DNA of 44,773 nt from Craspedostauros australis (GCA_030167865.1 JALAGF010005320.1:1-44773), one strand, 5' to 3'; shown: positions 1 to 44,773, counted from the stretch's first letter. Notes: generated by a model from the sequence alone, not told the origin. Program-made: numbers and translations.

Positions 1-2853
1 CGTCTGTGGCCTTACTCCAATGTTTTTTCGCGGCTTTTCTGCCGCCTTGAGCGCCTCGTTCTCTGCCTTCGTGGTTACCACCAGCTGTTTCAGTTCTTCC
101 ATTTGCTGTTGCATGGCGGCCATCATCGCTCGTGTAGTTCCGGTTGTTCGCCCGGTNCTTCCCGACAATGTCGATGTCACTGATCCCTGTGCCTGCGCTT
201 CCAATATCTTCCCCATCTGCTCTTGAAGTACCGCCATCTTCTCCTTCTGTGTTCCCGACGTGCTTCTGCTCGCCCCTGTGATCGTTGATCCCGTCGACCC
301 TTCTTCTTCTCTCGCTTGCTGGGCCGCTCGCCTCTTTTCGCTTCGTCTCTCCCGAACTTTTCTCCATGCGCTCGTGTCTCTCATCGATGGGATTGTATCG
401 TCGTCTCCGTAATCCTTCTCTCTTCTGATTGGAACTCCTCTTNNNNNNNNNNNNNNNNNNNNNNNNNNNNNNNNNNNNNNNNNNNNNNNNNNNNNNNNNN
501 NNNNNNNNNNNNNNNNNNNNNNNNNNNNNNNNNNNNNNNNNNNNNNNNNNNNNNNNNNNNNNNNNNNNNNNNNNNNNNNNNNNNNNNNNNNNNNNNNNNN
601 NNNNNNNNNNNNNNNNNNNNNNNNNNNNNNNNNNNNNNNNNNNNNNNNNNNNNNNNNNNNNNNNNNNNNNNNNNNNNNNNNNNNNNNNNNNNNNNNNNNN
701 NNNNNNNNNNNNNNNNNNNNNNNNNNNNNNNNNNNNNNNNNNNNNNNNNNNNNNNNNNNNNNNNNNNNNNNNNNNNNNNNNNNNNNNNNNNNNNNNNNNN
801 NNNNNNNNNNNNNNNNNNNNNNNNNNNNNNNNNNNNNNNNNNNNNNNNNNNNNNNNNNNNNNNNNNNNNNNNNNNNNNNNNNNNNNNNNNNNNNNNNNNN
901 NNNNNNNNNNNNNNNNNNNNNNNNNNNNNNNNNNNNNNNNNNNNNNNNNNNNNNNNNNNNNNNNNNNNNTATCGATGTGAAGAGCGGCGTCTTTTCGTTG
1001 CCGGTGGTGGACTTGATCCGCATCACCATCTCTCTGAGTGTGAGATGGGTGCCATCTGGAATCTCTTGCAAGCACTCCGGGATGATGTCGTAGGTCGTCA
1101 TCGCTACTGCGTGTAGGCACCACTCCATTTGGCGTTCGCGTAGCTCAAACCATCCTTTCCTCATGTCTGTGTTGACAATACCGGATAGTGGCGTGATGAT
1201 ACGCATTCTCACTCCCAATGGAAACTTCTTCGACTTTGTGCTGTAGTACACTTCCAGTACTTTGGCCACTAGCGCTTGATCCTCCGTGCTTGATTCCACA
1301 TGAAGCGCCCTTGGATCTTTCTTCGTGTCCCTGTTGGGATCGTATTTTTCTCCGTCTGCTATCCGCTTCCATGTGATTGCTACCTGTGTCTTGGCTAGCT
1401 TTGTGAGTTCTGCCTCCAGTGCTTCTGCGTCGATCTGTCAGGTGGAGTATAGGAGCCAACCCAGCGTTGTTGTAGAGTGAGCCTGTATCTTCGCCACTTC
1501 GAACCTCCCTCCGATGTGTTGGAAGTAGTCCGTCAGCTCTCCTGTGATTTTGCTGATAGGTCCTTTTGCTTTGATCTTGACTTTCAGGTACCCTTTCTCT
1601 TTCGCCGCTTTGTAGATTGGCCGCACTCCTTTGAAGAACCTTTTCAAGTTAGTCATATCTGTTGGGAATGACTCCATTGCGTGCACAATCGTTTGGTCTT
1701 CGTAAGGGTTCCAAGGCAGCAGTTTTGCTGTCACGTTCACCCGTTGGATTGATCGTAGGAACTCTTTGCATGATGCAATAGCTGCGTCGATCGCCGTGCC
1801 TGCGTCATTGGCGCCATCTCCTCCTTCGATCATCATCTGTACGTCGCAGTAGCGTGTCTTGATTGCTTCGCTTTCGCGTGCTCGGCTCCTTCCGATCCCG
1901 CTCTCGTTGCTTCCAGCTTGTGTTTCGTCATCACAATCCATTGGTGGGTGGATGTTGTCCCGCCCGATTTCTCCAATTGCCTGTGGTGTCGCTGATATTG
2001 CGTTCGTTGTCTTTTCCTTGTCCTCCGGTGCTTTCTCCTGCGTCTTTTCCGCCTCTGGCTCTTCGTCCCGTAGGTCCGTTCGTTTGGCCGGCAGCTCCAC
2101 TGCTGTTGAATGTCGCGGGCTTCTTTCCGTTCTTTTCTTGCTGCCTCCCTGATTCGGTGTCTCTTCTCCCGTTTCCGTTGCCGTGTTGTCCCCTCCAGTT
2201 CCTTCCTCCCACGTGTCCGCCCATTCGTTCTCTTCGTCGCTGCTCGTGTCCTCCCCCCCTTTCGCTGCTTTTGGTTCGTTCGTTCCTCCGCTCGTCCCGT
2301 CACGTCGTTGCCCTGCCTCTTCTCCATCTTGCTTTCCATTGTCCTTATCTTCGTTGCCCTTCGGTGCCTTGATCTCTTTCATCTTGCCCCACTTCTTGCT
2401 CAACGCCTTGCGTATTGCCTCCGTTGCTGCTCCAACGCTTCGTTGCCCCGCATTCGTTGTCTGTACTGTGATGTTGTCGTTTTCGATGCACTGTGTGCAC
2501 ACCACTGGGAATCCTCTTGGTGTCACCAAGCCTTCTTCTGGCTTGATCCATGCTCTGCATTCCCTGTGCGCCGGTACGCCGCACATAATACATCGCACCG
2601 CTGCTGCTGCCTGTCCTCTTCCCTTGCAGTACTTGCCTGCGGCGCATTCTACCTTGCGAATGCCTCGTCCTTGCTTTCCATCTTTCTCGCCCTGTTGGCC
2701 CCCGTTAGTCGTCGCGTCTTGCCCTGTCTTCTCCTCTACTCCTCCTGGTCTGTTGTTCTTCGCCTTGTTGCTGTTGATGCCGCCTCTGACATACGCTTCC
2801 ATTGGCATTTGGCCCGTTGGACGCGTCATCTTGCTGCTCCTCGTCGTCGTCAT
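1..2853 (-). pseudogene. Retrotransposon ORF1-like protein interrupted by a single in-frame TGA at 1438-1440
   Basis: The ORF track stops at 1438. My manual translation continues open in the same frame from 1437 to 970 (QIDAEALEAELTKLAKTQVAITWKRIADGEKY...KTPLFTSI). After the N gap it is open from 441 to 1 (RGVPIRREKDYGDDDTIPSM...QQQMEELKQL...RPQT). Confidence 0.65.
443..969. other. Assembly gap (N run)
   Basis: Run of n characters. Confidence 1.
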
Positions 2854-3379
2854 TTCGTCGTTGTTCTACTGGTTGTTTTTGCTGTTTGGTGTTTGTCTTC
2901 AATTTGTTTATTCGTGGTTTATTTGCTGCGACAATTTCTTCCGGAAGTTGGTTCCATCTGGAAATTGTATTATTATATGTTTTACTCCAGATTCTCAAGT
3001 AAAGTGGAGCTGAGTCGCATTCAGATCAAGAGAAGCATGGTGCGCGCGACTCTTGGCGGCCGAGGGCGCGCATCCACCTTGATGCAGGGGTGTTTGTGGT
3101 GTCGATTTGTGGCAGTTCCTCGAGTTGTGGCTGTTGTGGTCATCGGTCGATGCATTTTAGTCGTGGATACGCCGTCCGTGTTTGCGGACTGCGTGCCAAG
3201 ATTCGATCAATCTTCCCGTTTGTCAACCAACCAACCCAACAAGAAAGAGGTCGTTGTTGCCCTCTTCCTTCCTCTCATACCAAAGTACGAGGATCATGGT
3301 GCACATCAGGCCGCATGATCACAGCTCCTTCCACAATACTTCTGGCCGTTCACCAGCCCTTTCAAAAGGACAGAATAGA

Positions 3380-4813
3380 ATGAGCAGCACGGCAACGCAC
3401 ATGGCTGTCGATGGTGAAGATCGTGGAATGTCAGATACAACGGCGACGTCAAAGCACAAGGGTGCTGCGCCGCTCGAGACGGACTACGCGCACATGCCAC
3501 TGTGCTGTCAGCTGGATCCGCAGCTCAAGATGTTCCGGCTCATCCGGTCCAAAGGAAAGGCCTTGTTCTCCGGTGGTTTCGGTGTGACCATCACCTCGAA
3601 GAAGGAAAAGGAGCACCAGCAGTGCGCTCCTGATGTCGCGACGAATGGTGCTGATTCCGACAAGCTGGACGCCAATGGCACCAGGAATGGTATTGGGGGC
3701 GGCAACGGCGGCAACGGCGATGCCGCTTGCTTTGACCAACCGCAATCATCATCCACAGCAGTAAATGTGGGAGCAGACTCAGATGCCAATGTAAAGCCGG
3801 GCCAACAACTGCAACATCAACTGCAGGAACAAAAACAACAGCAAGAGTCAAACCCTCAAGAGTATCTCTTTGCGGAAGAAGCCGTATTCTTGTACGAACG
3901 AGGACTGCTATTTTGCCTGCGATCCGATGCATCACCGCACGAAGCAGATTCGCAACATCCTCCCGCAATGGAAATGTCTGAAATCTACGCCGCATTGGAA
4001 ACGTGCGGTGTCAGCCTTCCTGTGTACCTCGTCTATGCGCATCTGCGAGGGCAGGACTTTCGAGTGCTGCGCCATCACCCTGAACGGCATCAATGGTTGC
4101 AGCAACAGTGCGCGATTCAGAAGAATGGAGGATACAAGGATGGGGAGAGGAAGAAGCGCAAGCTTCAACACGAAGGCGAAGCTGCAAATGATTCAACTCA
4201 CCATGAAAACAAGCCAGCATCCACCAGTGATACGAGTACCCAGCCGCAGCCGCAGCATTCAGCCAAAGACGCAGTTAATATCGCCGATGGTAATGACGAA
4301 AGCATTGCGAATGAAATTGTTGATGATCATGACACTACGACGGAAATAAGCAGCAGCGGCGACAACAAGACTGTCACAGCCAGAACCACAGACAATGGCT
4401 CCCTTGAACGATCACTGCCTCTGCGTGAACTGAAACGTCGTGTGAGACAAACGATCCAGCATGCACCAATTCCACAGGTGTTAGGTGGAACAACAGCACT
4501 CGCATCAGCATCGTGTGAACAACGAGAGCAGAATCAGCAGGAGGGTGGTGACGAATCGCTCTCCATCGCTTGGGATGTGTACATGCCAGAATCTCAATTT
4601 GCCAAGACGAGCCCTGGTTTGCCATCCTTCTACGTTGCCATCACCCATTTCAATGTTCCAGGACTATCCTTCAGCAATTTGCAGCAGCTACTAAGAGCGA
4701 AGACGAATGGATTACCATTGAAGCTGGCTTCCGTGTCGGATTCAGGCACAGTCATCATGTTTGGCGTGACAGACTTTGGTGTGCCATCTATCTCGACGTC
4801 AATTGAAGCGTAA
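3380..4813 (+). CDS. SEN54: tRNA-splicing endonuclease subunit Sen54-like protein
   Basis: Sen54-type motifs YLFAEEAVFLYERGLL, YLVYAHLRGQDFRVLRH, WDVYMPESQFAKTSPGLPSFYVAI and PLKLASVSDSGTVIMF, separated by low-complexity inserts. The start is uncertain: ATG 3380 chosen, but ATG 3296 is also in frame. Confidence 0.8.
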   Translation: MSSTATHMAVDGEDRGMSDTTATSKHKGAAPLETDYAHMPLCCQLDPQLKMFRLIRSKGKALFSGGFGVTITSKKEKEHQQCAPDVATNGADSDKLDANGTRNGIGGGNGGNGDAACFDQPQSSSTAVNVGADSDANVKPGQQLQHQLQEQKQQQESNPQEYLFAEEAVFLYERGLLFCLRSDASPHEADSQHPPAMEMSEIYAALETCGVSLPVYLVYAHLRGQDFRVLRHHPERHQWLQQQCAIQKNGGYKDGERKKRKLQHEGEAANDSTHHENKPASTSDTSTQPQPQHSAKDAVNIADGNDESIANEIVDDHDTTTEISSSGDNKTVTARTTDNGSLERSLPLRELKRRVRQTIQHAPIPQVLGGTTALASASCEQREQNQQEGGDESLSIAWDVYMPESQFAKTSPGLPSFYVAITHFNVPGLSFSNLQQLLRAKTNGLPLKLASVSDSGTVIMFGVTDFGVPSISTSIEA

Positions 4814-4994
4814 TGGAGTAAAGGGGAATCCAACCTCTCCAGATTAACACCATTGAGAGGTATGATGTTGCATTCGAGCTTTGAACAGTTGTGTTGATGC
4901 CCGTCGAAGAGAGACTTTTGTACTATTTCCACTCGGCTATACCATACATACTCGAAATAGTATGCATGAGCCAGTATCTGCCCTGCGCACAGCA

Positions 4995-6569
4995 TTAGAT
5001 ACCGGTTGGCAACGACCGCAGCAACCAAAATCCGGCTGGATCATCATCTTCATCACGTTGCACGCTGATGAAATGCAGCCCGCCCAGAACCTTCTTGCCC
5101 TCCTCGAATGCCGCGCCTTCTTCGCGCTGCACGTCATCCAACCGCGCCAGAAGGTATTCCGTGTCGATGTCGGTCTGCACGATGAGGTTGTTCCTCTTGA
5201 AATCGCAGGTCAAACCCGCCAATTCGGTTCCGGCCATCCAGGAGGCCAAGGCGTCGGGACGCTGAGTCAGGATGACGACGCCCTGCACGAAGGCGTCGGC
5301 GGGGAGCTTGGGATCGATGGGACAGAGGTTGCCGACGCCGATGTTTTCGGAGTCGACGCCACCGCCTGGCAGGAATTCGGCCAGCGGCAGCCCGACGAAG
5401 GCGTACTTCTCGCCTCTCAGCGCATCCGGGAGCTTGGAGGGCGTGCGGATATCCAGGAAGGATGGTCGTGCGGTGGATGCGGCCATGGATTGGCGGTAGC
5501 TGCACGTGAAGTTGCGTTGTGTTGATTTGCGTGTGTTTCGCGGAGAATGATTGCAAAATGAAATATTGAATACACCCCAGATAGGTACGCCAACGATCAC
5601 ATTTGGTTGCCGAAGAAAGGCAAAGACAAAGAAAAGGATGGTAACGAAGTATGAAGGAATGAGAGACCCATGTTCGAATTGGATAACAGGAATAAAAATC
5701 AGGCGATGCCGAAGATGCTGTTGTGAAAATCACAACTTCCAGTTCTCTCTCCCTCTCCATCTTCCTTCTCGTCTTTGTCCATTTTCATCTCCACCTCGGA
5801 ATTCATGTATGCATTCCTTGATGGAAATGCATTGCTGTTGAGTTCGATACCAAGGAACCACATCCTCGAGATACGTAGCTCAGGCCACATTTTGGCAACA
5901 CTCGAGTTCAGCCATACCACAATCCACCATATTAGTACTACCCCATACACACCACGCCGTTGTGCACAAACGAAGCAAAATACGATGGTAGAAATGAACT
6001 CACCCCTCCATCTGAGGGTACACGGAATCGTTGCGCTCCTCCAACCACTGCGCCAAGGAGAAGGTGCATCGGGAGGCACGTCCCACGACATCAATGTCCG
6101 ACAATGCGATGTTGATCATGTTGAACATGGCGCCGCGGAAGAAGCGGACGGTGGACGGCTTGGTGTCGGATCGGTCGATAAGATCCTCCACAACCTTGCG
6201 CAGCTCCTTGGAATTGACCTGGTTGGACGGCAGGGTCTTGACGTATCGGAAGCTGCCGTTGGAGTCCGTTATCAGCACCTCCCATAGCTTCTTGTTGCCC
6301 GTGAGCACCACCGGTCGGCTGTAGCAGTCAATCTCCCAATCCTGCGACGGCGTCTTGCCCTCGACCTTCACCAACTCCTCCGACAGCGGCATCGGGGTGG
6401 ACTGCAGCATCGTCCGTGACGTCAACGACGCCGAGACGGACGATGGCATGTTTGGCTGGAAGGCAGCGACGCCGAGTTTGGCCTGCGACAGGCATCCCAG
6501 CATCATGGCCATCGCAAGCAGGGCCATGGCCGCTGTCCAACGCCGATTCGTCAGCCGCATCTGCATCAT
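4995..6569 (-). CDS. TAB2: Plastid RNA-binding protein, Tab2/ATAB2 family; exons 6569-6004 and 5499-4995 (~356 aa)
   Basis: Tab2 motifs WEIDCYSRPV..KKLWEVLITD, VNSKELR, VRFFRGAMFNMI, WLEER..VYPQMEG, LPDALRGEKYAFV and GLHFISVQ..GFWLL. A GTGAGT...TGCAG intron (6003-5500) joins GG+C TAC in frame. A hydrophobic signal peptide ends at VAA-FQP. Confidence 0.92.
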
Positions 6570-7450
6570 CGATAGAGTTGTGAACGCTTCTGTTGTGGTA
6601 TTGCGCGATGCACGATGCGGGTATTGTTTATCAACAAGGGTGGAGTACACGCCGCGAGTAGAGAAGCACACTTGCCAGGTTGTTGAGTTGTTGAGTTGCT
6701 CGGAGTTGTGCCTTCCGATCTTCGCCAGACGCCTCCTTGTTGCAAACAGAGAGAGAGATCGAGAGATCGAGAGTGCAACAAACCAACGACACACAGAGAA
6801 GGAGCAGAGAGATGGCACACAAGTTGAAATTGGGTTCCAAGTGTGACGTAACGGCAACAAGATCGCGAACATTGGTTCAATCGATCACCACGACTAACTA
6901 AACAAGAATGAAAGCAATCCGTACCACCGTCCGCACGTCATCCGTGCATGATATCTCTGTTTTCGATCACCACGAATTGAACGCAATCAACAACCAACCA
7001 ATCCAACACCGATCCAACCTGAACAAGAAGAGGATCTGCCAACGACGATGGCAACCATCAACAACCACAACAGGAACAACGATCAAGAGAGAGCATCGAA
7101 CAAGGAGACCATCATCACAAGGGAGGACAAGAGACACCAAGAGACATCAAGAGACCATCACCCCATCGGTCGCAGGAGACAATCAAACCAAAGCACCTTT
7201 GAAGGATACAAAAGAAGAAGGCAACAAACAAAAGGTTCATTCATTGCATCCAACGCAAGCGACGAGCACCGGAGTTTTGAAGTCATCTAAATTCCCTCTA
7301 CTTTGCTGCTACGAGTCCCCTTCAATCAAGCACACACCACGGCCGAAGCATCTAGCAAGTCGGCACTTGCATACGACAATCATTGTCTTGGGCATCTATC
7401 CAATCCAATCACCAATAAACTGGCGATCTCACTGATCCGCACATACCACG

Positions 7451-9506
7451 ATGCTGATTCTGTTTGAAACACCCGCCGGATACTCCCTCTTCAAGGTGCG
7501 TTGGTGGTGATGCTGCCTTCCGGAATGTCTGGAAGATCGGATGGCCGATGGGGCTTTCTAGCAGCTGATCACATCTTGTGAACAACTGCACAACATAACA
7601 CCATGCCATTCCATGCATGCATGGTGGGACGATGAATCGCATCCGGTGCCGTCCATGGCTGTTTCTCAATTTTCAAGGATCCAGTGCACTGATGGCTTGT
7701 TTTCTCATCTCTGTGATACAACATGACATCTCATCGTCATCTACGTTGGCATGGATGGCATGGATGACGCTTCTGTCATCATCGTATCGTACCCTTTCTC
7801 CTTCCATCATATAATATACCCGTACTCTGACCATTCAACTCACACTGACATTCGATGCTACTTGTGAACATTCCCCGATGGATCCAAAACTAACATTAAA
7901 CAACACTCTGCGATACCCAACATGCTACTGCTCGCATGATACCATTCGAACATTCGATGGCTTGCATGCATAACACGAATCGTAGGTGGGAGACGAAAAG
8001 AAGCTGAAGAAGACTGACCCCGATGACATCTACGACACATTCTTCAAGGATGCCAAGAAGGCATCCAAGTCGCTCAGCCTCGTCAGCTTCCAACCATTCG
8101 AGGATACAGCCGAAGCCGTGACGGCGGCCACAAGCGCCCTCGAGGGCAAGGTGTCCAAGTCGCTCAAGAGATTCCTCAAGAAGAAGCTCAAGAAGGCGGC
8201 CAGCTCCTCCCTGGCGGTTGCCGACAAGGCGCTCGGCTTGTCGCTCAAGGAGACCATGTCATCGTCCTCCGTCTCCATCGTCAACGATTCCAAGACGCAG
8301 GAGCTCTTCCGCGGACTCAGATGTTACATGGATGAATTGTTTGACCAGGATGGCGGCCTTTCGCCGTCCGATCTGCGCGCCATGCAGCTCGGTCTCAGCC
8401 ATTCCCTCAGTCGCTACAAGCTCAAATTCTCCGCCGACAAGGTCGACACCATGATCGTGCAGGCCGTAGGGCTACTGGACGAGCTCGACAAGGAGGTCAA
8501 CACGTACGCCATGAGAGTCAAGGAATGGTACGGATGGCACTTCCCAGAGCTGCAGGGCATCCTCACCGATAACGCCCAGTATTCCAAGCTCGTCCTCAAG
8601 TGCGGCATGAGACCAAACTTCTCCAAATCAGACCTCAGCGACATCCTGGAAGATGAGGCCGTGGAATCGGCGATCAAGGAGGCTGCGGAGATCAGCATGG
8701 GAACCGAGATCGCCGATCTCGACATCATCAACATCCAGGCCCTCGCCGAGCAGGTCCTGTCCCTCACGGAGTACAGAGCGCAGCTGTTTGAATACCTCAA
8801 GAACCGTATGAATGCTATTGCTCCCAACCTCACGATACTGGTTGGCGAGCTTGTCGGAGCGCGTTTGATTTCCCACGCCGGATCCCTCATGAACCTGGCC
8901 AAGCAGCCCGCCTCCACGGTCCAGATCCTCGGAGCCGAGAAGGCCCTCTTCCGCGCGCTCAAGACGAAGCACGACACGCCAAAGTACGGTCTCATCTATC
9001 ACGCGTCGCTCATCGGACAGGCGGCGCCCAAGAACAAGGGTAAGATCAGCCGAGTGCTCGCCGCCAAGGCCTCGCTGGCCATCCGCGTCGATGCCCTCAG
9101 CGATGAAACCGCGGGCCAGGTCGACACGACTATCGGACATGAAGGACGCGCCAAGGTGGAGGCCAGATTACGGCAGCTCGAAGGTGGCAGCGTCGGTGTC
9201 AACGGCAACGGAATCAACAGCCGGAAGACGTCGAAGTACGATCCCGTGGCTGCCAAGACGGCGGCGCCGTCCGCTTCGCACAGAGACACGAATGACATGG
9301 TGATCGACGATGCCGCGGAAACACCCAAGAAGGAAAAGAAAGAAAAGAAGGAGAAAAAGAGCAAGAAGGAAAAGAGGAAATCAAAGGGAGGCGACGGGGA
9401 TGACGGCGAGAAGACGCCGAAGAAGAAGAAGCGCAAGGCGGATGGCGACGATGATGACGAACCCAAATCCGCCAAGAAGGCCAAGAAGAAGCGCAAGTCC
9501 ACATGA
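7451..9506 (+). CDS. NOP58: Nucleolar protein 58 (box C/D snoRNP core); exons 7451-7495 and 7986-9506 (~521 aa)
   Basis: Exon 1 encodes MLILFETPAGYSLFK (missed by the ORF track); GT..CGTAG intron 7496-7985. Nop-domain motifs MRVKEWYGWHFPEL, PASTVQILGAEKALFRALKTKHDTPKYGLIYH and KGKISRVLAAK, plus a KKE-rich tail. Confidence 0.96.
7507..7572 (+). promoter_or_regulatory. Candidate structured C/D-like (k-turn) RNA element just inside the NOP58 intron
   Basis: GTGATGC (7507-7513) and CTGA (7565-7568) are brought together by a GCTGC/GCAGC stem. They enclose hairpins CTTCCGGA/TCTGGAAG and ATCGG/CCGAT. Confidence 0.3.
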
Positions 9507-11123
9507 TGGAGCATGCGTGCGAGGGCGGCTGAGAACGACAGTGGAGATAGGAGCTGCGGTGGAACTACATGAACCATGGATGTATGGTATATGTATGGTA
9601 CTAACATACTCTACGCTCTATTCGTAACTATTGTGATGGTGTGTTGATTGCATCGCATAGTGGTACAGAAGCTATCCTTAAACCCAACAATAAAGTGGAT
9701 CTGCATATGTTCTATTATAAGAGTATAGGAGAGTATTATTCGAAAGAACATTGTTCTGGACAAGATGGACGGAAAGAGATAGAGAGAAAGAAAGAGAACT
9801 ACGCTCCACGAAATGCTCGTGGTCTACACCTATCCCGACGAGCTATCACATTTGTGCATCTGTCTAGCTGGGCTTCAGTTCGTCCGTCGCTGGTGATTCG
9901 AACTGGTCACGAACATACTCGATCCTCTCTCTCGTGGTCTGTTTCGTGGAGAGGATGCTTGGTGGTCATCCCTGATGGATCTTTTGTCTGCTCTGTGCAA
10001 GAGGACGCTTGGATTCCATGCCATACGAACCCCTCCATCCTTCGGATCGGAGGATCTTTCGGAGCAAGACAGCAAGGCAGCGCCACCGCGAGCAAGGCTG
10101 GGTTCTACCCTTGCTCAGCAGCTCACCCAGAGTGGTTCGCCATGAGACCACAACCGTTGGGCTATCCATCATGACCAAGGTCCAAGAGGCATGTACCTGA
10201 TGGTTGGGATTGCTCGGGACCGCAACAAGATGCCATGCCTCCTGAGATCTCAGAGAAGGTGTGCAAACGGATCCGTGCGACTCAAAACGCATTCGGAGAT
10301 TCGAAGAGCGGCACAGAGTCGTTGAGATGATGGCTCGACCTGACGTTATGCCGGTATCCTGCTCAGCCTGGAGCAAGCACCAAGGGAGGGACAGTGCTCC
10401 GTAAAAGTAGAAGCATGAGTGTACGTATGATTAGATAGGGAGGAGGACACAGGACCTTGCAGCCATGGGCGCGACGTTGGGCAGGTACCTACAGATAGCC
10501 AGAGGTTGGCAGGTTCCGTCTGTGCAAATGTCCAGTTCCTCCTTCCACACGGAAAAAGGCAGAGCCGAGCGAAAGGGTCGCTTTCCTGACTGTGGCGACG
10601 TGGGCAGATGAGGGGTCAATCACAAGACGGAAAGTCTCGGGGGTGTAGACTATTGTATAATACCATACAGACGCACTTCAAGACATGTCACATCATTTCA
10701 CTCATGATGTTTCCTGGATCACCATCAGAAGCAGCGGTTCCATCACGAACTAACACCATGCGACCGCGTGCACGTACGACTATGAGTAGGTCGCACCAGG
10801 CAACGACAACCATCGACACCAAACGAACACACTCCACGAGCATCCGTGATCAATCTTTGGCGTCTCTCGTTTCTCCTTGCCCCGCGCCTGAGCCGGAAAA
10901 AATGAGTGGCAGAGAGATGCCAAGGAGAGAGGAGAAGTGAGGATGCAAACAATTCCCTTCTCATTTCTGCCGTTCCGGTCTCCGAACTGAGGCCGTTTAC
11001 TCCGTCTCCACCTCTTTCCGTGACATTTTTATCTCCGAAAGGAACAAAACAAATGCACTACCGGTGCTAGCGTTGCTGCTCCATAGACGAACATTCCAAT
11101 GGTCGAGTATCATGCGAGCTCTG

Positions 11124-11146
11124 GAGAGAGAGAGAGAGAGAGAGAG
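11124..11146. repeat. (GA)n microsatellite
   Basis: About 11 GA units, read directly. Confidence 0.95.
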
Positions 11147-13730
11147 GGCCACGTGAGCTTTGACCACGCACAAGATGCTCGTAGAGCATACAACGCTCGG
11201 ATGATACTGTTGTTTCTTCACTCAGTTTGATTCCTTACGACCTGGCCGAGGTACGCTACCCTCGTTGTCTCAAGATCAACCGTAGGGGAATGAGGTTGAC
11301 AAACCTGCTGCCTATCACTTCGACTGTGTGAGAGGGGCGAAGGGCGAGATCGGGACCACCAGCAGAGGATGGTGGCGGCGCAGCATCAGTTTGGGCCGGT
11401 GTCAGAACTGTGCTCAAAGTGAAGCGGCCCTGTCCCATTTGGCATCACCAAACGCGACGATGGGCGAACACGCAGAGCGTTCATGGACAAAGTACGAGCA
11501 AGCCCAAGGAGGCGGAAGGATACGAAGAGGGGAAGGGACCCGAACGCAAGGATCGTCATTCTGATTCACAGCGTCAACTGCTCGACCAGGGATGCTTGCA
11601 GCGAAGGACATCGTGAAACCAACAGGGGGGAGTGATACATTAGATCAGGATTGCGACACCACCAAAGATCGTCCTCTGTGCGCACGAGCTATCGCAGAGA
11701 GGTCCGTTCCTCTTCCCTCCCAACTCCGCGATGATACTGTGGGAACAAAGCGATGAAAGTTCTCAAGTTCGCTCATCGATGACTTGGCGCACGTCCCTTG
11801 GCAGCAGCGACTCCATCCTTTTTGTCTGAGCGGACGAAGGGAGGCGGTGTACTCTCTGCAGAGATGCCTCTCCATCCCCGATTCTCTTTGAGCAGAGAGC
11901 AGTGTCCGGTGGGTATCCGCCTCAGAAACATGATGGCGATGTGTTTTCACGCGCGCAACATCATCCAACGAAGAGAACAGCATCTTCCCGCATGGATCTC
12001 TCTCTCTCTCTCTCGTTGTTCCTCGATCCGTCTCCATCCTTGTGTTGATCAACGTCAAAACCAGGCAAGATCATTAGATTCAGCCTTCAGATCACAACGA
12101 GCATTGGCATCGGCAGCAGTGTTGTGCTGGTGGAGCAATAGTCGCACAGAGAGGAGCAGCGTCATCGGACTTTGGGTCCCTCATTCGAGCTCGTCCTCAT
12201 CTGCTCCACTCTGCTCTGCTCCAAATGATCACCGGACGATGCAGGGCCGCCGAAAGGGGGAATGTGGCGAGAAGAGAAGGCGATCTTTTGTCAGCCGAGG
12301 AAGGCATCGGAACGCTGGTACTTTCATTCACGATGCTCGTGCCAATCCAGGGCCTCAATTTCCTCTTGGCGGCAGCAAGGCGACCAGCAGACCTCCTTTG
12401 CGATGCCACCCACCACAGCACCGGAGACTGCGACCGTAAGTATCTTGAAGATGCGGCGAGGACACTCCCAGTCCGGTTGTTTTTAGACTGCCTTCGGTCT
12501 TGTTGCTGTCATCGTCATCATCACTGCGAGTGTCAATGTCATTGCGGACATCAAGGGGTGATTGTTCCAGCAATGATAATGGCAATCCCGACCTCCTTTC
12601 CTCAGTGACCGCGTTTGCAGCCTTCCGCCTCTTTGTTGGAATCTTCATCGTCTGCGGAAGCAGCTCGCGGCACTTTGGACACCGTCTGCCGATGTCGTTG
12701 TCGCCATGGAATGAATGCAGAGCGCAGCACAGTAGCAAAGCAAAATGGTGCGTTTCTTGTTGCAGTTTCCTTCATTTCTTCTTTCCTCCATTTCTTCATT
12801 CCTCCATTCTCCCCTTCCTTGGTTGCAGAAGTTGGATACGGATACCTCTCGACACGACAGAGCCCAGAGCGAAAATGGAACAGAAAGATCGTGTTCGTGA
12901 AAGCAGTCGAGCGAATCCTGCGCGTGGATCAGTCCGAAACGCTCCGAACCAGTCAGCCCCTGATTGCGAGCAGTTCCTGCTGACGAGTGGGAGTTTATTG
13001 CCATCGCGGGCAATCCGTGACGCCGTGCTTCGTCAGGGCCTGAGGCGTTCCTTAAGTTGGGTTTCTTCTACCTCTTTTTGATAAGCCCCTTTCCGAAGGG
13101 TAGGGTGTGAAGTGCGCCATGTTGGGGCAATAATGCGTTTCAGAAATTCTTGAGAGTCCCTTGGACGTTGCCCAGCAGGAATGCGAGTGTGGGTGGGTAC
13201 AAGTCGTTGACACCTTTGTCACTCGAATGTGCGTGATTATTTGAAGGCCACCAGGCTGGTCGTTGTCAATTGTTTCTTGGCCCAACTGATTATCTTCACC
13301 ACATGTTGGAACACAGAAACGCCAGTGGTAGAATCCGAACGGTTTCGGATATCACTGTCTCGGGAGTGACAGCAACGTGTTGGGTGTACTTTGGAGCGAA
13401 TACCTGAGCTTTGTGGGCGACCATCGTGTGCGGGGATGCAAGGAGGCACAATCACGCCCACCGCGGTAACAAGAGGCACTTGCTCGCACCCAAAGTACCC
13501 AAACGCCAAAAAAAGAAAACCTCATCACCCGACCATCGATTCTCGTGTGGCCCAACCGTTTATTCGTGGCGAAGTGCCTTTGTCTCCGTTTCAGGAGGCG
13601 TTGTTGCTTTGTCGTGATGGTTGGCGTCTGCGCTCTCGTGCTTTTGCTGTGCTTCTGTGTTGTTTCAGTGCCAATTTTCTCTCAGCTCTTCGTGCTTTGT
13701 GGTTCTTGGTTCCCATTCTCCACCAACCAT

Positions 13731-13782
13731 CACGTTCACATCCACGTTCACATCCACGTTCACGTTGACGTCCACGCTCACG
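13731..13782. repeat. Degenerate hexamer tandem repeat (CACGTT/CACATC)
   Basis: cacgttcacatccacgttcacatccacgttcacgttgacgtccacgctcacg, upstream of the 14013 ORF. Confidence 0.85.
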
Positions 13783-14012
13783 ACCAGTCGCAAACAACAT
13801 CGCACAACGATCAGCCGCTGTAATACAACGTGGTGAAGTTGGAGTAACCACGTTGTTGTGCACGCAAAAAAGCAAACCAAGTGATAATTCATGCACAACA
13901 CAGACACAAATTTGAAACAAGAGCAAAAATAGCACAACCAACAATAACGCAATAACAGCAGCCTCACGACCAACCAAACAACCAAACAACGAAACAATAC
14001 GAAAGACCAGCC

Positions 14013-14897
14013 ATGCCAATCACCAAGCCGCATTACGCCATGAACTACCCCGCCAACACCATGAGAGGACAGATCAACGCAGCCATCGACGATGACTCGC
14101 TCACCCCAGTGGACAAGTCCACGAAGAAGCTCCAGCTCAAGCCTGCTGATGCATCGCAGCTCCTCATCAAGCCTCTGGTGGCCATGACCACTCAGCCTAC
14201 GCAAGCTACTGCCGTCCAGCAGCCGCGAAAGACAGCCGTGGAAACTGCCGCAACCGCATCCAACAACAATGCCAGAGCCTGCGCCGCCACCAACGGCATC
14301 ACGTCTCTCACCTCCATCATGGCAGCCTCCGCTGCTGCGTCCGCCGGGAGGAGAGCATCGTACGATGCCATGATCCACCGCCAGCACGCAGGCAGCGTCC
14401 ACCGCCTGCAGCTTCAACAGCAGCATCAGCAGCAGCTCTATCCACACCAACACTCACGGCAGTCCCGTCCTCAGCCACAGCACCTGGACGCATCTCAGGC
14501 TCTGCACCAACGTCGACGCGTGAGCTTCGAGATGCCAGACAGCAGCTACTTGGCCTCGCCAGAACCCCCGCAGAAGAAGCGCCGCTTCCAGAGACGCAAC
14601 TCCAAAACGGCAGCCATGCTCTTCAGCGCCATGGCCGCATCCAGCATGGCGGCCCATCAAGCCCAGACCACATCCCCACAAATGACCGACGAAAATGAGT
14701 TCGCGAAGCAGTCATCAATCCCACAAGCGCCAACAAACACGACACAAGGCCCATCCCCATCAGCGGCCAGCACTGATGAGACCTGGGATGGGGGCGTCGA
14801 GATCGCCGAAGAGCTTGTCAGGCAGCTCAAGCTCCGAAGAAGGAGCAACAGCTTCGGATCAGCAGAGTCGGGATCGCACCACTCCAGATCGTCGTAG
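14013..14897 (+). CDS. Hypothetical low-complexity (A/S/Q-rich) protein, 294 aa, with KKRRFQRRNSKTAAML motif
   Basis: Intact ATG-to-TAG ORF preceded by a CAA/AAC-rich leader like that of other genes in the window. It carries several RRxS motifs (RRAS, RRVS, RRNS). Confidence 0.75.
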   Translation: MPITKPHYAMNYPANTMRGQINAAIDDDSLTPVDKSTKKLQLKPADASQLLIKPLVAMTTQPTQATAVQQPRKTAVETAATASNNNARACAATNGITSLTSIMAASAAASAGRRASYDAMIHRQHAGSVHRLQLQQQHQQQLYPHQHSRQSRPQPQHLDASQALHQRRRVSFEMPDSSYLASPEPPQKKRRFQRRNSKTAAMLFSAMAASSMAAHQAQTTSPQMTDENEFAKQSSIPQAPTNTTQGPSPSAASTDETWDGGVEIAEELVRQLKLRRRSNSFGSAESGSHHSRSS

Positions 14898-16283
14898 AGG
14901 GTGTGCCTGTTTGCCTCGCACACTCTCACACGCACTATTGTGCATGTGCAGCACATGATGTCTTCCCGAAGACGCAAGAATGCAATCCCAGCACCACCAT
15001 CTGCTATTCTGCGAACACAGCAACCAGAAGGCCGCACGAGCCGCTGGTATGCAGGGGCGCAACACAGCACACATCAACGAACAGCAATCCCACCCAACCC
15101 AAGATGAGGGCTTCCGTAACATAGACATATTACATGAACAAAGAAACTAACAATCCAACCACACGCTTACGCTCTGCTCTCCTTCACGTTCTAGATTCCG
15201 CCAATGCGCCGTACTCCACTGGGTGTCAGCAAATGACGTAAAGCGCAAACGTCAGCATCCTTTCAGCAACATCGTGATCGGCATCATGGCCACACACGCC
15301 TCAGGATCAATCATCAGCCAGCAACTGCCAAACAACAGACACACTTGGCCCCTTGTTTCGAGGCTGTGAAGTCATGCAGTTCCGCAACCAACATGCGCTT
15401 CTCGTGTTGCAGCTCCCCAACCTCCAAAAGCGGCCAAAATGACTCCCCCAGACCACCCACGCTGGCGCAACCATCGCACAACGCAAAGCACACAACCAAC
15501 GGTTTCATGTGTCTCATGTCGTATCTGTGTCGTATTTTCCAACACGATAGCCGAACGAAAACTCTTCGATGTTCCCAACAAACATGCAAAGAAACGAGAG
15601 CATTCATCACGTGAGTTGCCAGGATAAGCCCACTTCGGGCCTGGTCGGGCGTGAGTCGTTGTTGCAACTCTTGCGCTTACGCGTGCGAGTACGCGTACAA
15701 CAAGGGACAGCAGTTGCACGAGTGTGATGAAGGGAAGAGCATCGTTGCGGTTCCATAGGTGGGCGGGTCAGGTCGATGCTTTCTCTTTCTTCTGCTAATG
15801 CCTCTGTCTTTGTCATCTCTTCCCGCGTTTCTCCTCGGAGGCATCGTCTCATCGATGAAGCGGGCAGTTGGCACACGTCGTGAAGATAGAACAGGGAGAC
15901 TGCGACCTACAACAAGATGCAACTCTACTTTTCTTTCTCTCTCTACTCCGCAGAGGAGGTACTACATCTGAGGAAGTGGCACACTCGGCATGCATCTCCA
16001 CTTCAGGCGTAGAAATCGGGAGAAAATGTAATAACTGAATCTAATCTACCATATCTATTAGATTGTATTAATATAATACCATGCAACGACGTATTGTCGC
16101 AAACCATTTTGAGTGAACTCTCTCTCTTGAGAGAGAGATGCTAAGACTACATGCATCAAACTGTCAACGTGTTTCCCTTTACACAGAATATATCCCTCCC
16201 ATTTCCCCCTTTTGGATGGACTTCCATGATCGACATCGTCCATAGATGTTGTCGCCACCCACATGCAATTCGTTCTTGTTCCA

Positions 16284-19200
16284 TCAACCACTTGGAGCCG
16301 ACGACGTGGATCCGCGCAGTCCCTGTGCCTCGCGGTCGTTGAGGATGTGCTGCAAGCCGCGGTTGTGGATGTACGGTCGCAGCACCTTGGCGTTGATGGG
16401 GTTCCACCAGCAGTGCGTGCACTGGACGATGACATCGAGGTTGGCAGGATTGATGTGCAGGTCGTGCTTCGATCGGTTGTCACGGATCGTGGCGCGGATG
16501 TCATCCTTCATCTCCGTCGTGATGGTGTGCTCGCTGGCGTACATGTGGGTGACCTGCGTCCTCTTCAATCCCCTCGTGAATCTCTCCCACGTCTTGTTCC
16601 TGATGTTGTACAGCTCTCCCACGTTGATGCACCAGATCCTGCAGTTCGGCTGCTGCAATATCTTCAGCAGGTGCATCAGCTGCTTGTCCCGCATGCCAAG
16701 GTTGAAGTTTTGAATGTACAGAGCCTCGCAGTTGGAGTTCTCCTCGAGAGCGTCCAGGGCAGCATCCAGGACGGCGACCGATGCGTTAGGATCGCTGATG
16801 TACTTCTTCATCTTCAGAACCACCATCTCGGGACTGTTGCTGCGGAGCTTCTCGACAAAAGCCTTCATCTGTGGCGAGTCCAGGTGACCTCGTGATGGAT
16901 TGCGCATCGAACGGCGCACCCAATTGCCACCGCAGCAGCCGGCATCGTCCTCGGCAAGGATGGCCTTGATCTGATCGCTCGTCAGCGGCTTGGCGGACTC
17001 CTTGATGCGTTTGCGTTCTGCGCGATCCTTCTGGTACTTCTTGAGCTGGGCTTCGGTCATATTGCTCATCTTGTCCTTCTTCGTCTTCTTCTTGCTCTTC
17101 TTGACTTCGGCGCTTCTTGGAACATCCGCCTGACTCGTTGGAGGTGGTGCTGCCATGGACTTGGACATGGAGCTCGATGTGGTCCCAGGTTTCTTGGACA
17201 CATGGGCAGGTGCAGGCAGTGCCACAGGTGGCGAAGACCGTTGCTGTTTTGTGCGATCGGATGGAGGCAGCGACGTCCTCATGGCCATTTCCCTGGCCTC
17301 CCGCTCTGCACGCATCCTGGCCTTTTTCTTCTTCTTCCTCCTCATCATCTTCTGTTTCCTCATCTCATCTGAGGTTGTTGCACCATCTGCTCCAGCTTCT
17401 GCTCCTGGCATTGGCTGTTCGCGGATAATGTTGTTATTGTCCTTCACGTTCTCAATCGATGGCATCTTGTGTTGCATCGAAGCCTCGGAATCTCGCTTTA
17501 GCTTCTTGAGCGACATTCGAAGATGCAGGGTTGGGATCTTGCGCTGTGGTTGTGGCTGTTCCTGATCTCGTGCCTGCTGATCTCGTGCCTGGCGAGGTTC
17601 CTGCGCAGGTCGCTCATGCTGTCGTCGGTGTGACATGTCACGCTGCACCGCCTCCATATCTTCTTGACCGGACGATGATGTCGACGATGACAGTGACGAC
17701 GGCGACGTTTGCGGAGCTGTGCCCTTCTTGTGTGCGATCTTGGGTGGCGTAATGCCAAACATCTTTGATGCCCAATTCATCAGTTCCTCCTCGTCCGTGT
17801 CCGAGTCAGAGCTGCTGGACGAGGATGACGGCCAGGAAGCGTTCGAAGAATTCGAGGCGACAGAGTTGTCATCGTTGTCATCAAGATGCGCATGCTTTCC
17901 GGCGTGTCCATTCGCCGAGTCTTCATCGCGGACAATATGCTGATGAGCGGCATCGCCAGAATCATCAGCATCGTTTGACGTCGCCAATGCAGAAGTACGT
18001 GTCGGCGTGGACGTTGCCGAGTCAGTTGCAGCCTCAATCCTGCCGCATCTCACATTGTTATCGTCGAAGTCCCGACGGACGATCACAGATGGGACTTGAT
18101 GAGCAACGACCGGTGCTGTCGGCTCATTGGTCGTGCATGCAGTCAACGAGTCTTCCGTCGCAACGTCGGGCGAAGTGGCCAAGAACGACATCGCTTGATG
18201 CTTGTCGTAGTTGCCCTGGTTGGCATCACTCGTCCTCTTCTGCTTGGTGACAATCGCGGATGGGACTTTCATGGGTAGCGAGGTGTCGTTGGTCAAATCC
18301 GCGTTCGAGTTGCGGTGGTTTGAACTCGAACTCACGTTTGGCCTTGTGTCCGCTGGTCTTGGCTTGACTTGCTTGGGCAACCGGCTGATCGTGCTCGTGC
18401 TCGTGCCGAGACTTCGGCTGGCATGTTCGACCATGTCCCGCAGGTTCGATGCTGTGGATCCTCCCTCCGAGTCAGTCACGGCCCTGTTGTTGAACTGCGC
18501 CGACGACAATGACGCCAATGTCGATGAGGTGGACTGCTTGGTGGAGACTGATGCGGAGCCACTGTTCGCAGTGGCATCCACCTTGTCAGCCGTCGACTTG
18601 GGTGAGATCTTTGCCATCGGACGACTTCCCGAAGTTGCAGCCTTCCTGTCCACGGGCGTCTTTTTCAGTTTCAGCTTCAACCACTCGGAGGGAACAGGCA
18701 AGAGGGTCGATTCGGACTGATCCCTTTCGTTTGTTGCTGCCGCTGCACACTCTTGCGTCGCTGCATTTGGTGGCGTCGACGGTGGCAACTTTGTCTGTCT
18801 TTCAGTGCCCTCCTTTTGCTGTCGCTGGTCGCTGCCATGATCACTTTTGCTTGATGGAATATTGCGATGAGACGATCGCAAGTCACCGTCGTCTTGACGC
18901 CATCTCTTCCGTGGTGGCGAAGAGCAGCGGCCATGATCTTCATCTTGGGACATTGGACGAGCGATGTCGTTGTTCTTGGTGTAGTCGGCGTTTGGGTTGA
19001 ATGAGTTCTCCGGCGATAACTGATGCGTCATGGACACTGAATCGGGGTCTGTTCCAACACCAAATGCAGGTACCACCTCGTGGTACGGCTTGTTGGATGA
19101 GGAAGACCGTTGATGATCAAGATCATGGTGGCGACGGTGTTCGTGTTCATGTTGATGTCGGCCATGATCGTGCCCTTCGCCCTGCCTGTCACCGTAATAG

Positions 19201-21965
19201 CCTCGACGATCTGAACTGTGCATGCTTGCGTGGACGACCTCAGCATCGAAAGGCTGAGCAACTTCATCATCGTGCATGTCTCGGCGTTGATCGTTCATGT
19301 GCGGGTCGTTTTGCCTATCGAAAGGACGACGGTCGTGATTGTTGTGCATCTCTTGGAACTCGAAGTCACGTCCCTTATCAGGGCCATCCATAGCATCGTC
19401 ACCATGGCTCGTCCTGGGTCCATCCGGGTGGTTGGATGCAAAGGGCGGGTAAACGTTCTCGTGGAAATCACCGTAGTGGGCATCCTCCTGACGGTCTCGA
19501 TGCAGATTGGGTTCATTGCATCTGTCGGCCGACATGCGAGGTGAGCGGGCAATGTTGTACCCTCGGGGTGGGCCTGAAGGACGGCGAGCATTGCCCATCA
19601 TGGGATCCTGGCCGCGTGGAATCCTCGAACCCATCTGAGCGTTACCATGATCAAAGTTGTTAGCGTTGACGCTGGGGTTCATCGTTCTGTCACGCATCAT
19701 GTCGCCACCGTCTCGCCCATATCCTCGACGCTCGCGGAAGTCCTGCGGCGACGCCATGGAGCCACGAGAGTTAGGGCTATTGAAGTTGCGATCATTCTGG
19801 TACCCGCCTTGCATTCTCTGAGGGAATGGCTCCCGAGGCTGGTTTGGATCACGCTCTCCTTCACGACGTCCATCGAATGGTCCTGGTTGTCGGAAGCGAT
19901 GTTGGCGCTGGAACTGTTGCTGTTGTTGGTGCGGACGGTGGTGCGTGCGACGCGGGAATCGCTGTGCGTTGCCGTTGTGAATGTCACCGTTGTTGCGGGG
20001 AGAGTGGAAAGGACGATGGTTCTTCTCATTGTTTCCCATGTTGACGTTTCCGGGACCACGCTGGCGATGAAGGTGCTGAGGCATGCCGCGTTGAAAGTTG
20101 CCACGCTGATTGCCTTGGGGACGACGATCATTGGATGGAGGGCGCTCTCTTCGCCAACCGTCGTTGCCACCGCCGTGATGTCTTCCATAGGGCCCGCCAT
20201 TGCCGCCACCGTTCCAATTGCCATGTGGTCCAGCATTGGCTGTGTTGCGTTGTCTTTGCTGCTGCTGCTGTTGTTGATGGTGAAAGTCTCGTTCACCATC
20301 GCGGCGGTACCGTTGAAACTCACCGGACCCATCGCTGAAGTTTTTGTCGGTATTGCCATGTGGGTTGCGGTCGACGAAAGGAACGCCTGCGTCATGTGGG
20401 ACATCCTCAGTGAACTTTGGCGGAAGACCACCACGTGGGGCTTCGGGATTCACGTAGTAGTTGCGACACATGTTGTTTTGGTTGAGATCTTCTTCGCTTC
20501 GTTGCGCACCCTTGCTGTCGTTGTTGCTGTGGTTGTTGCTGTGGTTGTTGTCCTCTGTGTTTGGCCTCTCGGCTTGGAAGTCGCGATGACTATCCGAGTC
20601 TCTCCTGCTGTCGCTGTTGCTGTTGCGTTGGTGGCTGCTGCTGTTGTTGTTTTCAGTCACTGATTGCCTACGAGTAGTCGCAGGAGCGTCGCGCGCAAAC
20701 GGTGGTCTTGTGTTGGTGTTGGTATTCGTGGTTGCGAAGGAGGCTGCCTCTGTTCCAAGACGTCGACGGTGTTGGCTGGGCGAGTCAGGTGCAGATGTGT
20801 GATGTTGGTGGTGGTGTTGCTGTTGGTTGTGATGACGATGTGCGCGATGGTGGTGAACGTTGTTCTGTCTACTCGTATCGTGAAGATCTTTGTTGTGTGA
20901 GATCTGGTTGCCATCAAAGCTGCTGTTGCGATTTGAGCCAGCGTCACGGCCGTTTCTGTTGTTCCAGTTGTCGCTGTTATGGCTGCTGCTGTTGCTGCTG
21001 TGCTGCGGCTGGGAAGAGCGGCGACGAGAAAAGTGTTTGTGGTGGGGTTCGGATTGGTGCGTGGGAAACGACTCGTGGTGGTGGTGGTTGGTGGCACGAG
21101 CATGTCTCCCGTTCGGCTGCGAATGCGGACGTTCCCATCTTTGCTGCTGGTCTGGATGAGTTTGTGTGTACACGTCCCCCTTCTCCGTGGGGTTGTGGCT
21201 GTGGCTGCCGTTGTGCGTTTCCTCGCTTTGCATCCGACTCGTATCGCGCGAGGCCTGATCAACGCTCCACCGGCGTTCCGCACTCTGGCTGCGAAAAGGC
21301 ATGCGAGGTCGTTTGCGTGCGCTGCCGATGCCGCGCCCTTCTCCATTGAATTCATTTTGATGCGATTGTTTCGGATCATCATTCCCATGAGGTTGCTGGT
21401 GACCTTGACGCGGTTGGGAATCACCGCTGTTATCACCACCCACGGCGCCACCTATCCGATTGACGTAGCCTCTGCCGGATTGATCAGACGTGGACGAGGT
21501 TCCCGGAGCAGCGGTTTCATCCAATTCACCATCTTCATCGGACGATGGGGCGTCTTTCATGGCATCCGCATTGCGATCATGAGCACCAGGACGAGAGTCT
21601 GCTTGCACTGCGACAGGGTTTGAACTGCGCCTGGCGGAGTCGACGTCAGCATCATGATTGAGCGGACGGTGAGGACCCTCGTCCGCTAGCGATGATGACG
21701 ACGATGATGATTGTTCACGATTTCGCACATCCTCGTGGACTCTGTTGCTGCCGTTGATTTCAGGAGCATGCCGTGGCTGTTGTTGTTGTTGCTGCTGGTA
21801 ATGGTGCGGTCTGTGCTGATCACTATGATGATGATGCTGATGATGGTGATTGCGGTATTGCCTGTTCTTCTTGCTGCCACCTCTCTTCCTTCCAAACTTG
21901 GTCCCTCTTCGTCCGTTCCTTGTGTCTGCGATTGGGCCTTGTCGCCTCACCAGCGATGTCGTCAT
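16284..21965 (-). CDS. Very large (~1893 aa) mostly disordered protein with a C-terminal globular, RNI/LRR-like domain
   Basis: 5.7-kb uninterrupted ORF; first ATG at 21965. About 1680 aa are H/N/Q/R/G/S-rich. The last ~200 aa are hydrophobic-patterned (WVRRS..VLKMKKY..NCEALYIQNF..IWCINVGE..VTHMYASE..CWWNP). Confidence 0.85.
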   Translation of the reverse strand: MTTSLVRRQGPIADTRNGRRGTKFGRKRGGSKKNRQYRNHHHQHHHHSDQHRPHHYQQQQQQQPRHAPEINGSNRVHEDVRNREQSSSSSSSLADEGPHRPLNHDADVDSARRSSNPVAVQADSRPGAHDRNADAMKDAPSSDEDGELDETAAPGTSSTSDQSGRGYVNRIGGAVGGDNSGDSQPRQGHQQPHGNDDPKQSHQNEFNGEGRGIGSARKRPRMPFRSQSAERRWSVDQASRDTSRMQSEETHNGSHSHNPTEKGDVYTQTHPDQQQRWERPHSQPNGRHARATNHHHHESFPTHQSEPHHKHFSRRRSSQPQHSSNSSSHNSDNWNNRNGRDAGSNRNSSFDGNQISHNKDLHDTSRQNNVHHHRAHRHHNQQQHHHQHHTSAPDSPSQHRRRLGTEAASFATTNTNTNTRPPFARDAPATTRRQSVTENNNSSSHQRNSNSDSRRDSDSHRDFQAERPNTEDNNHSNNHSNNDSKGAQRSEEDLNQNNMCRNYYVNPEAPRGGLPPKFTEDVPHDAGVPFVDRNPHGNTDKNFSDGSGEFQRYRRDGERDFHHQQQQQQQRQRNTANAGPHGNWNGGGNGGPYGRHHGGGNDGWRRERPPSNDRRPQGNQRGNFQRGMPQHLHRQRGPGNVNMGNNEKNHRPFHSPRNNGDIHNGNAQRFPRRTHHRPHQQQQQFQRQHRFRQPGPFDGRREGERDPNQPREPFPQRMQGGYQNDRNFNSPNSRGSMASPQDFRERRGYGRDGGDMMRDRTMNPSVNANNFDHGNAQMGSRIPRGQDPMMGNARRPSGPPRGYNIARSPRMSADRCNEPNLHRDRQEDAHYGDFHENVYPPFASNHPDGPRTSHGDDAMDGPDKGRDFEFQEMHNNHDRRPFDRQNDPHMNDQRRDMHDDEVAQPFDAEVVHASMHSSDRRGYYGDRQGEGHDHGRHQHEHEHRRHHDLDHQRSSSSNKPYHEVVPAFGVGTDPDSVSMTHQLSPENSFNPNADYTKNNDIARPMSQDEDHGRCSSPPRKRWRQDDGDLRSSHRNIPSSKSDHGSDQRQQKEGTERQTKLPPSTPPNAATQECAAAATNERDQSESTLLPVPSEWLKLKLKKTPVDRKAATSGSRPMAKISPKSTADKVDATANSGSASVSTKQSTSSTLASLSSAQFNNRAVTDSEGGSTASNLRDMVEHASRSLGTSTSTISRLPKQVKPRPADTRPNVSSSSNHRNSNADLTNDTSLPMKVPSAIVTKQKRTSDANQGNYDKHQAMSFLATSPDVATEDSLTACTTNEPTAPVVAHQVPSVIVRRDFDDNNVRCGRIEAATDSATSTPTRTSALATSNDADDSGDAAHQHIVRDEDSANGHAGKHAHLDDNDDNSVASNSSNASWPSSSSSSSDSDTDEEELMNWASKMFGITPPKIAHKKGTAPQTSPSSLSSSTSSSGQEDMEAVQRDMSHRRQHERPAQEPRQARDQQARDQEQPQPQRKIPTLHLRMSLKKLKRDSEASMQHKMPSIENVKDNNNIIREQPMPGAEAGADGATTSDEMRKQKMMRRKKKKKARMRAEREAREMAMRTSLPPSDRTKQQRSSPPVALPAPAHVSKKPGTTSSSMSKSMAAPPPTSQADVPRSAEVKKSKKKTKKDKMSNMTEAQLKKYQKDRAERKRIKESAKPLTSDQIKAILAEDDAGCCGGNWVRRSMRNPSRGHLDSPQMKAFVEKLRSNSPEMVVLKMKKYISDPNASVAVLDAALDALEENSNCEALYIQNFNLGMRDKQLMHLLKILQQPNCRIWCINVGELYNIRNKTWERFTRGLKRTQVTHMYASEHTITTEMKDDIRATIRDNRSKHDLHINPANLDVIVQCTHCWWNPINAKVLRPYIHNRGLQHILNDREAQGLRGSTSSAPSG

Positions 21966-23151
21966 GGGCTGGTTCAACCGCGATTGTTGCTATGGCGGAG
22001 GTTGTGGAGGATCTTCTCTTGCTGCTCTTCGCCTTCTGCCTCTCCTCTTCTGCTGGCACTTGTAAGATATTGTATAAGAGGAGTATGATGGCACTTATGA
22101 TGGCCGAAGCTCTCTGTGGATCTTTCGATCTGCTTTGCCGTTGGTGCTGTTGCGTTTCTTGCTCCTTCGTCACAGAACCTACGATCACGAGTATCACACT
22201 GCTCCAATGTGGAGTATCGTTGATGCAATATAATACAAGGCACTGCGGAGTAATGCTGTCGAAAGCAGACACTCTTGTCTCCTTGTTGTTGCGGCTGTCG
22301 TCGATGCTCCTCACAATGCCGCTCTCAACGCTGCTCGTGCGGTGCTGCTCTTGTTGCGTTTGTTCGGTCGTGGATGTGCGAAGAACTGCATACCGCCTCT
22401 TGTGGTGCTGTTGTTGTTGGCGGTTTTGGGTTTTGCGCTCCTCTCTGTCCTTCCATCTTCGCGGGCTGTTCTTGCTGTCGATTTTCCCGACCTCTCTTGC
22501 GCTGCGCCGCACCACGACACGCGCAATCGCGAATGGCTGACTCGCCCAACCAAACACCCAACCAGACACAAACACACACCAAAACTACGCATACGACTAA
22601 ACGGACCAACGCGCGCGACACGTTCTTGGTGGCCAAACACGTTTCCGACTCTTCAGAATTCAATGGTGGAATCGTTTCTAATGTCCTAGTAGTGTCGTAC
22701 GCGACAACACATCGTTTTGAATTGCCAAAACGAACACACGGCGCAAACACGGCCGCAAACGCGAAGGTGAACGATGCGGAACTTTCGAGAGAACCGTGCG
22801 CAGCGCGGAAAAAGAAGCAAGGAGAATGTGGCCGATGGTTTTGAACTTTCTGCATCAAAGTTCGCGTCAGTCTAAATTGTTGAAGCTAGAGAAGGTTGCA
22901 ACTGTGGTGTTTTATCCATCCAGCAAAGCACAACAGAGCAAAGCACTCACACGAGTTAGTTTCGGAACTCTGACAACCAAAACAGCAATCGAAGAACAAC
23001 CAAATCAATACGACCTACTCCATCAATATTGTCTCTACGAGGAAGGAATCTCACTGCATTAGAAAGCCCAACGATACAGGATGCTGTGCGATACTCTCCT
23101 GTGAAAGCACTACCTGCAATGTACCAGCAGTCCTCTGCGACATTGAAAGTC

Positions 23152-24318
23152 TTACGACAGGTACATGTTGATCGATGGCTTTTCCCGCCACAGACCCATC
23201 TTTTTGGCACGTTCCGGTTTGGAACAGTTGCGATCGCAGTGATTGTTGTGCAGCACAACGACGTCCTTGTTCAGAGTGTGTTCATTTACATTCTCTTCCC
23301 CAATCACTTTGAACATCGCGCCCACGGGGAACAGGGCATCGTCGAGGAGTTTGTGCCTGATTTTGTCGCCCATCTTGCGCACGACGTGATTGAATGCAAG
23401 CTGGTTGTAATTGGCGCGTGGTCGTCCCTCCAGGTAGGATCGCCACCGTCGGATGCAGCTAATAGAAGCCGGAGTCGGCCGCATGACGATGAGACCGGCA
23501 TTGTACGGCCCCGATGTGTTCGACTTGGCATCGGCGGCCCAGAAATCGTAGTCGCCGCGCATGTGCGGACGCGGGTCCTTCAACATGATGGTGTCCAAAT
23601 CGATGAACAGGAGCCGGGAGGAATTCACATTGAACGATCCGATCTCGTTGGCGATGACGTCTGGATCGAGCTCTCCGGTCATTGCCGCGCCCGTGACGTT
23701 CCCGAGCTCGTTGATCAGAATGGAAGGGCGGTGGCTCATCATGTGCCGGAAGCGATTCCCGTCAGGGTAACCGAATCGTCCGAAGCCCATCCTAATATCG
23801 TTGAATTTGGAGCCAACGTCCCAGGCCTTCTTGACGTCGATCAATTTGGAAGGCAAGTACTTTCCGTACATGGCCCTATCTTCTGCATAGAGGACGACGT
23901 TGGCGTATCGCATCGGCGGACACCCGTCGTTGCTATTTGTGCTGTGTGGTGCGTGCTGGTCTCGCTGCTCGGGCGTCGCTGGGCACATACCCACCTCCAC
24001 GCAGTGGATGTACCAATTCAGAAAGTCCTCGCGGTAGCCGTAGTTCCCGGCCACCACAATCCGCCAATGAACGTCGGGATCGATGCATGGGCCATCCAAC
24101 GGATATTGTTGTCGCTGCTGCTGCTGTTGTCGAGGAGTCGTCTCTACGGGAGCATGATCCGCGACCGTGATCGGATCCGTAGGTGGTGGCACCAGGATGC
24201 CCGAATTGTATCTTTTCAACAACGAGTAGTTTGGCAAGACGGCGATGATCACCAGCAGCGGTAGTGCGCATATGCGCACAACTCGGCTTTGTGCTATCTT
24301 GCCAAGTTGTCTTGTCAT
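23152..24318 (-). CDS. Nucleotide-diphospho-sugar transferase (GT77 / PF03407-like), type II membrane protein
   Basis: N-terminal anchor ICALPLLVIIAVL, DxD motif LLFIDLDTIMLKDP, and YNAGLIVMRPT, NQLAFN, LFPVG, VVLHNNH. Confidence 0.85.
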   Translation of the reverse strand: MTRQLGKIAQSRVVRICALPLLVIIAVLPNYSLLKRYNSGILVPPPTDPITVADHAPVETTPRQQQQQRQQYPLDGPCIDPDVHWRIVVAGNYGYREDFLNWYIHCVEVGMCPATPEQRDQHAPHSTNSNDGCPPMRYANVVLYAEDRAMYGKYLPSKLIDVKKAWDVGSKFNDIRMGFGRFGYPDGNRFRHMMSHRPSILINELGNVTGAAMTGELDPDVIANEIGSFNVNSSRLLFIDLDTIMLKDPRPHMRGDYDFWAADAKSNTSGPYNAGLIVMRPTPASISCIRRWRSYLEGRPRANYNQLAFNHVVRKMGDKIRHKLLDDALFPVGAMFKVIGEENVNEHTLNKDVVVLHNNHCDRNCSKPERAKKMGLWREKPSINMYLS

Positions 24319-26196
24319 GGTGCCTCCAATCTGATACTTGTGCTACTGTGAATTCAGTTCGACTGCCTGATGCAGGACTCCTCTTCAGGTGTTATGAGAG
24401 AAAGCGTGCGGTATCCGGTGTGGTGTCCTCTTTGTCAGCACTATTGGAGCGACGACCGCACGAGTCGGAGACATGGAGCTACGACCGCATGAACCGGAAA
24501 CGCAAAAGAGACGACGACGGCACTGCAAGTGCGATCAAGATGCAACAGCAAGAGAAACGAGAACAAAGCGCAACACAGCGAAAATAGCGAGGCGTGTCTC
24601 AAAATCCCATCCAACCTACACAGCAAATAGTACACTGATCATCCACAGAGAGGTGCGCGGTAATCCCTATCATTCGTGCATTGCAAAAGGGCTTCTGTGT
24701 GAGCGAACGGTGTTTCACGCTTCTTTTCGTTTTCGTAATCGCACCTCCCTGGTGCTTTCAGCCATGTGTGGACGTGACGCTTCGGTGATTTTCGCGCTTG
24801 CAAATTTCTGTTTTTCCACAGTGACCCGGTAGCGTGCGATTCTTTCGTGGGTCGTGCATTCGCATTGAGGTTTGGGTGGTCGTCTGGCAGAAAGTCGGGA
24901 TTCGCTACCGCCGATGACTTGTTAAGTAATTAAATAGCATGATTTGATTCAACGGTCATCCAAAACTACTGGAACACTCAACATTTTGTCCGATTTTCAC
25001 TTTTCTAACTCGTGACTTACTATAACGGGACTTAAAACACAGGGTTGAGACAGAAAGTGAATCAGCCGAAATCCAAAACAGCTTACTTAGGGTTACGCTA
25101 TTGAGCTTCAATTGTAGTTGGTCCAGGCCCAAAAAGAGAGACCGGACAAAATCGGAGAAACTAGGTCGGACCGGACAGACTGAACATGTGTCTGTACCAA
25201 CCAAATGATGCACAAATTCCACTCTCTCTTCCCAATCGTACTTGCTCATGCAGGAGTTCACCTCCAGCTGTATGTGCATGTGCGCATTCGGATGCTGAAT
25301 TCTGCAGCAAGATGTATATCACCTTCTGGACATGTGCAGTGCAGCAACATTATCACAATCTGTATCACAGATGTATCATGCAAGATGACATTGTGTATGC
25401 TATGTACGATTCCAACCAGAACCCGGAAGACAAGAGAGAGAGAGAGAGAGCAAGAAATCAGCAGTGTGGCTGATCTACACAGAGAGACTGCAGAAACAAC
25501 AGTAACAACAACAGAAAGGAGCAGTGCAGACAGCAATACAAAAAAGCAGCTCATAAGTTGATTAGACCACGGAAACTAAACCCGCAAATCAACGCCCCAA
25601 GCAGTCTTCGTGTTTTCAAACCTTTGCCACAAGCAGACACACGACATACAGACAATCGATCACGGACATTTGGTTGGTTACAGTTGGATACACGTAGGAA
25701 TCTACAGGAGTCCGGTAGGATCTTGCTTTTTTTTCGAGAAATTCGACTCTCCATCTTTGAAGTCTCAGGACTTAGCGGTAATTGGCTCAATCTGAACAAT
25801 GCGTATCATTTCAGAATCCCCTTGCTGAGGTGGTCACAACCATGTGGTCCATGTTATGCTTGAGTGTGATGGTATGGTGGTATGCTTGCGTTTAGTGCTC
25901 CCTAGGAGGTAGGAATGATATTTGACCACTCGGATCCTCAATTTCGTTGACAAGTTTGGAGAATTCTGGTCCCAACGCCTGCGTCATCATGACGTCAAGA
26001 AAACATGCCAAACACAAGCCAAAAACGTACGTGAATGATGGGGGTGCTTGACGGATCGTATTAGTGCTCACCGAGCAAGAGAGCAACAGCCACCAAACTT
26101 TTGGATGGTATATAAACGCCATATGATGCTACAATGGCAAGATGAGTACAGGAACACGCACATGAGCTAAGTCTGGAGAGTTTGAGTATGGTTGAT

Positions 26197-26983
26197 TGTC
26201 GAGATGTACATGTGAGTATACGTCAAGATGTACGTGTATATGTGCATCGTTCACCCGCTATTCTCTCATATGCACTTGGACGGTATAACTACACTCGTGT
26301 CAATAGTATGCTGTGATTCGTCAGAATTACAGGGGAAATGGAACACACGAAAAGGNNNNNNNNNNNNNNNNNNNNNNNNNNNNNNNNNNNNNNNNNNNNN
26401 NNNNNNNNNNNNNNNNNNNNNNNNNNNNNNNNNNNNNNNNNNNNNNNNNNNNNNNNNNNNNNNNNNNNNNNNNNNNNNNNNNNNNNNNNNNNNNNNNNNN
26501 NNNNNNNNNNNNNNNNNNNNNNNNNNNNNNNNNNNNNNNNNNNNNNNNNNNNNNACATGTCACCACGTCGACAGCTGTCTCCAAGTCAGAGCAGGAGGCG
26601 AAGATGCAATGACCCATGAAGATCATGGATACTGAAGGCGAACTTCAAATGGTAAGTACTCATGGAGTAGGAACCAGTACTGAACGAACGGAGTGTCGAA
26701 TGCAGAGCACGCATCGAATACGAAGTATCGTGTAGTGTGAGCACATGATGTTGAGAGAGAGAGTGAGAGAGAATACAGAGAGGAGCAAGAGAGGATCTCG
26801 CGTACCGACTCATAGTCAGAGACTGAATCTACGAAACAGATTGAAGCGCCGAGAGCATCGGACAAGAGAACGGGTGTACACCGAGAGCATCGGAGTAGCC
26901 AAGTAATGAAATAGCAAACGAACGACTATCAACCAACACCATCTTCCACGATCGTAGGTTACCGTGAGCGGAACTTGCCAACA
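26197..26983. mobile_element. Probable solo LTR or collapsed LTR retrotransposon
   Basis: Begins TGTCG and ends CCAACA (TG...CA). Flanked on both sides by GTTGAT (26191-26196 and 26984-26989). It has an internal 14-bp direct repeat CCGAGAGCATCGGA (26849, 26881) and contains an assembly gap. Confidence 0.5.
26356..26554. other. Assembly gap (N run)
   Basis: Run of n characters. Confidence 1.
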
Positions 26984-27117
26984 GTTGATGCTGTTCTTGC
27001 CCTGTTTTGGTTCGGGACTCACGTAGAAAGTGTACCACGATCTACACAGCTTCGTATTGTGCTTCGAACATATCCAAAAATCGCCAAATTGTTTGGCTAC
27101 ACACTGTTTGATAGGCA

Positions 27118-30100
27118 CTAGCTATTGCTATTTCTATTGCTCTTCCTTTTCTTGTTGGCTCGCTTCCATTTGCGGAACGTTTCGAGATCGTACTTGGCCT
27201 TGGCTTCCCTCATGGAGACGCCCAGCTCGTCTTCTGTGAATCGCACTTCTGGAAGGTTGCTGTCTGCATCCCACAGATCTTGCACCATCGACAGCCTGTC
27301 TTCGTCGTCTATCCGTGATTCGTGCAGCAATGCCGTTGCGTCATCTCCTCCCGATCCCACGTCTCCATTGATGCTGCCTACATTGATATCGACGGTCAGG
27401 AGCAGCTGCAAACCGACGGCATCGGTCAGGCTCCGCGTCAGCTCCTCGATGCTGTCCATGGCCTTTGGCAGCAACAGCTGCCGCATGCTCAGAGCCGTGT
27501 CGTCATCCATCCATAGGGGACCGTCATGTTGCTGCACTTCCGGCTCGAGCATCGCAGCAGTACCCGCCGCCGCAGTTGGTGTCGTTGATGGCGACGCCTG
27601 TGATGACGAGGATGATCCATCGGCCAATCGTCGCAACACTTCGGCGTACCTCAACGCAGCGTTGCGCTTCTGCGTCAGCGTGCCGACCAAGGTGGCGATG
27701 TCTGCGCGTACGCGATTCAATGCGGTCGCATCCGATGGCGACACGTCCCTAATGCGACCGCTGGTTTTGCGGAGCATGCCGATAGCTTCGGATTGCAGCA
27801 GCTCGAGCAGAATGCGGAACGACGCCAGTTCGTTGGATGGTGCCGTTGATACTGGTAACGAAGGGGAACTTTGCGCACCAGCGTTTCGGGCCACGGCGCT
27901 GGCACCATTCACTCCAGTGCTGCCTTCGTCATTCACGGAACTCATGGGTGTTGAGCGACATGGCGTCAAATTGTCCCAGATCCATTCACGGATGATACCA
28001 CGTTCGTTTGGATGCTGCCACAGGACATGCTCCAACAGCAGGCAGTCGGTCAGATCGATTTGTTGACGTCTGTCGCACAGCGCTGCAATCTTCAGCAAGC
28101 GTCCGGCCTTCACGATGCGTCGATCGCTAATCTCAATGTCATGCAGCGTTTGCAAATGATTCCGCAGATCGCGAATCAGCAGAGCGACGTCCGTTGGTAG
28201 CGTAACGTCACCGAGTGCAGCTTCCACCGATGAGACAACCGACTCGATTCCACCTGGACTGCTGACATGGTTGTTATCCACGCCCGCACCTGTGCCTGTG
28301 CCTGCGTCTGTGCGACCGCTGCCGCTGTCAACGATACTGCCGGAACGCAACGCCAATTGGCAGTCCTCGTCAGAATCGTCGCATGCCGACGTCATGTCTG
28401 GGTTGGACATTGCAAGCAGTTGCAAGATACCTTCGTCCGACACCGGCAGCACCTCCTTGCGCAAGAGGAAACGATCGTACAAAGCATCCAGCTCGTCGCT
28501 CTCGGGAAGCTCATTCGAAGCGCCCACAACGCAGCGGATCGGACAGTCCACCTGCTCACCGTTGTCAAACCGGCGTTCGTTGAGGATGGTGAGCAACGTG
28601 TTGAGGATGGCAGAGTTGGCCTTGAAGATTTCATCCAAGAAAGCGACGGCTGCAGTGGGCAAGAACCCATCGGTCTTGCGCCGGTACTCGTCATTCTCCA
28701 ACGCCTTCAGCGATAGCGGTCCGAAGATTTCCTCGGGTGTTGTGAACCTCGTGAGTAACCTCTGAAAGAAGAAGCCATCGAAGAGGTGCGACAGGCGACG
28801 GCCGAGTTGAGATTTGGCAGTTCCTGGGCATCCCAGCAACAAAATATGCTCGCTGGCGATCGCCGCCAGAACGACCAGTCGCGCCTCTTCTTGCCGCTCG
28901 ATCAATCCCTTGCCAATCAATGCGATAGCTCTTTGTATCTGATGGCGCTGTTCATGGCTGATTCCAGAACGAGAGACCTCATCATCCAACGTGTTCGACG
29001 ACCACTCGCTTTTCTTGATCGTGGCACCGATCTGCGTCTGCAATATCGCTGCTGCGGGCTCCCCGTCGTCTGATCCTGAAGGTGGCTGCGCTGAGATATC
29101 CCCTCCCCGATTGGCATCGAGGCTATCTCTATCCCCACCTCCATCGATACTCACATTGACGTCATCATCCTGCGCGCCATAAGCCTGGCCAATGCCATCA
29201 TCAGTGTAGCCATCATAGGCGTCGAAATCACCATCGTAGTCGTCGCCATCACCATCCCAATTTTTTCGTGACCGAGATCCGGCGTTCTGCTTTTTCTTCT
29301 TGGTCCGCTTGCCGCGACCGCCGCCATCGCCATCGCCATCGCCATCATCATAGTCATTGTACCGTGCCGGCAGGGAGGTTGAAGACCATATGAATGGTCT
29401 GCTGCGCGGTACAAAACCAGCGAGATGAGTACTCGTTGACGGTCTCGATGACCGGCTGCGGCCATTGAAGGTTCCGCGTCCACTTGACGAAGAATGTGTT
29501 GCTGCCAAGCGAGTTGACGGAGAAGTGGCCGCCCTCCCTCTTTGACTCATCGTTGATGACGACCGTGATCCACGAGCTAGGGAAGGGATCACCGTTTCAT
29601 GATCCACCAAGAAATCATGGATGTGGGTGCAGAGCTTTTCCAAGGGAACGGATTCTCTTTTGCCGACCAACAGACCGTGGATCTGTACGGAGCTTGTGTC
29701 CTTGAGAGCATCGAGCCGTTCCATGACATCCCGAGGTACCGGCGGATCTGGTATCTCTCCGTCCGTGATGAGAAGCAAATCGGAAGACGACATCATGTCG
29801 TATTCTCCATCACCAGCCGCCACATCATCGTCACCTCCCGTGTTGCCACGGACCAATCCCATGGCGAACTTGAGAGCGCCGGTGACGTCGGTGCCTCCTC
29901 CGAAGGAATATGACAGAAAGTCGAGCAATCTTGTGATCCCCTCCGGATCTGCGGAGATGATCTCCGATTCCATCACCGATTGAGTTGAGGAAAATGCAAC
30001 AACGTGGCAATCGCGGCCTTGCTTGCTTGCGGTTGAGACGCATTCTAGAACGACTGCCTTGGAGAGACGTTCCCGGATGCCGGACATGGACCATGAAGTG

Positions 30101-31446
30101 TCGAGGCATACGATGATTGGGCCACCAGCAGCGCTCGGCATGCGACGCGAGTGCCGCGACTTGCGCTTGGGGATGCTTGGCACGTCCTTCCATCCTGACA
30201 TCTCATAGCTCAGCAGCTTCCCTTCGGCCTTTTTGGACATGAACAGCCGTCGCAGTGCCGGCGATCCCTTCAGGAGGATTGACTCCGACGGGAGCATCTC
30301 AGTGAGACTCCCCGAACGAGTGATCCCGCTGACCGAATCCCTCATTTGGGAATCGAATTGAGCCCCCATTTCGCCATTCGAATTCAGGCGACGAGGTGCG
30401 AACCGTTCTATCGATGTGCTTTGCTCAGCCGTTGGGCGTCGACCGAGTTCTTTCATCAAGTCCGTGAGTTCTGGCATGTCCGACACGTGCTGCTGCAGAT
30501 CCCGCAACACGGTCCATCCAGAATGACTCCAGACGCCATTCTCGAATCCGAAACTTGACGACTGCTGCGAATTCTCATCATCTTCCATGCCAGCACCTTG
30601 ATGAACATCCAACAGACCGTGTTCGAACCCAAGCAGAGCATCGAGCATTCCGACGCCAGAGATGACACCTGAAAATGCCTCGACAAACTCCATCCGAAGC
30701 GATTCGCCAATGTCTTCGTACAGATCTTCCACAGCACGCTCATGTCTCTCCTGCGAAGAAGAGTCTGCGTCATACCAATACGGCTCATCTTCGTGACAAT
30801 CCACCTCATCAAATTCTTCGTTGGCATCCGCATCGTCTGGTGCCGAGTCTTGGAGGAATTGATCCTCAAGAAATTCCAATTCGTCATCGAACTTTGCGGT
30901 GAGCTGGAGCATGAATCGAAGGACGATCGATATGGTCTCCGGGTGCCGATGCACGAAGCGCGGGAGTTGTGTTGCGACCATCGCATCCGATAACTTCGAA
31001 AGCAACACTTGATTGGACGGCCATGGTTCGCAGTTGGCTGTTTCGAAGTCCTCAGCGGACGCCAGACGACCCTTCAGCAACGCACTGCGCCACACGCCAA
31101 ATCCTTGGCTGGTGTGGAAAATTCCGTTGATGTGATGCGATTGGTCTCCGCTTTCGAGTTCTGCGACCAGCAACGGATCGATCGCAGAAGTTGGGTCTCC
31201 GAGACCGAGAGAGAGCTGCGTTGGCGGCCGCTGCTCTTGAGCCGGTGCCACGGAGGATGCACTTCTGCCAGCGGGCATTTGGTCGCTCGGCACACCCTCT
31301 TGATGCCATCGTTGCGGGAAGCGTGCGTTTGGAAATGCATTGCAGCCGCTTACCAGTAGCGCAGACCAGAGGAGCAATTTGCGTGCTGATTGATGGTGGC
31401 AGCGGCGGCGGCGGTAGCTGTGGTTGTTGTTGCTATTACTTGTCAT
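27118..31446 (-). CDS. Plastid-targeted ViaA-like VWA protein fused to a RavA-like MoxR AAA+ ATPase (~1442 aa)
   Basis: Single uninterrupted ORF with signal peptide LLLWSALLVSGCNA-FP. ViaA-type VWA: GPIIVCLDTSWSM, FLSYSFGGGTD, LLLITDGEI. RavA-type AAA+: GLIERQEEARL, Walker A GCPGTAKS, RLLTRFTTPEEIFGPLS, Walker B AFLDEIFKANSAILNTLLTILNER, GASNELP, ALYDRFLLR, ISDRR. ATG 31446 was chosen for its proximity to the signal peptide; the frame is open to 31632. Confidence 0.9.
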   Translation of the reverse strand: MTSNSNNNHSYRRRRCHHQSARKLLLWSALLVSGCNAFPNARFPQRWHQEGVPSDQMPAGRSASSVAPAQEQRPPTQLSLGLGDPTSAIDPLLVAELESGDQSHHINGIFHTSQGFGVWRSALLKGRLASAEDFETANCEPWPSNQVLLSKLSDAMVATQLPRFVHRHPETISIVLRFMLQLTAKFDDELEFLEDQFLQDSAPDDADANEEFDEVDCHEDEPYWYDADSSSQERHERAVEDLYEDIGESLRMEFVEAFSGVISGVGMLDALLGFEHGLLDVHQGAGMEDDENSQQSSSFGFENGVWSHSGWTVLRDLQQHVSDMPELTDLMKELGRRPTAEQSTSIERFAPRRLNSNGEMGAQFDSQMRDSVSGITRSGSLTEMLPSESILLKGSPALRRLFMSKKAEGKLLSYEMSGWKDVPSIPKRKSRHSRRMPSAAGGPIIVCLDTSWSMSGIRERLSKAVVLECVSTASKQGRDCHVVAFSSTQSVMESEIISADPEGITRLLDFLSYSFGGGTDVTGALKFAMGLVRGNTGGDDDVAAGDGEYDMMSSSDLLLITDGEIPDPPVPRDVMERLDALKDTSSVQIHGLLVGKRESVPLEKLCTHIHDFLVDHETVIPSLARGSRSSSTMSQRGRAATSPSTRLAATHSSSSGRGTFNGRSRSSRPSTSTHLAGFVPRSRPFIWSSTSLPARYNDYDDGDGDGDGGGRGKRTKKKKQNAGSRSRKNWDGDGDDYDGDFDAYDGYTDDGIGQAYGAQDDDVNVSIDGGGDRDSLDANRGGDISAQPPSGSDDGEPAAAILQTQIGATIKKSEWSSNTLDDEVSRSGISHEQRHQIQRAIALIGKGLIERQEEARLVVLAAIASEHILLLGCPGTAKSQLGRRLSHLFDGFFFQRLLTRFTTPEEIFGPLSLKALENDEYRRKTDGFLPTAAVAFLDEIFKANSAILNTLLTILNERRFDNGEQVDCPIRCVVGASNELPESDELDALYDRFLLRKEVLPVSDEGILQLLAMSNPDMTSACDDSDEDCQLALRSGSIVDSGSGRTDAGTGTGAGVDNNHVSSPGGIESVVSSVEAALGDVTLPTDVALLIRDLRNHLQTLHDIEISDRRIVKAGRLLKIAALCDRRQQIDLTDCLLLEHVLWQHPNERGIIREWIWDNLTPCRSTPMSSVNDEGSTGVNGASAVARNAGAQSSPSLPVSTAPSNELASFRILLELLQSEAIGMLRKTSGRIRDVSPSDATALNRVRADIATLVGTLTQKRNAALRYAEVLRRLADGSSSSSQASPSTTPTAAAGTAAMLEPEVQQHDGPLWMDDDTALSMRQLLLPKAMDSIEELTRSLTDAVGLQLLLTVDINVGSINGDVGSGGDDATALLHESRIDDEDRLSMVQDLWDADSNLPEVRFTEDELGVSMREAKAKYDLETFRKWKRANKKRKSNRNSNS

Positions 31447-33954
31447 CTTGCTGTGACAAAGCTGCGGTTGGTGTGGACTACACCGTACGATGCGATGGCT
31501 GTCCTTGTCATCGTCCCCGCCATCACCGCAGAGCTTGTCAAAGTGCCGCTGTATGCTTGACATCCCACATCTCCGTGTCACACGTTGCCAGATCCAATGC
31601 CCTTCTTCCGTCGTCCTTTGTTCTCCCCACATACGTACCTATTTCGCCATTTCGCTTGTTGGGTGCACAAGAAGCACGACAACCAACCAATGTCAACCAG
31701 CAACGCTGACAGAGCTGATGCGAAGAGGGCTTCGCTGTTGATTGGTGTGACGCCAATCAAATAGGAGAACGCGAACAAAATAGGAGTACCTTTGTTCGTA
31801 CAACACATAAAGAGAGTGGAGTTGTTGGGGTGTTTGTTTGGACGGAAACCAAAAAGAGAACCCATCGCCAGCAGAATCAGAAACAATAGCAACAACCAAA
31901 CCCTCGTCCCTGAGAATAGCTCACAGGAGCAAGCCTCTTCACAAGTCCTCAACATGGATCTGCATCATGGACAATGAAGCAAGATGGTCACTGATATAGA
32001 CGGTAGATCTAGGGAGAAAGAGAGAGAGAGATCCACCCTATCTTGACGTCTCAGTCTTTTCCTGTTCATACTACGAGGTGTAAGCGGGCCCCGTCGCCGA
32101 GCACAAGATGGAATCTTCGACTTCAGGGTGACAGAATGCTGCTCTCTCGCATTTGCCCAACAGACCAGTTCCGCACTTGATACCCTCCAGCCACGGAGAC
32201 AGACTGAATCAGAAAGGATCAGGATTCGATTTCTATACGGAGACTGATACTGATGTTTGGGAGTGCATGCACGATAGACGACAACATGCCAAACCCGTCC
32301 TCTTCTCTCTTCATGCAATCTCTTTACTCGTGTTTTGGGGGAGAGAGCGCGCGCGAGCACTGAACCAATCGCTGCGAGTTCTCAGAGTCTTGTCAATGTG
32401 CATACTCTTCGCCGAGACAGTTCAAATACTTGTTTTGTCTTGCATTCTAAAATTTGTAGGTGCTTGCAACCGTCTTCTCTATCAATAGTACCAGTCGGGC
32501 GGCCGCCTCCCTCATCATCCTCGTACCATAGAGTGCATCGTCTTCTTCCCATCAGATCTCGACTGGAGCGAGTTCAAAGATTTGCTCGCGAAGCATATAG
32601 ATGTTACATTTGGAGGAGTGACGAGGCATTTTGGCGGTGGTTGTGGTTGTGGTGATGAGAGGAGAGAGAGAGAGAACAACACAGAGAGTTGGTTTTCTTG
32701 TGCCGTTTTGGATGATCGTGTCTTGGTTGCTCCTCCTCAATCTCGCCTCAGCCACAAAATGAGCAGAAAGTGCGAAGTGTCCAAAAGTCACAAAAACGTC
32801 GCACGTGCGTCGTCCAAGATATCACTCACGAACACCACCTAAGCGCACCGAGACAAAGTCAGCATCTCATCTTATCCTGTCCCTGGCCAAGATGCAATCA
32901 ATGGCCACAACATGTGTGTTTGCTCATCTGCTTACCGTGCATACTCACAGAGTACATAATCGCATCATACCACCACGAGCCAACCCTGAAAGAAGAGTAC
33001 CAATGCATGATGGTTGAGCAGGAGAGTATCCGTAGGTCGTACCGTATTGGCACATCAGTGTCTGTTCGTCCTCGCTTGCGAGAGGAGCCTAATTTGCCGG
33101 AAGTGGAGGAACTCGATCAATTGCAACCGGCGTGCCAACCATCCGTTTCCAGCAACAGGTCACAATCCCTCGATGATGTCTGCGAAACCTCGATAACTTG
33201 GGGGTGAACTCGACGACGAATACGAATAGCCCCTGGGCACACGTCTGATCATGATTAATAACGTTGACATTGTCGAGTACTCCATTTGCTGCAACCAACA
33301 ATTCTTCGCTCACATTCTCCCTCTTCGATCCCTTCTGTGCAACACCAAAACCTGAACTGTGAATGAGATTTTACGCACAGAGACTCGGGTCGAAGCTGTG
33401 CTGGAAGGCAGAGGTAGACCCGCAACCTGCCTCCATCGTTCACCAACTCTGCCACAATGTCTGCCCCTGAGAACTAGGTGTGTGGGCTGAGCTTTCGTAG
33501 TCTCCTGGCATGTTTGGCCCTCGTGCAAATGAGTGTATATGATGTTCAGACCAATCCAGCATTGCACAGAGGAGAAACGGATGTCCCAGGCACAGAGGAG
33601 GAAACGGATGATACGAAGATTGTCTGTGCGTCTCGACCAGAGTATTGGCACTCCACCTTTCTCGATGTACTCGATTCCGCACAACCGAGCTTCGGGAAGA
33701 GACCAACAGCAACAAACATAAGTTGATATCAATACACAGTACTCGTGTTACTCCACTCGACTATACCATACTCCACAAATTGATCACTGAGCACCGGACA
33801 CTGGACACCGAAGCACCCACGCTCACAAATCAAAATTGGCTCAGTGTGCCACAAAAAAAGAAGACAGCAAACACAAACGCAACAGAAACAACCAAAACGG
33901 CAACACACACATCAGCATCATCGACGCCGACAGCAACAGCAGCAGCACCACGCA

Positions 33955-35220
33955 ATGAACTTCTTCACCGACAACAACAGCCACGCTGATGACAACTCCG
34001 GTTGTCACAGCAGCGACAGCAAGAGTCAATTCTCCGAAGAGGAGCGCCAAGCCAACCTGAAATACTTCGACGAGCTCGTCGCAACCATCGAGCCAATCCG
34101 ATTTGAGCCATCGGCAAGACTGATGTTCTCCGGCGACGTCGGATCAGATCCTTCATCCAATGTGTCGCAACACGCCGTCGAGTGTGCATCGATGAACCAG
34201 CAGGTTGGTTCATCCGGGGCCGGAAACAACAGCAGCATCGTCAACAGCAGCCTTGCTTCCGCCCGTATTTCGCATCACACTGACATGGAGTTGGCCGAAG
34301 CAATGGGTGCCTTCGTCGCACAAGGAAGCCACGAACAGGCGATGAATGACCAGGCGGGCCCATGCCTCAGCGAACTCGCACGAACGCAGCGCGTCCCGGA
34401 CACTTCATTATGTGATCGATGCATCGCCTGCATGTGCAAAATGCCTCACACTGAACTTCCCCTGCGCACAATGCCGCAGGCTCCGCTCTCATTGTCAGGA
34501 CGCCGATGGAGCTCCCTCCCAGCCAACCTTACCGCCTCCGCCTCTCAACAAGTCCAATCTCGCGCATCGATCGTTTCGACCCTCGGCATGCAATCCAGCC
34601 ATGAAAGCGCCGCGCGAAATGCCAACTTCGCCCGCGCGCCATCGCGCATCCCTGCCGCTGCTGCAACGAAGGCGAACGAACGGCAGCTGCTGCCGGAGTC
34701 CTTCACCCCGCACGGGCATTCTGTGTTCCTGGGACGCGGACAGATAATCCACAAATCTGAAGGCAACGTGAAGCTCGCAAAGCTCGTCAAGTCTCGCCTC
34801 AAGGGCTACTCGGAGGCAACATCAATGCAGCAAAAGTCAGCGATCGTCACAGACATTGTCCATTCCGTGCGACTCCGGGCGAATCACGAAGGTGCGTTCA
34901 TCCGAGTCGACAACAATCAAAGATACTGGGAGGCCAGTGACAAGGATGCAAGGGAGAAGGTCGGGTCTGTCTTTCGCAATTTTCTGAAAGACAGCTACCG
35001 AACCAGCAGCTTTAACAGAACCGCGAAGAGACGCGAGATTCGGATGAAACGGGAGAAGCAGTCGAAGTCCCGAATGGTGTTGGCTGCCCAAAGGAGCATG
35101 GACTGCGCCTCCGTCTCCAGCCAAGAGGATAATACAAGCACAAGCACAGTTCCAATGCGAACAAGCCTTCTCGATTTTTTCGATCGATCCTGCAATGAAT
35201 CGGTCGCAAAGAGTATTTGA
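33955..35220 (+). CDS. DUF6824-domain protein (diatom-expanded family), ~421 aa
   Basis: C-terminal motif VFLGRG....EGN..L..LV...L..Y..A.....KS.IV..IV..VR.....GAFIR......WEASD..AREKVG..FR. First ATG at 33955, after a CAA-rich leader. Confidence 0.85.
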   Translation: MNFFTDNNSHADDNSGCHSSDSKSQFSEEERQANLKYFDELVATIEPIRFEPSARLMFSGDVGSDPSSNVSQHAVECASMNQQVGSSGAGNNSSIVNSSLASARISHHTDMELAEAMGAFVAQGSHEQAMNDQAGPCLSELARTQRVPDTSLCDRCIACMCKMPHTELPLRTMPQAPLSLSGRRWSSLPANLTASASQQVQSRASIVSTLGMQSSHESAARNANFARAPSRIPAAAATKANERQLLPESFTPHGHSVFLGRGQIIHKSEGNVKLAKLVKSRLKGYSEATSMQQKSAIVTDIVHSVRLRANHEGAFIRVDNNQRYWEASDKDAREKVGSVFRNFLKDSYRTSSFNRTAKRREIRMKREKQSKSRMVLAAQRSMDCASVSSQEDNTSTSTVPMRTSLLDFFDRSCNESVAKSI

Positions 35221-36399
35221 ACTCTGCGCTATGATGCGGTGCGCCCTTTCGCTTAGATCCTTAGACATATACTAGCATACCATACTATCCTGCCTTACCT
35301 CTGCAATCGTGTCTACTCGTGACAAACCCGCGAACGGGTACGTGTATGCATTGCTTGAGTACCCATATCGTTCCTCGCCCACCAACATAGAACTGAGCAG
35401 AAGGGGTGGAGTAGCGTACCGTTGTTGTTAAATGTTCGATCTTGTCACCACCGAATGAGCGAGTAGATCCAGTGTCGTTGTTCGTGGTCCTGAGATCATA
35501 GCGGCCGACCGAATCTCATCTTGTTTTGGTCGTTGTGAACCATGATTAATCTGATATAATACTATCCCAAATGAGACGAGTGTGCCAATGCGTACTCGTG
35601 TCATACGCACGAGTGTATTCGTGCTCCTGTGGTTCGTATGAGCAAGACATCATGCGGATCCAAGAGATGCCAAAGAGGAGGGCAGCAAGAATGGCGAGAG
35701 TCACAAGATCACATAGAAAACGGCGGCGTCACGGAAACAAATGCTCCCCGTCTGCGCAGGGAAGACCGCAATAGTGCTACCAACATCAACAAGCATATGG
35801 TCATCCTGCTTCATTAATACCGCCGCTCGACTATTTGTGATCGTCAATACCAGCAGGCCTGGTTCTCCGTCGCTCTCACGAATACCATCATCAGCTCAAA
35901 AGCCGTACAGGAGAGGGTTTGACGATTTGAAGTACAAGTATCAGCAGCCGCAGAGTGTCCCATTCTTCAAGGTTGTTCCTCTTTCAACATGCGAAAACCA
36001 AATGCCGCAAAAAAGGACGGAGATGCCTCCCCAGAATTCGTCGAGGAGCTTTTGATCTGTTCTTCCTGCGGTGTCGGCTCGAGCGTCCGGGCTCCTCTCG
36101 CTTGATCCAGACGAACCAGTCAATCGTTTGGCTACAGATAGTTGCTGGCAATCGCTATCTGCAGTTCGAACAGTGCGGACTGCGTACGAGCCACATTGGA
36201 GGTGATTGGATGTTGGGGTTGTCATCCGCACGATGCACCCCTACAGTATGTAAATACAGGAATACGGCTGGTCGTCCGCCACGTGCATCGATCGTTCCAG
36301 CTGCCGTGTCCTCTGTTACCTGCGTGTAATACCTACGAATACTCTTTGCTTACTTGGATTGGGAAACGAACGATTGAGTGTGTTGCTGCGAATAAACAT

Positions 36400-38905
36400 C
36401 TATACACCATACTGCGCTCTGTACTCCTTGACGGTTCGCAGGGTGTCCTCACCGTACATGGACGACCCTTCGATGAAGGTTTGGAGCTGGGGAAGGTTGA
36501 CGATCGAGACGACCGGTACGCCGAGATCTCTCGCGACGGCCTGGACGGCGGACACTGGATCCTCGAGTGAACGCTTCTCGGCTCGATCAAGGGCGATGGA
36601 GATTCCCATCGTCTTGGCGCCGATCTCCGTGAGCATCGTGAACGATTCTCGGATGGCCGTTCCGGCTGTGATGACATCATCGAGAATCAGAACGGATTTG
36701 CCTTCCATGGCAGCTCCAACCAGCTTGCCGCTTTCTCCGTGCGTCTTGGCTTCTTTCCGGTTGTAGGCGAAGCCGACATCCACGCCGTAGTTGTCGTACA
36801 GTGCAGCGCAGACGATGGCGCCCAGCGATATTCCCTTGTATGCTGGCCCGAACACGACGTCGAACTTGGCCTTTCCTTTGCCATCCGTTCTGTGTGTTGT
36901 GAGCGATAGAAGAGTGTGTACACGCACGTGTGTGTATGTGTGTATGCCCGTCGACAACGAAGGAATGACCGAAGATGAATAACGATGAATTGCAGAGGCG
37001 AATTGGTTGAGTGAGCGAGAGACGGCCGGGATGGGAAAAGGGCTGTGCATTCGTGACGTTTGATATCGCCGTCGAAAACAGAATTGCGATATGCGTGCAT
37101 GCCTCAAACCTCAATCGCCGACGTTGCGACGCTTCGATCTGCATTGGTGTTGCCGGCACTGTGTTGTCTCAGAAAATAGTTAATCAGCGGTTGGGTGTTG
37201 ACCGGCATCTCCCGCGAAGGGATTAGGTGAAAGAAGACCAAGTGGTTCCTCATTGACGACACTGGCGTGCATGCATATTCGAGGCGTGGCATGATGTGGC
37301 AACACAGAGTGACGCAGTTTGCTGTTGCTGGCTGTGATGGCTTGCGAATTGCGCTTGCAAGCACCGGACAAGGATCTGACAACTTGAATTTAGTTCATCG
37401 CCACTCACGCGGGGGCGGATCAATAACACGGACCAAGTTGGGTACTCTTCATTTCCTTGTCCAGTGACAATGCCTTGCACGAACTGCCAAGCAAGATAGA
37501 GAAGCGGGCATGATATCACAGACGGCCAAACAAGCATTTCGACCCGCGATGACACTTACAGTTCTGGGGCTTGCATGATGGCCGATGCGTAGCACTTGCC
37601 AAGCTTGAAGAGTGCGCTGCCGGTGGCGAAGAGACCGGCATTGAAGAAGTAGGGTGACGTGCGTCCGCTCTTGAGGACGAAGGAGCCAAATTTGAGGACA
37701 CCTTGCGAAAGACTGAATTCCAAAAACTCTTTCTGGTATGGTGCGATCGAGATATCTGCATCCGTCGGCGAGGACGAGGATGATGCGGCCTCGGCTCTTG
37801 CGGCGTTGATATTTTCCATGAGTTCCTTTGCGGCGGCCGCCGGATCGTCGGCCTTGCTGATCCCTCTTGAGACGGGGATGAGCAATCCCGTCCCGGATTG
37901 GTTGGTCCCCGCAGCAACCGCAGCATTCAAATCCCCGCCTTGCGCACCGACCCCCGGCGCGAGGATCCAAACGCTGTCGCCTCCAGCCTTGCGTGCCAGG
38001 GTGAGCGCAGTTGCATCCGTCGCACCGACGACCAAACCGAGGGAGGCATCGTGCTTGGCCGACCACTTATTCGTCAGCTTTGCAATGTGTTCGTACAGGG
38101 TCTCATTGGATGCCAGATCGAGTGCGAGGAAGTCGTTCGATCCAGGGTTTGATGTTTTGCACAGCAGGAATGCGCCCTTGCTTGAATACTTCTCTGTCGG
38201 GTACCGTGGTCGTATCGGCCCATTGTGGGGGTTGTCAAAGCGTATCATGGCGTTCGGGTGTTTGGCATGAGGAATAACATGGCATGCGTGTCAGTGTGCT
38301 GATCTCAATGCTTGTAGAGTATGGCCGTGCGAAGTTTGAGTTGGATTTGCAACAAGTCGAATGTGTCGAATCAGAGGTCCATCAAGGAAGACTCATCACC
38401 ATCACCATCACCATCATCAGAGTCGCCATCATCAACGTCAGCTTCAAAGTGGAGATCGCATGACACTGCAACACGTCGATGGCTTACCTGTTACGAACGG
38501 CGCGATGGAATCCCACCCCATTAGCGGTGACAGGGTGACGGCGTCCGCGTTTGCATGATCGTAGCATGCCTCTGCGTAAGCGGCCGCGGTGGAACCGATA
38601 TCCCCGCGTTTGACGTCGAGCAATATCGGGATGTCGGAGGGAATCTCCTTGAGAACGCGGCACAGCGTCTTGGTGCCGTCATCACCGAGCGCTTCGAAGA
38701 AGGCGCCGTTGGGCTTGTAGCATGAGGCGTAGGGGATCGTGGCGTCGATGATGCGCTTGCAGAAGGAGTAGGCCGCCTCGCACTTCTGAGCTGCGTCCGT
38801 CACCGAACCATCGGCGATCTGCTTGGAGTGCGGATCGAGTCCGACACAGAGCAATGAGTTCGTCTTTTCGATGCGTGCCTCAAGCTTTCTGAAGAACGTG
38901 GTCAT
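36400..38905 (-). CDS. UMPS: UMP synthase, OMP decarboxylase-orotate phosphoribosyltransferase fusion; exons 38905-38488, 38193-37560 and 36889-36400 (~513 aa)
   Basis: OMPDC motifs [36 protein letters not shown] and [15 protein letters not shown] motifs [34 protein letters not shown] and [11 protein letters not shown]. Both GTAAG...CAG introns restore the frame. Confidence 0.95.
37161..37262 (-). ncRNA. Intronic box C/D snoRNA candidate (snR190/SNORD12-like target region in LSU rRNA)
   Basis: Terminal stem GUGUCGUC/GACAACAC, box C AUGAGGA, box D CUGA. Antisense segments GGUCUUCUUUC and CCGCUGAUU match the conserved LSU sequence AAUCAGCGGGGAAAGAAGACC. Same strand as the host UMPS gene. Confidence 0.7.
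37362..37466 (-). ncRNA. U18: Intronic box C/D snoRNA, U18/snR18/SNORD18 homologue
   Basis: 13-bp terminal stem CACUGGACAAGGA/UCCUUGUCCGGUG; box C AUGAAGA, D' UUGA, C' CGAUGA, box D CAGA. The 13-nt guide CUUGGUCCGUGUU is complementary to conserved LSU AACACGGACCAAG, with U18-like spacing to D'. Confidence 0.85.
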
Positions 38906-39542
38906 CTTCGATCGGTGTTGTTCTTATGTGGTTGTGTCGGCTGTGGTGGCTGTGATGGCTGTGATGCGTGGTTTGGTGATGGCTGTGGTGTGTCGGAGTC
39001 TATTGCTGGCACTTCGTTTGGCGTTGATGGTTGTCTCTCTTCAAGGGTCTGTCTGTGTCTTCGCTGCGCTCCAGAGTCGCCAGTTCTCGCCGGTCACCCA
39101 ACTGTTTCCTTCCTTCGTTGCTTCGTTGCTTCCTCGTTTGGTTGGTTGGCTGGTGACGGCTGTGTTCTGTTGTCTCGCAATCTTTGTTGACATCATGTGC
39201 CGAAGATCCATCATTGCGATGGGTGGTTGTCGTGCCACACTCATTCGTTCCAATCACGACAGTTCTGTTTTGCGTGTTCTTCCTCTCGTCTTCGTTTCTG
39301 TCGCGTCGGTTGAGTGTGTCTGTTTATGCATATTTGATGCATGTGCTTTCGTAGTAGTGTATATCGAAGATAGATCCATGCTTCCCTGTTTGACATGACG
39401 CCACGCTGAGATCGTCATCAAAAGATTCATACTTGCGGTACTCTACTCTATGAAACCAAGTTCTCAACGCAATGTTTAGGTAGATGTACGCTCAAGCAAG
39501 TCAACTGCGTGCTCTTCTTCGTCAGTGGCGGACAATCCTTTC

Positions 39543-39566
39543 AGAGAGAGAGAGAGAGAGAGAGAG
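39543..39566. repeat. (AG)12 microsatellite
   Basis: Read directly. Confidence 0.95.
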
Positions 39567-39585
39567 GCCACCTTGCCCCTGCGCG

Positions 39586-40752
39586 TTAATCCTTGTTTGC
39601 GCTTCGATTGCTGCTGTTGCTCCTGCTTCTACTTCTACTCCGATCATTCTCCCCCTTACCTTTGCCTTTGCCTTTCCCTTTGCCACCGCCGTCGCTCTTG
39701 TTTTTTCGGGATGCGACTGGCGGCAGGACTTCATCGGGCCCGGATGGCAAGACGATGCCATCTCGTTCTTCGATCTCTCGCTTCAGCTGTTGCAACACGC
39801 GGATGGATGCCAGCTTCTGCGGCGACAGCAGATCCCACATGACGCCCGACGGCTTCGGTGCGCGATTGGGCACGCGGATCACCTTGGTCGGCGTCACGAT
39901 CACGTCGACCGGAACATCGTGCTTCGTCAGATCGGACGCGTCCATATCGTCAACGATCTGCGAGTCGTGCACCGTCGTGACGACCAGCGTCTTGGAGGCA
40001 TCGATGTTGCCCTGCGTCGTCAGGATGCCCCACTCCAGTTCGGCAAATCCTTCTCCCTTGCCAACGCGCGCGCCGCTTTCAGGGCACACCGCCGTGCTGC
40101 CCACGACGACGATATCCACCGTGTAGTCTTCGTTCAAGGTAACGGGAGTGCCGTACTTCACGACGCCCTTCGAGGAAGTGCAGGCCTCGACCTGCACCTG
40201 CGACGGCAGCGACGCCATGCTCAAAGTCGAGAAGAATCCCGTTCGCAGCCGCGGTTGCGGCGTCAGCAAGGTCTTGCCTTGCTCCAAAACGAGATGACGT
40301 ACGGGCCGTTGCGGCGTGTCGGGATTCACCTTGATGCATTTGGCGTTTTGGAATTCATCCAGCGCCGCCAGTCTGGCTGCGGCCTGTTCGGCACCCTTGA
40401 AGGATGGAATGCGATGGTGGACGGGTCTCGGGAATGCGGCGTAGTCCTTCTCCTCCATCATGTCCCAAATGCGTTTGCGGATCACCCATTTCCACGGCGT
40501 CCGCAACTTGGAGAACTCCTTCTCAGCTTCTTCCTTCATGCCATCCATGGCTTCTGCGTCTTTTGTCAGACGGTCCTTTTCGTATGCGACTTCGTCGAAG
40601 GAGTCCTTGCTTGATGCAACTGAGGTCTTGGTATTCGCTGACGGGTGCTGCACAATGGACTGGCTCACACGACCAGTTGTGTGGTGATGGATCACAAAGC
40701 TGGATGCAACTGGCAGGAGCAGCACGAGAACAAAATCAGTGCGTAGCTTCAT
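39586..40752 (-). CDS. Plastid-targeted 5-formyltetrahydrofolate cyclo-ligase paralogue (COG0212 / MTHFSD family), ~388 aa
   Basis: Motifs KWVIRKRIWD, FPRPVHHRIPSFKGA, KVNPDTPQ, TPQPRLRTGFF, GARVGKGEGFAELEWGIL and HDVPVDVIVTP. Signal MKLRTDFVLVLLLPVASS-FV starts at ATG 40752. Confidence 0.92.
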   Translation of the reverse strand: MKLRTDFVLVLLLPVASSFVIHHHTTGRVSQSIVQHPSANTKTSVASSKDSFDEVAYEKDRLTKDAEAMDGMKEEAEKEFSKLRTPWKWVIRKRIWDMMEEKDYAAFPRPVHHRIPSFKGAEQAAARLAALDEFQNAKCIKVNPDTPQRPVRHLVLEQGKTLLTPQPRLRTGFFSTLSMASLPSQVQVEACTSSKGVVKYGTPVTLNEDYTVDIVVVGSTAVCPESGARVGKGEGFAELEWGILTTQGNIDASKTLVVTTVHDSQIVDDMDASDLTKHDVPVDVIVTPTKVIRVPNRAPKPSGVMWDLLSPQKLASIRVLQQLKREIEERDGIVLPSGPDEVLPPVASRKNKSDGGGKGKGKGKGKGENDRSRSRSRSNSSNRSANKD

Positions 40753-41128
40753 TATCGTCAACGTGCGCAATGCAATGCACTCCAATGCAATGTGATGCTT
40801 GGACTGTGTGGCAAACCGTTGAGAGTGAAGTTGTGTGTGTGCGAATGTCTTCGATTCGTCGGTGTTGTCGGATCCAGATCTTCCGTTTTTTGCGTGTTGC
40901 GTGTTGTATCCACGTTGTGACGTCACTCAATGCGGTTTCTGCGATCCAAACCGAACCAACCGAATACGCCGCGGCGGACCCACGACACCGACTATCCTGT
41001 CGGCTCGTTTGCGATAATCTATAGTAGGTACGCCACAGGAATGAGTCCCTATACGATCAGCTCTAAATCACAGTCCTCAGCGTAGTTAATTGCACTTATT
41101 CTCAGCATGCATCCTCGTAGCACTGCAT

Positions 41129-42289
41129 CTATTTCTTCACCAAATGCAATTCCAATCGAGTTCCCATTTGATGGTCATCGGAATCATCTCCCCTCCACAT
41201 ATCTTGCTGGACTTTGGCGGTGTCGGAATTGAAGATGATGAGACGGTCCGAAGCAGCTGCGACCTTTGTAGGCGTGCTTCCATCGAATGTCATGCCTCCG
41301 CCGCATTTCTCATCCCAGCTCTGTGGCACGATGTAGTAGAACATGGAAAGCTTGCGCTGGTCATTGTCTTCGCCCGCAACCACCGCGAACGGTTTGGACG
41401 CGGACGCCGCAAACAGAGAGCCTTCGTCTTCACCGCCGGTCAACAGCGCCAACGATGCCTTCAACGCCTTTCGATCGAAGGTTCGTAGGTACGCCATGGA
41501 CGCACCGTCGCTGATTTCTTCCGCCATCTTCAAGTGCGTGGCAGTGTGCTTCGTGGCGCTGACGACGAACTCGATGGTTCTGGGACAAGCCTTGTACTGA
41601 TCCTCACCTCCCTTGACTCCGATGATGTATTCGCCGCTGCCGATGTTGGACAGATCGAGTTCCATCATGGACAGTACGTCGCTGCCCTCCTCGTTCAATG
41701 CCGCAATGATGTCGTCGTCGCCCAAGAACCCATCCACGACGTGGTATCCCTGATCCGCCAACGACGCTTGGATGGCATCGACCGGCAAGGCATCTATCCT
41801 CTCCTTGACCAAGGTCAGCATCGTCACGCTGTCGCGCTGAGCCTTCAGCAACTGCTTGGCCTTCTGCTCGGCCGTGTCTGGGTCAGTGATCTTCTTGGAC
41901 GCGTCGAGGCCAGGCGTTGTGGTCGTCGTGGCACCGGAACTCGCGAGGGCGGCCTTTTCAGCTTCAGCTTTCTGCTTGGTGAGCAAGGCCTCTGACGGCT
42001 TGGCAGCTGGGGTTTTGAAATCGAGCTGCGGCGGTGGAAGATCCAATTTGGTGGACACCAACCTCTTTGCTCGCTTTGCCAACTTTTCTTGCATGGACAG
42101 CTTGTTCTTCTTCTTCTTTCCCATGAACAGCGCCGTGGAAGTGCACAGCGTGCCATCGGTCCACGTTCCATCGTCGTGTCGTGAGATTCCGACCGCCACA
42201 TGTTCCGGAACCACGGTGAATGCTTGGACAGCCCAGATGTTGAGCAGCCACAGCGCGATGACGCTTCTCGGGTGCAAGCTGGATATCAT
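41129..42289 (-). CDS. Plastid-targeted protein with a degenerate prolyl-hydroxylase-like 2OG-Fe(II) oxygenase fold
   Basis: Signal peptide ending VQA-FTV. EGLN-like segments GYHVVDGFLG, DQRKLSMFYYI...WDEKCGGG and DRLIIFNSD. Metal-binding histidines are not evident. Confidence 0.7.
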   Translation of the reverse strand: MISSLHPRSVIALWLLNIWAVQAFTVVPEHVAVGISRHDDGTWTDGTLCTSTALFMGKKKKNKLSMQEKLAKRAKRLVSTKLDLPPPQLDFKTPAAKPSEALLTKQKAEAEKAALASSGATTTTTPGLDASKKITDPDTAEQKAKQLLKAQRDSVTMLTLVKERIDALPVDAIQASLADQGYHVVDGFLGDDDIIAALNEEGSDVLSMMELDLSNIGSGEYIIGVKGGEDQYKACPRTIEFVVSATKHTATHLKMAEEISDGASMAYLRTFDRKALKASLALLTGGEDEGSLFAASASKPFAVVAGEDNDQRKLSMFYYIVPQSWDEKCGGGMTFDGSTPTKVAAASDRLIIFNSDTAKVQQDMWRGDDSDDHQMGTRLELHLVKK

Positions 42290-42370
42290 TGTGTGATAGA
42301 ATAGGTACGAGTAGAGCGGCGGTGGCCTTGATGGTTTGGTGCTTTGCTTGATTGGAGTGTTGAGCTGTTT

Positions 42371-42390
42371 GTTACGTTACGTTACGTTAC
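42371..42390. repeat. (GTTAC)4 tandem repeat
   Basis: Read directly. Confidence 0.9.
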
Positions 42391-42872
42391 GCTGGGATGG
42401 GATGGGTATGGATGGCATGCGAGTATGGTCGAGTATGGTTGCAGACCGTTGCCCAAAAATGGAGACGCTAGCGTTGATGTTCATTCTGCGGTTGGCGTCG
42501 AGGCTGCCGATGATGCGTTGATGGTCGGCATTGGCTATCGTCACATCAGCCGGACAGACAAAGAAACACAGAGTATCTTTCCAGTCGTGGATACACCAAA
42601 CCACCTGCAACGGTTGAAAGAACTTCTTCCGCACTCACGGAAACGATTCTCCCACATGATCTGAACAGAGAAAAAGAGAAGCCAACAACACGGCAGTTGC
42701 GGATGCGCCTTTGTGTCGTATTGGGTGGGTGATGCGATGCGTGGCGTCGTGAAAAGAGACCATCGCCACGATCAGGTCGCTGGTGATTGCAAGAATGACA
42801 ACTGCGCAAGCGACGGCGGCATCCTTCGAGATCATTCGGTCCGACTCGATATGAAAAGAACGATTCACAGCC

Positions 42873-43799
42873 ATGGAGGAGACAGCGGCAGGATCCAAGC
42901 GCATCTGCGTGAAAGAAGTCGAGGACTCAAAGGCGGTGGTGCTGTTGTTCGGTTGGATGGGAAGTCCATTGAAGCATGTGGACAAGTATGCGGAACTGTA
43001 CAACGACCGCGGCTGTTCGACGGTATCAGCCATTGCCGATCCAACAGCGATCATGACACGTTGGAAGTCAAAGATCCGAACGGACATGCTGCGCGTTCTG
43101 CCGCATGTCGCCAAACTGATCCGTCATGCCGAGATGGAGAAAGCTTCGCGCAACAGTGACGGTGACGGTGACGGTGGCAGCGACGATGCCAAAGTTCCGC
43201 TGATCATCCACGCCTTCAGCAACGGCGGTGTCTTCAACCTGGAGATGCTCGATCTTGAACTGCTGCTGCGGGAGGAAGAGTACGGAGAGAGTGAAAGCGA
43301 GGACAAACAGAACAAGGAGGCGACCGATGATCTGTACCTCATCGGGGAAAGAATGAAACTGGGGTGGCAGGTCTTCGATTCGGCCCCAGCCTACCTCTAC
43401 CTTGCCAATAGCATGCAAGCCATCCGAGAAGCGACCGGGTCCAATTACTTTCTGCAGTTCGGCATCTTCTCCCTGCTCTTCACGGCGGTGGGATTCTACA
43501 ACTTCCGGATGCTTTTTGGCTATCCAAGCTCCGCGGAGGAGTACTGGGATAACATGAGCAACAGCACGAGCGGTAGGAAGCAGGCGTACATCTACAGTCT
43601 AGGGGATGAGATCACGGACGTGGCCAAGCTCGAAGAGTTGATCGAAACGAGGAGGGCCAAAGGGGTGGACCTCATCGTGATGAAATGCGAAGACTCCGCT
43701 CATGTCCAGCATATGCGCAGCTACAAGGAGGAATACTGCGCATTGATTGACGATGTGATTGAACGGAGCGTTGCTTCGTGCAATGATGGTGACTCTTGA
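42873..43799 (+). CDS. TMEM53: TMEM53 / DUF829 family alpha/beta-hydrolase-like protein
   Basis: Motifs LLFGWMGS..KHVDKYAELY, IIHAFSNGG, VFDSAP, YIYSLGDEI and SAHVQH.R...EEY. An upstream exon cannot be excluded (CACAG lies just before the ATG). Confidence 0.85.
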   Translation: MEETAAGSKRICVKEVEDSKAVVLLFGWMGSPLKHVDKYAELYNDRGCSTVSAIADPTAIMTRWKSKIRTDMLRVLPHVAKLIRHAEMEKASRNSDGDGDGGSDDAKVPLIIHAFSNGGVFNLEMLDLELLLREEEYGESESEDKQNKEATDDLYLIGERMKLGWQVFDSAPAYLYLANSMQAIREATGSNYFLQFGIFSLLFTAVGFYNFRMLFGYPSSAEEYWDNMSNSTSGRKQAYIYSLGDEITDVAKLEELIETRRAKGVDLIVMKCEDSAHVQHMRSYKEEYCALIDDVIERSVASCNDGDS

Positions 43800-43970
43800 G
43801 GGCTTCCGTAACTTGGAGATGTCACAGATCATCCCATTCGCTATTTCTTCATTTCGTTGAGACAACAGAGTGGTATCCGGCTGATTCGGCTAATGTCACC
43901 CTTCGAGGCAGGCAAAACTCGCAGCTCAACTGCTCTACTCGAACGGCCTATTCACCTTCCTCTGCATGAA

Positions 43971-44015
43971 TTCATTTCATTTCATTTCATTTCAATTCAA
44001 TCCAATTCAATTCAA
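43971..44015. repeat. (TTCAT/TTCAA)n pentamer repeat
   Basis: Read directly; lies between two convergent 3' ends. Confidence 0.9.
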
Positions 44016-44122
44016 TGCATATCTATATGTAAACTAATGACTCACGCAATGCCGCTACTCGTGTTGGGATTCGAATGCAGGTCCAGCACTGTCCAAATGT
44101 CTTGGTCCGTCAATCGGACACC

Positions 44123-44761
44123 TTACTTGGGCACTTGGATCTTGGCGACCTTGCGGGTCTTGACCATGACGGCAACGATGTACATGAGCTTGTACACTGC
44201 ACCGATGGCCAGCAAGATGGCGATGTCCTGTCCGACGGTATCGTCGTTCTTCACCACGGGGAAGACCAGGTTCAGCTCATCCAATGCCTGGTCGGATGTC
44301 AAGTCGCCATCGAAGTTGGTGTCTTGGAAGAGGGTGTACATCGTGCTGCGGACGTAGTATCCGTATGGCATGATGTAGTAGAACAGCTTCAATGGCCAGT
44401 ACAGATCGGACTCTGGGATGAGGTACCCGCCGAACAGGAAGCTGCCGAACCAGAAATTCATGAACTGGAGCATGCCGATGATTGGATCATCAAACGCCAC
44501 GGAGAGGACCTCGGCGACACTCTCGAAGACGAACATGAGCGCGGCGTAGAGGACGATGTGGATGCCGAAGGATTCCCATGGAAGACCTTGAATGAGGTAT
44601 CCTGGAATCAGAAGCGAGGAGATGGCGAAGAGGATGAAGATTGGCAGCACCAGAATGGACTTGGCGAATACGTAGGTACCGGCGGAGACCATTCCATTCT
44701 GCGATTCGCGTTGGATGGACTTGAACTCATCGTTGAGCGCGTACACGGCCACGACTCCCAC
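44123..44761 (-). CDS. ABCG-family transporter, C-terminal ABC-2 transmembrane domain (partial; gene continues beyond the window)
   Basis: RESQNGM...TYVFAKSILVLP (EAA-like motif), multiple TM helices, LFGGYLIP...YWP...FYYIMPYGY. Probable splice acceptor CCACAG near 44761. Confidence 0.85.
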   Translation of the reverse strand: MGVVAVYALNDEFKSIQRESQNGMVSAGTYVFAKSILVLPIFILFAISSLLIPGYLIQGLPWESFGIHIVLYAALMFVFESVAEVLSVAFDDPIIGMLQFMNFWFGSFLFGGYLIPESDLYWPLKLFYYIMPYGYYVRSTMYTLFQDTNFDGDLTSDQALDELNLVFPVVKNDDTVGQDIAILLAIGAVYKLMYIVAVMVKTRKVAKIQVPK

Positions 44762-44773
44762 TGTGGTTGACAG

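Follow-up and report, generated by a model that had tools for sequence, protein, structure and literature searches.

The genome of the diatom Craspedostauros australis contains a long minus-strand open reading frame that would place a ViaA-type adaptor in front of a RavA-type MoxR AAA+ ATPase on a single chain. The question raised by this locus is whether such a fusion is a genuine gene and, if it is, where its product goes and what it may do there. The DNA analyzed here (the window) is 44,773 nucleotides long (GCA_030167865.1 JALAGF010005320.1:1-44773). A first-pass annotation had described a one-frame ViaA-RavA fusion with intact motifs; our analysis confirmed this observation and reproduced the motif coordinates, and the ViaA-RavA fusion of C. 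australis is a real, conserved diatom nuclear gene.

Gene model

The coding sequence occupies 27118..31446 on the minus strand and specifies 1,442 amino acids plus a stop codon when counted from the most likely ATG. The minus-strand frame is open without interruption over 27118..31632 (1,504 amino acids from the first ATG), and the in-frame upstream extension (31447..31632, minus strand) carries two further ATGs. We prefer the ATG at 31446 because an upstream start would place the hydrophobic core of the leader about 85 amino acids from the N terminus, whereas in most homologues it lies within the first 30; segment 31447..31632 is probably 5' UTR. The protein runs from a signal peptide (predicted cleavage CNA-F) through a ViaA-like half and a charged, disordered linker to a RavA-like MoxR AAA+ half. 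It is collinear with homologues of 1,150 to 1,330 amino acids over up to 96 to 98% of the query length, which fits the proposal that the predicted ORF is intronless.

The ViaA-like half

The conserved core of the protein starts at IDPLL (aa 89), where a ViaA-type helical N-terminal domain begins (aa 89 to 335; 30442..31182, minus strand), its modeled helices mostly having pLDDT values above 90. In an alignment of 89 ViaA-half rows, 31 of them bacterial, the N-domain columns L39, G42, P45, and W58 are nearly invariant and W227 and G251 are invariant (numbering of the 566-aa first row), and these residues are common to the bacterial ViaA rows. Alignment and model together point to homology with the ViaA N-domain, making RavA binding a putative property of this region. 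A beta-rich conserved middle region (aa 336 to 440; 30127..30441, minus strand; LGRRPT...MLPSE...AE.KLLSYE), modeled as strands, lies directly before the VWA fold, and its alignment columns E304 and L327 are invariant in all 89 rows. Structure alignments of the NorD VWA and Rea1 MIDAS domains extend back to model residues 222-232, into this pre-VWA region.

The VWA domain itself (29572..30126, minus strand) matches Pfam VWA_2 over aa 444-563 (2e-7). As claimed from the first reading, its MIDAS is intact: D449, S451, S453, T519, and D562 are present, contributed by the minus-strand motifs DTSWS (aa 449 to 453; 30102-30088), GGGTD (aa 516 to 520; 29901-29887), and ITDGE (aa 560 to 564; 29769-29755), and the D, S, S, and D are identical in 89/89 aligned relatives and the T in 86/89. 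The best NCBIfam match of this half is ViaA (7.2e-32; aa 303-535 against ViaA 192-413), at 111.2 bits against an equivalog cut-off (NF008230) of 500, which is not reached. In the structural model (pLDDT 85.9), the VWA fold matches many VWA domains at Z scores of 11 to 14.

The RavA-like half

The RavA-type MoxR AAA+ module (aa 825 to 1165; 27952..28974, minus strand) comprises an alpha/beta subdomain and a lid, separated by a low-complexity insert at about aa 1015 to 1070. On the minus strand it contains Walker A (GCPGTAKS; aa 872 to 879; 28833-28810), Walker B (FLDEIF; 28641-28624), sensor 1, YDRF (28479-28468), and SDRR (28128-28117). Residues of Walker A, Walker B, sensor 1, DRF (the arginine finger), and SDRR (sensor 2) are identical in 110/110 aligned relatives, in agreement with the earlier description of an ATPase with intact Walker motifs and DRF. 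Pfam assigns bpMoxR (aa 836-1012; 2.7e-58), AAA_5, and AAA_lid_8 (aa 1087-1156), and the best NCBIfam match is RavA (1.1e-62; aa 835-1004). The score, 212.7 bits, does not reach the RavA equivalog cut-off of 681 (NF010054), but RavA is still the best family match by far. In a sequence search of the PDB, E. coli RavA was the sole match (3 of 3 distinct sequences; 1.3e-53). Agreement of motifs and domains on this scale is far beyond chance. For the two halves the best NCBIfam matches are RavA and ViaA. Because both fall far below the NCBIfam equivalog cut-offs, function is not simply transferable from E. coli.

The RavA-half model (pLDDT 83.7; pTM 0.82) has E. coli RavA (3nbx) as its top structural match (Z 34.2; rmsd 5.3), the next family lying at Z 23. 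The VIA-align alignment to 3nbx pairs model residues 4..524 with chain residues 3..497 (362/481 residues aligned). The AAA+ module is followed by a C-terminal helical bundle (aa 1166 to 1360; 27367..27951, minus strand) that aligns with the RavA triple-helical domain and lacks a beta (LARA-like) insert. Long helices after the lid (model residues 381-403, 413-452, and 491-527), with the 3nbx alignment reaching chain residue 497, show the C-terminal triple-helical domain to be present. Beyond it lie extra helices (model residues 557-572 and 597-617) and a basic tail (…KYDLETFRKWKRANKKRK), together at 27121..27366 (minus strand) and conserved in diatoms.

The LARA domain of E. coli RavA binds the lysine decarboxylase LdcI and lipids. 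Neither LARA_dom nor ATPase_RavA_C was matched in the fusion protein by Pfam at E<=0.1. This silence is not decisive, because Vibrio RavA likewise has no match to either family, and for the same reason LARA may be confined to the enterobacterial RavA branch. The RavA-half model does bear out the absence of LARA predicted from the sequence, in that everything past the lid is helical and no LARA-like beta domain appears.

Distribution and phylogeny

Both modules were found in 185 of the 456 proteins retrieved, among them transcriptome-derived complete ORFs from other diatoms, and the VWA module comes first in every case (185/185); the VWA-first single chain noted in the first-pass annotation is thus a real, conserved arrangement. 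These fusions occur in diatoms, a synurophyte, a pelagophyte, dinoflagellates, and a haptophyte-containing cluster. Carriers include Seminavis, Chaetoceros, Pseudo-nitzschia, Cylindrotheca, Nitzschia, Thalassiosira, Cyclotella, and Epithemia, as well as Mallomonas, a pelagophyte, Effrenium, and Polarella, and a Diacronema fragment falls in one fusion cluster. It could be argued that the C. australis frame is an artefact, fused from two neighboring genes through a chance open frame or misassembly, or that it comes from a bacterial contaminant. Assembly gaps do occur in the window, as runs of N at 443-969 and 26356-26554, and a low-complexity linker could let a frame stay open, but the ORF itself is free of N, 185 proteins of independent genomic or transcriptomic origin match it in order and length, prokaryotes have the two genes in reverse order, and the adjoining genes are ordinary eukaryotic ones (Nop, Tab2-like, DUF829, and DUF6824). 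We regard an artefact as almost inconceivable. Public databases already contain members of the family, with automatically assigned names such as "ATPase RavA" and "VWFA domain-containing protein"; a literature search found no publication on a ViaA-RavA fusion.

Green algae encode the RavA-like (~550 aa) and ViaA-like (~620-655 aa) proteins separately. In Bryopsis the two genes appear to share one contig, since for both the longest contig is given as 11,444,927 bases and their locus tags are about 190 apart. In prokaryotes the order is ravA then viaA, a ViaA-like ORF lying just 3' of the RavA-like ORF in 70 of the 80 loci sampled. A ViaA-core tree split 36 eukaryotic from 33 prokaryotic rows with a support of 100, a second one likewise set 31 eukaryotic rows apart from 61 prokaryotic rows, and in the RavA-module tree the likelihood was better with all 38 eukaryotic rows held together (p-AU 0.825). 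In these trees the eukaryotic sequences cluster separately from the prokaryotes that were sampled. The mapping proposed at the outset thus gives fused forms in algae with red-type plastids, split forms in green algae, and operons in the sampled prokaryotes.

The N-terminal leader and predicted plastid targeting

The first 37 residues (31336..31446, minus strand) resemble a signal peptide, with a basic n-region, the hydrophobic core LLLWSALLVSG (aa 24 to 34), and predicted cleavage at CNA-F (aa 35 to 38), within GCNAFP (aa 34 to 39; 31347-31330, minus strand). A transit-peptide-like segment follows (aa 38 to 88; 31183..31335, minus strand), which begins with F, is rich in P, A, Q, S, and R, and is not conserved in sequence. 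F at the +1 position of the cleavage site matters for diatom plastid import. We applied a signal-peptide-plus-F rule, a heuristic devised for this analysis in place of SignalP, ASAFind, or HECTAR. A core followed by xx[AGSC]-F was found in 31 of the 40 homologues with complete N termini, and the rule was passed by 854 of 8,000 shuffled N termini (10.7%) and by 37 of 497 internal windows. Among the nine homologues that fail it, one, from Cyclotella, has L instead of F at the predicted site. The bipartite-type presequence recognized earlier therefore appears to be a retained feature, and the frequency of the core plus xxA-F motif relative to shuffles supports import of the fusion protein into the plastid. 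In line with this in silico support, the fusion is confined to algae with red-type complex plastids.

A signal peptide by itself shows only entry into the ER, and the protein might stay in the lumen of the ER, end in the periplastidial compartment, or be secreted, without reaching the stroma or thylakoids. Past the predicted cleavage site, aa 38 to 88 include some acidic residues and are not conserved, and nearly a quarter of complete homologues (9/40) do not satisfy the rule. Against this, the F is placed right after the predicted site in most homologues, diatom periplastidial proteins typically have no aromatic residue there, an ATP-dependent AAA+ machine must be in a compartment that contains ATP, and the lineages with the fused form have red-type plastids in common. 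In addition, the green-algal counterpart is listed among chloroplast proteins: the Chlamydomonas RavA-like protein Cre13.g603225 ("moxR ATPase") appears in Table 1 of PMC8894945, which gives known or putative chloroplast proteins that 180 min of heat enriches on plastid ribosomes, in a cluster with CPN60, CPN20, RAF2, and CDJ1. The record in that source is one line of a proteomics table and not a functional study. We therefore consider arrest short of the plastid interior improbable and import into the plastid the better-supported reading.

The linker

The two halves are joined by a charged, D-, G-, and S-rich low-complexity linker of about 200 residues (aa 626 to 824, composition from aa 640 to 824; 28975..29571, minus strand). 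Where the linker begins, the last residues of the ViaA-half model have pLDDT values below 50, predicting disorder. The linker sequence varies across homologues, but diatoms retain a basic patch (KRTKKKK in C. australis; 29310-29290, minus strand) between acidic runs, which suggests a role beyond that of a spacer.

The first-pass annotation had proposed that fusion fixes a 1:1 ratio of adaptor to ATPase, an idea that fails if the linker is cut after import. The fusion would then be a polyprotein precursor serving co-import or co-expression and freeing ViaA-like and RavA-like proteins at a bacterial-type ratio. The length, low complexity, poor conservation, and predicted disorder of the linker would suit such processing, as would the sufficiency of two separate proteins in green algae. 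However, the linker shows no obvious cleavage motif, its basic patch and acidic runs are kept in diatoms, and, to our knowledge, diatoms do not typically make polyprotein precursors. A further point in favor of processing comes from NorQ-NorD, where, in the solved complex as described in PMC13036017, the chains are separate and a single VWA finger fills the central pore. On this evidence processing is unlikely, though of some weight, and we retain the uncut chain as the working model.

Comparison with known systems

The fusion resembles the RavA-ViaA pair of E. coli and Vibrio in its AAA+ module (37 to 38% identity over ~332 columns), in its fold including the C-terminal helical bundle, and in a partner with a helical N-domain in front and a MIDAS-bearing VWA domain at the C terminus. 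It differs in being one chain with the ViaA part in front, in its bipartite plastid-type leader, ~200-aa linker, and basic C-terminal tail, in lacking, as modeled, the LARA domain of E. coli RavA, and in being a eukaryotic protein far under the equivalog cut-offs and outside the sampled prokaryotic group. In E. coli, according to PMC9489729, ViaA needs no more than its helical N-domain to bind RavA, LARA is dispensable for this contact, and binding is weak.

The closest named non-fused relatives are the RavA-like and ViaA-like proteins of green algae, Chlamydomonas Cre13.g603225 and Chlorella vulgaris D9Q98_006718 being examples. The AAA+ modules are 47 to 50% identical and the C-terminal helical region, including W488 and P503, is held in common; the ViaA-like proteins show 27 to 31% identity across 73 to 91% of the ViaA half, and the trees place both with the fusions in one eukaryotic group. 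The green-algal proteins, however, are encoded by two genes and carry N-terminal extensions in place of a signal peptide and F motif.

Mg-chelatase ChlD/BchD, cobaltochelatase CobT, midasin/Rea1, and VWA8 likewise combine AAA+ and MIDAS-VWA parts on one polypeptide with a charged linker between them, but there the AAA+ part comes first, whereas the algal fusion is VWA-first and has an AAA+ module of the RavA type with complete catalytic residues. In structural alignments with the models, Z is 12.3 for the Rea1 MIDAS domain and 19.7 for BchI. A MoxR-vWA-beta-propeller conflict system, suggested by the name of PF20030, was rejected: the fusion protein has no propeller domain, and Vibrio RavA, a bona fide RavA, matches PF20030 equally well (204.9 bits). 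A PADLOC search for anti-phage defense gave no match.

NorQ/NorD and CbbQ/CbbO share the principle of an AAA+ ring with a MIDAS-VWA adaptor, used in metal insertion or Rubisco repair, but, judging by Pfam and NCBIfam profile matches, the fusion probably belongs to a MoxR subfamily other than theirs (CGN). The NorD VWA domain aligns at Z 11.5 with the region before the VWA fold included, a score that generic VWA domains equal or exceed. From this shared architecture one might imagine a diatom-plastid version of the CbbQ/CbbO activase, directed at Rubisco, and an analogy with CbbQ/CbbO had been drawn earlier. The analogy is unsupported, in that the best profile matches are RavA and ViaA, with no CbbQ, NorQ, or CbbO family among Pfam and NCBIfam matches at E<=0.1. 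Moreover, red-type Rubisco has its own activase, CbbX, and the nearest prokaryotic relatives are ravA-viaA operons. Even with the clustering of the Chlamydomonas RavA-like protein with RAF2 and chaperonins among heat ribosome interactors (Table 1 of PMC8894945), we judge a Rubisco-directed role very improbable.

A proposed plastid remodeler

On balance, we favor the view that the fusion is a plastid single-chain remodeler of the MoxR class, in which a tethered MIDAS adaptor of the ViaA type precedes an ATP-driven AAA+ ATPase of the RavA type. The signal peptide and the F at the predicted cleavage site would carry the protein through all four complex-plastid membranes, and in the interior the AAA+ halves would form a hexameric ring hydrolyzing ATP. 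Every subunit would carry a ViaA module on its ~200-residue disordered linker; by analogy with E. coli ViaA, the helical N-domain may dock on the ring, and the MIDAS-VWA domain may grip an acidic residue or metal site of the client. Fusion would make a permanent tether of the RavA-ViaA contact, which in E. coli is weak and short-lived. Because the NorQ-NorD pore holds one VWA finger in the complex described in PMC13036017, a six-adaptor ring would either work differently or leave five adaptors idle. No client candidate emerged from our analyses of the fusion protein; it would most likely use ATP to mature or repair a metalloprotein or a membrane complex of the plastid. The C. australis gene itself is in no way exceptional and belongs to a conserved family that is widespread in algae.

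A VWA-first fusion of ViaA-like and RavA-like modules

The fusion gene lies in a single uninterrupted ORF that runs from 31632 to 27118 on the minus strand and encodes 1504 amino acids if counted from its first ATG. The first-pass annotation had placed the start at 31446, the third in-frame ATG, giving a protein of 1442 amino acids, and on the sequence we agree with this choice, since the upstream ATGs would bury the hydrophobic core about 85 residues deep and in most homologues the core is N terminal. The resulting minus-strand product has a putative signal-peptide-like start, in which a basic n-region precedes the core LLLWSALLVSG (residues 24 to 34) and then CNA/F, the slash marking the likely cleavage site. 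Every motif named by that annotation was recovered where it had been placed, all on the minus strand: the MIDAS motifs DTSWS (30102-30088), GGGTD (29901-29887), and ITDGE (29769-29755) in the ViaA-like half and Walker A GCPGTAKS (28833-28810), Walker B FLDEIF (28641-28624), YDRF (28479-28468), and SDRR (28128-28117) in the RavA-like half. In the RavA-like half, all 110 aligned rows have the same G, G, T, and K in Walker A, D and E in Walker B, N at sensor 1, arginine in DRF, and pair of arginines in SDRR. In the ViaA-like half, all 89 rows agree in the D, S, S, and D of the MIDAS, and 86 of the 89 in its T. Such invariance of active-site residues argues that the ATPase and MIDAS halves have both been kept functional.

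Pfam assigned VWA_2 (residues 444 to 563), bpMoxR (836 to 1012; 2.7e-58), AAA_5, and AAA_lid_8 (1087 to 1156) to the fusion protein. The best NCBIfam models were RavA (1.1e-62) and ViaA (7.2e-32, spanning ViaA positions 192 to 413), the identification that had been claimed for the two halves, at scores far under the equivalog cut-offs (681 and 500 bits, respectively). By sequence, the only solved structures that matched were E. coli RavA entries (1.3e-53). The bpMoxR family (PF20030) is named after MoxR-vWA-beta-propeller conflict systems. It is also matched by a Vibrio RavA (204.9 bits), and a PADLOC search of the fusion protein gave no match; the name thus carries no functional weight here, and a role in anti-phage defence was rejected for lack of a PADLOC match.

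A structural model of the RavA half (residues 825 to 1442, from a 110-row alignment; pLDDT 83.7, pTM 0.82) ranked RavA chains first in Foldseek, with 37-38% identity over about 332 columns. VIA-align superposed it on the E. coli RavA structure 3nbx with a Z score of 34.2 and an rmsd of 5.3 over 362 residues (model 4 to 524 against chain 3 to 497), and the match therefore takes in the C-terminal helical bundle of RavA; the family ranked second, a Cytophaga MoxR ATPase, scored 23.1. About 119 residues of 3nbx have no counterpart, and after the lid the model consists of helices only, which is what loss of the LARA domain (which we take to be roughly residues 331-437 of E. coli RavA) would look like. 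The model thus agrees with the earlier observation that no LARA domain is recognizable. The Pfam LARA_dom profile is uninformative on this point, as the Vibrio RavA does not match it either. Beyond the RavA bundle lie two more helices and a basic tail (…KYDLETFRKWKRANKKRK), conserved in diatoms.

The ViaA half (residues 85 to 650, from an 89-row alignment; pLDDT 85.9) was modeled as a helical N-domain, a beta-rich conserved middle region, and a VWA fold. The VWA fold matches many VWA domains (Z 11-14), and the alignments to the NorD VWA domain (Z 11.5) and the Rea1 MIDAS domain (Z 12.3) extend back into the middle region. VWA matches (model 259-534) filled the wide structural search, which barely probed the helical N-domain. 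This domain has nearly invariant columns in common with bacterial ViaA rows, and therefore an entire ViaA is present, beyond a VWA domain. The two halves are joined by a D/G/S-rich linker, about 200 residues long, that contains a basic patch, KRTKKKK (29290-29310, minus strand), flanked by acidic runs. A second basic patch is the C-terminal tail itself, FRKWKRANKKRK (27142-27177, minus strand), conserved in diatoms. Given the role in lipid binding suggested for the basic end of E. coli ViaA (PMC9489729), the two could act as membrane-binding elements.

Relative to homologues of 1150-1330 amino acids, the protein carries extra low-complexity inserts at about residues 1015-1070, 1170-1205, and 1270-1310, which could be true expansions or short in-frame introns. 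In the RavA-module tree its end branch, at 0.61, is long compared with the median of 0.22.

Distribution of fused and split forms

A search for the fused form returned 119 matches of 793-2524 amino acids, nearly all with VWA and bpMoxR domains and most 36-49% identical to the window's protein. Those with a named source came from the diatoms Seminavis (where NCBI names the protein 'ATPase RavA'), Chaetoceros, Pseudo-nitzschia, Cylindrotheca, Nitzschia, Thalassiosira, Cyclotella, and Epithemia and from the synurophyte Mallomonas. Several are transcriptome ORFs marked complete, so that in relatives the fusion is one mRNA. A search of 1.84 billion representatives yielded 8539 proteins at E<=0.001, including more long forms; cluster look-ups placed the fused form in the dinoflagellates Effrenium and Polarella and in a pelagophyte, and one fused cluster contained a fragment from the haptophyte Diacronema. 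Both modules were present in 185 of the 456 proteins fetched, and all 185 were VWA first and none AAA first, bearing out the proposed domain order. In the known single-chain AAA+/VWA proteins (ChlD, CobT, midasin, and VWA8), it is presumably the AAA+ part that comes first.

Among shorter proteins, green algae encode a stand-alone RavA-like protein of about 550 amino acids (47-50% identical) in genera including Chlamydomonas, Volvox, Chlorella, Scenedesmus, Trebouxia, Coccomyxa, Bryopsis, and Cymbomonas, and a separate ViaA-like protein was found in Chlorella vulgaris, Bryopsis, and Botryococcus. The green RavA-like proteins share the C-terminal helical region with the fusion, and at the N terminus they are 50-130 residues longer than bacterial RavA. 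The searches thus map the fused form to algae with red-type plastids and the split form to green algae. A 629-amino-acid 'AAA_5-domain' protein of Fragilariopsis was considered as an unfused diatom paralogue and rejected: its C-terminal tail is of the diatom type and its first residues lie just ahead of the AAA+ module, so that a truncated gene model of the fusion is the probable explanation. Some database entries in the ViaA-like and fused clusters exceed the others in length or bear other domain names, namely, a 1080-amino-acid protein of Chlorella vulgaris (P0351) and an Effrenium protein called 'Clp R domain-containing' (P0362); these may be merged gene models or may have added domains.

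Predicted plastid targeting

An aromatic residue at position +1 is the mark of import into the diatom plastid proper. We scored N termini for two elements: a 10-residue run, lying in the first 60 residues, with at least 7 hydrophobic and no charged residues, and the pattern [AVSTCGIL]x[AGSC]/F no more than about 25 residues after it. Of 118 fused-length matches, the count took in the 40 with an initial M and 70 or more residues ahead of a conserved anchor; the other 78 were excluded beforehand because they had no narrow anchor pattern (the window's own protein included), no M start, or fewer than 70 residues ahead of the anchor. The rule was passed by 31 of the 40 homologues, against 854 of 8000 shuffled N termini and 37 of 497 internal windows, which supports in silico the plastid targeting suggested by the first-pass annotation. 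Putative cleavage sites read by eye include VYA/F, VNA/F, VEA/F, GYA/F, CRA/F, ISA/F, and VES/F, with CDG/L in Cyclotella. The lineages with the fused form have red-type complex plastids in common, a further hint at a plastid location. On the green side, Table 1 of PMC8894945, which lists known or putative chloroplast proteins enriched on plastid ribosomes after 180 min of heat, includes the Chlamydomonas RavA-like protein Cre13.g603225 as 'moxR ATPase', in cluster E with CPN60, CPN20, RAF2, and CDJ1. The eukaryotic version of ViaA-RavA is apparently plastid located.

Phylogeny and prokaryotic relatives

Trees were built by quick search without an outgroup, and several rows are long branched. 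In the RavA-module tree (111 rows), the window's protein lies inside a 13-row diatom clade (support 99), and at a branch with support of 100 all 38 eukaryotic rows, together with 7 long-branch prokaryotes, part from 66 other prokaryotes. Constraining the 38 eukaryotic rows to stay together gave a likelihood 22.8 units above that of the free search (p-AU 0.825). On the ViaA core, the eukaryotic rows group apart from the sampled prokaryotes (31 against 61 rows, split at 100), and they do so again when dinoflagellate, pelagophyte, and haptophyte-cluster rows are added (36 against 33, split at 100). Both halves therefore indicate one eukaryotic lineage of the pair. Within it, the enlarged ViaA-core tree resolves ochrophyte/haptophyte fused forms (23 rows, 100), green split forms (8 rows, 98), and dinoflagellate-type fused forms (4 rows, 98); the green group joins the 23 ochrophyte/haptophyte rows at 81 only, with the dinoflagellate fused forms outside. 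The history of the fused form may accordingly involve one fusion, two fusions, or fission in green algae.

Relatives are encoded in 582 of 599 candidate prokaryotic stretches. The best 80 of the 582 loci are mostly from Gammaproteobacteria, Betaproteobacteria, Myxococcota, Planctomycetota, Lujinxingia, and Methanosarcina; they include no cyanobacterium, and a cyanobacterial origin thus has no backing within these 80. In 70 of these 80, a ViaA-like ORF follows the RavA-like one on the same strand, and in 8 of the remaining 10 the contig ends less than 1.3 kb downstream. This operon order, AAA+ then VWA, is the opposite of that in the eukaryotic fusion, which is therefore not a simple operon read-through. 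The only AAA-first case seen was an 801-amino-acid ORF on a 5175-bp contig of a gammaproteobacterial MAG (L044:755-3160, plus strand), with a RavA-like AAA+ module (residues 36-310) followed by a ViaA-like core and VWA (501-794), most of the ViaA N-domain being missing; it may be an assembly or frameshift artefact. RavA-like proteins from Methanosarcina (L048, L063, and L065) and Oxalobacteraceae (L061, L066, and L080) form a long-branch group that the RavA-module tree places on the side of the eukaryotes. The ViaA-like proteins encoded next to them match the ViaA core in part only, and the group may be a distinct subfamily or a long-branch artefact.

Genomic surroundings

The fusion gene sits among ordinary eukaryotic genes that are, as far as seen, functionally unrelated to it: those for a Tab2-like RNA-binding protein, Nop, a glycosyltransferase-like ORF, DUF6824, 5-formyltetrahydrofolate cyclo-ligase, and DUF829. 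The Tab2/Atab2 N-terminal RNA-binding domain ORF (6000-6872, minus strand; 7.7e-32) belongs to a family known from plastid psaB translation factors and may be a further plastid-related nuclear gene of the window. A very long ORF of 1893 amino acids (16284-21965, minus strand) has no Pfam match at E<=1e-5 and is overlapped by shorter ORFs on both strands. There are two assembly gaps, N runs of 527 bases (443-969) and 199 bases (26356-26554). The second lies 564 bases beyond the fusion stop codon, outside the gene, so that the 3' flank is incomplete.

A proposed working mode

Sections of PMC9489729 describe E. coli ViaA as a helical N-domain (residues 1-319) and a VWA C-domain, report that the N-domain alone is enough for RavA binding, with LARA dispensable there, characterize the RavA-ViaA contact as weak and nucleotide dependent, and implicate the basic C-terminal end of ViaA together with the RavA LARA domain in lipid binding. 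For NorQ-NorD, part of PMC13036017 describes a VWA finger that enters the hexamer pore and a ring that remodels a linker in NorD. We propose an analogous mechanism for the algal protein, in which its AAA+ halves would form a ring and each subunit would carry a ViaA module on a flexible tether, making the weak ViaA-RavA contact permanent; the MIDAS site would bind a client, and ATP hydrolysis would pull or twist the adaptor and so remodel the client. The conserved basic tail and linker patch might, speculatively, bind anionic lipids in place of LARA and the ViaA tail. We infer that the fused form sets the adaptor:motor ratio at 1:1. A fixed 1:1 ratio clashes with the one-adaptor-per-ring picture of NorQ-NorD, which makes the fused form a useful test case for MoxR-VWA engagement. 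Six tethered adaptors per ring would misfit one finger per pore, and either one adaptor would engage at a time or the chain would be cut after import.

Conclusions

E. coli RavA-ViaA is the closest relative of the algal fusion, and a like working mode is proposed here. The algal fusion differs in its sub-equivalog scores, in its apparent lack of LARA, and in its place in a separate eukaryotic group, and for these reasons it is classed here as a RavA/ViaA-type MoxR system rather than as an orthologue to which the E. coli function could be transferred. Algal fusion proteins are already in public databases under automatic names. So far as the literature searched goes, the fusion has not already been characterized, in keeping with the initial view of it; we found there no published study of an algal or diatom RavA-ViaA fusion, and supplementary diatom proteomics tables may list orthologues. 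It is possible, but in our estimation rather unlikely, that ViaA-RavA is an overlooked plastid chaperone system, anciently acquired from a non-cyanobacterial source, kept as two genes in green algae and, where the plastids are complex and of red type, as a single VWA-first chain, that assembles or repairs a metal-containing membrane complex, e.g., an Fe-S photosynthetic complex.

The role of RavA-ViaA in E. coli is debated, with respiratory complexes, membranes, and aminoglycoside uptake all proposed. The eukaryotic version offers an independent system in which to ask what RavA-ViaA does. It has two natural forms, one split, in green algae, and one fused, which occurs in diatoms, synurophytes, pelagophytes, and dinoflagellates; one fused cluster also includes a haptophyte fragment. 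For algal biology it is a candidate factor of plastid protein maintenance, one that land plants may lack. Should the reading of ViaA-RavA as an ancient plastid chaperone system be true, a ring with six adaptors would represent a new working mode of MoxR machines, and RavA-ViaA function would have its first tractable eukaryotic model in algae.
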